Shown here: piece by piece, positions 1 through 64,000 of the stretch
How positions within the stretch are numbered: the stretch's first letter is position 1
How the letters are laid out: each line of letters opens with the position of its first letter
NCBI GenBank assembly: GCA_963793305.1
Contig: CAWBZV010000003.1
Span: 1,312,001-1,376,000, forward strand
DNA from: an uncultured Gemmatimonadales bacterium
GTDB lineage: Bacteria; Gemmatimonadota; Gemmatimonadetes; Gemmatimonadales; Gemmatimonadaceae
DNA: 64,000 bases
Reading direction: 5' to 3'
Translations under genes and position numbers: made by a program
Notes under the pieces: model-generated
Database searches by the model: none
What the model was told of the DNA's origin: nothing
The model's input: the letters and a program-made list of their open reading frames with translations, nothing else

Positions 1-791
1 TGTTCAACTTCGACGCTGGCGCGCGGGCGGACTGGAGCTCGCTCCTCTCCGGCGTGTTCATCTCGCCGAAACTCGCCGCCTCGGTTACTCGCGGCGCTGT
101 CACGGCCGCCCTCAGCTGGGGCGATGGCTATACGCCGCCGTCGCTCGCCGATCAGTTCTTTCACGAGGGCGTGCTGGTCCAGGCGAACCCCTCGCTTCAG
201 CCCGAGCGCGTGCACGACGATATCGAAGCGCGCCTCACGGTCCGCAACGTCACCCTCGGTCCGCTGCATCTCGGGAGCGAAGTCGCCGCGTACCGCTCAA
301 ACGTGGACGGCATGATTCTGTGGTTCCCGGACTTCCGGTTTGTCTGGAGCCCGGAGAATACGAACGTTCATCGCTACGGCTGGGATGCAACGGGTACGCT
401 GTCGGCGTTTGGCGCCTCGCTCCGCGGAACAATCACCAACGTCGCGGTCGACTACGCCACCCGCGCGCTCGGCGGACAGATCGCATACCGTCCACGCGTC
501 AGCGCGGCGGTGACAACCTCGCTCACGCGATGGCGCTTGGGCCTCAATGTGACGACCCGATACATCGGGGATCGCCGTACCGTGCAGGGCTCCGGACTCA
601 ACACCATCGGCGCGTATTGGCTGACCGACGCCCAGCTCACCATGCGTGTGCTCAGCCAGTTCGACCTGCTTGCCGGCGTCGACAACGCCTTCGACCGCCG
701 CGTCGCGCTGCTGTTCGACTATCCACTGCCGGCCCGCACCTGGCGCGTCGGCTTCCGTCTCCACACCCTCTCGACTTCGTCACTCAGATGA
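1..791 (+). CDS. TonB-dependent receptor, C-terminal part (BtuB-like; 5' end outside window)
   Basis: Beta-barrel-type sequence ending ...GVDNAFDRR..DYPLPARTWRVGFR, typical of TBDR C-termini; directly upstream of cobalamin genes. Confidence 0.8.
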   Translation, partial: FNFDAGARADWSSLLSGVFISPKLAASVTRGAVTAALSWGDGYTPPSLADQFFHEGVLVQANPSLQPERVHDDIEARLTVRNVTLGPLHLGSEVAAYRSNVDGMILWFPDFRFVWSPENTNVHRYGWDATGTLSAFGASLRGTITNVAVDYATRALGGQIAYRPRVSAAVTTSLTRWRLGLNVTTRYIGDRRTVQGSGLNTIGAYWLTDAQLTMRVLSQFDLLAGVDNAFDRRVALLFDYPLPARTWRVGFRLHTLSTSSLR

Positions 792-1837
792 TTCGTTCGT
801 TGACCGTGTGCGGCATCGCGATCGCCGCCACCGCCTGTGGCTCGGATACGGCCACCGCCCCGAAAGGATTCCTCAACGGGCAGGTGGGCATCATCGTGAA
901 CTCGACCGGCCGCGCCCTGACCATGTTCCAGCTCGCGTCGCCGTCGACGCAGCAAACGCTGTCGCTCGGGAGTTCGAACGCGATCACACCCGTCGACGCC
1001 AGCGTGCGCGGCAGCCTCGCGGTGGTCCCCCTCGGCGACGCGGCGAGCGCGGCCCTCGTCGATCTCACGAAGCCGACGATCACGCGATTCTTCCTCTACC
1101 CGGCCGGATTCGCCACTGGCTCGGCGTTCGTCGACGACACCACGATCCTCATCGACAATACGGGTGACGGCACGATCGGGCGCGTCACGGTGCACCAAGC
1201 CTCCGATACGATCTCCGACACCGTCACGGTCGCACCGATGCCGAGCGCGATCGTCGTCAGCGGGTCGCATGCATTTGTCGTCTCGGCCAACGAGGACGCG
1301 AACTTCAACTCCCTCGGCAATGGCATCCTGACCGAGGTCGATCTCGGCTCGATGCACGTCACGGGCACCGTGTCGCTCAGCGGGATGAACAGCACGGCCG
1401 GGGCGCTCGGAGCGGACGGCAAGGTCTACGTGCTGAACACCGGAGACTTCGTCAACCCTGGCAGCATGGACATCGTCGACCCTACGTCGCTGACCGTCGT
1501 GCAGACCGTTCCACTCTTCGTCGGCCCGGGCGCGATCCAGGTCAACGCAGCCGGGCTCGCATTTATCTCAAGCTTCAGCGCCGGGACCATCATCTACAAT
1601 ACGGCGACGAAGGCGTTCGTCCGCGGGCCGAATAATCCGCTGTGCGCGCCGTCGCCGAGCGGGTGCCGGGGGGCGTTCGATGCCCAGTCCGACGCGCATG
1701 GCAATGTCTATCAGACGTTCTTCGGAAGCGCGAACGTCCCGGGCCAGGTCTTTGTCTACGCTGCGTCCACGTACGCACTGGCCGACAGTGTGGCCGCCGG
1801 CGTCGGGCCGACCGCCTTGCGTATCGCGTCATTTTGA
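788..1837 (+). CDS. YncE/beta-propeller lipoprotein, BtuG-like candidate
   Basis: ATG 788 overlaps the receptor stop (ATGA); lipobox-like ATAC-GS; beta-propeller repeats (KVYVLNTG, HAFVVS, AAGVGP). Confidence 0.7.
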   Translation: MIRSLTVCGIAIAATACGSDTATAPKGFLNGQVGIIVNSTGRALTMFQLASPSTQQTLSLGSSNAITPVDASVRGSLAVVPLGDAASAALVDLTKPTITRFFLYPAGFATGSAFVDDTTILIDNTGDGTIGRVTVHQASDTISDTVTVAPMPSAIVVSGSHAFVVSANEDANFNSLGNGILTEVDLGSMHVTGTVSLSGMNSTAGALGADGKVYVLNTGDFVNPGSMDIVDPTSLTVVQTVPLFVGPGAIQVNAAGLAFISSFSAGTIIYNTATKAFVRGPNNPLCAPSPSGCRGAFDAQSDAHGNVYQTFFGSANVPGQVFVYAASTYALADSVAAGVGPTALRIASF

Positions 1838-2670
1838 AAAGCGCGCCAACGCTCGCGATGTTACTCGACTGGGCCCTCGGCGAGCCGCCGTCGGCCCTGC
1901 ACCCCGTCGTCTGGATGGGCCGCGCCATCTCGGCCGTTCCGGTGGGATCGTTTCTGGATGGCGCGGCCACTCTCCTCGGCGTCACCCTCGCCTCCGCGGC
2001 GGTCGCGAGCCTCGTGCCTCGCATGCTGGAACCGATCGCTCTCAAGCCGGCGCTCTCCCTACGCGCATTACTCGAAGCCGGAGCAGCGGTCGAGCACGCG
2101 CTGGAGGCCGGTCGACTCGACGAGGCGCAACGTCTCCTCTCGTATCACCTCGTGTCGCGCGACGTGACGAACCTCGACGCGAGCCAGGTCGCGGGCGCCG
2201 CGATTTCATCATTGGCCGAGAACGTGAGTGACAGCGTCGTAGCACCGCTCATGGCGTATCGACTCGGCGGCCTTCCCGCCGCATACGCCTACCGCGCGAT
2301 CAACACGGCCGACGCCATGCTCGGGTATCACACGCCGGAGCTCGAGTGGTTCGGCAAGCCCGCCGCACGCATTGACGACGTCGTGAACTGGCTCCCCGCA
2401 CGTCTCAGCGCCTTGCTGATCGCGATCGCCTCGGGCGCGCCCCGCTCGGCCCTCACGGTCGCGCGGGCCGACGCACGGCGGTGTCCGAGCCCGAACGGCG
2501 GCTGGCCCATGGCCGCAATGGCCGGCGCCCTCGGGGTCGTGCTCGTCAAGCGGGGCGTCTACACATTGCACGCCGGCGGCCGTGCGCCCACGGCCGCCGA
2601 CGTCGCGCGCGCTCGCCACGTCACCGCTGTGACCGCCACCTTGGCCACAGCCCTGGTCGAACTCGCATGA
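1834..2670 (+). CDS. cbiB: adenosylcobinamide-phosphate synthase CbiB
   Basis: LDWALGEP..HPVVWMG, LVSRD, SLAENVSDSVVAPL, YRAINTADAMLGY, SPNGGWPMAAMAGALGV motifs; TTG start overlaps upstream TGA. Confidence 0.92.
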   Translation: MKSAPTLAMLLDWALGEPPSALHPVVWMGRAISAVPVGSFLDGAATLLGVTLASAAVASLVPRMLEPIALKPALSLRALLEAGAAVEHALEAGRLDEAQRLLSYHLVSRDVTNLDASQVAGAAISSLAENVSDSVVAPLMAYRLGGLPAAYAYRAINTADAMLGYHTPELEWFGKPAARIDDVVNWLPARLSALLIAIASGAPRSALTVARADARRCPSPNGGWPMAAMAGALGVVLVKRGVYTLHAGGRAPTAADVARARHVTAVTATLATALVELA

Positions 2671-3620
2671 TACGGGAGGCGACACACGGTCGCGGCGGTT
2701 TCGCCGTTTGCGTCAACGCCTACGGTCCGGCGCCCAGCGTCCGCGAGGCGATCCTCTCGGCGCCGATCGACGCGTATCCCGACGCTCAATGTATCGCGGC
2801 GTGCGAGGCCGCCGCGGCCCGATGGAGACGGCCACTGGACGAGGTCGCGTGCGGCGCGGGGACTGCCGAGTTGATTCACGCGCTGGCGGTGGCCCTGCTT
2901 CGTCCAGGCGATCGCGTCGTCATCCCGCGTCCTGCATTCGCCGAGTATGGCCGCGCCGCGTTGCTCGCGGCCGCGCGAGTGCATCGCCCGTTCCAGGGGG
3001 ATATCCTGGCGGCCATTCGCTCGCACCGCCCGCGACTCGCGTTCATTGCCGCTCCGACGAGTCCCGCCGGCACGCCGATCGCGCGTGAGACGCTCCGTAC
3101 GATTGCCGATGCGTGCGCCGAGAACAACGCGCTCTTGGTGCTGGACCAGGCGTACGACGCATTCACATCCGAGCCACTCGGTACGCCTGCGCTACCGGGC
3201 CATCCAGCGGTCCTGCATTTGCGATCACTCACGAAGGACCACGCGCTCGCCGGCGTGCGCGTAGGCTTCGCGATTGGGCCGACGTCGACCATCGCCGCGC
3301 TCAATCGCGTGCGCGTGCCATGGATGGTCTCGGCCCCCGCCCAAGCCGCCGCAATCGCGGCACTGACGGACGAGGCCGAAGCGCACGTCTGCCGCACGAT
3401 CGCACTACTCCGCCAGAGCGCCTCTGATCTCTGGTCGTGGTGCGACGACGTTGGAATCGAGCGCGTCCCGAGCGACACGCACTATGGTCTGCTGCGCGCT
3501 CGCGCGACCGGAATCCAGGTGCGCGACTGCACGTCATTCGGCCTCCCAGATTGGATCCGCGTGGCCGTCAGAACTGAACCAGAGAACGCCGTCCTGCGGC
3601 GAGGACTCAGACATGGCTGA
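2667..3620 (+). CDS. cobD: threonine-phosphate decarboxylase-like class I/II aminotransferase (CobD of enteric nomenclature)
   Basis: PLP-fold motifs GTAELI, LVLDQAY, LRSLTKDHALAGVRVG, VRDCTSFGL; cob context. Confidence 0.8.
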   Translation: MIREATHGRGGFAVCVNAYGPAPSVREAILSAPIDAYPDAQCIAACEAAAARWRRPLDEVACGAGTAELIHALAVALLRPGDRVVIPRPAFAEYGRAALLAAARVHRPFQGDILAAIRSHRPRLAFIAAPTSPAGTPIARETLRTIADACAENNALLVLDQAYDAFTSEPLGTPALPGHPAVLHLRSLTKDHALAGVRVGFAIGPTSTIAALNRVRVPWMVSAPAQAAAIAALTDEAEAHVCRTIALLRQSASDLWSWCDDVGIERVPSDTHYGLLRARATGIQVRDCTSFGLPDWIRVAVRTEPENAVLRRGLRHG

Positions 3621-4239
3621 CCGCACCGACCCTCTCGCGCCGCCCGATGACGAGGGCCGCAAGGTCCCGCGTCCAAAGCAAAAGCGCCCATCCTCGCGCC
3701 GCGTCCCTCCGCGCGAGCAGCGCCATGGCCTACTGATCGTCCACACCGGCGATGGCAAGGGCAAAACCACGGCCGCCCTCGGCCTACTGTTGCGCGCGGC
3801 CGGCCGCGGCATGACCGTCGGAATGTTTCAGTTCATCAAGAACGCGAACGCCGACTACGGCGAGCACCGCGCCGCACGGCAACTCGGCGTCGAGATCACC
3901 CCACTCGGCGACGGCTTTACGTGGCTCACCGAAAACATCGCCGCCGACCGCACGCTCGCCGAACGCGGCTGGACGCTGTGCCGCGAGGCATTAGCCAAGG
4001 GCACGTTCGACGTACTGATCCTCGACGAGCTCACGTATGCCCTGACATTCGGCTGGCTCGACACGTCGTCGGTCGTATCAGCGATCGCCGAGCGCCCCAA
4101 GGGCACCCACGTCGTCGTCACCGGTCGCGACGCCCCAGCCGCGCTGATCGAAGCGGCGGACCTCGTGACGGAGATGCGGCTCATCAAGCACCCGTACCGC
4201 GACCGCGGCCTCGGCGCGCAGGCCGGTATCGAGCTCTAG
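3613..4239 (+). CDS. cobO: cob(I)yrinic acid a,c-diamide adenosyltransferase
   Basis: HTGDGKGKTTAALG, FQFIK, LILDEL, VVTGR, ADLVTEM..KHP, AQAGIE motifs. Confidence 0.95.
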   Translation: MADRTDPLAPPDDEGRKVPRPKQKRPSSRRVPPREQRHGLLIVHTGDGKGKTTAALGLLLRAAGRGMTVGMFQFIKNANADYGEHRAARQLGVEITPLGDGFTWLTENIAADRTLAERGWTLCREALAKGTFDVLILDELTYALTFGWLDTSSVVSAIAERPKGTHVVVTGRDAPAALIEAADLVTEMRLIKHPYRDRGLGAQAGIEL

Positions 4240-4922
4240 CTACCGTTGTCGAACGCCTTACTTAAAACCATCGCGAGCCCCACAAGGCCGGTTACGGCGG
4301 CGACGCCCGTCGCGGTCGAAAGCTTCGCCTGAAGGTCGGTCGCGATCGCGTAGTTCCGATTCGCGATTTCGGTAGCGTTCGCGTGGGAAGCCCACGCGAT
4401 ATTCAGCTGTTGGCGGACGCCGTCAAGATCGGCCATCAGCACCGCTCGCTCACGACGGAGAGTCCGATTCTGGTTTTCCAACTCGTTCTGCTGGTGCCTC
4501 GCAGCTCGTAGCTCCGACTCTGCCGTGGTTCGCAAGCGTTGCTCTCGCTCGTCGGATGACCGTAGTTCTTCGCGCTCTTCTACGAGCTTTCGGAGTTGCT
4601 GCTTTGTGGCCGCCAACTCCTCGGTGAGCCGCTCATTCTCCCCAACGAGTGTCCCATGATCTTTCGTCAGTGTGGCGACGAAGTGCTCAGCGAGCGGACC
4701 AGTGAGTTCGAGGGAGGCGTCAATTCCTTTGGTGAGCTCCTCTGGACTTGTCGAAAGGGCAGCGGCGATTCGAGCGATGTGTTCCTGCTTCCACGGACGG
4801 CTGCCGGCTAACAACCGACTCACCACCGAAGGTTGGAGTCCGCTCGCTTCGGCCAATTGAGCTTGAGACCAACGCCGAGCGGTCAGCAGATCGCGGATTC
4901 GGATACGGAGGGTCGTGGCCAT
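4236..4922 (-). CDS. XRE-family HTH protein with long coiled coil and C-terminal hydrophobic helix
   Basis: N-terminal WSQAQLAEASGLQPSVVSRLLAG HTH; heptad-rich middle; C-terminal GVAAVTGLVGLAMVL. Alternative ATG at 4937. Confidence 0.75.
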   Translation of the reverse strand: MATTLRIRIRDLLTARRWSQAQLAEASGLQPSVVSRLLAGSRPWKQEHIARIAAALSTSPEELTKGIDASLELTGPLAEHFVATLTKDHGTLVGENERLTEELAATKQQLRKLVEEREELRSSDEREQRLRTTAESELRAARHQQNELENQNRTLRRERAVLMADLDGVRQQLNIAWASHANATEIANRNYAIATDLQAKLSTATGVAAVTGLVGLAMVLSKAFDNGS

Positions 4923-5104
4923 CACGGCATTGTCCATCTGGCAATCTGTATTATACTTGGCACTGATAATTATAAGTAGCTCAAGATTGCCGATTGTCAA
5001 TATAAATGCCGATCTCACTTGCCGGTTCTCTGGCGAATGCTCAAAATATATGTGTATATTGCTCGAATACAGCAAGTAGTACCATACTGACTTGGCATTC
5101 TAGC

Positions 5105-5135
5105 TCACAATACACAATATTATTGTGTATTGTGA
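5105..5135. promoter_or_regulatory. perfect 15-bp inverted repeat, probable AbiEi operator
   Basis: TCACAATACACAATA-T-TATTGTGTATTGTGA in the AT-rich divergent spacer immediately before abiEi. Confidence 0.75.
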
Positions 5136-5956
5136 ATGAATATAGACAGTCAGTTCGGTCAGCTGAATTCTTCGCCACGCATCCAGTTTTTACTCGCGGA
5201 GAGTATCTGGCCACACGCCCGTCGCGCGGCGATCATAGTCGACGCACCGGAGACAACCTGCTCGCCCACTATGCGGGCACCGGTAGAATTCTGCACGTCC
5301 GTCGGGGACTCTACGCCACGGTTCCGGCAGGAACAACAGCCGACGCGGCTGAGCCGGATCCATTTCTTCTTGCGGCCAAACTCGCGCCCGACGCCACGGT
5401 GGCCTATCATGCGGCGCTGCAATTCCGAGGCAAGGCGTACTCGGTATGGCACCGGTTTGCAGTACTCTCGAACACTGTCGTACGTCCTCTGGATTTTCGT
5501 GGGAGCGAGTTTTTTGCAGTGCGGCCGCCAATGGCGATGCGCGGCCTGGCGGATTGGGGCGGTGGCATCGTTGCGGAAAGCCATGCTGGCGGAACCGTCC
5601 GTGCCGCCACCCTCGAACGCACTCTCGTGGATGTGCTGCACGTTCCCAAGCTGGGAGGAGGGTGGGAGGAGATCTGGCGTTCGCTCGAGTTGATCGAGTT
5701 CTTCGATCTCGATGCCGTCATCGAGTACGCTCTCGCGCTGCGATCGGCGCTGACCACGGCGAGGGTCGGATTCTTCCTCGAACAACATCGCGCGCAACTT
5801 TTTGTCGAGGACCATCATCTCTCGCGACTCCGTGCCCAAGCGCCGCGACAACCGCGCTATCTCGACAGTGCGCGGGAACGTGGTGAGCTCGTGAAGGCGT
5901 GGAATCTGGTGATCCCGGAGCGTGTGATCCATCGTTCCTGGGCGGAGACGACGTAA
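5132..5956 (+). CDS. type IV toxin-antitoxin AbiEi-family antitoxin / transcriptional regulator
   Basis: N-terminal wHTH (GRILHVRRGLYA), AYHAALQFRG, ATLERTLVDVL motifs; coupled to the downstream nucleotidyltransferase. Start uncertain (GTG 5132). Confidence 0.85.
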   Translation: MNEYRQSVRSAEFFATHPVFTRGEYLATRPSRGDHSRRTGDNLLAHYAGTGRILHVRRGLYATVPAGTTADAAEPDPFLLAAKLAPDATVAYHAALQFRGKAYSVWHRFAVLSNTVVRPLDFRGSEFFAVRPPMAMRGLADWGGGIVAESHAGGTVRAATLERTLVDVLHVPKLGGGWEEIWRSLELIEFFDLDAVIEYALALRSALTTARVGFFLEQHRAQLFVEDHHLSRLRAQAPRQPRYLDSARERGELVKAWNLVIPERVIHRSWAETT

Positions 5957-6948
5957 TGCTGCCGGGCGCTCAGTTACAACGCGCGGCATCGGAGGGCGGC
6001 TTTCCGGTCGAGTCGTACGAGAAGGTGCAGATACTCCTTCAGTTGCTCGACACTATACGCATCCATCCATTTCTCGGCGACCGCGTTGCGCTGAAGGGAG
6101 GAACAGCCCTAAATCTCTTCGTCCTCGACCTACCGCGTCTTTCCGTTGATGTCGACTTGAACTATCTCGGACCATCAAGTCGCGAGGATGCGCTCTCGGA
6201 ACGACCACTGGTCGAAGAAGCGATCCGGCAGGTGTGTGGTCGAATTGGTATTGCGATCAAGAAAGCCCCATCGGAACACGCCGGTGGCAAGTGGCGTCTG
6301 TCATACCGGTCCGCCTTCGGCAGGCCTGGCACGTTGGAGCTCGACGTTACCTTCATGCTGCGAACGCCACTGTGGCCGGTACTTCGACGCGACTCTCATC
6401 GGATCGGCAATGTCATCGTGACGCGGTTTCCCATTCTCGACACGCACGAGCTTGCGGCGGGGAAGCTCGCCGCCCTCGTCGCTCGGGGAGCGAGTCGGGA
6501 TGTCTTCGATACCCATTCGCTGCTGAGCCAACGGGGCTGGCTCGATCCGATGAAATTGCGGCTCGGGTTCGTCGTGTACGGTGGGGCGAACCGCGTGGAT
6601 TGGCGATCGATCACGAGCGATAGTATTCGGGTATCAGCGAAGGACGCGGATGCGCAGTTACTCCCTATGCTTCGGAGCAGCGTCCGACCCGATAGACCTC
6701 AGGTTGCGGACTGGACCGAAACTCTCGTACGCGAGACACGGCAACTCATGTCCGTTGTGCTGCCACTCACTGACCGCGAGCGCGAGTTCATCGACCATTT
6801 GAATGACAATGGTGAGATCATCCCCGAATTGTTGACCGATGATCCCGGTATGCAATCGATCATCCACGAGCATCCGGGTCTCAAATGGAAAGCGCTCAAT
6901 GTGAAGGAGTATGTTGGGCGCCAGGATGACCCACGGCGATCCGCCTAG
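5956..6948 (+). CDS. AbiEii/AbiGii nucleotidyltransferase toxin
   Basis: LKGGTALNLF..LPRLSVDVDLNY and AGKLAAL..R..SRDVFD motifs; TAATG overlap with abiEi. Confidence 0.92.
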   Translation: MLPGAQLQRAASEGGFPVESYEKVQILLQLLDTIRIHPFLGDRVALKGGTALNLFVLDLPRLSVDVDLNYLGPSSREDALSERPLVEEAIRQVCGRIGIAIKKAPSEHAGGKWRLSYRSAFGRPGTLELDVTFMLRTPLWPVLRRDSHRIGNVIVTRFPILDTHELAAGKLAALVARGASRDVFDTHSLLSQRGWLDPMKLRLGFVVYGGANRVDWRSITSDSIRVSAKDADAQLLPMLRSSVRPDRPQVADWTETLVRETRQLMSVVLPLTDREREFIDHLNDNGEIIPELLTDDPGMQSIIHEHPGLKWKALNVKEYVGRQDDPRRSA

Positions 6949-7670
6949 ATTGACGCGCTGAGTACCAGATAGACGGCGAGCTCGACGAGCTGGTTGGCCG
7001 CGCCGAGGCAGTCGCCCGTGACGCCGCCGAGTCGTCTCCTGAAATACGCGCCGGTCACTGTTGTCACGCCCAGGGCAACCAGCACCGGGATGAACGCTCG
7101 GCGCTGAAGCGCCAGCGCGCAAATTCCGAGCGCCAACACTGTGGCCATAACGAGTCGCAACGTCGTCACGCTGCCGGCGAACGGCGCGCCCTTCGTCCCC
7201 ACGTATTCATAGCGACCAAGGAGCCACACACTCGACCACCGCGCCAGCGTGTGGCCGGCGATCAGCGCCACGACAACGTCCACACGCGTCAGGGAGGCGA
7301 GCGACGCGAGCTTGAGGAGAATGCCCAGAATGAGCGCAACGACCCCGTAGGAGCCGACGCGGCTGTCTTTCATGATCTCGAGCACGCGCTCCGGCGTCGA
7401 TCCGCCGCCGAATCCGTCGGCCGCATCCGCCAGCGCGTCCTCGTGCAATGCACCGGTGACCAGAACCGTGGCGGTGAGCGAGAGGATCAGGGCGACGGGC
7501 GTCGGCCAGAAGATGCTGACGAGCCAGAATACGCCGGCGCCAACGCCGCCGACGAGCGCGCCGATCAGCGGGAAGTAGACCGTCGATGCGCCAAAGTCGC
7601 CCGGATCCAGCGGCCCCGCCCAGGGAACGCGCGTGAGAAACGTGACCGCGGCGCGAAGCGATCGCGTACT
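6945..7670 (-). CDS. cobS: adenosylcobinamide-GDP ribazoletransferase (cobalamin synthase); start codon not resolved
   Basis: FLTRVP, TGALHEDALADAADGFGG, IMKDSRVGSYG, GGVTGDCLGA motifs; no canonical start near the expected 5' end. Confidence 0.9.
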   Translation of the reverse strand, partial: STRSLRAAVTFLTRVPWAGPLDPGDFGASTVYFPLIGALVGGVGAGVFWLVSIFWPTPVALILSLTATVLVTGALHEDALADAADGFGGGSTPERVLEIMKDSRVGSYGVVALILGILLKLASLASLTRVDVVVALIAGHTLARWSSVWLLGRYEYVGTKGAPFAGSVTTLRLVMATVLALGICALALQRRAFIPVLVALGVTTVTGAYFRRRLGGVTGDCLGAANQLVELAVYLVLSASI

Positions 7671-8670
7671 ATGCCTCGCGCGAGACGCTCGCCGAGGCGA
7701 ACGTCGCCATGTCGGTGAGCACCGCGGCGGCCGAGCGGAGCAGGGGAATGGCGAGCGCGGCGCCGGTGCCCTCGCCGAGCCGACACCGGAGGTCGAGCAT
7801 CGGAATGGCGCCGAGGGCCTCCAGTGCGACGCCGTGGCCCTGCTCGGCCGAGCGATGCGCCCAGAAGAGGTTCGTGCGAATGTTCGGATCGATCCGCACG
7901 GCGGCGAGCGTCGCGACGGTCGAGATGAAACCATCAGCCACGACGATCATCCCGTGCGCCGGCGCCTCGAGCGCCGCGCCGGCGATCGCCGCCAGCTCCA
8001 GGCCGCCCAGCGCGGCCAGTGTCGCCTTGGGATTGTCCGAAGCGTGCTTCGCTACCGCCTGCGCGACAACGTCCCGCTTATGCGCCAGGCGCTCGTCGTC
8101 GACACCTGTCCCGCGCCCGACGGTCTCTGACGCCGGCGCGCCAGTCAGGCCGCTCAGCAGCGCCGCGGCCGCGGTGGTGTTGCCGATGCCCATCTCGCCG
8201 AGCCCCACGGCCTGGACGCCTTCGCTGGAGGCCCGCCGGATGGCCTCGCGCCCGACGTTCATGGCCGCCGCGCATTCGTCGGCGGTCATGGCCGGCTCAT
8301 GGAGCATATTGCGCGAGCCCCGACGCACCGACGCGTGCACGATGCCATCGAGCGACGAGAGGTCGGCATTGACGCCCACGTCGATGACCTCGACCTCGAG
8401 GCCATTCGCTTTCGCGAGCACGTTGATCGCCGCGCCACCCCGCGCAAAGTTGCGCATCATTTCCGGCGTCACCTGGGGCGGATACGCGCTCACCCCTTCG
8501 GCCGCGACGCCGTGGTCGGCGCCGAACACCAGGACCCGAGCGCGGTCAATGCGGGGCGTGAGCGTGTTCTGGATGCACGCAAGCCGCACGGCCCAGGTCT
8601 CGAGTTCACCAAGGGAGCCGAGCGGCTTGGTTTTTTCGTCGATAGCGCGTTGCGCGGCGGCGGCGATCAT
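7669..8670 (-). CDS. cobT: nicotinate-nucleotide--dimethylbenzimidazole phosphoribosyltransferase
   Basis: TKPLGSLGELE, ADHGV..GVSAYP..VT, GEMGIGNTT, RLGEGTGA, MATF motifs. Confidence 0.95.
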   Translation of the reverse strand: MIAAAAQRAIDEKTKPLGSLGELETWAVRLACIQNTLTPRIDRARVLVFGADHGVAAEGVSAYPPQVTPEMMRNFARGGAAINVLAKANGLEVEVIDVGVNADLSSLDGIVHASVRRGSRNMLHEPAMTADECAAAMNVGREAIRRASSEGVQAVGLGEMGIGNTTAAAALLSGLTGAPASETVGRGTGVDDERLAHKRDVVAQAVAKHASDNPKATLAALGGLELAAIAGAALEAPAHGMIVVADGFISTVATLAAVRIDPNIRTNLFWAHRSAEQGHGVALEALGAIPMLDLRCRLGEGTGAALAIPLLRSAAAVLTDMATFASASVSREA

Positions 8671-8680
8671 GCGCCGGAAT

Positions 8681-9010
8681 TTACTCGCCGACGAGTTGCG
8701 ACGCCTCCTCGACGACAATTTCCGGCTTGCCCCGGTACAGGACGATCTTCCCGGTGACCTTGGCCTTGTGCGACATGAGCTTATCGACGTCGGGGAACTT
8801 GCTGGCGTTCTTCTCGTCGATGTACGCCGTGAATGACTGATTCGGGTACGCCGCGCCAAAGTCGACGAAGATCGCGTGGAAGCGGGGCGCGTGCTTGACG
8901 TTAGCGACCGTTCCCTCGACCGTCGTCGTTTCACCAACGTGCTTGGCCGCCGAGTCGGCGCTCACCACGACGGTCTGCCACGCGATCACGGCGGCGATAA
9001 GCAACCTCAT
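8681..9010 (-). CDS. small secreted OB-fold protein
   Basis: Short signal-like N-terminus; HVGETTTVEGTV...DFGAAYPNQSFT...VTGKIVLYRGKPEI pattern. Confidence 0.65.
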   Translation of the reverse strand: MRLLIAAVIAWQTVVVSADSAAKHVGETTTVEGTVANVKHAPRFHAIFVDFGAAYPNQSFTAYIDEKNASKFPDVDKLMSHKAKVTGKIVLYRGKPEIVVEEASQLVGE

Positions 9011-10590
9011 TTGCCAGCGCCCTCGAGCTTGTAGCCCTTGACCGGCCACCCGCCACCGAGCGCGCGGTACAGGGCGATCACGCCAACGAGTCCTTGGCGC
9101 TCGGCCGCCGTCAGCGACACCTCGGCCGTGAACAGGCTGCGCTCGGCGTTCAGCACGTCGAGGTAGCTGGAGACGCCGGCCGCATAGCGGTCGTTGGCGA
9201 GCTGGAGCGCCCGACGTAGCGCGTTCACCTGCGTTTGCTGCGCGATCACCTGCTCGCGATCTGTGCGCACCTCGACGAGGGCGCCGTCCACTTCGCGGGT
9301 CGCGTCGAGCACTGTCCGCTCGTACAGGTAGCGCGCCTGCTCGCGCCTGGCCTGCGCCGCGTCCTGCGCGCTCTTGAGCGCCCCGCCGTGAAAGATCGGG
9401 ACTGACACGCCGAGGAATAACTGATAGGTCTGATTCCCAGCCTGATCGAATTTCCCAGGGCCCGGGAACTTGAACGCGGTGTGCGTCGTATCGAACGCTT
9501 CGAGGCCCCAGTTCCCGCTGATCGTGAATTTCGGCAACCGATCATCGAGCGCCGCGCCAACTCGCGCCGTCGCCGCGACGAGATTGTGCTCGGCCTGCCG
9601 CACATCCGGCCGGCGGTCGAGCAACGTCGACGGCACGCCGACGGGGACATCGACCTGTGCCAGCACCTCGTTCAGCGGCCGCCCGCGTGGAATCGGACCG
9701 GGATAGTGGCCGAGAAGAAACGCCACTGTGTCTTCCTGCTGCTGGACCTGGCGCTGGTAGTTCGCGACCTGGGCCGCCGGATCAGCGACGTTGGCCTCGA
9801 ACTGGCGTACATCGAGCTCGGAGATGACGCCGCGGTTGAACCGCTGGCGAGCGAGATCGAGGGTCTGCTGGTTCGACCGCAGGGTATTGCGCGAGATCTC
9901 GAGGTCGAGATCGAGCTCGCGCAGCCGCAGGTAGGCCGCCGTGACAGTGCTCACGAGGTCGAGCACGACCGCGCGCCGGCTGTCCTCTTGCGCCAGGAGG
10001 TCGTTCCGCGCGCCTTCGCGCGTCTGGCGCAAGCGCCCCCAGAAATCGAGCTCCCAATTCAACGTGCCCTGCACGAGCGCCACGCTGGACGACGGAATGG
10101 TGATGCCCGCGCCGAACGCCGGCTTGGCTTTGCCGGCCTGCGCGTTCGCGTCAATCTGCGGGAAAAACGATCCCGTGGACTGACCCAACAGCGCGCGATA
10201 CTCGTTGATGGTCGCGACGGCGACTCGGACGTCGCGATTCTCATTGACCGCGGTCGTCACGAGCTGCGTGAGGACTGTGTCCTGGAACAGGTCGAACCAG
10301 GAGATATTGGCCGCCGAGTCCGACAGCTTGTAGTTCAGGTTTGGAAAGTCAGCGGTGCGCCCACCGGCCGCCTCGCCAGCAGGTGGAGCTTTCATCGTGT
10401 CGCCGGGCAGATGGATCATCGAATCCCGGCTCGCGGCCAGCGAGTCGAACGTGGCCCGGGTCGAATCTTCACCCGCGCTCGCCGGCTGATACGTGGTCGT
10501 CGACGAGCCCACCTTGGGCCGATGATACGTCGGCCCAAGGGCGCACGCCGTGGCGAACAGATAAGGAACAAGCAGTGCAAGACGTTTCAT
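9007..10590 (-). CDS. RND outer-membrane factor lipoprotein (NodT/OprM family)
   Basis: Lipobox TAC, WELDFWG, PSTLLDRRPDVRQAE, LYRALGGGW motifs. Confidence 0.93.
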   Translation of the reverse strand: MKRLALLVPYLFATACALGPTYHRPKVGSSTTTYQPASAGEDSTRATFDSLAASRDSMIHLPGDTMKAPPAGEAAGGRTADFPNLNYKLSDSAANISWFDLFQDTVLTQLVTTAVNENRDVRVAVATINEYRALLGQSTGSFFPQIDANAQAGKAKPAFGAGITIPSSSVALVQGTLNWELDFWGRLRQTREGARNDLLAQEDSRRAVVLDLVSTVTAAYLRLRELDLDLEISRNTLRSNQQTLDLARQRFNRGVISELDVRQFEANVADPAAQVANYQRQVQQQEDTVAFLLGHYPGPIPRGRPLNEVLAQVDVPVGVPSTLLDRRPDVRQAEHNLVAATARVGAALDDRLPKFTISGNWGLEAFDTTHTAFKFPGPGKFDQAGNQTYQLFLGVSVPIFHGGALKSAQDAAQARREQARYLYERTVLDATREVDGALVEVRTDREQVIAQQTQVNALRRALQLANDRYAAGVSSYLDVLNAERSLFTAEVSLTAAERQGLVGVIALYRALGGGWPVKGYKLEGAGK

Positions 10591-10591
10591 A

Positions 10592-13500
10592 TCAGTCATC
10601 CCCGGTCGATGGGGCCGGGGCAAGTGCGGGCGAGGTGGCGGGCGCGCGGCGGCGGAAGACGCCTTCTTCACTGGCCGTGCGCACGATAACGAACAAGGTG
10701 GGAATGAAGACGACACCGAACAGCGTTTCGAGCAGCATACCGAAGCACACCCCGGTCCCCAGGGAGTGCCGACTGCCCGCGCCTGCTCCGGTCGCGAACA
10801 ACAGCGGCGCGACGCCGAGAATGAACGCGAACGAGGTCATGAGAATCGGACGCAGTCGCTCACGTCCGGCCTGGATGGCCGCTTCCTTAATAGAAAGGCC
10901 GGTTTCTCGGAGCTCGCGCGCGAACTCGACGATTAGAATTGCATTTTTCGCTTCGAGGCCGATCACGACGATCAGGCCGATACGAAAATAGATATCGTTC
11001 GCCATGCCACGGAGGTACACGGCGAGGAACGCGCCGAGCAATCCGAACGGCACACCGAGCATGACGGCGAGCGGCGTCGACCAACTCTCGTACTGCGCGG
11101 CGAGCACGAGGAACGCCATGCAGATACCGAGTCCAAGCACGAGCCCGACGCCGCGCCCGGTCGCCAGGGTCTCCTGGTATGACTGCCCGCTGAACGCATA
11201 GCCGACGCCTTTCGGCTCGAACTCGTTGCGCGCCAGTGTCGTCACGGCCTTGAGCAAGTCGCCCGAGCTGTGGCCGTTGTCCGGCGTGCCGATGACGAGG
11301 GCCGAGGTGAACCCATTGAACCGGTTCACGACCGTCGGGCCGGCGCGGAACGACGTGCGCGTCAGCGCCGAGATCGGGACCATGCCGCCGGACGCCGTGC
11401 GCACGTAGAGCTCGCCGATGTCCTCCGGCCTTCCGCGGAACTGCTGCTGCGCTTCGAGCTGTACGCGATAGGTGCGGCCGTACAGGTTGAAGTCGTTGAC
11501 GTAGTTGTTGGCCAACAACGAGGACAGCGTGCTGTACACGTCTTGGATCGGGATGCCCAGCGACTTGGTCTTGGCCCGGTCGACATCGACGTAGAGCTGT
11601 GGCACGTCGACACGGATCGTGCTCCGAATCCCCGTTCCGATCGTTTTTCCTTCCTTGTCCTTGAGCTGACTCGCCTCGGCCGTGAACTGGTTGACATACT
11701 GCGCGAACTTCCGGATATCGTTGACGTTCCGGTCCTGCAACTGCATCTCGAGGCCGGCGCTCGTGCCAATGCCGGGAATCTCCGGGAAGTTGAACCCGAA
11801 GACGAGCGCGTCTTTGATGGTGAAGAAGTACCCCATCGAACGCCCGATGACCGATTCGACGTCGTGGCCCTTCCCCTTCCGCGCCGGGTCATCCCAATCC
11901 TTCATGACGGCGAAGAGCGTCCCCGAGCTCGTCTGACTCGTGCCCAAAATGAGGCTGAAGCCGGTGAGCGAGAACGTGTGGTCGATCTCGGGTTGCGACA
12001 ACAAGAATTTCTCGACCTGACCCAGCGTCGCGCTCGTCCGCTGGGCCGACGCGCCGCCCGGCAGCTCGACGCCCACCACGAAGTACCCCTTGTCTTCCGG
12101 AGGCAGGAAGCCGGTCGGCGTATGGGCCGAGAAGTAATAGATGCCGACCAGGATCAATGCGACCATGCCGAGCACCGGCACCGGGTGGTCGACGAGCCGG
12201 TGCATGATGCCCACGTACCAGTCACGGAACCGGTCGAACGACCGGTTGAACCACCCGAAGAATCCCGACTTGGTCTGTTCCGCGGCCCCCACCGCGCGCT
12301 CGGTCAACAGCATCGAGCAGAGCGCGGGCGTCAGCGTCAACGCGACGACTCCCGACAGGATGACGGCAATGACCAGGGTGGTCGCGAACTGCTTGAACAG
12401 CTGACCCGTCACGCCACTCAGGAATGCGACCGGGACGAAGACGGAGCAGAGCACGAGCACGATCGCGATCAACGCGCCGGCCAGCTGTCGAATACCGCGG
12501 TCGGCCGCGACCTTCGCCGAGACGTGATCCTCCTCCATGATGCGCTCGACGTTCTCGATCACGACCATGGCGTCGTCGACGACGATGCCGATGGCCAAGA
12601 CCAGCGCAAACAGGGTCAACAGATTGATCGACATGCCCAGGAGGCCCATGCCGAGGAACGTCCCGATGAGCGAGACCGGCACCGCCAGCACCGGGATGAG
12701 CGTCGAGCGCCAGTTCTGCAGGAAGACGAACACGACGATCGTCACCAGAATGATCGCGAAGATCAGTGTCGTCTCGACTTCGGCGATAGAGGCGGTAATG
12801 AATGGCGTGGTGTCGTAGCCGAGGACCCAGTGGACGCCGGCTGGGAAGTTTCGCTCCAGCTCGTTCATCCGGTCCGTGACCGCCTTTTTCACGGCGAGGG
12901 CGTTGGCGCCGTTCCGCAGGTAGACGAGCATACCGCCGACCTGGTTGGTATGCGGGTTGCCTTGCGCGCCCGGGTTGATGCCGTAGCGGGTGAAGTTGTC
13001 ATAGCTCTGCGCGCCGAGCGTGACCGTCGCGACGTCGCCGACCTTGAGGACCGACCCATCGGGCCGCGCGCGAACAATGATGTCCGAGAACTCGCCCGGC
13101 GTCGTGAGACGCCCTTGGGCCGTCACCGGGATCGTGAACTGGTTGCCGAGCGCCGCCGGCTCGCGCCCGATGCGCCCCGCCGGGTTCGTGGTGTTCTGCT
13201 CTTGTATCGCGTTCACAATGTCGCTGACGGTCACGCCGAGCTGCGCCATCCGGCGCGGGTCGGCGCTCACGAGCATCGCGAACTGCAGGTTGCCGAACGT
13301 CTGCGCCTGGCCGACGCCCGGTACGCGCGAGATCTCGTCCTGCACGTAGATACGCGAGTAGTTCGACAGCGCCGCCGCATCCCAGCGCGGATCATCGGAC
13401 GTGAAGCCGACGGCCAGCAGGATATTCTGCTGCGCTTTTTGGACGGTGACGCCGACGCGCTGCACATCCTGCGGGAGCAACGGCTTCGCGATCTCGACGA

Positions 13501-13874
13501 CGTTCTGCACGTCGACCGCGGCCAGATCCTGGTCGCGTGAGATGTCGAAGAAGCAGTTGATCTGCAACGAGCCATCGCTCGCCGTCGACGTTCTGGTAGT
13601 ACAGGAGCCCGTTGAGTGACGGCAGCTGCTGCTCGATCGGCGCGGCCACGGCCGTCGCCACCTGCTCCGCCGTCGCTCCGATGTACTGGGTCACGATCTG
13701 GACGCTCGGCGGCGTGATGTTCGGATACGTATTCACCGGCAGGCTGCCGATGGAGAACGCCCCGAGCAACAAGATCACGATGGAGATCACCATCGCGAAG
13801 ATCGGACGTTTGACGAAGAAATACTGGACCTGCTGAACGTCCATCTCGTTTTCAGTGGGATCCGGCTTACTCAT
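10592..13874 (-). CDS. RND efflux permease (AcrB/MexB family), one apparent frameshift at 13587-13593
   Basis: FFVKRPIFA N-terminus, GIVVDDA, AKNAILIVEF, RLRPILMTS; deleting one base in GACGTTC joins the two ORFs (YYQTSTASDG). Confidence 0.92.
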
Positions 13875-15074
13875 TGGCTACGGCCCTCGCGGACGATCGG
13901 CACTGCCGGCGCCGCAATCGCGTCATCGTTGATCGGAACGTTCGTCGAGTCCTTCGCGGCCACGTAGGCCGTGGGGCTCACCCTCATCCCGGGGAAGAAG
14001 ATCTTCTGCTGGCCGTCGACGATCACTTGGTCGCCAGCCTTGAGGCCATCGTCGATCACCCACTGCGAGCCCTGCCAGCCGGCGGCCTGCACGGGCTTGA
14101 TGCCAGTCTTGTTGCTATCGCCGACGACATACACGTACTGGCCGGTGATGCCCTGCTGGACCGCGCGCTGCGGCACGAGGATGGCGCCAATGCGCTTGAA
14201 GTCGAGCATCTCGACGCGCACGAACTGCTGGGGCAGCAAAATGTGCCCAGGGTTTGGGAACGTCGCGCGCAACGTCTGGGTGCCAGTCGTCGAGTTGAGC
14301 GAGATGTCGGCGAAATTGACCAGGCCAGGCCGCGGGAAAACCGTCCCGTCGCTCAACATGACCCGCACTTGCAGCTGGCCGTTGGGCAGCGTGAGCCGCT
14401 TCTGCGCGACTTCGCGCCGCCACTCCAAGAACGTCCTGATCCGACGGACTGAACGTCACATAGATGGGATCGACCTGATCGAGCGTGGTGAGCGAATCGG
14501 TGCCGCTCGCGACCCGCGCGCCGAGCACCATCCACGCGATCCCCGCGCGGCCGCCGACTTGCGCGCGAACCTCGGTGTCGTCCAAGTCCTTCTTGGCGTT
14601 GTCGACCGCCCCCTTTGCCGCAATGACATCCGCGGAGTCCTGGTCAACCTGCGCCTTGGCGTTGTCGACATCCTGCTGCGCCACCGCGTGCTCGGCGAGC
14701 AACGGGAGGTTGCGATTGAGCGTGATCTTCGCGTTTACGAGGCGCGCCTTCGCATCCGCCAGCGTCCCAAGCGCGTTCTCGTACGCCGCCTTGTACTTCG
14801 TGGGGTCGATGCGAAAGAGCACCGCGCCCGCGGGCACATCGCTGCCCTCTTTGTAAGGCCGGTCGACGATGTAGCCGCTCACATTCGATCGTACCAGAAT
14901 GTGTTTCGATGCTTGTGCCTGGCCGACGTAGTTGTAATGTGCCGCGATCGTCTCGGGCTTGACCGTCAAGACCGACACCTGCGGAGGCGGCATCTGGAAC
15001 GGCTTCTGACCACCACTACACGCTGCCGCGATAACCGCGCACGCCACTATCCCAAAAAAACCCTTTCGCCGCAC
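13871..15074 (-). CDS. RND periplasmic adaptor (AcrA family), one apparent frameshift at 14429-14435
   Basis: Lipobox AAACS, EGSDV..G.VLFRIDP, TGTQTLRATFPNP, VPQRAV; one-base deletion gives DQDVLEWRRE. Confidence 0.92.
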
Positions 15075-15095
15075 ACTTCCTCCGATGCCCGGATT

Positions 15096-15111
15096 TCAAA
15101 CGATCGTTCGA
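15096..15111. promoter_or_regulatory. palindrome upstream of RND operon, candidate TetR-type operator
   Basis: TC-A-AACGATCGTT-C-GA about 20 nt upstream of the adaptor start. Confidence 0.4.
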
Positions 15112-15168
15112 TGTGTTTCCGCTCGAATCCTGACAAGCGCGGCTGAGTTCCGCCAGTCGGGAACCGGA

Positions 15169-15531
15169 CTAAGGCGTTGCGACGCCCTGGAGCGCAAAGA
15201 AGTGGCCGCTCGTCGCCTTCTCACGGAGCGGTCGGATCGCGGTGTAAGCTGGTGAGTTATACCACTGTTGCAGCGCTTCCATGCTCGGAAATCGGACGAT
15301 GACAAATCGTCCCTTGGGTGCCGGCTGTGAGTCGAGTTCAACGACGGCGGATGACGCCCCCACGAGGACCGTGCCGCCGTAGTCCTGGATCGTCTTTCCC
15401 ACCGCTGCGCCGTACTGCTTGACCATTGCCGTATCGGAGACCGTTTCGGCGTTCGAGATGAGATACGCCGGCCGCGGCGCTTGGACGGCGCCAGAGAGCA
15501 TCGCGATGCTGAGTATGAGGATAGGTTTCAT
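15169..15531 (-). CDS. DUF1330-family protein with signal peptide
   Basis: YGGTVLV, IVRFPSMEALQQWYNSPAY..IRPLR motif. Confidence 0.85.
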   Translation of the reverse strand: MKPILILSIAMLSGAVQAPRPAYLISNAETVSDTAMVKQYGAAVGKTIQDYGGTVLVGASSAVVELDSQPAPKGRFVIVRFPSMEALQQWYNSPAYTAIRPLREKATSGHFFALQGVATP

Positions 15532-15670
15532 GCGCCGACGTTAGCCGACGCGCCGTCCGCGGATCAATCTGATTCCGATACATGGAGTCCGTCGCACGCC
15601 AGACGGTTCCCGCCATACGTCGAGCGGCCCCTCCGATTGCCGGGGCGTCGCCCGCTCCTCATGATTGGGC

Positions 15671-16642
15671 ATGCGGACCTCACGCGTGGTGGCGCTCGCG
15701 CTCGTCGTCGGCACGCTGTTCACCGCGCAGGCGATCTTGCTCGACCTCGCGGCCGGGCGAAAAGTCGATGTCGCGCAGCGCGTCGCGATCGCGCTGTTGT
15801 TCTGGGTCGTCTGGGCGTTCTTGACGCCCGTGGTGCTCGCGGCGCTCCGCCGCTGGCCCCGCTCGTTGGTCGTGCACTTGGGGCTCGCGCCAGTCTTGGC
15901 CGCCGCCCAGACATTGATCACGCTCTGTCTGAACTCGCTCTATGCGCACGCGCGGATCGCACCGCTCCTGCGCTCACCGGTGGTCATTTGGGGTGTGTTC
16001 ACCGGGGTGTTTTACTATGGATTGGTAGCGGTCCTGTACACCGCGCTGCGCTTTCGTAGCGAGCTGACGCGGGCCAAGCTCAACGTCCTGCGCTCGCAGC
16101 TCCGGCCGCATTTTCTCTTCAACACCCTGAACGCCATCTCTGGCCTCGTCGGCGAGGACACTGAAGCGCATCGCATGCTGCTGCGCCTTTCGACGTTGCT
16201 CCGGCGGAGCCTCGACGAGCAATCGCACGAGGTGACGCTTCAGCAAGAGCTCGCGTTCTTGAACGACTATCTCGACATCCAGCGCGTGCGATTCGGTGAT
16301 CGTCTCTCCGTCCAGCTCACCGTCGATCCGACGATTCTCAACGCCCAGGTTCCGGTGTTTCTGTTGCAGCCGTTGCTCGAAAACGCGATCGAATACGGGG
16401 GATCGAACGATGGCTGCACGACGATTGCCCTCAGTGCGAGCCGAGAGAACGAGACGCTACGAATCGTTCTCGAGGATCGGGGTCCGGGTATCTCGGCCAC
16501 ACGCGAAGGCATTGGCTTGGGCAACACCCGCGAGCGGTTATTGCATCTGTACGGCCCACGAGCGTCGGTGACCCTTGGGACAGCGGAGCGAGGCGCCCGC
16601 GTCGAGCTCCGCCTGCCGATCGATGAAAATTCTCGTCGTTGA
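15671..16642 (+). CDS. LytS/YehU-type sensor histidine kinase
   Basis: Membrane N-terminus; LRSQLRPHFLFNTLNAIS, LLQPLLENAI, GIGLGNTRERL. Confidence 0.92.
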   Translation: MRTSRVVALALVVGTLFTAQAILLDLAAGRKVDVAQRVAIALLFWVVWAFLTPVVLAALRRWPRSLVVHLGLAPVLAAAQTLITLCLNSLYAHARIAPLLRSPVVIWGVFTGVFYYGLVAVLYTALRFRSELTRAKLNVLRSQLRPHFLFNTLNAISGLVGEDTEAHRMLLRLSTLLRRSLDEQSHEVTLQQELAFLNDYLDIQRVRFGDRLSVQLTVDPTILNAQVPVFLLQPLLENAIEYGGSNDGCTTIALSASRENETLRIVLEDRGPGISATREGIGLGNTRERLLHLYGPRASVTLGTAERGARVELRLPIDENSRR

Positions 16643-17351
16643 CGACGAGCCGCTGGCGCGGCAGGTGATCCGCCGTTCTCTCACGCGGATCCCCGGCATG
16701 TCGTGTGTGGGCGAGTGCGCGACGCGCGAAGAAGCGATCGCCGCCATCGTCCAGCAGCGTCCCGATGTGGTGCTGCTCGATATTCGCCTCGGCCGCGCGA
16801 GCGCGTTCGATATCATCGCGGAAATCGGCGCCGACGCGATGCCGCTGGTCATTTTCGTGACGGCATATGATCGGCACGCGATACAAGCATTCGAGGTCCA
16901 GGCGCTCGACTACGTGCTCAAGCCCGTCGACACGGCTCGACTCAACGAGGCGCTCCAGCGGGCGGCCGCCCAGTTGTCCCTCAAACGCGGGGTGGCCCCG
17001 GAGAACCCGCCGTCGCGAGAGGATCGGCTCATCGTCCGGGACGGCGAGCGGCTCGCTTTTCTGGACCCCGATCACGTCGAGTGGATCGAGAGCGCCGGCG
17101 ACTACGCGCGCGTGCACAGCGGCCCGGCCTCGTACTTGATGCGCAGCACCTTGGACCGCCTGGAGAGCCGACTCGCCAAAGGCGGCAACTTCATCCGGGT
17201 CCGTCGCTCGGCCTTGATCAACGTGCGTGCCGTCATGACGCTCGAGCGTTACGCCAAGGGCATGTTCGTCATCCATCTTCGCGGTGGCGCGAAGGTCATC
17301 TCGAGTCGCTATCACCAGAACGCGCTGCGCCGCCTCCTGGGAACTCAATAG
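16623..17351 (+). CDS. LytTR-family response regulator
   Basis: VVDDEPLAR, IFVTAYD, DYVLKP, FIRVRRSALIN. Confidence 0.93.
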   Translation: MKILVVDDEPLARQVIRRSLTRIPGMSCVGECATREEAIAAIVQQRPDVVLLDIRLGRASAFDIIAEIGADAMPLVIFVTAYDRHAIQAFEVQALDYVLKPVDTARLNEALQRAAAQLSLKRGVAPENPPSREDRLIVRDGERLAFLDPDHVEWIESAGDYARVHSGPASYLMRSTLDRLESRLAKGGNFIRVRRSALINVRAVMTLERYAKGMFVIHLRGGAKVISSRYHQNALRRLLGTQ

Positions 17352-17373
17352 TCGAGACCGGTACTTTTACTCG

Positions 17374-18939
17374 ATGTCCGCGACCGCCCTGCCACTTCCT
17401 GCCGATCGCTACGCGAACAAGTGGCCGATCGCCTTCGCGGTCACGTTGGGCGCGGTCATTGAGCTCATCGACACCAGTATTATCAACGTCGCCCTCCCGC
17501 ACATCAGTGCCAATCTTGGCGCGACGATCGAAGAAGTGACGTGGGTGTCGGTCGGCTACATCCTGGCGGCGGTGATTGTGCTGCCCATGACCGGATGGCT
17601 GTCCGCGTTCTTCGGCCGCACCCGCTACTACATCGGCTCGATCATCCTGTTCACGATCGCGAGCTTCCTCTGCGGCGCGTCACGCTCGCTCGAGGTGCTG
17701 GTGCTCTGTCGCATCATCCAGGGCATCGGGGGCGGGGCGCTCATCGCGACCTCACAGGCGATCCTGTACGAGAGCTTCCCGCCCGACGAACAGACGCTCG
17801 CCGCGGCGATCTTCGGCATCGGCATGATGATCGGCCCGGCGATCGGACCGACGCTTGGCGGCATTATCGTCGATCGCTACGACTGGCCGTGGATTTTTTA
17901 TATCAACATCCCGATCGGCTTCGTCGCGACGATCATGATCCTCACGTTCGTGAAAGATCCCGTGCACGAACACAAAGCGGGCCGATTCGATTTCGTCGGA
18001 TTTGCCCTCCTGGCCGGCGGCCTGGGTTGTCTCCAATTCGTGTTGGAGCGCGGCGAACACTACGACTGGTTCGAATCGAACCTGATTCGCGGGCTGACCG
18101 GCGCCGCGACGATCATGTTGGTCTCGTTGATCTGGTGGGAGCTGCACATCGACCAGCCCATGATCAACCTCCGGTTGCTCAAGCATCGAAGCCTGGCGGC
18201 CGGGTGCCTGGCTATGGGCGCCGTTGGTCTCGCGCTCTATGGCAGTATCTTCGCCGTCCCGCTGCTGACCCAGAATCTCCTCGGCTACGACGCGGCCACG
18301 ACGGGATGGGTTCTGTTTCCGGGAGCCGTAGGGAGTGCCATCGGCATGTTCGGCATTACCCGGCTGCCCAAGAACATCGACCGTCGCATGATCGCGGCAA
18401 CCGGCGCGCTGATCCTGGTCGTCGCCATGTTCATGCACGGTCAGTTCACCACAATGACCGGGCGGCAGCAACTCTTCTGGCCGATCGTGTTACGGGGTGT
18501 CGGGGCAGGTCTCATGTTCGTGCCCTTGGCGGCCTCGACCGTAGCAGGGCTCAAAGGCCCGGACATGGCCCAGGGCAGCGCCATGTTCAACCTGGCGAGG
18601 CAGCTGGGCGGAAGCTTCGGCCTGGCTTGGTTGGCGACGCAACTGACAACGGCAACGGCAGTTAACCGGGCCAACCTCGTCACGTATATCAACTGGACGA
18701 ACCCAGAGGTACAGAGGCGGCTGGCAATGATCACCGCCGCGATGCAGACCCGGGTGGGCGATCCGGTGCTGGCCGCGCGCCAAGCGCGGGCGATTCTCGA
18801 TCGCATGGTCCAAGCGCAAGCGCTCATACTGACCTACGACCAACTTTTCCGGATCGTCGGCGTCGTCATCTTCTGTTGCCTGCCACTCATCTTCCTCCAG
18901 AAAAAGCCCTCCGGCGGCGCACCCAGCGATTTGCATTAA
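17374..18939 (+). CDS. DHA2/EmrB-family MFS efflux permease
   Basis: IDTSIINVALPHI, GPAIGPTLGG, WIFYINIPIG, FNLARQLGGSFG; many TM helices. Confidence 0.93.
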   Translation: MSATALPLPADRYANKWPIAFAVTLGAVIELIDTSIINVALPHISANLGATIEEVTWVSVGYILAAVIVLPMTGWLSAFFGRTRYYIGSIILFTIASFLCGASRSLEVLVLCRIIQGIGGGALIATSQAILYESFPPDEQTLAAAIFGIGMMIGPAIGPTLGGIIVDRYDWPWIFYINIPIGFVATIMILTFVKDPVHEHKAGRFDFVGFALLAGGLGCLQFVLERGEHYDWFESNLIRGLTGAATIMLVSLIWWELHIDQPMINLRLLKHRSLAAGCLAMGAVGLALYGSIFAVPLLTQNLLGYDAATTGWVLFPGAVGSAIGMFGITRLPKNIDRRMIAATGALILVVAMFMHGQFTTMTGRQQLFWPIVLRGVGAGLMFVPLAASTVAGLKGPDMAQGSAMFNLARQLGGSFGLAWLATQLTTATAVNRANLVTYINWTNPEVQRRLAMITAAMQTRVGDPVLAARQARAILDRMVQAQALILTYDQLFRIVGVVIFCCLPLIFLQKKPSGGAPSDLH

Positions 18940-19559
18940 CGCTGGTCGCGCTTGCCGTCCTCGTCACCACCGTTGTCGTCGTCGCGAACCACGCCGAGAC
19001 GCAGTGGCTGAGATCAATGCGCCACGGTATCTCGGTCGTGCGGCACACCGCCGGCCGCGGCGTCGCGCGCATCGCGTTCGTGGTCGTGTATACGGTCCTC
19101 TTGACCATCGGCTTGCCCGGCGGACCGTTAATGATTCTCGGTGGGGCCGCATTCGGTCCCATCACCGGGTCGATTTTGAACCTGACCAGTATCACGCTCG
19201 GCGCCGCCGGAGGGTATTGGCTCGCGAGAACCCTGGGTCATCGCATCCCGCGCCGCGCGCTGCACATCGAGCCGCCGCACAATGTGACGACACTGATCTC
19301 GCTGCAGATCAACCCATTGGTACCGAACAGCATCTTGAACCTCGCCGCGGGCCTCGCCCGAGTCGATTTTCGGACCTATATGGTCAGCGTCGTGGTCGGG
19401 AACGTCGCGCCCACGATTGCCTACAGCTATTTCGCGGGCGCACTACTGTCCGCGGGTGGTGCCAACGGCGGGGTTGGACGGGAATTGTGGATCGCGGCGA
19501 TTGTACTGGCGGTAATCCTGCTCGCGCCGATATTTGCCGGGAGATGGCGAACAACCTGA
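18876..19559 (+). CDS. TVP38/TMEM64 (VTT domain) membrane protein; start uncertain
   Basis: GGAAFGP..G, LGAAGGYWLAR, P..PNSILNLAAGL motifs. Confidence 0.75.
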   Translation: MPATHLPPEKALRRRTQRFALTLVALAVLVTTVVVVANHAETQWLRSMRHGISVVRHTAGRGVARIAFVVVYTVLLTIGLPGGPLMILGGAAFGPITGSILNLTSITLGAAGGYWLARTLGHRIPRRALHIEPPHNVTTLISLQINPLVPNSILNLAAGLARVDFRTYMVSVVVGNVAPTIAYSYFAGALLSAGGANGGVGRELWIAAIVLAVILLAPIFAGRWRTT

Positions 19560-20848
19560 CTGTGCCGACCGTCGAGCACTTCGTGTTCTTCGAGGCGTTG
19601 GGCGCGATCGTCGATCGCACCGAACGCGGCGGCCTGTCCGCGGAAGACGCCGAGGCGGTCCCCGAGTACCGGCTGGTGCTCGCGGGCCTGCTGACGTTGC
19701 GCCTCGTCGATGGCTGGGTGGCGGCCGTCGCCGAGGGCGGAGAGGCGCCGAGTCTCAAGCACATCGCCAGCGCCCAGCGCGCGGTGCGCGCGTGCGAGGT
19801 CAGTCCGGTCCGGAACGCGCTCGAGGCGCTGGTGACCGCCATGACCGAGTCATGGGGCGTGGCCTCGTCGGAGGTCATCGCACAGGCATTCGCGTATGCG
19901 CGACTCCTGCAGGATGATTCGGCGTGGGCCATCGCGGCCGATACCTATCAGTCGGTCGTGGCCTGTTCCGACGCATCGCACGACGCGGGCCTCGCACCGG
20001 TCGCGTTGCTGAATATGGCCGCCTGTCTCCGGACATGCGGTCGCCTGACCGATGCGGATCGGGCGTATGCGCGCGCGTTCGAGGCGGCCACCGCGGCCGG
20101 CGACACCTATCACGCGCTCTTGAGCCGCATCGGCGCCGCCAACGCCGTCGCCAATCGCGGCAACCTGCCGCGCGCCGAGGCATTGCTCGATGAGATCATC
20201 CGCGAGACCGAGGCGCTCGTCCCCGGCGCGCCCGCGTTGATGGATGTGATGGCGCGCGCCAAGCACGATCGTGGCGTCGTTGTCGTGGATCGCGGTGATC
20301 CCGCGCGGGCGACGGACGATTTCTTCGATGCGTTCGAGGCGTACACGGAGCCCAAGCGCCGGACGCGCGCGCTGGTTGATCTCGCCAACGCGCTGACCGC
20401 CCTCGGCGCCCGCGCCGCGGCGCGCGATGCGTTTCACTTGAGTCTCGGCGCGACCACCGATCGCGAAGTCCGATGGGTGGTGAGCATCAACTTGCTCGAG
20501 CTCGCGCAGCTCGATGGCGAGGAGACCGTGTTCGAGCGGTGGCGCCGCGACATCGGCGATGCCGATCTCCCGCCGCGTCTCCGCGCGTACTACCTGCTCT
20601 ACTCCGGCTTCGGCCTGTACCAGTTCGGCCGCTCCGATGCCGCTCGCGCGGCGCTGGCCGGCGCGCTCGTCATCGCCGAGCGCCACGAGTTGGGCGAAGT
20701 CGTGATGCGCGCCGACAGCGCGCTGTCGGCGATCGATCGCAACGAACGGTTGCCGGTGACGGGTGCGAGCGCCCCCAGCGCGCCTGGGGTGGCTCGCATC
20801 GTCGACCGGCTCCGTGTGATGCGCGCGCGGCAGCCGACTACTGCGTGA
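19544..20848 (+). CDS. uncharacterised TPR-like helical-repeat protein
   Basis: Repeated helical units (LRTCGRLTDADRAY, RGNLPRAEALL, RGDPARA); GC3-rich coding frame. Confidence 0.7.
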   Translation: MANNLTVPTVEHFVFFEALGAIVDRTERGGLSAEDAEAVPEYRLVLAGLLTLRLVDGWVAAVAEGGEAPSLKHIASAQRAVRACEVSPVRNALEALVTAMTESWGVASSEVIAQAFAYARLLQDDSAWAIAADTYQSVVACSDASHDAGLAPVALLNMAACLRTCGRLTDADRAYARAFEAATAAGDTYHALLSRIGAANAVANRGNLPRAEALLDEIIRETEALVPGAPALMDVMARAKHDRGVVVVDRGDPARATDDFFDAFEAYTEPKRRTRALVDLANALTALGARAAARDAFHLSLGATTDREVRWVVSINLLELAQLDGEETVFERWRRDIGDADLPPRLRAYYLLYSGFGLYQFGRSDAARAALAGALVIAERHELGEVVMRADSALSAIDRNERLPVTGASAPSAPGVARIVDRLRVMRARQPTTA

Positions 20849-21272
20849 CGACCAGCGTGCCGTGCATGTACGTGTGAATCGAGCAGTGCCACGTGTACGT
20901 GCCCGGCGTCGTCGGCGTGCCGTCCGTCACCACGGAGTTCGTGACACCCGTGGCATTGCCGTTGGTGAAGCCGAGGTTGGGCAATCCATTCGCGGCGTCC
21001 CACGTCACCGTGTGCGGGACGTTGTCGAACTTGAAGCTGACCGCGGTGCCCGCGGCCACCGTGTCGGGCGTCGGGTTGAAGAAATACGTGCACGATGTGT
21101 TGCTCCCCCCGTACGCACCGCCGCTCGTGGTGCATCCCAGTGCGCTGCCAACTGCTTCGACCTGCGCGTTGTGTCCGCCCGTTGGTCCATTGGCTGGCGC
21201 GGTGCTCGAACTGCAAGCTGCGGCGGCCAGCACGCCTGTGACCGCGGCGGCGATCGCGTAGACTCTCACCAT
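20838..21272 (-). CDS. plastocyanin/cupredoxin-like lipoprotein
   Basis: Lipobox AAACS; PHTV and PGTYTWHCSIHTYMHG type-1 copper ligands. Confidence 0.85.
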   Translation of the reverse strand: MVRVYAIAAAVTGVLAAAACSSSTAPANGPTGGHNAQVEAVGSALGCTTSGGAYGGSNTSCTYFFNPTPDTVAAGTAVSFKFDNVPHTVTWDAANGLPNLGFTNGNATGVTNSVVTDGTPTTPGTYTWHCSIHTYMHGTLVVTQ

Positions 21273-21374
21273 TTCCCTCGTTGAAGAAGACGATAGCAAC
21301 GTAGGGCGAGGGGCATCTACGCCACCCTGATGTTGGGGTGAATATCCACTGCTTTGGGGTGTATGTTGCGGGCC

Positions 21375-22958
21375 ATGGAATCCAGACGGCAGTTCGTCCT
21401 CAGTGGGATCGCCGCCGGTGCAACTGCGCTGTTGCGAAACGCGCCATCCCCCTCGCGTGCGCAAGACAATTTCGAGCTCGCCGAATTAACGGTGTCCGAC
21501 CTGCAAGCGGGCATGCAGTCAGGTCGCTGGACCGCGCGCAGTATCGCCGAGCACTATCTGGCGCGCATCGATCAAGTCGACAAACAGACGCACGCGGTGC
21601 TCGAAACCAACCCGGACGCGTTGCACATTGCGGATGCGCTCGATGCGGAGCGCAAGACCAAAGGTCCTCGCGGTCCGCTCCACGGTATTCCCGTGCTGAT
21701 CAAGGACAACATCGCGACCGCTGATCGCATGCAGACGACCGCCGGCTCATTGGCACTCGTCGGCAGTCTGGTTCCACGCGATGCGTTTATCGTCACCCGC
21801 TTGCGTGCCGCCGGCGCGGTCATCCTCGGCAAAACGAACTTGAGCGAGTGGGCGAATTTCCGTTCCACGCACTCGTCGAGCGGCTGGAGTGGTCGCGGTG
21901 GTCAAACGCGGAACCCCTATGCGCTCGATCGTACCCCGTCCGGCTCGAGCTCTGGCTCAGGCGTTGCGGCGGCCGCGAATCTCGCCGCGCTCACGATCGG
22001 CACCGAGACCGACGGCTCCATTCTTTCACCCTCGTCTTGTAATTCCTGTGTGGGAGTCAAGCCGACGATTGGTCTCGTGTCTCGTGCAGGCATTGTCCCG
22101 ATCTCGCACAATCAAGACACCGCCGGTCCCATTGTTCGCACGGTACGTGATGCCGCTATCCTGTTAACCGTCCTCGCTGGCGTTGATCCGAGAGACAAAG
22201 CCACGAGACCAAAAGGTGTCGACTACGCGGCCAGCCTCGATCCCAATGCACTCCGCGGTGCTCGTATCGGAATTGCCCGGAAGAACTATTTCGGCTACAG
22301 CTGGATCACCGACAAAATCGTGAACGAAGCGATCGACGCGATGAAGCGCCTGGGCGCCGTGATCATCGACCCGGCGGATATCGAGACCGCGGGCAAGTAT
22401 GACGCGGCCGAGCTCGAGGTGTTGTTGTACGATTTCAAAGCGGATCTCAACGCGTATTTGGCCGATCTGGGTCCGGGCGCTCAGGTTCGCACGCTCGCCG
22501 ACGTGATTGCCTTCAACGAGGCGCACGCGGACACGGAGATGCCGTATTTCCGGCAAGAGCAGATGGTGGCGGCGCAGGCCAAGGGCCCGCTGACGAGCCC
22601 CAAATATCTCGCGGCCCTCGCCAAGTGCCACCAGATGGCGCGCACCGATGGCATTGATCACACCATGACCCTCCACCGTCTCGACGCGATCGTCGCGCCG
22701 ACCGGCGGCCCGCCCTCGCCGATCGACCTCGTCGACGGCGATGGCGGTAGCGGTGGGTCGAGCACGACGCCGACCGCGGTCTCGGGCTATCCCGCCGTCA
22801 CCGTGCCAGCCGGGTACGCGTTCGGCCTACCGGTTGGGGTCTCGTTTATGGGGCGAGCATTTTCTGAGGCCAAACTCCTCTCATTGGCGTACGCGTTCGA
22901 GCAGGAGACCAAAGTGCGCCGCCCGCCCGAGCTCAAGCCAACCGTCTCGCTGACGTAA
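21375..22958 (+). CDS. amidase-signature family enzyme with Tat-type signal
   Basis: SRRQFV twin-arginine; GPLHGIPVLIKDNI, GKTNLSEWAN, GSSSGSG, GTETDGSI. Confidence 0.93.
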   Translation: MESRRQFVLSGIAAGATALLRNAPSPSRAQDNFELAELTVSDLQAGMQSGRWTARSIAEHYLARIDQVDKQTHAVLETNPDALHIADALDAERKTKGPRGPLHGIPVLIKDNIATADRMQTTAGSLALVGSLVPRDAFIVTRLRAAGAVILGKTNLSEWANFRSTHSSSGWSGRGGQTRNPYALDRTPSGSSSGSGVAAAANLAALTIGTETDGSILSPSSCNSCVGVKPTIGLVSRAGIVPISHNQDTAGPIVRTVRDAAILLTVLAGVDPRDKATRPKGVDYAASLDPNALRGARIGIARKNYFGYSWITDKIVNEAIDAMKRLGAVIIDPADIETAGKYDAAELEVLLYDFKADLNAYLADLGPGAQVRTLADVIAFNEAHADTEMPYFRQEQMVAAQAKGPLTSPKYLAALAKCHQMARTDGIDHTMTLHRLDAIVAPTGGPPSPIDLVDGDGGSGGSSTTPTAVSGYPAVTVPAGYAFGLPVGVSFMGRAFSEAKLLSLAYAFEQETKVRRPPELKPTVSLT

Positions 22959-22996
22959 CACGGAACCTCTGTTCTCGTCGTCGTACACGTACGGCG

Positions 22997-23506
22997 ATGA
23001 CGAGCAGCATAACGGCCAACGACCACGTGTTTGGACCGGCGGACGCGCCGGTCACGCTTCTCATGTACGGCAACTACGAATGCCTGCATTGCCGGCGGGT
23101 GTATCCGGAAGTTGCCGCCATCCGTGCCGACCTCGGCGCTGACTTGCGGTTCGTGTATCGACACTTCGCGCTGACCGCGGATTTTCCGCACGCGGAATTG
23201 GCGGCCGAAGCGGCCGAAGCAGCGGGGGCGCAAGGGCGATTCTGGGAGATGCACGAAGCGTTGTCCCTCCGTGCTCCGTCACTGGTACGCGAGGCGCTAC
23301 TCGCCGAAGCCGAGCGCTTGCACCTGGATGTGGCCCGTCTCGCCGCTGATCTCGATGGGCACACGTACCGCGCACTCGTCCGTGAGAAGACGACTGGTGC
23401 GTTGGCGTCAGGCGTGCGCAGCACGCCGACGTTCTTTGTGAATGACATGCACGTCGAGGACCCGTGGGACCTCGACGGTCTGCGCGCCGCGTTACAGCGC
23501 GCCTAA
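22997..23506 (+). CDS. DsbA/thioredoxin-fold protein
   Basis: GPADAPVT, YECLHC (CxxC), FVYRHF, GVRSTPTFFVN. Confidence 0.9.
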   Translation: MTSSITANDHVFGPADAPVTLLMYGNYECLHCRRVYPEVAAIRADLGADLRFVYRHFALTADFPHAELAAEAAEAAGAQGRFWEMHEALSLRAPSLVREALLAEAERLHLDVARLAADLDGHTYRALVREKTTGALASGVRSTPTFFVNDMHVEDPWDLDGLRAALQRA

Positions 23507-24136
23507 CGCGAGCGCTCTGACGTGCGGCAGTCCGGCGCGTTCCGCGGCGCCGATGGTCTCATTGATGATCGCGCGTGCCTCGCCAATCCGGCCGCGACGC
23601 GACGCAACGCTCGCTTCGGCGATCCGCATTCTGAGCTCGCCGACGACGTCGCCTCGACGCAGCGCCAACGCTTGGGCCTCGCGGAAGCTCTGCGTGGCTT
23701 CGTCGAAGCGACCGAGCGCTCGCAGGGCTTCGCCGCCGCGCTCATACGCTTCGGCCGCGATCGCCGCGTGCAGCGGAATCTCGAGCTGCGCGAGCAGCGT
23801 CTCGTAGACATTGACCGCCAACGCCCACTCGGCCACTTCGTGCAAGCGAGCCGCGTAGGTGTGCAAGGCATCAACGACGCGTTGGCGACGCAGTCGCCAC
23901 GCACTGCCGACGGCCGAGAACAGCGCGATGAGCGCGGGGTACAACGGCGACTCGCGATCGACTTGGGAGACGGCATGTCGCACCCGACGGAGCTCACGCC
24001 AACTCGGCCGACGGCCGGACACACGCCGGTCGGCGAGTCGAATCGTGACGAGCCCCGCCGACGTTGTTCGCCAATCCGCGCTGTCCGGCGTACATCGGCT
24101 CAACACTTGAAAGAACGGGATGTGTAATGAGGACAT
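23492..24136 (-). CDS. TPR-like protein, short paralog of 19544..20848
   Basis: Shares HxxFF, AGLxTxRLxD, YAxxL...WAxA..Y, LRxxGR, GD..., RG motifs with the N-terminal half of 19544..20848. Confidence 0.65.
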   Translation of the reverse strand: MSSLHIPFFQVLSRCTPDSADWRTTSAGLVTIRLADRRVSGRRPSWRELRRVRHAVSQVDRESPLYPALIALFSAVGSAWRLRRQRVVDALHTYAARLHEVAEWALAVNVYETLLAQLEIPLHAAIAAEAYERGGEALRALGRFDEATQSFREAQALALRRGDVVGELRMRIAEASVASRRGRIGEARAIINETIGAAERAGLPHVRALALGAL

Positions 24137-24227
24137 ATCTTATTAAAGACGCATATCTGGTGCGCGTCCTCCATGTCTTACCGAGCAGGGATCGCGCCCC
24201 ACGCGCGTCGCCCGTAGATTTGTGACG

Positions 24228-25472
24228 ATGAAGCAACGGGTTGTCGTCACTGGCATGGGCGCGCTCACGCCGATCGGAAACACGGTCGGCGAGTTTTGGT
24301 CCGCGGCCCTGCGCGGTGAAAGCGGTGCCACTCCTATTACGCGGTTCGACGCGTCGGCGTTCGATACGCGCTTCGCTGCCGATGTCAAAGGCTTCGATCC
24401 GCTCGAGCACCTCGATCGCAAGCTCGCGAAGCGACTCGATCCGTTCTGTCAGTACGCGATCGTTGCGGCCGATGAGGCCCTGCGAGATGCCGGCATCACT
24501 CCCGCGGCGCTCTCAACCGAGGCCAAGTCCCGCATTGGCGTGATCTTTGGTAGTGGCATCGGCGGGATACAGACCTTGCAGGCGCAATCGGCCGAGTTCC
24601 AGAAACACGGCCCCAACCGGTTATCGCCATTCTTCGTTCCGATGATGATCTCGGACATGGCGGCCGGCATCATCTCGATCCGCCACGGCTTCACCGGACC
24701 GAACCATTGCGTCGTCTCCGCCTGCGCGACGGGGAATCACAATATCGGCGATGGTCTCGCGGCGATTCGCGCGGGGGACGCCGACATCGTGCTGTGTGGC
24801 GGCAGCGAGGCCGTGATCTGCGAGCTCGGCGTCGGTGGGTTCTGCGCCATGCGCGCGATGTCCACGCGCAACGACTGCCCGCAGATGGCGAGCCGACCGT
24901 TCGACAAGGATCGCGACGGCTTTGTCATGGGCGAGGGCGCGGCCGCGCTCGTGCTCGAATCCCTGGAGCACGCCGAGAAACGCGGCGCGCGCATCTACGC
25001 CGAGCTGCTGTCCGTGGGCTCGTCGGCCGACGCGTATCACATGACCGCGCCACACCCGGAAGGGCTCGGCGCGCGCCTGGCAATGGCTGCCGCACTGCGC
25101 GATGGCGGTATCACGCTCGACGACGTCGACACCATCAACATGCACGCGACCTCTACACCACTCGGTGACGAGTCGGAGTCGCGGGCCATCAGAACGCTGT
25201 TCGGTGACAAGGCGGACCGCATCACGGCGACATCGACCAAGAGCATGACGGGCCACATGCTCGGCGCGGCCGGTGCGGCCGAGGCGATTCTGTCGATCCT
25301 GAGCATCGTGCACGGCGTCGTACCGCCCACGATCAACGTGCGGCAGCCCGACCCCGCGTGCGATCTCAGCTACGCGTTCAACACGCCGGTCGAGCGCCCC
25401 ATCCGCGTGGCGCTCAGCAACGCCTTCGGGTTCGGCGGCCACAACACGACGGTGGCGTTCCGAGCCCTATAG
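24228..25472 (+). CDS. fabF: beta-ketoacyl-ACP synthase II
   Basis: RVVVTGMG, SACATG, SRPFDKDRDGFVMGEG, HATST, KSMTGHMLGAAG, SNAFGFGGHN. Confidence 0.96.
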   Translation: MKQRVVVTGMGALTPIGNTVGEFWSAALRGESGATPITRFDASAFDTRFAADVKGFDPLEHLDRKLAKRLDPFCQYAIVAADEALRDAGITPAALSTEAKSRIGVIFGSGIGGIQTLQAQSAEFQKHGPNRLSPFFVPMMISDMAAGIISIRHGFTGPNHCVVSACATGNHNIGDGLAAIRAGDADIVLCGGSEAVICELGVGGFCAMRAMSTRNDCPQMASRPFDKDRDGFVMGEGAAALVLESLEHAEKRGARIYAELLSVGSSADAYHMTAPHPEGLGARLAMAAALRDGGITLDDVDTINMHATSTPLGDESESRAIRTLFGDKADRITATSTKSMTGHMLGAAGAAEAILSILSIVHGVVPPTINVRQPDPACDLSYAFNTPVERPIRVALSNAFGFGGHNTTVAFRAL

Positions 25473-25473
25473 G

Positions 25474-25752
25474 TCAGCGCAGAAAGCGCTCTGCCAGCTG
25501 CTCCAGACGCTCATCGTGGTCAGCCCGCGCCCGCGTGAGAATGCGCTCGACGTACGGCCGGAGCTTCCGCTCGCCCCAGTAGTATCCGGTCGCCATCTCG
25601 GCGCTGCCGGTCTCGCCGTCCCGCGCGGCTTCGAGCAGCGCGACCGCCGCGGCTTCGTCGAACGACGGGTCCTCGCGTGGCGGGAGATCAAACCGGCGGG
25701 CCGGGTTGCCCCAATGCCCGCCGGCATCATCATCGACGAATGCGCGGGACAT
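25474..25752 (-). CDS. hypothetical protein (MSRAFV... N-terminus)
   Basis: Compact ORF filling the gap between 25756 and fabF with typical codon bias. Confidence 0.6.
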   Translation of the reverse strand: MSRAFVDDDAGGHWGNPARRFDLPPREDPSFDEAAAVALLEAARDGETGSAEMATGYYWGERKLRPYVERILTRARADHDERLEQLAERFLR

Positions 25753-25755
25753 ACT

Positions 25756-26538
25756 CTACAACGGGACGATCTGCGAGCGAATGGTCTGCGTGCTCGCGGG
25801 CCCATCACCCGTGTCGGGGAACGACTCCACCAGTCGCATGATCTGCGTGACCTTCGATCCGAGATACCGGCCGGTCACACTCACATATTGCACACCGCGG
25901 ATCGTGCCGTCGCCCGCGACGCGCAGCACCTTCCCGCCCTCGGTGCCCTGGCCGCTCAGCGCGATGCTGCCCGTCCGTTCGATCCGCCACGCGCGCTCGC
26001 CCGCATAGGTCGTATCGCCCGTCACCTTCGACATCACGATCCGCTGGGTCGACACGGAGTCGAACGGCCCACGCTTGCCGGACCGCTCCTTCGACGTATC
26101 GGCCCACGCCGAGCCGGCCCCAACCGACGCGCGGAGCGCCGGCAGAAAATACTTAAATCCCCCGTACAGGCCGCGCAGGTTTCCGTCGGCGCTGGCCGGT
26201 GGATCGAACGCGTATATCTGCCCGGTTGGTGAAAGCATGCCGGTGAGCTTCACGCCCTTGGCCCACGACAGATCCTGTTTCGGCGCATCAAGCGCCGATT
26301 CTTGATCGATCGAATCAATCGTGACCGTGAGCGCAAGCGTGTCGCGCGACTGCTGCGTGAGATGGACCGTCACGACCTGCTTCGTCGTGTAGTCGAACTC
26401 GGCGGGCGCCCGGCCGCCGTTTTGATCGCGCTGATTCTGCGTGGCGATCTCGATGCGATATCGCTGTGTGCCAGGCGTGTAGGCGAATGTCTGGGCGCCC
26501 AGAGGCGCCGCGAAGACCAAGAGGGTGAGGCAGCGCAT
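25756..26538 (-). CDS. secreted hypothetical protein
   Basis: Signal peptide MRCLTLLVFAAPLGA-Q; beta-rich mature region. Confidence 0.7.
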   Translation of the reverse strand: MRCLTLLVFAAPLGAQTFAYTPGTQRYRIEIATQNQRDQNGGRAPAEFDYTTKQVVTVHLTQQSRDTLALTVTIDSIDQESALDAPKQDLSWAKGVKLTGMLSPTGQIYAFDPPASADGNLRGLYGGFKYFLPALRASVGAGSAWADTSKERSGKRGPFDSVSTQRIVMSKVTGDTTYAGERAWRIERTGSIALSGQGTEGGKVLRVAGDGTIRGVQYVSVTGRYLGSKVTQIMRLVESFPDTGDGPASTQTIRSQIVPL

Positions 26539-26547
26539 GACCATAAC

Positions 26548-27594
26548 CTAATCGTGTCCGGGCGGCGTCGCTGTCATGACCCGCACCACCGGCGCGCCGC
26601 CGATGTCTTGCAGCGGGAAGTAGATCAAGTGGGTGCGTGGGTCCACCGCTACGGTGTGTGCGTGCGGTAACGCAAAATCGCCGTCACGGACCAGGCGCAT
26701 GCCATCATGCGCCGCGACTTCGGTAAACGCGGAGACCGTCCCCGACTCGGTCCCGACGTACAGTCGCCCCCACGCGGGATCGAACGCCAGCACATCGGGC
26801 TCGGCGCCGACGCTGTACGTGGCCACGACGCGATCGGAGGTGAGATCCAGCACGCCGACGCGGGCATTGGTTTCGCCGGCCACGAACGCCACGCGCCGGG
26901 CGGCATCGAGCGCGATCCCGTGTGGCCGCTGAATGCCCGGCACCGGCACGTGCGCCACGATGCGATTGGTTTCCGGGTCGATCACCACGATCTCGTTCGT
27001 CTCGTGCACCGCTACGAGGATGCACGCGGTCACGGGATCGTAGACGGTGTTACCCGCCTCGCCACCCACCGGGATGCGCGTCACCAGCGTGTCGGCGTAC
27101 ACGTCGATCACGGCATTGGCGCCACCGTGCTCGTCCGACACGAAGATGCGGCGCACGTTCGGCGCGTACGCGATGCCATCCGGATAATCGATCCCGCTGA
27201 TGCGAGCCAACACGCTATCGTTGCGCATGTCGACCACCGCCACTTGCTGGCGTCCGGTCACCGACGCATACAATCGCCCGAGCTCGGGGACGGCCCACAC
27301 GCCATGCACTTCCGAGAATCCGCCGAGGTCGGCGACCACACGCTGATTTTTCACGTCGACGATGAGCAGCGTGCCGGCGTCCATGTGGGCGACGTACAGA
27401 AGATCCGTGGTCGTATCGAGGCTCTGGTAGTCGAACCGCACCGCCGGGCCAGGCACCGGAATCTCGGCGACCGTCTTGAGCAAGAAAGCGCCGCGGCCTG
27501 GCCCAGGCGGCGGCGCAATGGCCACCGCTGGTGGTGTCGGCCTCGTCTTCGGCTGACAGGAGGGGAGATACAGGATCAGTGCAATCGCGAGCAT
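26548..27594 (-). CDS. YncE-family beta-propeller protein; start approximate
   Basis: RFDY, LLYVAHM, VHGV, YPDGIAYAP, RPHGIALD, EPDVLAFDP, HAHTVAVDP. Confidence 0.82.
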   Translation of the reverse strand: MLAIALILYLPSCQPKTRPTPPAVAIAPPPGPGRGAFLLKTVAEIPVPGPAVRFDYQSLDTTTDLLYVAHMDAGTLLIVDVKNQRVVADLGGFSEVHGVWAVPELGRLYASVTGRQQVAVVDMRNDSVLARISGIDYPDGIAYAPNVRRIFVSDEHGGANAVIDVYADTLVTRIPVGGEAGNTVYDPVTACILVAVHETNEIVVIDPETNRIVAHVPVPGIQRPHGIALDAARRVAFVAGETNARVGVLDLTSDRVVATYSVGAEPDVLAFDPAWGRLYVGTESGTVSAFTEVAAHDGMRLVRDGDFALPHAHTVAVDPRTHLIYFPLQDIGGAPVVRVMTATPPGHD

Positions 27595-27733
27595 TGCCAC
27601 AATCGTACGGATTGCGCCCGCTATGTCCAGTCGCTGCAACGAGAAACAATTGTTACCGAGCACGGACAAAAGTCCGGATCCGGCGGTCGGTGGGTGGTGT
27701 CAGTTGGCTGACATCCCACTTACGGAGAACGGC

Positions 27734-29194
27734 ATGCCCGGCGACACCACGATCGTTTACAACCCCAGCACCACTGACTACGGCCCGGCGATCCAAGCGG
27801 CGATCGCCACGGCAAATTCAGCCGGCGGCGGCACAGTGAGTATCCCATCGGGCACTTATCCGGTTCTCACGACGATCAACTTCCAGAGCGGGACTGGTGT
27901 GACAATCCAAGGCGCCGGACTGGGCACGACGCTCGCATGCCAGATGGCGAGCCCGAATGCGGGTGGGATCGTCGCATCATCGACGACCCGTTGTGCCATT
28001 CGGGATCTTCGCATGACTGGCGCGGGGACCACGACGACGCTGAACGGGTTGATCTTCGCCCAAGCCGCCACACAGCTCACCGTTGATTCCGTGCGCTTCG
28101 AGAACGGTGGGAGTCATCTCAGTCTGAACGGCTGCACCTACTGCACGGTCTCGAACACCTCCCACAACGGTCTGACAATCCCCTCACAAGTCCTCGTCCT
28201 CTACCAGTGCAAGTGGTGCTCGCTGATCAATCCGATCGTATCGGGCTTCGCTTTTCCGTCACAGATTGGCGGGACCCCACGCGTCATTATTCTCAACGAC
28301 TGCACGGACGTGAACGTCAATGGGGGCAGCATCACCAATGTCGACCTCTCTCCCACGGGCGGTGGTGCCGGGTTCTCGTTCTTCAACTCCAATCATTGCA
28401 CGCTGACCGGCTTCACAGTCAGCGGGTTGGGGTCCGCCGATGGAATCGAGGTGTCGACGGGCTGCAGCTACATCGCGATCAGCAACTGTGACTCGTCCAA
28501 CAACAGCCAGAACACCGGAACGGGCAGCCCGGTGGGCGACGGGTTCGACATCTTCCATTCGTCGTACATCCGCATATCCAACTGCATTGCGTACAGCAAC
28601 GGCACGAACGGCGCTCACCCGGGGTTCGAGATCGTGACGTGTAACGACGTCTCGATCACGAACTGCCTCAGCCAATCGAACAACTCACACGGCTTCCTCA
28701 TCGAGGCGTCGACCGACGTGTTGCTGTCGGGATGCAGCGCCATTGATAACGGCGACTCCGGAGTGTACGCGACCTCAGGGTCGGGGGTGCAAACGCAAGA
28801 CCTCCGTATTATCGGCGGTGACTGCAGCAGCAACAACCGGAACGGAACGACGGATCCCACCATGCCCTGGCGGGAATCGGGCATCGTGCTTTACGACGCC
28901 ACGACGGCCTGGATCGTCGGCACGCGAGCGTCCGAGCCCAACTCGGCGTCGCCGGAACAACGGTATGGGATCTACGTCAACAATACCTCGACGGCGACGA
29001 TCATTGGCTGTCACACTGCGAGTAACGCCGTTGACAACATCTTTGTGTATAGCATGGCGACCGCGAAACCGATCGCCGGTGATACGAATCTAGGGACGGT
29101 GATCGTCAGTGGCTCCAAGGACGGGAATGTGGCGCTCGCCAGCTTGGTTTCGGCGCTGGCAGGGCTCAACATCATTCACGACGGGACGAGCTAA
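27734..29194 (+). CDS. right-handed parallel beta-helix protein (pectate-lyase-3/tailspike-like)
   Basis: DYGPAIQAAI..GGGTVSIPSGTY N-cap; repeated (I/V)SNC..(S/Y)NN..G turns; no signal peptide. Confidence 0.85.
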   Translation: MPGDTTIVYNPSTTDYGPAIQAAIATANSAGGGTVSIPSGTYPVLTTINFQSGTGVTIQGAGLGTTLACQMASPNAGGIVASSTTRCAIRDLRMTGAGTTTTLNGLIFAQAATQLTVDSVRFENGGSHLSLNGCTYCTVSNTSHNGLTIPSQVLVLYQCKWCSLINPIVSGFAFPSQIGGTPRVIILNDCTDVNVNGGSITNVDLSPTGGGAGFSFFNSNHCTLTGFTVSGLGSADGIEVSTGCSYIAISNCDSSNNSQNTGTGSPVGDGFDIFHSSYIRISNCIAYSNGTNGAHPGFEIVTCNDVSITNCLSQSNNSHGFLIEASTDVLLSGCSAIDNGDSGVYATSGSGVQTQDLRIIGGDCSSNNRNGTTDPTMPWRESGIVLYDATTAWIVGTRASEPNSASPEQRYGIYVNNTSTATIIGCHTASNAVDNIFVYSMATAKPIAGDTNLGTVIVSGSKDGNVALASLVSALAGLNIIHDGTS

Positions 29195-30039
29195 TCTCCG
29201 ATGCTCCAGCGCGCGATGAGGGCCGAGTAGAGACGACCCGCGATTGGACCCGGACGGCCGTCCCCCACGGGGCGGCCGTCGATCGCGACGACCGGCATCA
29301 CATCGTTCGTCGTGCCCGTCAGGAAGCTCTCGCTCAGCCTTGGAATATCGTCGACGAACATCGGCTCCTCCCGTACCGCGAGTCCCAACTCGTGCGCCAA
29401 TTCCAGCACGACCTCTCGCGTAATGCCCGGCAGGATGTAATTGCTCCTCGGGTGTGTTCGAACCACGCCATCGATCACGCCAAAGAAATTCGTAGCCGCG
29501 CCTTCCATGATGACGCCATCGCGCATCAGGATCGCCTCGTGCACGCCCGCGGCCACGGCCTTCTGCTTGGCCAACACATTGGGCAACAGGTTGACCGTCT
29601 TGAGATCACACCGCGCCCAACGCTGGTCAGCTAGCAGAATAGTGCCGACTCCCGAAGCCCTCTTGTCGTGCAGTGGTGTAAATATGCTCGCGCTCGCGTA
29701 CACCGTGACCGGCGTACCGGCCGGCGGGAATTGATGCGTTCGAGGCGCCGCGCCGCGCGTGACTTGCCAGTACACCGTCGCCTCACCGCGCGCGAGCCCG
29801 TTGTCGCGGAGCAGACGAAGAGAGATCGCAACCAGCTCGGAGGGCGAGTATACCAGGTCGAGACCGGCCAAGCTGCGTTCCAGCCGCCGCACGTGGCGAT
29901 CGACCTCCAGCAACACCCCATCCCGCGAGCGCGTAACCTCATAGACCCCGTCGCCGAACACGAACCCTCGGTCATCGACGGAGACGACCGCCTGGTCGCG
30001 GTCTACAAACTGGCCATTCACATACACGATGCCTGTCAT
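29191..30039 (-). CDS. dat: D-amino-acid transaminase (class IV aminotransferase)
   Basis: VSVDDRGFVFGDGVYEV, YWQVTRG, RWARCDLKTVNLLPN, ILPGITR. Confidence 0.9.
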   Translation of the reverse strand: MTGIVYVNGQFVDRDQAVVSVDDRGFVFGDGVYEVTRSRDGVLLEVDRHVRRLERSLAGLDLVYSPSELVAISLRLLRDNGLARGEATVYWQVTRGAAPRTHQFPPAGTPVTVYASASIFTPLHDKRASGVGTILLADQRWARCDLKTVNLLPNVLAKQKAVAAGVHEAILMRDGVIMEGAATNFFGVIDGVVRTHPRSNYILPGITREVVLELAHELGLAVREEPMFVDDIPRLSESFLTGTTNDVMPVVAIDGRPVGDGRPGPIAGRLYSALIARWSIGD

Positions 30040-30891
30040 ATGCTGAAGTATATCGCAGTCGCCTTGCTCCAGATCACTCAAGGAACCACGACGGTCGGAT
30101 CCGTTAAGATCCATTACTTGCAGTCCGGCCCGACCAAGTCGGACCACGCGTTGGTTCTGATCCCGGGTTGGCGCCTGCCAGCGTATCTCTGGACGGAGCA
30201 GCTGACACACTTCGGGGCGACCGAGCGCGTGATCGCGATCGACCCGCGCTCTCAAGGCCCGTCGACGAAGACGACCGAGGGCAACACCCCCGAAGTCCGC
30301 GCGGCCGATCTCCACGGCGTACTCGCCAACCTCGGCGTGGCCCACGCAACCCTCGTCGGTTGGTCGCAGGGCGCGCAGGATGTCGCGGCCTACTTGGCCG
30401 AATTTGGCACGTCGACTGTGGATGCGGTGGTCCTGGTCGACAGTCCTGTGTCGTGGGGCCCGGCTGAAGTCGACGCGCACCCGGCGTTCTCGAAGATTAT
30501 TCTGTCAGGCATCCCGAATTACGCGAAATCCCCCGAGGACTATTCCCGTGGGATGGTCCGCTCGATATTCGTCCAGCCGCATCCCGATCTCGATATAGAC
30601 AAGATCGTGCAGTCAACGATGCAAACACCGCCAGATATCGGCGTCGCGATGCTCACTCAGGATATTTTCGGCGCCGATCGTCGCCCACCGCTCCGTGCGC
30701 TCGACAAGCCAGCCTTGATCCTGGCCGCGGGAAAATCGCCGTTGCTCGATCTGCAGAAAGAAGAGGCCGCGACGATACCGGGATCGCAATTCGTGGTGAT
30801 CGAGAACGCGGGCCACGCGGTCATGGTCGACCAACCCGCGCGGTTCGACAGCGTCCTCGCCGCGTTTCAGTCGGCGGGCAAGACCAAGTGA
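30040..30891 (+). CDS. alpha/beta hydrolase (non-heme chloroperoxidase-like)
   Basis: LIPGW, IDPRSQGPS, GWSQG nucleophile elbow, AGHA. Confidence 0.88.
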   Translation: MLKYIAVALLQITQGTTTVGSVKIHYLQSGPTKSDHALVLIPGWRLPAYLWTEQLTHFGATERVIAIDPRSQGPSTKTTEGNTPEVRAADLHGVLANLGVAHATLVGWSQGAQDVAAYLAEFGTSTVDAVVLVDSPVSWGPAEVDAHPAFSKIILSGIPNYAKSPEDYSRGMVRSIFVQPHPDLDIDKIVQSTMQTPPDIGVAMLTQDIFGADRRPPLRALDKPALILAAGKSPLLDLQKEEAATIPGSQFVVIENAGHAVMVDQPARFDSVLAAFQSAGKTK

Positions 30892-33337
30892 TCGAACGCC
30901 TCGTACCCACGCAATGGCTCGAGCGCGCGATCGGTGTGCAGGGTCAGGTCGTACGGCTTACCCTGCGTAAACGCGGCGCGTAGCAACTCGACCGCCCCGG
31001 GCCGCTCGCCGAGTTGCGCCGCTATTCGCGCGCGTTGATACGTGTTGCGTCCGAATAAGTACGGGGGCTGCATCGCGGCGAGTTGCGCCGAGTATCGCTC
31101 CGCCGCTGCCCGGTCACCCTTTCGTGCCGCGGCCACACCCAGCCCGCCAAGCGCATCTATATCCCCGATCGACACCCAGATTGATTCGGCCGCCGCGGGC
31201 TGACCAGAAGCGTCGTATGCTTCGGCTAATCCACTCTTATCAGATGATTGCGTCTGGAACCAGCGCACGGCCCGCGCGTAGAGCGCTTGATCAGGGTGCC
31301 CATGCGCCCGGAGCTCGTCGGCCGCAATGAGCATGAGACGTCCGGTGTTCATGGTGTCGCTCGGGACCCAGGGCAATGTCTCATCGAGACGCGACGAGAA
31401 CGTCCGCTGACCGCCCCATAGCCGCGAGGGCGCGGACTTCCGCGGCCATCGTCCGCCAGCCGTTCGGAAACCGGTCGCGTCCTTCCTTCGCGATCGCCAG
31501 CTCGGCGCGGTGATCGCCGATCATGTGATCGGCGGCCGCCGGCAACATCCAGTACCCGTCCCACCCTTTCATCCACCCGCGATTCGCGTCGACGCCTTTG
31601 AGCGCCGCGAGCGCGTGGTGCGGATGGTCGAGCATGAGCTCGAAATACCCGACGTTCGAGCAACCCCTCGCTGCCCGGCGCCGCGTCGACCATCTCGTGC
31701 GACGTGCGGACGGCGGCGGCCCAGTCGCCATGGATCTGCGCGATCGAGTTGTCGAGAAAGAATCGATCGAACGGCGCGAGCTCGGCCCGGCGTGCGGCGA
31801 GTCGCGTAATCAGCGAGTCGGCGCTCGCGTACTGGTGCGTCGTGAGGTACGCGTCGACCGTCCAGAGCACCGGTTGTGCGTAGGTCGAGTCGAGCGCGGC
31901 CGAGCGCAGGTAATGCGCGATCGCCTCGCGTTTTTGGCCACGGGTCTGGAAATCGAGCCCTTGCTCGAACTCCTGGTAGGCCTCGTACGTTGGCGGCGAC
32001 GTCGCGCGCTGGATCTCCTCGCTGAGGCGCGGATTGTACAACAGGGCCAGCGCCCCCGTGACGTGCTCGCGCAGCCGATCGACCGCGACGAGTGGCGCGC
32101 GAACGGGCCCGCTCACGGGATCGACGCTCCGCAACAACCGCCCCACGCGCGCGTCCGAGATCTGCGCCTGAAATCGGAGCGAGTCGCCGTCGCGGTAGAA
32201 GCTGCCCCAGACGATCGTCCCGGCGCCGGTCTGTTCCGCCAGCGCTCGGACCGCCGCGGGCCCGGCTCCGACAGGCGTTCTCGCGGCGAGCATGGCGGTT
32301 CGCGCATCGACGACGTCGACGAGTCCGGTCTCCGCCAGGCGCTGCGTCACCCAATCGGCCGCCATCAGCCCGACGGGGTTGAACGCGCTGTCACCCGTGT
32401 TGTTGTCGAACCGCGCCACGAGCACGCGCGTAGGCACCAACACCGGCCCGCGCATGGCTCGCCACTCGGTGATGGCATGCACGCCTACGGCAACGATGGC
32501 CAGTCCCGCAACCAGGGCGATGATGAGGCCACGTCGCTTCGGCGGCTCGGATTTCGGCGCGGCCGCTTGCGGCACGCTCGGTCGCCGAATGGCGGCTGGC
32601 GTGCGGCGCTTGTGGGGCGCAATGGGAATCGCCTGCTCCGGCGAATCACGGAGCTTCGTCGCATACGCCGTCACCGAAGCATCAGGCGCCGCGTCGAGCT
32701 CCTGTCGCACCAACGTCTCGTACACCCGGGCGTGCTGCAGCGCACCCGCGCGATCCCCGGAGGCGGCCAGTGCGTGCATGAGCTCGAGCGCCACTTCGGC
32801 GTCGAGTGGATCGGCCGACGCGAGCCGTCGACACCAGCCGGCTTCCGCGCGCGGATCCCCGCGATCGTGTGCGTCGGCCGCCAGCGTCCGCAGCGCTTTG
32901 CGATATCGCTCGGCGAGATGCGACCGCTGCCCCTCGACCCAGCGCTCGAACTCCGGCGCGTCCGGCACGTAGAACCCGTCGAGAAACGGCCCCCGATAGA
33001 TCGCGACCGCGCGCTCGTGCTCCTTCCGCTCGAGCGCCTGCTCGAACTCCGCCAAGTCGCTGGTGATCGCCTCGGGATTGAGGCGAAGCTCCGTCGTTCC
33101 GAGCACGAGATCGTCGCGCCCGAGATCGCGCCGCAGCGAGTACACGGTCTGCGCCAGCACGCGCCGGGCTTTCTCGTCATCACTGTCCGGCCATAGCTGG
33201 TTTATCAACTTCGCGCGCGCGACGCCGCGGTCGCCGGCGGCAGCGAGGATGGCGAGCACGGCCAACGGACGCCGCTGCCCGGCGGCGCCGCCGTCGCGGT
33301 CGATGGATAGACCACCGAACGTCCGGACCCGGAGCAT
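30867..33337 (-). CDS. SARP/BTAD transcriptional activator with C-terminal TPR region, two apparent frameshifts (31651-31657, 31398-31404)
   Basis: LRVRTFGGL, LWPDSD, YRGPFLDGF, ADPLD..ALELM; deleting one base at each motif fuses three ORFs into one of about 822 aa. Confidence 0.85.
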
Positions 33338-33339
33338 GG

Positions 33340-34308
33340 TCAGGGAACGAGGAGAATCTTGCCGGCCGTACGACGCGACTCGAGCGCGCGTTGCGCGTCC
33401 GCGGCGTCTTTCAGCGGGTACTCGTGCGCAATCCGCACCTTGAGCTCGCCGGCTTTGATCCACGTGAACAGATCGTTCACCCGTCCCACCATCTCGTCGC
33501 GCGTCGCGGTGTAACTGCCGAGCGTCGGGCGCGTGAGATAGAGCGAGCCCTTGCGATTCAAGATCTGGGGATCGATCGGTGGAACCGCGCCGCTCGACGC
33601 GCCGAACAGCACCATGTATCCGCGCGGCCGGAGACAGTCGAGGCTCGCGTCAAACGTTGCCTTCCCGACCGAGTCATACACGACATCGACACCCTGGCCA
33701 CCGGTGTACCGCGCGACCTCGGCCACCACGTTCTGCGTCGAGTACTCGATAGTCTCGTCCGCGCCGTCGGCACGGGCGATCTCGGCCTTGGCCGCCGTGC
33801 CCACGCTCCCGATCACCCGCGCGCCCCGCCGCTTGGCGATCTGGACGAGCAATCCCCCGGTGCCGCCCGCAGCCGCGTGGATGAGACACGTCATTCCGGG
33901 CGCCAACGGATACGTCAATGTCGCGAGATAATGCGCGGTCATCCCTTGCAGCATGACCGCCGCGGCTACGTCGGTAGCGACGCCATCGGGAATCTTTACG
34001 AGCTTTGCCGCAGGGACGGCTTGCAGCTCCGCATACGCTCCAAGCGGTCCCTCGTACGCGACCCGGTCACCAACGGCCAACCCGGCCACGCCGTCGCCGA
34101 GGGCGACGATCGTTCCGGCGCCTTCCGTGCCTGGGATAAAAGGCATGGGCACTGCATACATCCCAGTCCGCCGGTATACGTCAATGAAATTGACGCCTAT
34201 GCCCGCGAGGCGAACCAGCGCTTCGCCGGGGCGAAGTTGAGGGTCGGTTACGGTTTCGTAGCGGAGGACCTCTGGTCCTCCGTTTTCGTGTACACGGATG
34301 GCCTTCAT
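33340..34308 (-). CDS. qor: NADPH:quinone oxidoreductase (MDR family)
   Basis: GGPEVL, GVNFIDVYRRTG, LQGMTAHYL, HAAAGGTG, YDSVGK, LTRPTL. Confidence 0.93.
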   Translation of the reverse strand: MKAIRVHENGGPEVLRYETVTDPQLRPGEALVRLAGIGVNFIDVYRRTGMYAVPMPFIPGTEGAGTIVALGDGVAGLAVGDRVAYEGPLGAYAELQAVPAAKLVKIPDGVATDVAAAVMLQGMTAHYLATLTYPLAPGMTCLIHAAAGGTGGLLVQIAKRRGARVIGSVGTAAKAEIARADGADETIEYSTQNVVAEVARYTGGQGVDVVYDSVGKATFDASLDCLRPRGYMVLFGASSGAVPPIDPQILNRKGSLYLTRPTLGSYTATRDEMVGRVNDLFTWIKAGELKVRIAHEYPLKDAADAQRALESRRTAGKILLVP

Positions 34309-34311
34309 GGG

Positions 34312-34341
34312 TTGACAAGTTATAACGTCGCCGCGTAGTCT
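34312..34341 (+). promoter_or_regulatory. sigma70-like promoter for the Cys leader / sulfurtransferase
   Basis: TTGACA (34312-17), 18-nt spacer, TAGTCT (34336-41), then 5 nt to ATG 34347. Confidence 0.7.
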
Positions 34342-34346
34342 CCGAC

Positions 34347-34412
34347 ATGCGTCGCGAAACCGTCACGTTCTGTTGTGCTACCGCCAATCTGCGGCCAAGG
34401 CGACATACGTGA
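34347..34412 (+). CDS. putative cysteine-sensing leader peptide MRRETVTFCCATANLRPRRHT
   Basis: 21-codon sORF with tandem TGT-TGT, overlapping alternative hairpins, upstream of a terminator and the sulfurtransferase. Confidence 0.7.
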   Translation: MRRETVTFCCATANLRPRRHT

Positions 34413-34444
34413 CGGACTGACAGCATAATTGTCGCGTTTTCCCC

Positions 34445-34477
34445 GGCCGCTCCGATTACCGAGCGGCCCTTTTTTTT
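34445..34477 (+). terminator. intrinsic terminator (attenuator) in the sulfurtransferase leader
   Basis: GGCCGCTC-cgattacc-GAGCGGCC followed by C and 8 T, 12 nt before the ATG. Confidence 0.85.
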
Positions 34478-34489
34478 CCCCGAGGAACT

Positions 34490-35386
34490 ATGTCGACCGC
34501 TACCACCACTGTGGATCCGGAGATCGAGAAGAAGGGGTACGCCCAGCCCGAGGTGTTGGTCAGCACGAATTGGCTGGCCGAGCATCTCCATGACCCGAAT
34601 ATCCGCATCCTGGAGAGCGATGAGGACGTCCTGCTCTACGACACCGGCCACATTCCCGGCGCGCAAAAGGTCGATTGGCACACCGACCTGAACGATCCGG
34701 TCATCCGCGACTACATCACGCCGGCCGCGTTCCAAGCGCTCCTGCGCCGCCTCGGCATCGATGAGTCGACGCCGGTCATCTACTACGGCGACAAGAACAA
34801 CTGGTGGGCGACGTATGCCTTCTGGGTGTTCAAGCTCTTTGGCTTCGAGAACGTGCGCGTTCTCGATGGCGGGCGCGCGAAGTGGGAGGCGGAGAAGCGG
34901 GAGTTCGTCACCGATCGGCCGAAGTTCGAGCCCTCGACCTACACCGCGCCGCAGCGCGACGACAAGCACATCCGGGCCTTTCTCGAGGATGTGAAGAAGC
35001 ATCTCAACGCCAAGGGCAAGCTCGTCGACGTGCGTTCGCCGCAGGAATACACCGGCGAAAAGCTCCACATGCCCGACTACCCGCAGGAGGGCGCCCTCCG
35101 CGGTGGGCACATCCCGACGGCCAGGAGCGTTCCTTGGGCTCGCGCCGCGAATCCCGACGGCACGTTCAAGTCCGCCGAGGACCTCCGCGCCATCTACGAG
35201 AAGGAGCAGGGGCTTAACAAAGGCGACGAAGTCATCGCCTACTGCCGCATCGGCGAGCGGTCGTCACACACGTGGTTTGTGCTGACGTACCTCCTCGGAT
35301 ATCCCAAAGTCCGGAATTACGACGGCAGCTGGACCGAGTGGGGGAACGCCGTGCGCGTGCCGATCGAGCAGGGGTCGGGCAAATGA
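34490..35386 (+). CDS. tandem-rhodanese thiosulfate sulfurtransferase (CysA/SseA type)
   Basis: [54 protein letters not shown]. Confidence 0.95.
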
Positions 35387-35448
35387 TACTCTTATGTATC
35401 GTGTGATCCATTAACGCCTCAGGGAGTATTGGCGGGGATCATGTTACT

Positions 35449-36924
35449 TTGCCCCCGCCAATGCTTCTTAAGTTCGTCGTTGCGCTGAGTATCGCGGTAC
35501 GTATCGGCGCGCAACAACCGGCGCCGCCGAGTCGGGCGCTCTCGCTGTCCGACGCCGTCGGTACCGCGCTCGGCCAGAGCGAGACGATGACGATCGCTCG
35601 CGCAGGTCTGACGCGCGCCCGCGGGCAGGTCCTGCAGGCGCGCGCGCCGTTCCTGCCGCAGCTCTTCGGCACGTTGAGCTATACCCGCACGATCAAGTCG
35701 CAGTACGCCGCTCTGACGTCCATCCCCAAGAACCAATTCGAGCTCTGTACGATCCAGCTCGACTCCACCGCGACCGGGGCGCAGCGGCAAGCCGCGCTGG
35801 CGGCAGCCCAAAGCTGCCCGTCCCAGTTCTCCGGCAACATCTTCTCGAGCGTCGGCATTGGCGCGCTGAACGCCTACAACCTCGGCCTCTCGTTCTCGCA
35901 GACCCTGTTCGATGGCCAATTCCTCGCGGCGCACGCCGCCACGGCTCCGCGCGAGGCTGCGGAGATCGAGCTCGGCGCCCAGCGCGCGCAGGTCATGTTC
36001 GACGTCGCGCAGGCGTACTATGATGCCGCACTCGCCGACGAGCTGGTGACGATCGCGGATTCGACCCTGGCGATGGACGAGCGCACACTGGCCCAGGCGC
36101 AGTTGGCCCGGCGAGTGGGCAACCAGTCGGAGTTCGACCTCCTCGAGACGCAGGTGACGCGCGACAATCAGATCCCGGTGCTGGTTCAGGTGAAGGCCGA
36201 GCGCGATCAGCGATACTTGCGGCTCAAGCAGTTGATCGGGCTGCCGCTCGACGCGCCGCTGGCCCTGACGACCGGGGTCGAGGACGGGACCGATCTGCCG
36301 GGGGGTATGCGACTCGCCTCGCTCAACGACAGCATGCCCGGCGTAGTCGGCGATACCACGGTCGACCACCGTTCGAGTGTGCGCGAGCAGCACGAGGCGG
36401 TCGTCGAGACAGAGGCGCTCGTGTCATCGAGTCGCGGCGAGTACCTGCCGTCGCTCTCCTTGACCTCGAGCTACCAGCGGGTCGCCTTTCCCACGGGCGG
36501 GCTTCCCGCCTGGAATAGCTTCTTGAACAATTGGACTATCGGCGTGACGGCGTCCGTGCCGATCTTCAATGGATTCAAAACGCACGGGGATGTATTGATC
36601 GCCGAGGCCAACCTCGAGACCGAGAAGGCGCGGTACAACCAAGCGCGCGACGCGGCGGCGCTCGACGCGCGGAGCACGATAGCGGAGCTTCGCGCGGCCG
36701 AGGCCAGCTGGCGCGCGGTGTCGACGTCGTGGCTGCAGGCGGTGCACGCGTACGAGATCGCGGAGCTCCGCTATCGCGAAGGACTCTCGTCGCTGGTCGA
36801 GTTGAACGGGGCTCGGATCGCGCGTCAGCAGTCGTTCTCGAATCGCGCCCAAGCGGCCCGCAACGTCCAGGTCGCCCGCATGCGCGCCGCCCTGATCCGC
36901 GACCTCCCACTGGCGACGCGATGA
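35449..36924 (+). CDS. TolC-family outer-membrane efflux protein
   Basis: Signal peptide; FDVAQAYYD, YLPSLSL, SVPIFNG, RYREGLSS. Confidence 0.88.
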   Translation: MPPPMLLKFVVALSIAVRIGAQQPAPPSRALSLSDAVGTALGQSETMTIARAGLTRARGQVLQARAPFLPQLFGTLSYTRTIKSQYAALTSIPKNQFELCTIQLDSTATGAQRQAALAAAQSCPSQFSGNIFSSVGIGALNAYNLGLSFSQTLFDGQFLAAHAATAPREAAEIELGAQRAQVMFDVAQAYYDAALADELVTIADSTLAMDERTLAQAQLARRVGNQSEFDLLETQVTRDNQIPVLVQVKAERDQRYLRLKQLIGLPLDAPLALTTGVEDGTDLPGGMRLASLNDSMPGVVGDTTVDHRSSVREQHEAVVETEALVSSSRGEYLPSLSLTSSYQRVAFPTGGLPAWNSFLNNWTIGVTASVPIFNGFKTHGDVLIAEANLETEKARYNQARDAAALDARSTIAELRAAEASWRAVSTSWLQAVHAYEIAELRYREGLSSLVELNGARIARQQSFSNRAQAARNVQVARMRAALIRDLPLATR

Positions 36925-38006
36925 GATATCTCCTGGCGGCCTCGCTGTTGCTCACCGCCGCGTGTAGTCGCCGCGACGCGAGCGATACACGCGCGCAGCG
37001 CGTGATCGAGCTCGGCGTGGAAGATATCGCGATCGTCGCGACCGATGTCGTACGAAGCGGCCCCGCGATCGCTGGCACGCTCGCTCCGACTCGCAACGCG
37101 CAGCTGAGAGCCGAAGTCGGCGGCGCAGTATTAGAGACGCTCGCCGACCAAGGTCAGCACGTCGCCGCAAATCAAGTGCTCGCCCGCATCGATGCCGCGA
37201 CAATCCGCGACGCCTATGTCTCCGCGAAGTCGGCCGTCTCGACCGCGCAGCTCGCGGCCGATTACGCCGACCGGCAGGTCAAGCGCTTCGACACGCTGTT
37301 GGCGGCCGGCGCCATCGCCGAGCGGGACCACGAGGGCGTGGTCGAGCAAGATGCCCAAGCGCATTCGGCGCTCGCCAATGCCAAGTCCGGTCTCGTCCAA
37401 GCCGAGAAGGCGCTGGCCAACACTGAAATTCGCGCTCCGTTCGCGGGTGTCGTCAGTGAGCGTGACGTCAGCGCGGGCGATGTCATCGGGCCCGGCAGTC
37501 CAATGTTCGGCGTCGTCGATCCCAGTCGCTTGCAATTCGAAGCGACTGTTCCCGCCACACAGATCGCGTCCGTTCACGTAGGCGACGCCGTGTCGTTCGC
37601 GCTCAATGGCTATGGTGGCCGCACGTTCAGTGGTTCGATTGTGCGAATCAATCCGGTTGCCGACCCGGCGACACGGCAGGTTCAGGTTTTCACCGAAATC
37701 AAGAATCCGGACAACAGCATTGTCGGCGGACTCTTCGCGACGGGCCGCATAGTCACCCAATCGTCGCGCGGTCTCGTCGCGCCCATCACGGCGATCGATA
37801 CCAGGTTCCTGAAGCCAAGTGTGCTCCGACTGAGAGATGGCAAGATCGAGCGAGTCGATGTCGCACTCGGCCTCCGCGACGATGTGGCCGAGCGAGTCGA
37901 GATCACCGCTGGTGTCGCGGCCGGAGACACGCTGTTGCTCGGCCAAGCACAGGGCCTGACCCCTGGCACGCCGGTACGCGTGACCCGGATGGCGGCCGAG
38001 CGGTAG
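36921..38006 (+). CDS. RND periplasmic adaptor subunit
   Basis: Lipobox TAAC; LRAEVGG, IRAPFAGVV, INPVADPATR. Confidence 0.9.
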   Translation: MRYLLAASLLLTAACSRRDASDTRAQRVIELGVEDIAIVATDVVRSGPAIAGTLAPTRNAQLRAEVGGAVLETLADQGQHVAANQVLARIDAATIRDAYVSAKSAVSTAQLAADYADRQVKRFDTLLAAGAIAERDHEGVVEQDAQAHSALANAKSGLVQAEKALANTEIRAPFAGVVSERDVSAGDVIGPGSPMFGVVDPSRLQFEATVPATQIASVHVGDAVSFALNGYGGRTFSGSIVRINPVADPATRQVQVFTEIKNPDNSIVGGLFATGRIVTQSSRGLVAPITAIDTRFLKPSVLRLRDGKIERVDVALGLRDDVAERVEITAGVAAGDTLLLGQAQGLTPGTPVRVTRMAAER

Positions 38007-38010
38007 CCGG

Positions 38011-41000
38011 ATGTTCATTTCCGACTTCGCGATCGAGCGTCCGATCCTGACGACGGTGACGATGATCGCCCTCGTCGTGTTCGGCATATTCGCTCTGATC
38101 AAAACGGATATCGACGAATACCCGGACGTCGCCTCGCCGGTGATCTCGGTCTTCGTCCCCTATCCGGGCGCGACCCCGCGCCAGGTCGAGCGCGAAGTGA
38201 TCGACCGGTTGGAGGAGCAGTTCAGCGCGATCAGCGGTCTCGATCACCTCGAGTCGACGGGGGTCGACGGGTTCGCCGAGGTCACGGTCATCTTCCAATT
38301 CGGCAAGAGCGTCGATCAAGCCGCACAGGATGTGCGCGACGCCATCGCCGAGGTGCGCGACCAGCTCCCATCGGAGGTCCGCGAGCCGATCATCCGAAAG
38401 TACGATCCCTCGGCGCTCCCGATCGTATCGCTCGCCGTGACGTCCGAGAGCATGAGTCCGGCCGAGCTCACCATACTCGCCGATCCCGGCATCACGAAGG
38501 AGTTGCGCGGGATTCTGGGCGTGGCTCAGGTCACCGTCGAGGGCGGCGACGAGCGGACGATCGCCGTCAATCTGCGGCCGCGCGACCTCGAGGCCGCCAA
38601 TGTCAGCGTCGGCGAGGTCGTGTACGCGCTCAATACCCAGAATTTGGCCGCACCGGTCGGCAGTGTCACCGGCGCGCTGACCGAGCGGACGATCCGGCTC
38701 AATGGTCGCCTGCAGTCGCCGGACGACTTCACACAGCTCGTCGTTGCCCAGCGTGGTCCTCCGCCTCGCCTGGTTCGCCTCGGCCAGATCGCCGACGTCA
38801 AGGACACCGTTGTCGAAGCCCGCTCGCTCGCGCTCTACAACGGGCGCCCAGGTATCGGGATCGATATCACGAAAGCGAAAGGGACCTCGACGACCCGCGT
38901 GGCCGACGCGATCAAGACGAAGCTCCCGGACATCCGCCGGACGCTCCCACCCGGCGTGGAGTTGACGCTGGTGCAGGATGCCGGGGTGCGCGTCTCGCAA
39001 TCCGTCACAAACGTCGAGGAGATGCTCGTCGAGGGAGCCGTACTCACAGTCCTCGTGGTCTTCGTTTTCCTGAACTCTTGGCGCTCGACGGTGATCACAG
39101 GCCTTGCACTCCCGGTTTCTACACTGGCCGCATTCATAGCCGTCTGGGCGTTCGGCTTCACGCTCAACACGATGTCGTTGTTGGGCCTCTCGCTCGCGAT
39201 CGGGATCCTGATCGACGACGCGATCGTGGTGCGGGAGAACATTGTTCGCCATATAGAAATGGGCGAGGACCATATCGAGGCCTCGCACACGGCGACTGAC
39301 GAGATTGGGCTGGCGGTGACGGCGACTACGCTCTCGATCGTCGCCGTCTTTGTGCCGGTGGCGTTTATGCGGGGCGAGGCGGGCCAATGGTTCAAGCCGT
39401 TTGCGCTGACCGTTGTCTGCGCCGTGCTGGTTTCGCTCTTCGTGTCATTCTCACTCGACCCAATGCTCTCGGCCTATTGGCCGGACCCCCAACTCGAGTC
39501 ACACCAACGCCGAAATCCGATTGGCAGGGCGCTAGAGCGATTCAACACCTGGTTCGACCGTCAAGCTGACGCATACAAGGGCGTGATTGCCTGGGCACTC
39601 GACCATCGCTGGACCATGGTGGCACTGGCCGTGCTTTCCTTTGTCGGTGCGATCTCTCTCCAAGTGATGTTCGGCGGCGCCGACCTGATCCCAAAGAGCG
39701 ACCGCTCCGAGCTCAACATTGTCGTACAAACTCCTCCAGGTTCAAACCTCGACTATATGCGGTTAAAGCTCGCCGAGATCGAGCGGGTCCTGCGTTCGCA
39801 CCCGGAGGTGCAATCCACGTATTCCACGGTCGGGAGCGCCGCGGGCGAGATCGATTCGGGATCGGTCTACGTGCGTCTCGTCCCGAAGGGACAGCGCCGC
39901 ATGTCCCAGACGGCGCTCACCGAAGTGATACGCCCCGAACTTTCGCGGCTGGGCGGCGTCACCGCCTACGTCTTCGAGCCGAGCCCGGCGGGGAATCGCA
40001 AGCAGATCCAGATCAAGCTGCGTGACGAGGGCGCGGGATACGCGACGCTCAGTCGGTTCGCCGACCAGGTGATGGGTGCGGTGCGCCAGGTCAACGGCGC
40101 CGCGGACGTTCGGGCTCTCGACGAAGGGGGACCGGCCCGAGTTGCAGATCGATCTCAATCGCCCGCTCGCGGCGACCATGGGCATCTCGGTGAGCGACGT
40201 CGCGGCCTCGTTGCGGCCCGCGTTTGCGGGCCTGCACGTCGGTGACTGGGTCGACCCCACTGGCAAGACGCGCGACGTGACGGTCAGATTCGCGGCCGAT
40301 GCCCGCGCGAACGCGACGGACCTGCAGCAGCTCCCCTTGCTGCTCTCGTCCGACAGAGGCCCGACCACGATCCCACTGGGCGCGGTCGCGTCGGTCACGA
40401 CTTCACTTGGCCCCGCCGCGGTCGAGCACTTCGGCCGCGATGAGGTGATCAGCGTCGAGGCCAACGTCGAAGGTCGATCCCTGAGCGAAGTCTCGAACGA
40501 CATCAATGCCCGGGTGGCTCGGCTGGCCACGCCGCCGGGCATTCGCATCACGCAGGGCGGAGAGGTGAGCGATCAGGCCGAGGTCTATGGCGACATCATT
40601 GCCGCCCTCGGCCTCGCGGTGCTGCTCATGTACTTGATCCTCGTCGTGCAGTTCGGATCATTCCTCGATCCGCTGACGATCATGATGGCGCTGCCGCTCT
40701 CGCTCATTGGCGTGGTGCTCGCGCTCATGATCACGGGCGAAACGCTGAATATTCTCAGCATGATCGGCGTCATTCTCCTCATGGGCATCGTCACCAAGAA
40801 CTCGATCTTGCTGGTCGACTTCGCGATCTGGGCCAAACAACGCAAACAGATCTCGACGCGCGATGCGTTGATCGAAGCCGGCCGCATTCGTTTACGCCCG
40901 ATCCTCATGACCACCCTGGCGCTCATCGCCGGCATGCTGCCGGTGGCGATTGGCGCCGGCGTCGGCGGCGATTTCCGTCGGTCGTTGGGGATCGCGGTGA

Positions 41001-41116
41001 TTGGCGGGGTCATCACCTCGACGGTGCTGACGCTGCTCGTGGTCCCGACGTTCTACGAGATCCTGGATGGCGCACGGGCGTCTTTCCTGCGCGCCATCAA
41101 GAGTTCCGGCGACTAG
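38011..41116 (+). CDS. RND efflux permease, one apparent frameshift at 40105-40111
   Basis: ISDFAIERP, GILIDDAIVVRENI, KNSILLVDF, RLRPILMT; one-base deletion gives ADVGLSTKG. Confidence 0.92.
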
Positions 41117-41125
41117 GTTTTCCAG

Positions 41126-41803
41126 GTGCATTGGCTTTATAACCTCCCGGGGACGTTCTGGGCGTATTTGCTGATCGGCGCGATCAGCAACATCACCGAG
41201 GAGCTCGCGCCCATCGGCGGTGGCTACGCCGCGCACCGGGGGCAGCTCGGCCTCATGCAAGTGGCCATCAGCGTCTGTATCGGGACCTGGGTCTCGGGCT
41301 TCGGTCTCTACTACCTCGGCCGCGCCCGCGGCATGTGGCTCCGCAAGCGCTTCCCGAACTTTGGCCGCCTCTTCACGCGCGCCCTCATGGTCGTGCGGCG
41401 CCGCCCCTGGCGCTCGTCGTTCGCCGTGCGCTATGCGTTCGGCCTCCGCATCACGTTGCCGATTGCGTGCGGCGCCGCCCACGTCCCGATTTGGGAATAC
41501 GCGATCGGCAGCGCCGTCAGCTCGCTCACCTGGTCCTGCCTCTTCACCGTCATCGGTTGGATGTTCGGCCGCTCAGCCGATGTGATCATGCGGCACATCC
41601 ATCGGTTCGAGGACGTGCTGACGCTCGCGGGTATCGGCGCCGTGGGGATTCTGCTCTTCGCCTATCTCCGCCGCAGCGTGACGCACGACGACGAAGCGAT
41701 CACCGAGTTCGGCAAAGAGCTCGATCGTCTCAGTGGGGAGTTTCCGATTCTGGTTGATGAGAACGGCGGAACACGCCATAGAGGTACCACAACGACGGAA
41801 TGA
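41126..41803 (+). CDS. DedA-family membrane protein
   Basis: GGYAAHRG, YYLGR, RYAFGLR..PIACG motifs. Confidence 0.82.
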   Translation: MHWLYNLPGTFWAYLLIGAISNITEELAPIGGGYAAHRGQLGLMQVAISVCIGTWVSGFGLYYLGRARGMWLRKRFPNFGRLFTRALMVVRRRPWRSSFAVRYAFGLRITLPIACGAAHVPIWEYAIGSAVSSLTWSCLFTVIGWMFGRSADVIMRHIHRFEDVLTLAGIGAVGILLFAYLRRSVTHDDEAITEFGKELDRLSGEFPILVDENGGTRHRGTTTTE

Positions 41804-42770
41804 GCACGAGGGCGCCGACGGCGATGGCCGCCACGAACGCGCGCAACGTGGCCGGAGGCGACGCGGCGTCGAAGATCGTCAGCGTCGGTGGGACCAGGAA
41901 CGGATACTGGGAGAACAGCCAGCCCCAGAGGATCAGGACCACCAGCGCGCCAGCCGCGACCCGCGCGAGCCGAAACCGTCGCGTCCAGAGTGCGACAATG
42001 GCGCCGAGGCCAGCGATCATCGCCAAGAGGTGAATCGGTCCGGCCAGTGACGAGTGCAACAGCATATGCCGCACGCGCGGCGCGAGTGGCTCGGCGGCCA
42101 GCAGCGCCGCGTACGCGGTGATCGGCAGCACGAGACCGGCCTCGATCGCTCGTCGCCGAAAGTCGTTCTGCAGCTCCGTATCGTGCGCCGCCTCGACCGT
42201 GAGATACGTCGCGGCCAGAAACGCGACCAGCACGAGCGTCATGACGCCGACGGCGAGCGTGAAGGCGTTGAGCCACGGCGTGATGAAGACGGGGACAAAT
42301 TCGATGCCGCTCTCGCCGAGTGTCGCCATGGCGGTGCCGACGCCATTCGATGCGATCGCGCCGACGATCACGCCGAGGAGGACCGGGGCGAGCACGCTGG
42401 CGATCGCGAAGATCATACCCCAGCGCTCCTGCACGGCGCTATGCGTCGCGTCGTAGGCCCGAAACGTGAACGCCGAGCCCCGCAGCACGATGCCGATGAG
42501 CAGCAGCGTGATCGGGATGTGCAGCACGGTCATGAGCGCCGCGAACGCCGGTGGAAAGCAGGTGAACAGCAATACGACAATCAGAATCAGCCAGACGTGA
42601 TTCGCTTCCCAGATCGGTCCGATCGCGTGCGCGATCAGCGCGCGCTGTTTCTCGCGCCGCGGGCCGGACGCGAGGAGATCCCACACGCCGCCGCCGTAGT
42701 CGGCCCCGCCGAACAGCACGTAGGCCGTCAACGCAACTCCGGCGATTGCCGCGACGATGGTCTGCAGCAC
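41730..42770 (-). CDS. cydB: cytochrome bd ubiquinol oxidase subunit II
   Basis: GADYGGG, IGPIWEANHVWLI, LRGSAF.FR, QYPFLVP. Confidence 0.93.
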   Translation of the reverse strand: MLQTIVAAIAGVALTAYVLFGGADYGGGVWDLLASGPRREKQRALIAHAIGPIWEANHVWLILIVVLLFTCFPPAFAALMTVLHIPITLLLIGIVLRGSAFTFRAYDATHSAVQERWGMIFAIASVLAPVLLGVIVGAIASNGVGTAMATLGESGIEFVPVFITPWLNAFTLAVGVMTLVLVAFLAATYLTVEAAHDTELQNDFRRRAIEAGLVLPITAYAALLAAEPLAPRVRHMLLHSSLAGPIHLLAMIAGLGAIVALWTRRFRLARVAAGALVVLILWGWLFSQYPFLVPPTLTIFDAASPPATLRAFVAAIAVGALVLIPSLWYLYGVFRRSHQPESETPH

Positions 42771-42771
42771 G

Positions 42772-44061
42772 CTAGTCGACCGTGTGCAGGACTTGGTTGT
42801 ACATGAGCCACGTCACGATGACACCGAGGAACAGATACAGCACGGTGAACGTGAGGAACGGCACGATCAGACCAGGCATCGGCGTGACCGCGTCCGCCGT
42901 TCTCAGGATGCCGGCCACGATCCATGGCTGACGGCCGACCTCGGTGACGGTCCATCCGGCTTCGACGCAGATGAACCCGAAAGGCGCCGCAACACTCAAC
43001 GCGATCAGAAGCCGCTTGCTGAACTCACGTCGGCGAATCACGTCCCACAGTGCCCAAAGCCCGATGGCCGCCAAAAGTGTTCCGAGTCCGACCATGACTT
43101 GAAATGCCAGATGCACGATGACCACCGGCGGCCAGCGGTTCTCGGGGAAATCATCGAGCCCTTTGACGGTGGCATTGAAATCATGATATGCCATGAACGA
43201 AAGCCCGCCAGGAATCTCGATGTCCCACCTCGTCTCGTGCGCCTTCACGTCCGGGATGCCGCCAATGCGCAATGGCGCGCGAGCCTGCGTTCTGAACTCG
43301 CCTTCCATGGCGGCGAGCTTCACAGGCTGGGTATCAGCGACCACGCGACCCGCAATGTCTCCGGAGATCGGCTGCAAAACAGCCGCGGGTGCGCCGATCA
43401 TGAGCGCAACGATGAGCGCCCGTTTGTGAAAGGCATCCGTCGGCTGACGGAGCAATAGAAACGCGTGGAGCCCCGCGACCGCCATGCCGAGCGACGCATA
43501 CGCGGCCAGCGTCATATGCAGGGTCTCGGCGAGCGCCGCTGGATTGGCCATGGCGACGAACGGATGCACGTCGACCATCTGCCCGTGCTCCAGCCGGAAG
43601 CCCGTCGGCGTATTCATCCACGCATTCGCGTCGACCACGAAGATGGCCGAGAGCGCACCGGAGATCGCGACCAGCACTCCCGCCGTGAGGTGCATCTTCG
43701 GCCCGATGCGATTCCAGCCGTAGAGATAGACGCCGAGGAAGATCGCCTCGGTGAAGAACGCGAACCCTTCCAGCGAAAACGGCATGCCGATAATGCTGCC
43801 CGCGTACTGCATGAACCGCGGCCACAGGAGGCCGAGCTCGAACGACAGCACCGTCCCGGACACGGCGCCCACGGCGAACATGATCGCGGTGCCTTTCGCC
43901 CACCGCTTGGCGAGATCCAGGTACACGCTCTCACCCGTCTTCTGCCATTGCCGCTCGGCGATGACCATGAGCGCGGGCATGCCGATCCCGACGATCGCGA
44001 AGATGATGTGAAAGGCGAGCGAGATCGCCATCTGCGATCGGGCGGCGAGGAGGTCGCTCAT
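42772..44061 (-). CDS. cydA: cytochrome bd ubiquinol oxidase subunit I
   Basis: AFHIIF, GAVSG..LSFE, NAWMNTP, QPVKLAAMEG, GWTVTEVGRQPW. Confidence 0.95.
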   Translation of the reverse strand: MSDLLAARSQMAISLAFHIIFAIVGIGMPALMVIAERQWQKTGESVYLDLAKRWAKGTAIMFAVGAVSGTVLSFELGLLWPRFMQYAGSIIGMPFSLEGFAFFTEAIFLGVYLYGWNRIGPKMHLTAGVLVAISGALSAIFVVDANAWMNTPTGFRLEHGQMVDVHPFVAMANPAALAETLHMTLAAYASLGMAVAGLHAFLLLRQPTDAFHKRALIVALMIGAPAAVLQPISGDIAGRVVADTQPVKLAAMEGEFRTQARAPLRIGGIPDVKAHETRWDIEIPGGLSFMAYHDFNATVKGLDDFPENRWPPVVIVHLAFQVMVGLGTLLAAIGLWALWDVIRRREFSKRLLIALSVAAPFGFICVEAGWTVTEVGRQPWIVAGILRTADAVTPMPGLIVPFLTFTVLYLFLGVIVTWLMYNQVLHTVD

Positions 44062-44203
44062 CTGCTAGCAATATATGACTTATTCCAACGGTTACTCTGG
44101 TCGGTGCGCGATGCGCAACCGCTATCCGGAACTGCACTGACGCCAATCGATGTATATTGACGCGCTGGTGGCATTATAGACAGACGCCAATTATGGTGGT
44201 TCC

Positions 44204-44785
44204 GTGCGCCGGCAAACCAATATCCGCATCGTGCTGGGCATCGTGATCGTGCTGTTGCTCGCGTGGTGCTACAGCATCAGCAATCGGATCTACTCCCTAT
44301 GGCACCAGGGAAGCGACCTCGCGCGTGGGTCCTCACGCCTCGAGCGCGTCGACACGACGCTCGCGCCCGGTTCGCGCGTCGAGTTCAACGGCACGACGGT
44401 CGCTGATCTCCGGAGCACCGGGCACCTCGGCACCCAGGCGGACCATCCGACGATGGACACCATCGCCCTGTTCCACCGCTGGCCCGCGCTCATTGCGTTC
44501 ATTCAGCGCGACTCGGCCAGGTTCGCTCGGGAGCGCGGTGGGCCCACACCTGGTATTGCCGCGGCAAAGCGCTTTCTGCTGAGTCCCGACGCCGGCGATC
44601 TCTATCTCGGCGAGTTCGTCACCGGCGCCGATACCGCGCGGCTGGCGCACGATACGACGCTGTACGCGACTATCGACTCATTGGCCGGCCCTATCGTGTT
44701 GCGACTCCAACCCGGTCCGCACCCTACTGGCCGAATGCGTGGGGAGCTCTTTATCGGGCCGCCGACCGCTTTGTATCGGGTCTAG
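44204..44785 (+). CDS. hypothetical protein with N-terminal membrane anchor
   Basis: Hydrophobic IVLGIVIVLLLAWC; fills the gap; stop overlaps the convergent gene. Confidence 0.55.
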   Translation: MRRQTNIRIVLGIVIVLLLAWCYSISNRIYSLWHQGSDLARGSSRLERVDTTLAPGSRVEFNGTTVADLRSTGHLGTQADHPTMDTIALFHRWPALIAFIQRDSARFARERGGPTPGIAAAKRFLLSPDAGDLYLGEFVTGADTARLAHDTTLYATIDSLAGPIVLRLQPGPHPTGRMRGELFIGPPTALYRV

Positions 44786-45405
44786 TCGGGAGCCGTACTT
44801 CTCGCGAGCGCTGCGTCGAGGCCCTCCACCGCCGCGGAGCGTGGCTGAAGTCGCTCGGCCGTATGCGTGGCCGAGAATCGCGCAACTTTGGTATAAGTAA
44901 GTCCAGCCGCCCTGGCGACGTTGAACACTGCTGTATCCTTCACGCCGTCCTTTCCCTTTGGGTGGACAACCCAGAGAGCCGCCTTGGCCGGCAACTTTGC
45001 CGCAACCGTCGCGATCCGCGCCAGATCCTTCTCGCGCTCGACGCCGAGAAAGACGATAGTACTCTCGGCGTGAACACGGCCGTGCGTGATAGCATTGGTG
45101 CGACCAGCGAGCGCCGCGAGAAACTCAGCATCGTCCACGCCGATAACAGACACTACGGCATCAGGTTTGACGCCGAGTTTGTCGATCAGCGACTTGGGTG
45201 ACTTGATCTTCTCGACCCATTTCGAGGCCGACGAACCGACTTGAAGCTCTATGTCGCCGGACGACGTGCGCAGCAAGAGCCGCCCGCCGTCAGCCTTGGC
45301 GCTCGTGATCGCCGCGAACGGGATGCGCCCCCGCACGATGATCTCGTCGGTCTCGAGCAGAACTTTCAGCTCGGCCGAGACTCGACACGTCGTTTCAATG
45401 CCCAT
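44782..45405 (-). CDS. conserved hypothetical protein (DUF3052-like)
   Basis: LIDKLGVKP, LWVVHPKG, GL..TKVARFS..H motif. Confidence 0.7.
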   Translation of the reverse strand: MGIETTCRVSAELKVLLETDEIIVRGRIPFAAITSAKADGGRLLLRTSSGDIELQVGSSASKWVEKIKSPKSLIDKLGVKPDAVVSVIGVDDAEFLAALAGRTNAITHGRVHAESTIVFLGVEREKDLARIATVAAKLPAKAALWVVHPKGKDGVKDTAVFNVARAAGLTYTKVARFSATHTAERLQPRSAAVEGLDAALARSTAPD

Positions 45406-45851
45406 AGATACGCCTCGATAGTACGAGCCTGCCCGAAGACAAATCGCGACATGAACCGAAACACGGGATTGTAGATCTCGCCGCGCTCGACGATGGTGAC
45501 TCGCCCGGGCGCGACCCGGTATTCCCACTCGCCGCCAAATGGCAGTGACTTGTCGGCGATCCGCACGACGAGGCGGGATGGCGGCTCGGCGGCAGTTACG
45601 TGATACGTGATGACACCGTTCTTCCCGTGCTCGCGCCACGTCTGGTCTGGCAGCTGATCGACACTCGCGACATCCGGTCGCCACTCGGGAAACGCGGCCA
45701 CGTCGGTCAGCGCCGCCCACACGCGCTCAGCCGGCGCCGAGATCTCGGCCGTACGCTCGGCGGTGTGGGCAACTGGCAGCAGGGCGCCGACGACGACCAC
45801 GATCAGTACGATGCAGGCGACAATGCCGCCCGCGATCAAGAGCCATCTCAT
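45366..45851 (-). CDS. SRPBCC/polyketide-cyclase family protein
   Basis: ISAPAERVWAALTD...PEWRPDV, PFGGEW, ERGEIYNP.FRF. Confidence 0.82.
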   Translation of the reverse strand: MRWLLIAGGIVACIVLIVVVVGALLPVAHTAERTAEISAPAERVWAALTDVAAFPEWRPDVASVDQLPDQTWREHGKNGVITYHVTAAEPPSRLVVRIADKSLPFGGEWEYRVAPGRVTIVERGEIYNPVFRFMSRFVFGQARTIEAYLWALKRRVESRPS

Positions 45852-46309
45852 GCGCGTCGCCTCTTCGCTTCGCCGACGGAGTCTGCGGAGCGTGCCAGGA
45901 TGGTCAACCCGTTGATCGCCGCGCGTTGCTCCTCGGGCGTGAGCCGCGAGAGCAACCCCTCGACCAACGCGGGATCGAGCGCCGAATTCGCGCTGCGCAC
46001 GCGGGCCCCGGCGTCAGTGAGCCGCAGCTGCACGCGACGCCGGTCGCGGTGGTCCCAGGTCCGGTCCACATACCCGTGCTTTTGGAGCCGGTCGACGGCG
46101 ACCGACATGGTGCCGGGCGTGACCCCCAGATGCCGCGCGAGCGCCGTCAGCGAGGTCGCCTCGACCGTGTCCAGATGGTCGAGGATGCTCGCCTGGTGCG
46201 CGCTGAGCAGTGTGCCGCCCTCGGGATCCCGCACGTGGCGGCGATGACAGGCGAACCAGATACGCGGGTACGCCGTCATGACCACCGCCGCCGCATCGCT
46301 CGTCCGCAT
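45848..46309 (-). CDS. MarR-family transcriptional regulator
   Basis: LARHLGV..GTMS..VDRL...GYV.R..D..DRR..LRLT..G. Confidence 0.9.
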   Translation of the reverse strand: MRTSDAAAVVMTAYPRIWFACHRRHVRDPEGGTLLSAHQASILDHLDTVEATSLTALARHLGVTPGTMSVAVDRLQKHGYVDRTWDHRDRRRVQLRLTDAGARVRSANSALDPALVEGLLSRLTPEEQRAAINGLTILARSADSVGEAKRRRA

Positions 46310-46329
46310 GCCCCAATCTAGGTAAGTAA

Positions 46330-46348
46330 TTTGTTTTGTCAAATCAAA
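46330..46348. promoter_or_regulatory. imperfect AT-rich palindrome, candidate MarR operator
   Basis: TTTGTTTTG-T-CAAATCAAA (1 mismatch) between marR and the divergent gene. Confidence 0.5.
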
Positions 46349-46382
46349 AGAAACTGCCACGCAACGCCGGCGTAGTAGGGCA

Positions 46383-48530
46383 GTGCTCGCGCTCCTGTTG
46401 TTCCTCGCGTTCGGCCAGAAAGGTCAGGACACGACCGACGCCTACGACTCGCGCGCGACACATGACCTCGTGGCGCTCGCGCGGTCGGCGCGGCATGCGG
46501 ACGACGCACGGCTCCAGGGATACGACGCCACCGTCGTCCAGCAGATGACCATCGGGATCGAGCTCGCGCGGTTCGTGCGCCGACGGACGCTCTTCCAAAA
46601 GCAGACCGCCGCGCGCGTGCGCTGGCAGCGCGGCTCGGGTGCCGTGGTCGATATCATTGGCGATCGCACCAAGCTGCCGATCATTCCCGAGGTCGACGCC
46701 GACGTTGATGACGGCGACGGGCTGGTCGCATTGCCCTACGTGCCGGGGCGCCCGATCCCGTGGCAGCGAACGACGCACGACACCATCGACGCGAACGACT
46801 GGATCGACCCGCTCGCGCCGGGCGCCGAGGCGTACTACCGGTACACGGCAGGCGACTCGGAGACGATCCGCGCGCCGGGCGCCGAACCGGTCCGCGTGCG
46901 CGAGATCCGTCTCCACCCGCGCCGCCCCCAGTGGAACCTCGGCGTGGGCTCCCTCTGGTTCGACGAAGCCTCGGGGCATCTCGTCCGGGCGGTGTACCGA
47001 TTCGCGGCGCCCATGAACATCATGGAGGTCGCGCGATCGAAGGACCCGCACTCGTTCGACGACGTTCCGATCTGGGTGCGCCCGCTGATCTTCCCGATGT
47101 CGGCCAACGTCTCGACCGTCATCATCGAGTACGGCCTGCTCGAGAATCGGTTCTGGCTGCCAACGGGAGGGCTCTTCGAGGGACAAGCGCGTGCCGGCGG
47201 CATGCGATTCCCGTTCAATCTGGAAGCGCGCTATCGCTACGCGAGCGTCAACGAGCCGGACTCGCTCCCGCCCATCACGATGCAGCCGCTGCCGGACTCG
47301 GTGGCCGACTCCGTGCGCCAGCACCTGCGCCGGGATCAGTGCGCGCATGGCAGCGTGTGGACCGAGGTCGATACCTCGGGCAATCGCGGCGTGCGCGTGC
47401 TGACGCGAACGCCGTGCGATACGGCGGCGCTGGCGCGTTCGCCTTCGCTACCCGCGGGCGACTACGGTCCCGCCGCGGTCGATGTCAGCACGCTCGTGCG
47501 CGCCATCGGCATGAACGCGCAACCGGATTGGGCGCCGCAGTCCGTGCAGCTGCACTACGGTCTCGATCACGGCCTCGTGCGATACAATCGCGTCGAGGGC
47601 CTCTCGGCTGGCGTGGCCCTCAGCGACGACCTTGGCCGCGGCTACTCCACGTGGGGCGAATTCCGCTTCGGCGTCGCCGACCGCCAGCCGAACGCCGAGT
47701 TCCGTGTCACGCAATCCGACGACCGCACCACGCTCGGCCTCGGCGTCTACCGCCGCCTCGTCTCGGCCAACGACTGGGGCGACCCGCTCTCGCTCGGCGG
47801 GTCGCTCTCGGCGCTCCTCTTCGGCGACGACGAGGGCTACTACTATCGCGCCTGGGGCGGCGAGTTCACGAGCCAGGGCAACCTGGGAGTGCCGTACACC
47901 TGGCGCCTGTTCGCCGAGGGCGAGGGAACGGCGCAGGTCAACACCAATTTCTCGTTCACCCACGCGTTCGACGGCTCACACGCGCCGGCCAACCTCGTCG
48001 CCCGCGAGGGCGCCGTCACCGGCTTCTCGGTGCGACTCGTGCCGTCCTACGGCCTCGACCCGCACGGGTTCCGCGTACTGTCGGACATTCGAGTCGAGGG
48101 CGCCGCGGGCACCTTCGACTATGCGCGCGGCGCCGCGGACGTCACGCTCTCGGACGGCATCGCGCGGGTGCTGGACGGCGCCGTCACGCTCAGCGCCGGC
48201 ATGACTGGCGGCCAGGTGCCCCCGCAGCGTTGGTGGTACCTGGGCGGCCTCCAAACCGTCCGCGGCCTCCCGCCCGGCGTGGAGGCCGGCGACAGCTACT
48301 GGCTCACGCGCGTCGAGCTCGGGCCGCGCTCAGTCGCGTTCAAGCCCGTCGTGTTCTACGACATGGGCTGGGCGGGGGACCGGAGCGACTGGGGCCACGA
48401 GGGCCGCCCACTGAGCGGCGCCGGCGCCGGCATGTCGTTCCTCGACGGCCTCATTCGCCTCGACGTCGCGCACGCGATTTACCCCGGGCGCTCGTGGCGC
48501 GTGAACTCGTACCTGAACGCGACGTTTTGA
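46383..48530 (+). CDS. outer-membrane protein with C-terminal beta-barrel (ShlB/BamA-like hypothetical)
   Basis: Signal peptide; RYNRVEGLS, LGGLQTVRG, FYDMGWAG, IRLDVA, terminal Phe. Confidence 0.75.
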   Translation: MLALLLFLAFGQKGQDTTDAYDSRATHDLVALARSARHADDARLQGYDATVVQQMTIGIELARFVRRRTLFQKQTAARVRWQRGSGAVVDIIGDRTKLPIIPEVDADVDDGDGLVALPYVPGRPIPWQRTTHDTIDANDWIDPLAPGAEAYYRYTAGDSETIRAPGAEPVRVREIRLHPRRPQWNLGVGSLWFDEASGHLVRAVYRFAAPMNIMEVARSKDPHSFDDVPIWVRPLIFPMSANVSTVIIEYGLLENRFWLPTGGLFEGQARAGGMRFPFNLEARYRYASVNEPDSLPPITMQPLPDSVADSVRQHLRRDQCAHGSVWTEVDTSGNRGVRVLTRTPCDTAALARSPSLPAGDYGPAAVDVSTLVRAIGMNAQPDWAPQSVQLHYGLDHGLVRYNRVEGLSAGVALSDDLGRGYSTWGEFRFGVADRQPNAEFRVTQSDDRTTLGLGVYRRLVSANDWGDPLSLGGSLSALLFGDDEGYYYRAWGGEFTSQGNLGVPYTWRLFAEGEGTAQVNTNFSFTHAFDGSHAPANLVAREGAVTGFSVRLVPSYGLDPHGFRVLSDIRVEGAAGTFDYARGAADVTLSDGIARVLDGAVTLSAGMTGGQVPPQRWWYLGGLQTVRGLPPGVEAGDSYWLTRVELGPRSVAFKPVVFYDMGWAGDRSDWGHEGRPLSGAGAGMSFLDGLIRLDVAHAIYPGRSWRVNSYLNATF

Positions 48531-49050
48531 TGCGATAGGTCGCGTACACGCAGCCACCCTCCGTCGTCCGAGACGCCTTCATCTCCAAGGGGACCCGCCT
48601 GCCGGGGTCGCGAAACAGTGGGACGCCGGCGCCGAGCAAGATCGGGTGGATGTTCAACCCAATCTCGTCGATCGCGTCGGCGGCGAAGAGCGCTTGCGCG
48701 AGATGCCCGCCGCTCATGAGCCAGAGTCCCTTGCCAGGTTGTCGCTTGAGATCGTTCACGAACGCCCCGGGGTCGGTGGCCACCAGCTCGACATTCCGCT
48801 GGTCGATCGACTGCAGCGTGCGCGAGAACACGTAGTTGCGCATTGACCCGAACCCGGGATCGTTGGCTCGACCGGCGGCCACCGCCAGGTCCCACGTCTT
48901 GCGGCCCCACAGCAGCGTATCGATCGTAGCCCAATATTCGGCCATGATCGCCTGCCCGTCGCGGCTGGACCGGATCCAGTCAATGCCGCCGTTGGCGTCG
49001 GCGATGAATCCATTGAGGCTGCAAGCCGCGAGATACGAGACGGTGCGCAT
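48451..49050 (-). CDS. dihydrofolate-reductase/RibD C-terminal domain protein
   Basis: SLNGFIAD..G.IDW, LLWGRKTW, YVFSRT, IDE..L.IHPILLG.G.PLF. Confidence 0.88.
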   Translation of the reverse strand: MRTVSYLAACSLNGFIADANGGIDWIRSSRDGQAIMAEYWATIDTLLWGRKTWDLAVAAGRANDPGFGSMRNYVFSRTLQSIDQRNVELVATDPGAFVNDLKRQPGKGLWLMSGGHLAQALFAADAIDEIGLNIHPILLGAGVPLFRDPGRRVPLEMKASRTTEGGCVYATYRIKTSRSGTSSRATSARGKSRARRRGE

Positions 49051-49052
49051 AA

Positions 49053-49068
49053 CTAAATCCTCGTTTAG
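49053..49068. promoter_or_regulatory. palindrome, candidate TetR operator
   Basis: CTAAA-tcctcg-TTTAG in the 30-nt gap between the divergent RibD-like and tetR genes. Confidence 0.55.
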
Positions 49069-49080
49069 ATTCAAATTATC

Positions 49081-49740
49081 ATGAGCCCTCGGCCGCGCAA
49101 GGTCAGCGACGATGACGTCTTCGCGGCCACCCACCGGGCGATGTCGCGACTCGGTCCGGGGGAACTGACGTTGGCCGAAATCGCCGCCGAGGCCGGAGTC
49201 ACGGCCGGCGCGCTGGTGCAGCGGTTCGGCTCGAAGCGCGACCTGCTGCTGTTGCTGTTCAAGCAGGCCGCTGGCTCTGCCGGCGAGATGATGCGCGCCC
49301 TGCGCGCCCAACACCGTTCGCCACTCGCCGCCGTGCGCGCCTATGCGGTGTGCATGGCGGACCTGGCGCAATCGCCATCGGCATTCGTGCGCAACCTCGC
49401 GTATCTGCAGACCGATTTGACCGACCCCGACTTTCGCGCGTGCCTCGTGGAGCAGGCGCGGGCGACTCGCGCGGCACTGCGCGCGTGGATCGCGGAGGCG
49501 GTTGCTCTGGGCGAGCTCAATACAGAGCCGGCGAAGCTCGCTCGAACCATTGAGACCGTCGTCAGCGGCTCACTGATGACTTGGGCGACGTACGCCCGGG
49601 GGTCGGCCGCGCGCTGGATCCAGGCCGATGTCGATGCGGTGCTGGCGCCGTATCTCGCTACACGCTCTGGCCGAGGCGGCGCTCCAGCTCGACGCGGTAG
49701 CGACGGCTCACCCGCAGGCGCGCGCCGTCGCTCAAGATGA
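49081..49740 (+). CDS. TetR/AcrR-family regulator
   Basis: PRPRK, LTLAEIAAEAGVT.GAL..RFGSKRDLL HTH. Confidence 0.9.
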   Translation: MSPRPRKVSDDDVFAATHRAMSRLGPGELTLAEIAAEAGVTAGALVQRFGSKRDLLLLLFKQAAGSAGEMMRALRAQHRSPLAAVRAYAVCMADLAQSPSAFVRNLAYLQTDLTDPDFRACLVEQARATRAALRAWIAEAVALGELNTEPAKLARTIETVVSGSLMTWATYARGSAARWIQADVDAVLAPYLATRSGRGGAPARRGSDGSPAGARRRSR

Positions 49741-50413
49741 CGACGCTGTCGCCCGAGGCCCACGGCTGGACCTCGGTCACTCGATCGAGGTTGATAAGGG
49801 CCGAGCGATGCACGCGGCAGAAATGCGCGGGACCGAGGCGATCTTCGAGCCTGCGCAACGTCGTTCTGAGCACGTGGGTGTGTCCTTTGACGTGCAGCCG
49901 CGCGTAATTCCCGACCGCGTCGATCCAGTCGATCTCGTCGACCCGTATCGGCCTGGCCCGCCCCTTGTCTCGCACCAGCAATCGCTTCGCCGTGGTCTTG
50001 AGATCGTCGAGTATGTCCCGCAGCGCGGCGTACCGCTCGGCGGCGGTCGCCTGCTCCCGGCTCTGCCGCACTCGGGCCACGGCCTGCTGGACCCGCTCGC
50101 CATCAATCGGTTTCAGTAGATAGTCGACGGCTCGAACCTGGAACGCGCGGACGGCGTGCGCGTCGTACGCGGTCACGAACACCACGCACGGCGCATTGTC
50201 GGGCGAAACGGCGCGGAGCACCTCGAACCCGTCGATCTCCGGCATCTGCACGTCGAGAAACACCACGTCCGGCCGAAATGCGGTCACCGCGTCGATGGCC
50301 TCCCGGCCCGACGTGCATTCGGCGACAATGGCCACGTCGGGTTCGGCTTCCAGCAAGCGCCGCAGGCGGGCGAGCGCCAGCAATTCGTCATCGACCAGGA
50401 CGGTGCGGATCAC
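49658..50413 (-). CDS. LytTR-family response regulator
   Basis: VLVDDE, FLDVQMP..DGF, FVTAYD, FCRVHRSALIN. Confidence 0.92.
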   Translation of the reverse strand: MIRTVLVDDELLALARLRRLLEAEPDVAIVAECTSGREAIDAVTAFRPDVVFLDVQMPEIDGFEVLRAVSPDNAPCVVFVTAYDAHAVRAFQVRAVDYLLKPIDGERVQQAVARVRQSREQATAAERYAALRDILDDLKTTAKRLLVRDKGRARPIRVDEIDWIDAVGNYARLHVKGHTHVLRTTLRRLEDRLGPAHFCRVHRSALINLDRVTEVQPWASGDSVVILSDGARLRVSRRYRVELERRLGQSV

Positions 50414-51441
50414 GCGGGCACTCTCACGACGACCATGACCCCGGGCTGACCGTCCGTGATGCTCAGCGTGCCCTTGGCGCCATACATCGTGCGCAGCCGG
50501 CGTCGCGTGTTGCGTAACCCCACGCCTTCCCGCCAGGCATTCCCGCTGGGCAATCCCCGGCCGTTGTCGCGCACGACCACCTCGAGCCCGGCGTCTCGCA
50601 CGCGCGCGTCCACGCGGATGGCCCCTCGCGCGGCGCGAGGCTCGATCCCATGTCGCACGGCATTTTCCACTAACGGTTGCAAGAACAATGTCGGCACACT
50701 CACGTCGAGCGTCTCCGGCTCGGCGCACACCGTGAGCTCGATGCGATCCCCGAATCGCGCGCGAATGATGCCGATGTACGCGTCGAGCAGCGCGAGCTCA
50801 TCGCGCAACGGAATCTCGTGCCGCCCGGCGTAGGACCGATCGAACACGCGCCGCAAGAGGGTCGCGAGCCGCGTGAGCATCGCGTCGGCGGCCGCCGGAT
50901 CCCGGTGGATCAACTCGGCCGCCGCGTTCAGCGTGTTGAACAAGAAGTGCGGTTGCAGCTGCGCCCGTAATGCGCCCAGGCGTGCCGAAGTGAGGCGTTG
51001 GGCCAGTCGCGCCGATCGCACCCGTCGTCGCTCGGACAACCGGCGCTCGTCGTTCGCATAGGCGATGACCAGTACCGCGGCGTAACTCACGACGTCGAGA
51101 AATAAGCGCGCGCTGAAGTCGACGGAGAATCGCGCATGTGACCAGGGAATCGTCAGCGCCGATTCGATCGTCAGCAGCGCGAGCGCCGCGAGGAGGTGCA
51201 CCGGTACGCTCGTGCGCCACGTCGCGCGCGTGACCCGGAACCGCCGGGCGAGCCACAGAATGACCGGTGTGTACGCGGCCCACAGCCAGACGCTGAACAT
51301 ATTGGCGGCCGCGTACCGGCCCCACGGTCTGGCGTCCCCCCGCACGAGGTCGGCGATGTACGACTGGTAGGTCGAGAACAGGCCGACCGCCGTCCACACG
51401 CCGACGATCGTCAGCGCTTGTCGTACTCGCCGTGCCTGCAT
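50410..51441 (-). CDS. LytS/YehU-type sensor histidine kinase
   Basis: LRAQLQPHFLFNTLN, LQPLVENAVRHG, GVGLRNTRRRL. Confidence 0.92.
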   Translation of the reverse strand: MQARRVRQALTIVGVWTAVGLFSTYQSYIADLVRGDARPWGRYAAANMFSVWLWAAYTPVILWLARRFRVTRATWRTSVPVHLLAALALLTIESALTIPWSHARFSVDFSARLFLDVVSYAAVLVIAYANDERRLSERRRVRSARLAQRLTSARLGALRAQLQPHFLFNTLNAAAELIHRDPAAADAMLTRLATLLRRVFDRSYAGRHEIPLRDELALLDAYIGIIRARFGDRIELTVCAEPETLDVSVPTLFLQPLVENAVRHGIEPRAARGAIRVDARVRDAGLEVVVRDNGRGLPSGNAWREGVGLRNTRRRLRTMYGAKGTLSITDGQPGVMVVVRVPA

Positions 51442-51449
51442 GCCGTAAC

Positions 51450-52334
51450 CTACGGCGAGACCGGCTGGCTACCAGTGAACGTGCCGCCGTCTTGGAGGTA
51501 GCGCCAGCTCCCGTTCGCCTCGCGCTTCCAGATCGACAGGTACTGCCCATAGAAGAAGGTGCTGGGGCCGATGAAGACGTACGGTCCGGCCGTGTACGCG
51601 AGATCGTTGCTCGACGCCACATCGGCCAGCGTCGGGGTCCAGCTGAGCACCTGGTTGATCGTTGTCCCGTTGTAGTACGCGCGGATCGCCGTCTTCCCGT
51701 ACACGAAATCCGCGCCGGTTTGGATCCCGAACGTGTCGGCGTACATCGTGAACGACGAATCCTGTCCGACGTAGACGGACAGATCCGAGAACGCCTGGTC
51801 GGTCGCCAGCACGCTCGACGAAGATGTGTACGAGGGGCTCGTGGCAGTCGTCGGCGTCATGTATGGTCCCGTCGGAGCAGTCGGCGTCGCCGACCCGGGT
51901 GCCATCATCCAGGCCTCGACTTTCCAGGCGCCGTTGATGCGCCGCCAGAACGCGATGTACAGCAGCGGCTGCGTCCCCGGCCCCAGTATCGTATCGCCGG
52001 CCGGGTCGACCTGCGTGGCCGCGCCATAGCTGTAGCCGACATCGCCCGCCGACGACACGTCGACAAAAAACGACTTCCAGGTGAGCGAGTATCCAGGGGT
52101 CGTGTACAGCGCCGTCAACGTCGCTTTGATGTTGGCTCGGCCAACGATGATCGGTAGACCGGTCTGCTCATAGATCGCGCTGTCCGCGAATCCGGATGCA
52201 AACCCGAAACCGGTGGTCGAGAGCGCCGAGTCGGCCGACCTGAGCGCCGCCCGCGCGCTGTTCAAATCGACGTGGGTGGGCGACGTGGAGGAAGCACACG
52301 CGCTCACGACTAATGTCAGTGCAAGAATACGCAT
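51450..52334 (-). CDS. lipoprotein with tandem NTF2-like (DUF4440) domains
   Basis: Lipobox VSAC; two SxxGD(V/L)xY(S/T)xG ... Y...W(R/K)R..GxW units. Confidence 0.82.
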   Translation of the reverse strand: MRILALTLVVSACASSTSPTHVDLNSARAALRSADSALSTTGFGFASGFADSAIYEQTGLPIIVGRANIKATLTALYTTPGYSLTWKSFFVDVSSAGDVGYSYGAATQVDPAGDTILGPGTQPLLYIAFWRRINGAWKVEAWMMAPGSATPTAPTGPYMTPTTATSPSYTSSSSVLATDQAFSDLSVYVGQDSSFTMYADTFGIQTGADFVYGKTAIRAYYNGTTINQVLSWTPTLADVASSNDLAYTAGPYVFIGPSTFFYGQYLSIWKREANGSWRYLQDGGTFTGSQPVSP

Positions 52335-52475
52335 GGCCGGGACGCTACGCGCCCGGCCAATGCGCGCCTACGATACGGTGATCACTCGCACCTGAACGAT
52401 GATCAACGGCGAGCCCAACGACGGCGACCGATCACAGGCGACCGGATCAGCGGCGAGCGAGCCGCGCAGCGGCCG

Positions 52476-53360
52476 CTACGCCGAGTAGATCGACCCTTCG
52501 GCAACCAGCACCGAAGCGCCACCGACGCGCACTCCGGTGACGGCGCCATCGCCCGCCGTATCCACCTCGACTTCGAGCATACTCGGCCGCCCCATATCGA
52601 CGCCTTGCTCGACCCGAATAGTCGACGTTGACCCGCGTGCCGTCCGCCCATGCCACGCCAGATATCCGCCCAGCGAAGCGCAGGCCGATCCAGTTGCGGG
52701 ATCCTCTTTCATCTCGGGATCCAACGCAAACATTCGCGCATGCACTCTCGCGCCGTCATCCCAGAAGACAAACGCCTCGCTGGTCCTGAACAGATCAGCC
52801 CGAGGTTTCGCATCGCGCAGCGCCTCGCGGGAGCGCACCGGCACCATGAGAAAGGGAACGCCGCACGACACGGTCTGGAGCGCGTTCTCCTCGTGGACGA
52901 TGTCGTCGGGCGACAGCGATAGCATTGCGGCGACCGCGGCAACGGGCGGCGGCGCCGCGCCGAGCGTCGGGAGTTGCGCGACGCTCAGTTGGGTGAACCG
53001 CGGCACCCCATCGCGCGAGTGAATGGTCACCGGGACGAGCCCGATCCCCTCCTCGAACACGATGCGCGTCTCGGCCGTCGGCGTCGCGATCTCACCGAGC
53101 GCGGCCAGCACGAACGCCGCGCCGACGGTGGGGTGTCCCGCGAACGGCAGCTCACGCCCGGGCGTGAAGATGTGCAGCCGTCGCGTATTCGCCGGATCCG
53201 CCGGCGGAAGCACGAACACGGTCTCCGACAGGTTGAACTCGCGCGCCAATGTCGCCATCTGAGTACCGGTGAGCCCACGCGCGTCCGGGAATACCGCGAG
53301 CGGATTCCCGCCGAACCGCCGCTGCGTGAACACATTGGCCGTGTGAAACCGATACTTCAT
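52476..53360 (-). CDS. PhzF-family isomerase/epimerase
   Basis: [43 protein letters not shown]. Confidence 0.92.
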
Positions 53361-54985
53361 GCCTCGGCCATGAACGGATACCGCCAATCCGTCGGCGGTA
53401 CGAACGTCTCTTTGATGGATCGGGCACTGATCCACCGGACAAGGTTCAGCTTCGAGCCAGCCTTGTCATTCGTGCCCGATCCTCTGGCGCCACCAAACGG
53501 CTGCTGCCCCACGACGGCGCCCGTCGGCTTGTCGTTGATATAAAAATTCCCGGCCGCCTGCCTGAGCGCCTGCGACGCCTCGCGCACCGCCACCCGATCC
53601 CTCGCAAACACGGCGCCAGTCAGCGCGTAGGGCGACGTGCGATCGATCAGACTCAACGTCTCGCGCCATTTCGCATCCGGATACGGGTGCACGGTGACGA
53701 CCGGCCCGAACACCTCCTCGCACATGAGGCGATACCCAGGATCCGCCGTCTCGACCAGCGTCGGCTCGATAAACCACCCGGTCTCGCCGTGCGCACCACC
53801 GCCCTGGACGATCGTCGCGTTCTTCTTCGCATCGTCGAGATATCCGCTGATCTTGGCGAATGCCTTCTTGTCGATGACCGCGCCCATGAAATTGCGAAAA
53901 TCCCGCACATCGCCCATGCGAATCTCCCGCATGATGGCAACCGTCCGCTCTTTCACCTCGGGCCATAGAGACGCCGGCACGTACACGCGGCTGGGCGCCG
54001 AGCATTTCTGTCCTTGGTACTCATATCCCCCCCGAGCAATCGCTACCGCGAGTGCCTGGGGATCGGCCGAGACATGGGCCAGAATGAAGTCTTTTCCGCC
54101 GGTCTCGCCGACGATGCGTGGGTATGACTTGTAAGCACCGCGCGCCGAATGACTGCCGATCGTGTTCCAGAAAGAGTTGAACACCCCGGTGCTCCCGGTG
54201 AAATGCACACCGGCGAGATCGCGGTGCCCCAGCGCGACCTGGGAGATCATGACCGCATCGCCCGAGACCAAGTTGATGACGCCCGGGGGAAGCCCCGCCT
54301 TTTCGAGCACTTGGAGTATGTACCAGGCCGATGGCATCGCACTCGATGCGGGTTTCCAGACGACGGTATTGCCCATGAGCGCCGGCGCCGTCGGCAGATT
54401 CCCGGCGATCGACGTGAAGTTGAACGGCGTGATGGCATACACGAACCCTTCCAGCGGCCGCAGATCGAGCTGATTCCACATGGACCGGTCGGAAATCGGC
54501 TGGTCGCCCGCCAACTCATCGGCATAGAACGGATTGAACCGCCAGAAGTCGATGAGCTCGGCCGCCGAGTCGATCTCAGCCTGGTGCGCGGTCTTCGACT
54601 GCCCCAGCATAGTCGCCGCGTTCACCGTCGCCCGATCGGTGGTCGCCAACAGCTCGGCGGCCTTGAGGAAGACCGCGGAGCGCTCCTGCTGGCTCCAGCC
54701 GCTCCACTCCCGGTGGGCCTCTCCCGCGGCTGCTATCGCCTGTTCCACGTCCTCCCGGCGGGCCTGGTGCCAGTCGGCGAGGACGTGTTGGTGGTCGTGT
54801 GGCATGGTCGCGTGGGCGACCTCGCCGCTCCGCACGCGCTCGCCACCGATCACGAGCGGAATGTCGGGTCGCTCTCCGGCCATGGAAGCCAGCCGGGCCT
54901 TTAGTTCTACCCGTTCCGGAGAGCCTGGAGCATAACTCTTGACAAGCTCATTTACGGGACGAGGGACTCGAGCAGATTGAGACAT
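53357..54985 (-). CDS. pruA: L-glutamate gamma-semialdehyde (P5C) dehydrogenase
   Basis: RPLEGFV.AITPFNFT, HFTGST, GETGGKDF, EYQGQKCSA, NDKPTGAVVGQQPFGG. Confidence 0.95.
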   Translation of the reverse strand: MSQSARVPRPVNELVKSYAPGSPERVELKARLASMAGERPDIPLVIGGERVRSGEVAHATMPHDHQHVLADWHQARREDVEQAIAAAGEAHREWSGWSQQERSAVFLKAAELLATTDRATVNAATMLGQSKTAHQAEIDSAAELIDFWRFNPFYADELAGDQPISDRSMWNQLDLRPLEGFVYAITPFNFTSIAGNLPTAPALMGNTVVWKPASSAMPSAWYILQVLEKAGLPPGVINLVSGDAVMISQVALGHRDLAGVHFTGSTGVFNSFWNTIGSHSARGAYKSYPRIVGETGGKDFILAHVSADPQALAVAIARGGYEYQGQKCSAPSRVYVPASLWPEVKERTVAIMREIRMGDVRDFRNFMGAVIDKKAFAKISGYLDDAKKNATIVQGGGAHGETGWFIEPTLVETADPGYRLMCEEVFGPVVTVHPYPDAKWRETLSLIDRTSPYALTGAVFARDRVAVREASQALRQAAGNFYINDKPTGAVVGQQPFGGARGSGTNDKAGSKLNLVRWISARSIKETFVPPTDWRYPFMAEA

Positions 54986-55760
54986 GGTGCGGAAAATAAC
55001 GCGGACGATCGTATGTATGGTCTGGCTCGTTGGCTGCAGACAACCGCCGCCGGTCCGATGGGACGGGCCAGCGGTGTCGCGCGGGCCAACTGAGCCTGTT
55101 CCCCCACTCAAAGTCCATCCAGAGCGTCATCAGTGCAAAGCGACGGTCCGATTTGCGGTCGGCGGTGATAGTCTCGTTTATGCCGCGTGGTGGACCGTGC
55201 GTCCGGATTCGAGCGCTCTGTTACGAATCGCGCGATCGGCTGACGGCGGGAAGCGTTGGGACGCCGCGGTAACGGCCGAAGAGCGCGATCGATCGGTGAT
55301 GGGTTGCTCGCGTCCCGCTCCCGCAATCGCTTACGACGCTGACAGTGGATATGTGCATTTGGCATACTACCTCGAGCCACCCGAAGGCTCCGGCATTTTT
55401 TATGAACATCTCATGAAAGGGATGTTTCACGCACCCCTCGTGATCGTCTACGGCGAGAGGCCAGTAGCCGCGGCCGTCTCCGCAGCAGGCGACACGGTTG
55501 TCGTCGCGTACGAGGACCCGAATCGCCGCACGCCGCAGGTCATGCTGGCCATCTCCTATACCGCCGGGCACTTGTTCGAGACGCGGGTGAGCGCCTCTGG
55601 CGATGATGTAGATGCGCGCGCGCCGGATGTGCGCTTGAGAGGTGGGCGGGTCGTCGTAGGGTGGTACGAGACGGGCGTCGGCCGGGGTGACGAGGACAGT
55701 GCACCCAGCGTGGGCGCCGAGCCGGTGCAACGGCAGGGTGTTCTGACGGGGGGCCGATGA
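54984..55760 (+). CDS. hypothetical lipoprotein with BNR/Asp-box repeat
   Basis: LVGC lipobox; ARSADGGKRW Asp-box. Confidence 0.65.
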   Translation: MVRKITRTIVCMVWLVGCRQPPPVRWDGPAVSRGPTEPVPPLKVHPERHQCKATVRFAVGGDSLVYAAWWTVRPDSSALLRIARSADGGKRWDAAVTAEERDRSVMGCSRPAPAIAYDADSGYVHLAYYLEPPEGSGIFYEHLMKGMFHAPLVIVYGERPVAAAVSAAGDTVVVAYEDPNRRTPQVMLAISYTAGHLFETRVSASGDDVDARAPDVRLRGGRVVVGWYETGVGRGDEDSAPSVGAEPVQRQGVLTGGR

Positions 55761-56428
55761 AGATTCTGGTGGCGGACGACGACGAAGCGATGCGGGACTT
55801 GGTCGAGGCCGTGCTGACCAGCGCGGGCCATTCCGTCGTCACCGCCGCCGACGGCCTCGAGGCGTGGGCCGCATTCGAGCGGGAGGCGCCGGAGCTGCTC
55901 GTCCTCGACTGGCAGATGCCGGGGCTGTCGGGCGTCGATCTGTGCGAGAAGGTCAGACGGTCGCCCGCTGGGCAGCACACGTTCATCCTCATGGCGACGG
56001 CCCGGGGCGCGACGGATGATCTCCGCCGCGTGCTCGCCGCCGGAGCGGATGACTATCTCTCGAAACCGCTCACGCCCGAGACGCTGGCCACGCGCATCAC
56101 CATTGCCGAGCGCCACATGGCGGTCGATCTCGAGCGCCGCCAGGCGGTCGACGCGCTGCAGCGCGCGCAGTGGCTGGCCGGTATTGGCGAGACGGCGATC
56201 GCCATCCAGCACGAGGTGAACAACCCGCTGACCGCGCTCCTGGGCAACGTCGCCCTCCTCGAGGACAACACGATGACCGCCGAGGAACGGGCGCAGTGTC
56301 TCCGCACCATTGCCGAGCAAGCCGTCCGTATCGGGGCCGTCGTGCGACGGCTGTCCAACCTGCGTGATCCACGCTCCGTCGAGTACATCCGGGGCTCCCG
56401 TATGATCGATCTCTCGGAGAAATCGTAG
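55757..56428 (+). CDS. response regulator with C-terminal HisKA domain (no ATPase domain)
   Basis: ILVADDD, LDWQMP, GADDYLSKP, then HEVNNPLT; ends before any HATPase_c. Confidence 0.85.
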   Translation: MKILVADDDEAMRDLVEAVLTSAGHSVVTAADGLEAWAAFEREAPELLVLDWQMPGLSGVDLCEKVRRSPAGQHTFILMATARGATDDLRRVLAAGADDYLSKPLTPETLATRITIAERHMAVDLERRQAVDALQRAQWLAGIGETAIAIQHEVNNPLTALLGNVALLEDNTMTAEERAQCLRTIAEQAVRIGAVVRRLSNLRDPRSVEYIRGSRMIDLSEKS

Positions 56429-56518
56429 GTCTCCACTCTTGCGCGTACTCTGGGGTGATGTAGTTTGCACCCGCATTACAGGGATATTCGTTACCTCACT
56501 TCCCCGGAGACACGCTCG

Positions 56519-56872
56519 ATGGCCATAGCCAAAAAGAAGGCCAAGAAAGCCGCGAAGAAGAAAGCCGCCAAGCGTCCCGCCGCGAAGAAGCGTCCGGCGA
56601 AGAAAGCGTCGAAACGCAAGCCGAATGCGGCGTTCATGAAGCCGATGCAGCCAAGCGCCCAACTCGCCCTGGTCGTCGGCAATACGCCAATGCCGCGGAC
56701 CGAGGTGACGAAGAAGCTGTGGCAATATATTAAGAGAAAGGGCCTGCAGGATGCGAAAGAACGGCGTATGATCAATGCCGACGACGCCTTGAAGCCGATC
56801 TTCAATGGGAAGGCGAAGGTGTCGATGTTCGACATGACAAAGCTGGTCAATAAGCATCTCAAGGACGCGTAA
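56519..56872 (+). CDS. SWIB/MDM2-domain protein with Lys/Ala-rich histone-like N-terminus
   Basis: AKKKAKKAAKKK... tail; PNAAFMKP, PRTEVTKKLWQYIK..GLQD, INAD..LK. Confidence 0.92.
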   Translation: MAIAKKKAKKAAKKKAAKRPAAKKRPAKKASKRKPNAAFMKPMQPSAQLALVVGNTPMPRTEVTKKLWQYIKRKGLQDAKERRMINADDALKPIFNGKAKVSMFDMTKLVNKHLKDA

Positions 56873-56941
56873 ATTGGCACGGGTGTGAGAGCGCTCGGCA
56901 TCTACGCTCGTCGGGCGCTCTCCCTATAATCCGGCCGCTCC

Positions 56942-57691
56942 GTGTCCAAGCCCCGCAAACGTTCCACGCTGGAAAGCGCCAAGAGCCTGATCGGCGCGCT
57001 GCTCGTTTTTTTCTTCATCAGGCTCTTCATCGTCGAAGCGTATCGGATCCCCACGGGGAGCATGATCCCGACGCTGCTCGTCGGCGACTGGCTGTTTGTG
57101 AACAAGCTGGTCTACGGCCCGCATATCCCCTTCACCGACATCCTGCTGCCGGGCTACTCGAGCCCACACCATGGCAATGTCGTCGTGTTCAAGTCGCCGA
57201 ACCAGATCGACCAGCCCGAAGATCCCAATCCAACGCTCGTCAAGCGCCTGCAGGGAGAGCCCGGCGACACCCTGTACATGCGCAATGGGATCTTGTACGT
57301 GAACGGCGTGCCGAGGCCGCAAGGCCCCGGGTTCAACACGCAGTATGATCCGAACGACCTGGCGGATCCCATGTCGCCGCCGACAGAGGCGAGTCCGCTC
57401 TTCGTCTGGCAAAAGCCATTTCAGATCAAGAATTCGCGATTCGGGCCGCCACCGGATACGATCACCCACGACACCTGGGGGCCGATCGTCGTCCCGCCCA
57501 AGCATTACTTCATGATGGGCGACAATCGGTACCGGTCGAAGGACAGCCGGTACTGGGGATTTGTCCCCCGCGTCAACATCCGCGGCCAGCCGATGTTCAT
57601 CTACTACTCGTACGACACCGACGCCGGCCTCGATTATTTCCGCGCGATCACCGAGATTCGCTGGAGGCGCCTCGGACATTGGGTGAAGTAA
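56942..57691 (+). CDS. lepB: signal peptidase I
   Basis: IPTGSMIPTLLVGD, LVKR..G.PGD, YFMMGDNR..SKDSRYWG. Confidence 0.95.
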   Translation: MSKPRKRSTLESAKSLIGALLVFFFIRLFIVEAYRIPTGSMIPTLLVGDWLFVNKLVYGPHIPFTDILLPGYSSPHHGNVVVFKSPNQIDQPEDPNPTLVKRLQGEPGDTLYMRNGILYVNGVPRPQGPGFNTQYDPNDLADPMSPPTEASPLFVWQKPFQIKNSRFGPPPDTITHDTWGPIVVPPKHYFMMGDNRYRSKDSRYWGFVPRVNIRGQPMFIYYSYDTDAGLDYFRAITEIRWRRLGHWVK

Positions 57692-57728
57692 CGAGTAGCG
57701 TGGTGGCATCTTAAGCGTCTTTCGGTCA

Positions 57729-60527
57729 GTGACTGACCAATCAGCTCAACGGATGGTTGACGTTCTCCGGCGTACGCCCTTGCTCGTGGGCGTCGTCGTC
57801 GCGGCCGTGTGCGCCGGCGCGTCGCAACTCGCGCCTGGGCTGACACCGATCGCGTGGCTCGTCTATCCCGCGCTGATTGCCGGCGCTGCCGGACAGCTTG
57901 GCTGGCACCGCCGCGCCCGGCGCCGCGAGCTGGCACTCGATATCTCGCTCCTCGTCTGCGCCGCGACCGTCGTCGGCATCACCCTGTCGTATGCGATACC
58001 GCCGTTGCCAGGCGTGAGCGCCGGCTGGACGATCGTCCACCGCGCGCTCCCGATCCTGTTCCTGTCGCTGTTGGCGCTCCTCCTGGCCTCGCGCGGGAGC
58101 GGGGTAGGTCGTGCGGGTGGCCTGAGCTTGGGTCTCGCCGCGATCGCGGTGTCGGTGGGGTCAGAGGTCCAAGCCGTTCGCGCGCCGGCCGCCGGCGTGG
58201 CGCTCATCGCCTTTGCGCTGGCCGCCCGCTGGATTGTGCGCGCGCGCGGGGTCCACCCGCCTCCGCCGGGACGGGAGATCACGGGGTCATCGACCGTGCG
58301 GGCCCGGTTCATCATCATCGCGACCGGCGTCGTCTCGATCGCGACGTTCGTCCTCGGGTTCCGCGGCGAGTCGAGCCCGGCGCTGGCGGTCGCCGTGTCC
58401 CTGTTCGTCGCGCTGTTGGCGGCGCGGGCGACCCGTTCGCTCTCCGCGCAGACGGAACAGGCGACGCTCCTCGCCAGAAGCGTCGAGGCCGAGCGCGCGC
58501 TGTCGTCGACATTGGAGCAGCGGATCGCCGAGCGGAGTGGGGAGCTGGCGAACGCCGAACGGGTGCTCGAGCGCATGTGGATGCTCGGTCAGCACGTCGC
58601 GCTGGAGCTCAATCCCACGCGCGTGCTGGAGCGGTTTCTCGAAGCGGTCATGGACGTGGCGCACGCCGAGGGCGGGACCGTCGCCCTCGTGATCGACGAT
58701 ACGAAATACCGGATCGCCGCGGCGGCCGGCATTCTCGCCCAGTTCGACGGCGCGATTTTCTATAGCGATTCGGCCAACGGGCGCGTGATTCAGACCGGCC
58801 GCACGCTCGCGGTCGACGACCTGGCGATGCATCCCGGCCTGATCAGCGAGTCGGTCGCCAAGGCCGTGCCGCAGATGCGGTCGCTGGTCATCGTCCCGCT
58901 GCAACGGCGCGGCGAACGCATCGGCGCCGTCGGCCTGGGCTCCTCCGCCGTCCGCGCGTTCTCGCCGGACGACATCTCGCGGGTCGAGGCCATGTCGGAT
59001 ATGCTGTCGGTGGCGTTGGCCAATGCCGACTTGGTCCAGGATCTCCGGCAGGCCGAGCTGCGATTCCGCACGCTGTTCCGCGCCGCGCCGGATGCGGTGC
59101 TCACCGTCCAACTCGGCGGCCGGGTCGTCGAGGCGAACGACTACGTGCGCGAGCTCGTCGGCCTGGATCCGACGAAGCGCGATCTCATGGATTTCATCGC
59201 ACCGAAAGACCAGCGACGGCTGCGCGAGGCGCTGACCGCGGCGTTCGGCAATCTGCCGGCGCGTCTCGAGGTCAACGTCGTGCGGCCGGCGGGCGAGTCC
59301 CGCGCGGTCTCGATCGCCGCTCGTCGGTTGCCGGAGACCGACCCGCCGACGTTGCTCATCATCGGGCGCGATATGACCGGCGAGCGGGAAATGCGCGCCC
59401 GGTTGATGGAAACCGAGCGTCTGGCCGCGGTGGGCGAGCTCGTCGCCGGTGTCGCGCACGAGGTGAATAACCCGCTCTCGAGCATCAGCGCGTTCGCCCA
59501 ATTATTGCTGCGCGAGGAAGGACTGACCCCGCAGCAGCGCGAGTCGATCGATGTGATTCGGTCGGAGACCGGACGGGCGAGTCAGGTCGTTCGCGACCTG
59601 TTGGCGTTCGCCCGTCGGAGCGCGCCACAGCGCGAGCCGCTCGATCTCAATCAAGTGGTCGAGCGCACGATTCGCCTGCGCAACTATCAGCTCACGTCCA
59701 GCGGCATTCACGTCGTGCTGGAGCTCTCGCCGGACATTCCCGCGATTCATGGCGATGCGAGACAGCTGCAACAAGTCGTGCTGAATCTCGTCACCAACGC
59801 GATTCAGGCGATGGCGAACATTGGCGGCGGGACCCTCTCGATCGCCACGCGCGCCGATCGCAATCGGGTCGTGCTCAATGTCGCCGATACGGGACCGGGC
59901 ATCCCGCCGGACACCCGCGCGAGGATTTTCGAGCCGTTCTTTACGACCAAACCAGAGGGTGAGGGGACGGGATTGGGACTGTCCGTCTCGTACGGCATTG
60001 TCATCGCCCATGGCGGAACGATTACGCTCGTCGACAGTGCGAGCGGCGCACGCTTCGTGGTGTCGATTCCGTCGATCAACGAGCGCCCCGAGCGCCATGT
60101 GAGTGCCGAAATACCGGTGTATACCGCGCGATCCCCGCTGGCCGGGATGACGGTATTGTTTGTGGACGACGAGGCCACTTTGCGCCACGGATTCGAAGCC
60201 TTTGGCAAACTCCGCGGGTTTGGCGTGGTATCTGCGTCCGATGCGGGAGCGGCCCTGCATGTCGTGCGCGAGGGCGAACCGCGCGTCGATATCGTGGTGA
60301 CGGACCTGCGCATGCCCGGGGTCGATGGGGTAGGCTTGTATCACTCGCTCGTCGCCGAGCGACCGGGATTGGCCGCGCGGACGGTGTTCATCACCGGCAA
60401 TGTGGTGACGATGAGCGATCGCATGGTGGAACGGCCGACATTAACGAAGCCGTTCAGTTTCGAGCGATTGGAGGAGACTCTCGTGGGCGTGCTGTCTGTT
60501 GCGGCCGGCGACGACTCCATAGGTTAG
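57729..60527 (+). CDS. membrane hybrid histidine kinase (GAF-PAS-HisKA-HATPase-REC)
   Basis: TM N-terminus; AHEVNNPL, QVVLNLVTNA, FEPFFTTK..GTGLGLS, VLFVDDE, DLRMP. Confidence 0.9.
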   Translation: MTDQSAQRMVDVLRRTPLLVGVVVAAVCAGASQLAPGLTPIAWLVYPALIAGAAGQLGWHRRARRRELALDISLLVCAATVVGITLSYAIPPLPGVSAGWTIVHRALPILFLSLLALLLASRGSGVGRAGGLSLGLAAIAVSVGSEVQAVRAPAAGVALIAFALAARWIVRARGVHPPPPGREITGSSTVRARFIIIATGVVSIATFVLGFRGESSPALAVAVSLFVALLAARATRSLSAQTEQATLLARSVEAERALSSTLEQRIAERSGELANAERVLERMWMLGQHVALELNPTRVLERFLEAVMDVAHAEGGTVALVIDDTKYRIAAAAGILAQFDGAIFYSDSANGRVIQTGRTLAVDDLAMHPGLISESVAKAVPQMRSLVIVPLQRRGERIGAVGLGSSAVRAFSPDDISRVEAMSDMLSVALANADLVQDLRQAELRFRTLFRAAPDAVLTVQLGGRVVEANDYVRELVGLDPTKRDLMDFIAPKDQRRLREALTAAFGNLPARLEVNVVRPAGESRAVSIAARRLPETDPPTLLIIGRDMTGEREMRARLMETERLAAVGELVAGVAHEVNNPLSSISAFAQLLLREEGLTPQQRESIDVIRSETGRASQVVRDLLAFARRSAPQREPLDLNQVVERTIRLRNYQLTSSGIHVVLELSPDIPAIHGDARQLQQVVLNLVTNAIQAMANIGGGTLSIATRADRNRVVLNVADTGPGIPPDTRARIFEPFFTTKPEGEGTGLGLSVSYGIVIAHGGTITLVDSASGARFVVSIPSINERPERHVSAEIPVYTARSPLAGMTVLFVDDEATLRHGFEAFGKLRGFGVVSASDAGAALHVVREGEPRVDIVVTDLRMPGVDGVGLYHSLVAERPGLAARTVFITGNVVTMSDRMVERPTLTKPFSFERLEETLVGVLSVAAGDDSIG

Positions 60528-60530
60528 GAG

Positions 60531-61067
60531 ATGCCGGAGTTCTTCCCGCGGCGCACCATCGTGTGGCGACTCGAACGGACCAATCCGTTCCGGACGCTCA
60601 CGCTCTCGACGGCGGAGATGGGTCTCCTCACCGGGATCGTGTTGCGTCTCGTGCGCGCGTTGATCATTCCGCACACACCGGAATCGACGGCATGGCTCTA
60701 CTGGGTGTTCGTCGGCCTCGTGCTGTGCGGCGCCGCGGTGCTGCATCTGTCGAACTACACCGTGCGCCACTGGATCTGGCGCGCGCCCGCGTTCGCGGCC
60801 TCGGTCGCCGCCGGCGAGGCGCTCACGAGTCTCGTGCTCATCGCGGTGCACCGCGAGCCATTCGGCACCGGCCGCGCGACATTCATCGATTGGCCGCAAA
60901 TGGCGGTGAACTCGCTCGCCATCACCTCGGCCGTCATCTGCGCCTTCGCCGCACTGCTCGCCGTCGTCGTGCAAATTGTCCGCTATTTGTTATTGCTGAG
61001 TGAGCACCGCGCCCATACCGTCGGCGCGATTCATGCTGAGCGTGCGCGCGACGAAGAGCACGGTTAG
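60531..61067 (+). CDS. hypothetical membrane protein
   Basis: AGGAG directly upstream; about four hydrophobic helices. Confidence 0.7.
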   Translation: MPEFFPRRTIVWRLERTNPFRTLTLSTAEMGLLTGIVLRLVRALIIPHTPESTAWLYWVFVGLVLCGAAVLHLSNYTVRHWIWRAPAFAASVAAGEALTSLVLIAVHREPFGTGRATFIDWPQMAVNSLAITSAVICAFAALLAVVVQIVRYLLLLSEHRAHTVGAIHAERARDEEHG

Positions 61068-61076
61068 TTTTCTAGC

Positions 61077-61361
61077 ATGGCCCGTGCGACTTGGAAAGGA
61101 ACGGTCCTCGCCGAGAGCGACCGCATAGAGATCGTCGAAGGCAACGTGTATTTCCCGCCCGATGCCGTGAAGCGGGAGCACGTGCGACAGAGCGGCACTC
61201 ACTCGACGTGTCCGTGGAAGGGCGAGGCGAGCTACTACGACGTCGTCGTGAATGGCGAGACGAACCGCGACGCGGCGTGGTACTATCCGGCGCCGAAGAG
61301 CGCCGCCGCCAATATCCTCAACCACGTGGCATTCTGGCGAGGCGTCACCGTCGAACGTTAG
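61077..61361 (+). CDS. DUF427-family protein
   Basis: VEGNVYFPP, CPWKGEASYY, DAAWYY..P, HVAFW. Confidence 0.92.
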   Translation: MARATWKGTVLAESDRIEIVEGNVYFPPDAVKREHVRQSGTHSTCPWKGEASYYDVVVNGETNRDAAWYYPAPKSAAANILNHVAFWRGVTVER

Positions 61362-62149
61362 AACGCGGGGATGAACTGATCCTCGATGTTGATCGTGCCC
61401 TTCACGTGAACGATCGACCGGACCGCGCACTGCTGGATGTGTCCGGGAACGAAGTGTGACTGCCGGAACCATTCGAGGTATCTGAGCGCCAGCGCGGTGC
61501 CCGGCGACCGAACGATGCTGGCCGTTCCGAGCAGCGGCACGCCCTTCTCGTCGATGACAATCGCGACTTCGAGCGTATCCGATTCCCCACGCGCCGCAGT
61601 CTGCAGGGGCCGCATGTGCGTTTTGTTCTCGGGGTGGCTGGCCGTCGCGAAGGCGCGCCACTCGGGAAGCCGTACCGAAAACATCGGCACCGCGCCAAGC
61701 GCCGAGTCCGTCGACAGCGCGAACGCCAGTCGGATGCCGTTCCCCGCGTGAGGTGGCAACGGCGGAAAGCTCGAGTCTTTCGCCGCGCCCAGGATGCCAC
61801 CAATGAGCATCGAGTCGATGGCGAGCGATGACGACGAGGTCATCTCGGCGACATTTTGTGCCGTGCCATTCGGCATGACCGAGAATGCCGCGGTCGTGGC
61901 GATCGTGGGCCGGCCCCGCGGGTCGAATACCACGATCGGCAGGTTCGCCGGAACCTGCATCTTCGCTCGCACCGCCTCGGCCACGATCCCGGCAAACCCC
62001 GCCGGCAATGCCAATCGCGTGAACGGATCCGACACGGCGCCGTAGACCGTCTCCGATATCGTGTCCGATGTCGGCGGAAGAACGGGGCAGATGACGAAAT
62101 GATTCGTATCGGCCGCCAGCATCGCGGCGCTGAGCAAGAGTGCGATCAT
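61358..62149 (-). CDS. secreted protein with TonB C-terminal-like domains
   Basis: Signal peptide; SSSLAID..., VIDEKG.P, F.PG motifs. Confidence 0.55.
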   Translation of the reverse strand: MIALLLSAAMLAADTNHFVICPVLPPTSDTISETVYGAVSDPFTRLALPAGFAGIVAEAVRAKMQVPANLPIVVFDPRGRPTIATTAAFSVMPNGTAQNVAEMTSSSSLAIDSMLIGGILGAAKDSSFPPLPPHAGNGIRLAFALSTDSALGAVPMFSVRLPEWRAFATASHPENKTHMRPLQTAARGESDTLEVAIVIDEKGVPLLGTASIVRSPGTALALRYLEWFRQSHFVPGHIQQCAVRSIVHVKGTINIEDQFIPAF

Positions 62150-62160
62150 ATCTTTACCCC

Positions 62161-63033
62161 ATGCGAGTGCGCGTACCGGGCAGCACGTCAAACTTAGGCG
62201 CCGGATTCGACACGATTGGACTCGCGGTCAGTCGTTACCTGACCGCGGAGTATCGGGCCGGGGATGGCCCACTCGCCATCGATCGCCGCGGTACGCTTGC
62301 GTCTCTCCAAGGCATGCCCGAAGAGCTGGATCTCTTCGCGCAGGCCATGCGATCCGTGTGTCCCTCGTTGGGCGGCACCCTGGTGCTGGACTCGGAGATT
62401 CCCGTCGGCCGTGGCCTCGGGTCATCCGCCGCCGCCGTCGTCGGTGGCCTGACGCTCGGCGCAGCGGTCGCGTCCTCGAACGTTGATGTGTTGCGGACAG
62501 CCAGACGTTGGGAGTCGCACCTCGACAACGTCGCGCCGTGTCTCCTCGGCGGGCTCGTCGCCGTTGTGGAGAACGAGGCATTCCCACTGGTGCTGGCACC
62601 GGGCATCGCGTTCGCGTACGCCGCGCCGGGTGTGCCGCTGTCGACTGCACGGGCGCGCGCCGCGCTGCCCGCGTCAGTCCCGCATAGCGAGGCGGCCCGC
62701 GCACTCGGTCACCTGGCAGCGTTGATCCGCGGCCTAGAGACCGCCAATGTCGCTCTCCTGCAACTCGGCCTGGCCGATCGGCTGCACGTCCCGTATCGCC
62801 TGCCGCTGATCCCAGGTGGCGCTGCAGCGCGCGAAGCAGGACTCGCCGCCGGTGCGTGGGGAGTAACAGTGTCCGGCGCGGGATCGGGGTTACTGGCGGT
62901 GACGGCGCCCGAGAAGGCTGCCAGTGTGGCGGAAGCGATGGCCGCGGCGTTCCGCGAGTCCGCGGGCCCCGAGGGAGTGGTCGCGTTCCCGCTCGTCCCG
63001 GATTCGCGCGGAGTGACCCTTGACGCCTCGTAG
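62161..63033 (+). CDS. thrB: homoserine kinase
   Basis: VPGSTSNLGAGFD, IPVGRGLGSSAAA, HLDNVAP, DRLH.PYR, SGAGS. Confidence 0.95.
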   Translation: MRVRVPGSTSNLGAGFDTIGLAVSRYLTAEYRAGDGPLAIDRRGTLASLQGMPEELDLFAQAMRSVCPSLGGTLVLDSEIPVGRGLGSSAAAVVGGLTLGAAVASSNVDVLRTARRWESHLDNVAPCLLGGLVAVVENEAFPLVLAPGIAFAYAAPGVPLSTARARAALPASVPHSEAARALGHLAALIRGLETANVALLQLGLADRLHVPYRLPLIPGGAAAREAGLAAGAWGVTVSGAGSGLLAVTAPEKAASVAEAMAAAFRESAGPEGVVAFPLVPDSRGVTLDAS

Positions 63034-63049
63034 CCGTCCCCGGGATACT
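63020..63049 (+). promoter_or_regulatory. sigma70-like promoter for the thr leader
   Basis: TTGACG (63020-25), 18-nt spacer, GATACT (63044-49), 5 nt, ATG 63055; same geometry as the Cys leader. Confidence 0.55.
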
Positions 63050-63054
63050 TGACG

Positions 63055-63141
63055 ATGATGACTCGCACAGCGCGCACGATCACGACGACGACCATGACGA
63101 CGCGGTCCCTCCCCGGGGACGGCGCGACCGGCCGCGACTAG
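63055..63141 (+). CDS. thrL-like leader peptide MMTRTARTITTTTMTTRSLPGDGATGRD
   Basis: 28 codons, 10 Thr plus Ile and internal Met, directly before a terminator and hom. Confidence 0.88.
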   Translation: MMTRTARTITTTTMTTRSLPGDGATGRD

Positions 63142-63163
63142 CGCGAAGTCACAAGCCGAATCG

Positions 63164-63198
63164 AGCCCCCCGGATGATCGGGGGGTTTTTCTTTTTTT
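63164..63198 (+). terminator. attenuator terminator upstream of hom
   Basis: AGCCCCCCG-gatgat-CGGGGGGTT followed by TTTCTTTTTTT. Confidence 0.9.
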
Positions 63199-63208
63199 GG
63201 AGACTGAT

Positions 63209-64000
63209 ATGTCGAACACCGTTGGCGTCGCGGTCTATGGCTTGGGCACCGTTGGCTCGGCCGCCGTCGAGATCATGCAAGCAGCGGGCAATGGGCGGCT
63301 CAGGCTGCGCCACGTCGTCGTGCGCGACAAAGCCCGAAAGCGCGCCATCGACTTCGACCCGGCGCTTCTGACGGACGACTGGTGTCAGCCGTTGCACGAC
63401 CCGAAGGTCGGCCTCGTGGTCGAGCTCATGGGCGGCGTCGATCCCGCGTCTCGCGTCGTGCGCCGCGCGCTCGAAAGCGGCAAGCACGTCGTCACCGCCA
63501 ACAAGGCGCTGATCGCAACGCATGGTGCGTCGCTCGAAGCGCTCGCCGACGCCTACGGCGTCGCGTTGCGCTATGAGGCGGCCGTTGGTGGCGCGATTCC
63601 CTTGATCCACACCCTGCGGGGCACACTCAAAGGCAATCGCATCACCCGGATACGTGGGATACTCAACGGCACCACGAATTTTATTCTCACGCGTATGTCG
63701 ACCGACGGCATGTCCTTCGATGAAGCCCTACGGGAGGCGCAGCGGAGAGGATTTGCCGAGGCCGACCCGAGCGCGGATATCTCCGGCTTGGATGCAGCCC
63801 AAAAGCTGGTCATCCTGGCGCGCCACGCGTTCGGCTACTGGGTCCCCGTCGAGTGTGTCGAGCGCACGGGAATCGAGGATCTCCGGCCCGAGCAAGGAGA
63901 AGTATTTAAGTTGATCGCCGAGGCCGTCCTCGCGGACGGCAGCCTGCGGCTCCGCGTAGGACCGCAGCGCCTGGCCTCGACGGATCCCATGGCTCACGTG
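63209..64000 (+). CDS. hom: homoserine dehydrogenase (runs off window end)
   Basis: Translated by hand from ATG 63209: VYGLGTVG, VVELMGG, GKHVVTANKA, YEAAVGGAIP, GILNGTTNFIL, GFAEADPSADISG.DAAQK; GGAG RBS upstream. Confidence 0.95.
   Translation, partial: MSNTVGVAVYGLGTVGSAAVEIMQAAGNGRLRLRHVVVRDKARKRAIDFDPALLTDDWCQPLHDPKVGLVVELMGGVDPASRVVRRALESGKHVVTANKALIATHGASLEALADAYGVALRYEAAVGGAIPLIHTLRGTLKGNRITRIRGILNGTTNFILTRMSTDGMSFDEALREAQRRGFAEADPSADISGLDAAQKLVILARHAFGYWVPVECVERTGIEDLRPEQGEVFKLIAEAVLADGSLRLRVGPQRLASTDPMAHV

Follow-up and report, generated by a model that had tools for sequence, protein, structure and literature searches.

A putative leaderless cysteine attenuator with an intrinsic terminator upstream of an SseA-type sulfurtransferase gene in Gemmatimonadales

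Genes and signals at the locus

In the window, meaning the whole 64-kb stretch of DNA that was analyzed, a gene for a two-domain sulfurtransferase is preceded by a short Cys-containing ORF and by a hairpin with a T-run, and a divergent gene lies on the other side of the promoter. The features, in order of position, are as follows:

33340..34308, minus strand: divergent NADPH:quinone reductase-like gene (NF008024, 313 bits, under the 348 cut-off), a neighbour outside the switch
34312..34317, plus strand: -35 hexamer TTGACA of a putative sigma-70 promoter, read from the letters
34336..34341, plus strand: -10 hexamer TAGTCT (TAnnnT), read from the letters, which predicts a leaderless mRNA
34347..34412, plus strand: leader ORF of 21 codons, MRRETVTFCCATANLRPRRHT, with stop TGA at 34410-12, read directly and without a Shine-Dalgarno sequence
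34360..34368, plus strand: segment 1, CCGTCACGT, 5' strand of the anti-antiterminator, complementary to 34407-15
34371..34376, plus strand: control codons TGT TGT (codons 9-10), 5 codons before the antiterminator segment
34391..34396, plus strand: segment 2a, GCGGCC, a copy of the terminator 3' arm, whose partner in the antiterminator is the terminator 5' arm
34407..34415, plus strand: segment 2b, ACGTGACGG, which spans the stop codon and has segment 1 or 34429-37 as its partner
34429..34437, plus strand: segment 3a, TTGTCGCGT, inner antiterminator helix of 9 pairs (3 of them G-U), prediction only
34445..34477, plus strand: intrinsic terminator, GGCCGCTC at 34445-52, an 8-nt loop, GAGCGGCC at 34461-68, C, and T8 at 34470-77, called by the scan
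34482..34487, plus strand: Shine-Dalgarno-like GAGGAA of the sulfurtransferase gene, outside the terminator hairpin and 5 nt after the T-run
34490..35386, plus strand: two-domain rhodanese sulfurtransferase, 298 aa, SseA-like (Pfam PF00581, two stretches)

The two promoter hexamers are separated by 18 nt, and the -10 hexamer ends 5 nt before the leader ATG at 34347. The first-pass annotation of this DNA gave the same TTGACA-18nt-TAGTCT arrangement 5 nt before an ATG, as well as the same short ORF with its TGA stop, and direct reading confirms both. The promoter (34312-34341) was missed by a consensus scan, the score of TAGTCT being below the threshold. An internal promoter-like sequence, GCGACA-18-CATAAT at 34400-29, was rejected: one such site was found versus 0.5 expected, it precedes the terminator, and a related locus (L004) does not retain its -10 element. 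Among 46 Gemmatimonadales leaders, 28 carry a TTGAC-like hexamer 35-39 nt upstream of the leader start. The first start codon is further downstream in several leaders of genera g25, g32, and g37, and in several from g25, the start is 30-60 nt past the -10 hexamer. Across the window's own genome, TAnnnT motifs peak 5-8 nt ahead of candidate start ATGs, reaching 38 per 1000 at 6 nt, compared with 2 per 1000 before internal ATGs; this peak therefore suggests that leaderless genes are common in this genome and its lineage.

The ATG of the divergent quinone reductase gene is 4 nt from the -35 hexamer TTGACA, and both promoters must therefore overlap (34306-34341); possibly the divergent gene is leaderless too. 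L002-L004 share this arrangement, as does L005, where the divergent gene is a different one. Elsewhere in the window, a transcriptional-activator/TPR gene (31349-33463) and an RND transporter gene (38011-41116) are each apparently split over two frames, by frameshifts or assembly errors. The RNA data consisted of assembled contigs, with 5-20% of the sequence words present in 17 runs. In the four runs examined, contigs of two studies begin at 34365 and 34362 and cross the terminator into the gene, and none covers 34014-34355. Coming from relatives ~96-97% alike, at a depth of ~3 and without a DNA control, these contigs are uninformative on start site, strand, and level, and were excluded as evidence.

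The sulfurtransferase carries the active-site loop CRIGERS, with Cys252, in its second rhodanese domain, aligning with 1UAR and 8K55. Its best solved relatives are Thermus 1UAR, 8K55, 3P3A, and SseA 3HZU (E 1e-124 to 3e-112), followed by 3HWI/3AAX (E ~2e-90), which we take to be CysA2/CysA3. Relatives in the structure database place the gene nearer to SseA and the Thermus rhodanese than to mycobacterial CysA2. Judged by sequence, it is an SseA-type two-domain rhodanese, and going by family and co-regulation, its probable task is to mobilise sulfane sulfur, whether for cysteine or for other sulfur needs. According to the accessible part of one report, SseA is activated by a neighbouring SufE (PMC12375888). 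By eye, the next ORF looks SufE-like in three Chloroflexota loci (L044, L049, and L059) and SufU/IscU-like in genus g23.

Distribution of the leader and its cysteine codons

Genomes of the order Gemmatimonadales were searched, 41 and then 301, and 500 nt ahead of the gene were taken for each of 151 orthologues, which represent 148 genomes and 52 genera: 99 are from the window's own family (f1), 46 from family f2, and 6 from family f3; these 151 are among the best matches listed, with ~10 further listed ones (mostly from genus g35) and 40 unlisted ones left out. Among these listed matches, a Cys leader with a related terminator precedes the orthologue in 44 of the 151 regions and in 12 of the 52 genera, a count that comes from an automatic scan plus hand curation and includes three leaders with a single Cys. 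The leaders are divided between f1 (22) and f2 (22), with none in the six f3 regions, and by genus they are present in 6/6 regions of the window's own genus, 5/5 of g47, 4/4 of g38, 6/6 of g23, and 14/15 of g25. The leader is absent in the remaining 107 regions, where many of the genes directly follow another gene; one leader-negative region is from an unpublished genome (G012). Promoter spacing, leader, antiterminator segment, and terminator are kept across the 12 genera and two families, bearing out the conservation of a Cys leader that the first-pass annotation had proposed to look for. The stop codon is 13-57 nt, mostly 22-44 nt, from the terminator, and in the own family, the antiterminator segment is usually in frame, 4-7 codons past the last Cys.

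Cys accounts for 145 of the 1093 leader codons (13.3%). The two alternative frames have 84 of 2098 (4.0%), and long genes of the own genome have 0.72%. Given that the leader frames of the curated set were chosen partly by Cys content, Cys-blind tests were added. Of the 75 orthologue regions that contain any hairpin followed by a T-run, 44 also contain two or more Cys in a frame whose stop lies 12-60 nt before the hairpin, compared with 146 of the 1248 control hairpins of the own genome, and when ORFs are defined by promoter spacing only, a Cys pair occurs in 11 of 14, compared with 104 of 1564 genome-wide; related genomes are not independent, and these counts are not p-values. Both Cys codons of the window leader are TGT, as had been pointed out. 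TGT is indeed the minority Cys codon of the own genome, at 23.6%, but a pair would arise by chance in ~6% of cases and is weak evidence by itself. Across the homologous leaders, TGT accounts for 82 of the 145 Cys codons.

Apart from Cys and, in f1, residues encoded by the antiterminator (RPG, RSG, WPG), the leader peptide is not conserved, and the number of Cys residues (1-12) and their spacing (CC, CCC, CAC, CxxC) vary among homologues, as do the flanking residues. Single-Cys leaders are found in L115 (G169), L203, and L207; the one in L115, which combines a CMM tract with an early stop, has possibly decayed or shifted to methionine. The leader of L174 (G250), with 60 codons, contains 12 Cys codons and has the same terminator.

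Cysteine residues in a leader peptide may also be seen as the sensor itself, if they bind metal or react with sulfide or persulfide in the nascent chain and thereby cause or relieve arrest, with the same terminator switch as the output. The copper-responsive CxxC upstream ORF of Bordetella exemplifies Cys-peptide sensing, CxC or CxxC spacing occurs in many homologues, and the regulated enzyme handles sulfane sulfur. However, such a sensor is hard to reconcile with the free variation in Cys number and spacing and with unconserved flanking residues; what stays constant is how far the antiterminator lies from the last Cys codon, which is what stalling at the A-site predicts. In addition, a second leader precedes a sulfite/nitrite reductase gene (see below), and no metal gene was seen by eye downstream in 26 loci. 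Sensing by the nascent peptide is considered very unlikely.

A related question is whether the leader family senses Met and Cys jointly, with the window leader as a Cys-only form. Internal Met makes up 4.8% of leader codons, compared with 1.7% in genes and 0.5% in the other frames, tracts such as MCC, CMC, and MMGCC are common, and the leaders behind SAM-II riboswitches in genus g37 are rich in both residues, whereas some internal ATGs may be true ORF starts. The window leader has no internal Met, and joint sensing therefore cannot apply to this copy; it would be an addition for relatives rather than an alternative here. As a property of the family it is doubtful, and in some relatives joint Met/Cys sensing is likely.

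Leaders with terminators of their own also precede homologues in Longimicrobium, three Chloroflexota, and one Cellvibrionaceae (5 of 80 named loci), as well as in two more Gemmatimonadales. In L044, L049, and L059 (Chloroflexota), L087 (Cellvibrionaceae), and L052 (Longimicrobium), Cys leaders with unrelated terminators accompany homologous sulfurtransferases. Two Agromyces candidates (L091/L093) proved to lie on the reverse of another reading, without a terminator, and were not counted. In a quick protein tree of 93 rows, the leader must have been gained or lost 12 times, with six or more of these events on well-supported branches, and the tree does not distinguish a single origin followed by losses from repeated origins. 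The named homologues that share a branch with the window's protein are Gemmatimonadaceae, and the host probably belongs to that family.

Competing RNA structures

The free leader is predicted to fold into the 1:2 and 3:4 helices at -54.1 kcal/mol (z -3.75), a value matched by none of 200 shuffles. Both helices had been described in the first-pass annotation and are upheld: the strands of the 1:2 pairing (34360-68/34407-15) are complementary on reading and are predicted to form a strong hairpin with a probability of ~1.0 in free RNA, and the terminator with its T8 (34445-77) was read directly and called by a terminator scan. The antiterminator proposed there stands in part, in that GCGGCC 34391-96 pairs with GGCCGC 34445-50 at a probability of ~1.0, whereas the proposed inner helix, GCGACA 34400-05 with TGTCGC 34430-35, reaches only ~0.08 in the antiterminated fold and was rejected; the pairing predicted instead is ACGTGACGG with TTGTCGCGT. 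Segment 2b thereby changes partner between segment 1 and 34429-37.

To represent translation, the ribosome was modelled as a mask of ~29 bases on a transcript ended before completion of the terminator 3' arm. In this partial transcript, the probability of GCGGCC/GGCCGC pairing is ~1.0 with the A-site at codons 3-12, 0.2-0.6 at codons 12-13, where it varies with the mask edge, and 0 once the A-site has reached codon 14, through to the stop, as well as in RNA without a ribosome; the pairing of segment 1 with 34407-15 is 0 with the ribosome at codons 4-13. The antiterminator thus forms with the mask on the Cys codons, in agreement with the earlier proposal that a stall there antiterminates and with the blocked-segment folding suggested as a check on it. 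The accompanying claim that a ribosome reaching the stop allows termination is widened, as the antiterminator is lost already from codon 13-14 and not just at the stop. In silico, then, an antiterminator helix that excludes the terminator is reachable with the ribosome on the control codons. In the full-length leader at equilibrium, the terminator has a probability of 0.98-0.99 for every ribosome position, i.e., there is no switch; since the terminator wins at equilibrium, antitermination must be kinetic, by trapping.

A first, less strict criterion, which counted every pairing of the terminator 5' arm with upstream sequence, had no discriminating power (5 of 43 leaders passed) and was replaced by an energy-difference test, with 12 shuffles each. 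This test covered 44 leaders: the 44 curated ones, with L054 and L071 added and L002 and L003, which are near-copies, removed. Placing the ribosome on Cys lowers the energy gained by terminator formation relative to a ribosome at the stop in 39 of these and relative to free RNA in 40, the Cys-below-stop pattern being absent in 5. The mean gap is 6.8 kcal/mol in f1 and 7.0 in f2, compared with 1.0 in shuffles, and 20 of the 44 leaders are below all of their own shuffles. With the ribosome on Cys, the terminator is still favoured in 43/44. For the window leader, the gain is 13.0 kcal/mol in free RNA, 6.5 on Cys, and 10.8 at the stop, and the stalled-state value of 6.5 is reached by 1 of its 12 shuffles.

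An alignment of 19 f1 leaders has 92% of the terminator cells and 87% of the antiterminator cells paired, compared with 26-58% in slid registers (26-57% for the antiterminator), and in other f1 genera, the stalled fold has antiterminator helices of ~9-12 pairs. Covariation of the stems, which had also been suggested as a check, is not significant in these 19 leaders, the values seen being equalled or exceeded in 41 to 112 of 500 shuffles; there are one or two double changes per helix, and the stems are mostly invariant or differ by G-U changes.

It might be argued that the element works without translation, as an RNA switch, or is simply a short RNA made constitutively, with TGT kept for pairing and the ORF accidental. 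Indeed, the Cys codons (34371-76) pair with GCGACA 34400-05 in the free fold, TGT is over-represented among leader Cys codons, and covariation gives no support. Nevertheless, the Cys triplets are enriched in one frame, which starts at the leaderless distance and stops at a fixed distance, both TGT and TGC are used, and insertions between homologous leaders preserve the frame. Moreover, the Rfam covariance models, including those for riboswitches and T-boxes, gave no match at gathering score in the 64-kb window, and an untranslated element is very unlikely.

Another possibility is translational attenuation of the mycobacterial kind, in which the leader would control access to the Shine-Dalgarno sequence of the sulfurtransferase and the hairpin would be incidental. 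GAGGAA (34482-87) is 5 nt past the T-run and in a small hairpin of the minimum-energy structure, and is unpaired in the centroid structure. In the predicted fold, however, no leader segment pairs with it, the Cys codons being paired with 34400-05 inside the ORF, and the hairpin and T-run are conserved even though their distance to the gene ranges from ~20 to >150 nt among homologues. Control at this step is very unlikely.

Proposed mechanism

Taken together, the locus is read as a leaderless transcription attenuator of the trp/his type that senses charged tRNA-Cys, to which we assign a probability of roughly 0.85. Transcription would begin at or beside 34347, and the ribosome would load on the 5' AUG. 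When cysteine is plentiful, the ribosome is predicted to pass codons 9-10 and to cover GCGGCC from codon 13-14; after its release, segments 1 and 2 would pair, leaving the terminator 5' arm free, so that the hairpin can form and end transcription within the U8 run. When Cys-tRNA is short, the ribosome would wait on UGU UGU, masking segment 1 and leaving 34391 onward free, and GCGGCC would capture the terminator 5' arm while ACGTGACGG pairs with 34429-37, a kinetic event predicted to occur before the 3' arm is made. Polymerase would then read through into the sulfurtransferase gene. As the element is conserved in numerous relatives, it most likely turns the sulfurtransferase on when the cell is short of cysteine.

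A second leader and SAM-II riboswitches

A second Cys leader, MTLRCCCLAPRIPETQA, with an antiterminator and followed by a hairpin and T8, is found in the own genome at C2:572452-572558, directly before a gene for a NIR_SIR-family (sulfite/nitrite) reductase. It is kept in four of five genus relatives and has the same kind of switch profile: with the A-site at codons 5-10, the advantage of the terminator drops from 16.1 to 9.8 kcal/mol, and it is back from codon 11. A permissive search of the whole genome for ORFs with a Cys pair ahead of a hairpin gave mostly noise; a compact hairpin with 7-8 T was found only at the window locus and at C2:572452. Two other Cys-pair ORFs, C5:808060 (MSCCSASSP, with the promoter-like TTGACG-17-TACTCT 4 nt upstream) and C3:1317098, have neither an adjoining terminator nor a sulfur gene and were rejected. 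No Cys leader was found at the cysK/M-like genes and cysS of the own genome, and the assembly, which is 92% complete, yielded no PAPS reductase.

In genus g37, a SAM-II riboswitch with its own terminator is located upstream of a Cys/Met-rich leader at 8 of 30 orthologue loci (L128:1095-1165, L143/L275, L264, L266, L271, L274, L277, and L282), and RF00521 scores above its cut-off in all seven of these eight that were scanned. One g37 negative is from an unpublished genome (G325). The leader terminator of the tandem loci is the same GGCCGCTC...GCGGCC, the shared terminator and antiterminator sequence linking the two forms, and the tandem is likely a two-input gate. In genus g3, a SAM-II-like element with a hairpin and T-run stands alone before the orthologue, without a Cys leader, at three loci (L112:1336-1407, L116:2480-2551, and L193:341-418), scoring 29.5-33.5 bits, below the Rfam cut-off. 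The presence of different sulfur sensors on the same gene fits a role in sulfur amino acid supply, and SAM-II control of the orthologue in other genera ties it to sulfur amino acid status.

Further riboswitches were observed. The own genome contains two SAM-II riboswitches above the cut-off, with terminator-like hairpins, at C5:59821-59896 and C5:12724-12798, and the ORFs that follow them appear by eye to encode a threonine-synthase-like protein and a methionine synthase fragment. A c-di-GMP-I riboswitch is situated upstream of an orthologous sulfurtransferase region in family f3 (L027:1194-1310), and a fluoride riboswitch ~1.4 kb upstream of the orthologue in L113, L118, and L120 of genus g3.

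Relation to known attenuators

In the classical design, a short ORF with control codons and alternative 1:2, 2:3, and 3:4 helices precede a GC-rich hairpin and U-run ahead of the first gene. Similarly, a control-codon ORF, the three helices, and a terminator between ORF and gene are present here, but the control codon is Cys, there are two control codons, the ORF is apparently leaderless, the host belongs to Gemmatimonadota, and the target is a sulfurtransferase. Classical attenuators of the trpL, hisL, pheL, leuL, thrL, and ilvL type are summarised in the accessible portions of two sources (bioRxiv 10.1101/834739, PMC1262725).

The closest parallel is the mycobacterial "Cys ribulon", in which leaderless poly-Cys sORFs control cysA2 and other operons, as described in the available part of Canestrari et al. 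(bioRxiv 10.1101/834739). In the mycobacterial leaders, a pair of neighbouring Cys codons is enough (bioRxiv 10.1101/834739), and the window leader, with two consecutive Cys codons, falls within this definition. Both systems combine an sORF, leaderless in mycobacteria and putatively so here, and consecutive Cys codons with a rhodanese-type sulfurtransferase, and involve several sulfur loci per genome. The first-pass annotation had drawn this parallel; the output differs, however, since Ms5788A, located before Ms5788-cysA2-Ms5790, acts on translation and not on termination, and the mechanism at other mycobacterial Cys-sORF loci is left undetermined in the portion of the preprint available (bioRxiv 10.1101/834739). 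Unlike the Ms5788A type, the gene here is nearer to SseA than to CysA2, and its Cys tract is not paired with the Shine-Dalgarno sequence. Cysteine control in mycobacteria is likewise termed translation attenuation in the accessible text of PMC13236596. In Actinobacteria, cys leader peptides have been predicted without conserved terminators, as far as the accessible text of Seliverstov et al. (2005, PMC1262725) goes; they resemble the present leaders in having Cys-codon runs in short ORFs before cysteine operons and differ in that the terminator is conserved here. The available main text of PMC2965389 mentions no cysteine leader. Thus, the published cysteine leaders that were found, as presented in the accessible parts of these sources, act on translation or have no terminator. 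In a literature search that left out most subscription papers, neither an intrinsic-terminator cysteine attenuator nor a report of attenuation in Gemmatimonadota was found.

Implications

Tentatively, Gemmatimonadota may possess a terminator-based cysteine regulon of leaderless Cys-codon attenuators, in which rhodanese and sulfite reductase would provide a route from thiosulfate through sulfite and sulfane sulfur to sulfide and on to cysteine, with the module placed behind SAM-II in a sister genus as a two-input gate; no published counterpart of such a regulon was found. If the attenuator reading is true, this would be a classical intrinsic-terminator attenuator for cysteine, a textbook mechanism with an amino acid apparently new to this form, and ribosome-mediated attenuation would reach leaderless mRNAs and a phylum that has been little studied and is for the most part uncultured. 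At 130 nt, the element is small enough for a reporter. It would also offer a regulatory clue to SseA-type rhodaneses, which would be made when cysteine is short and come under SAM control in relatives, a pattern that would support a job in sulfur supply and not in detoxification only.
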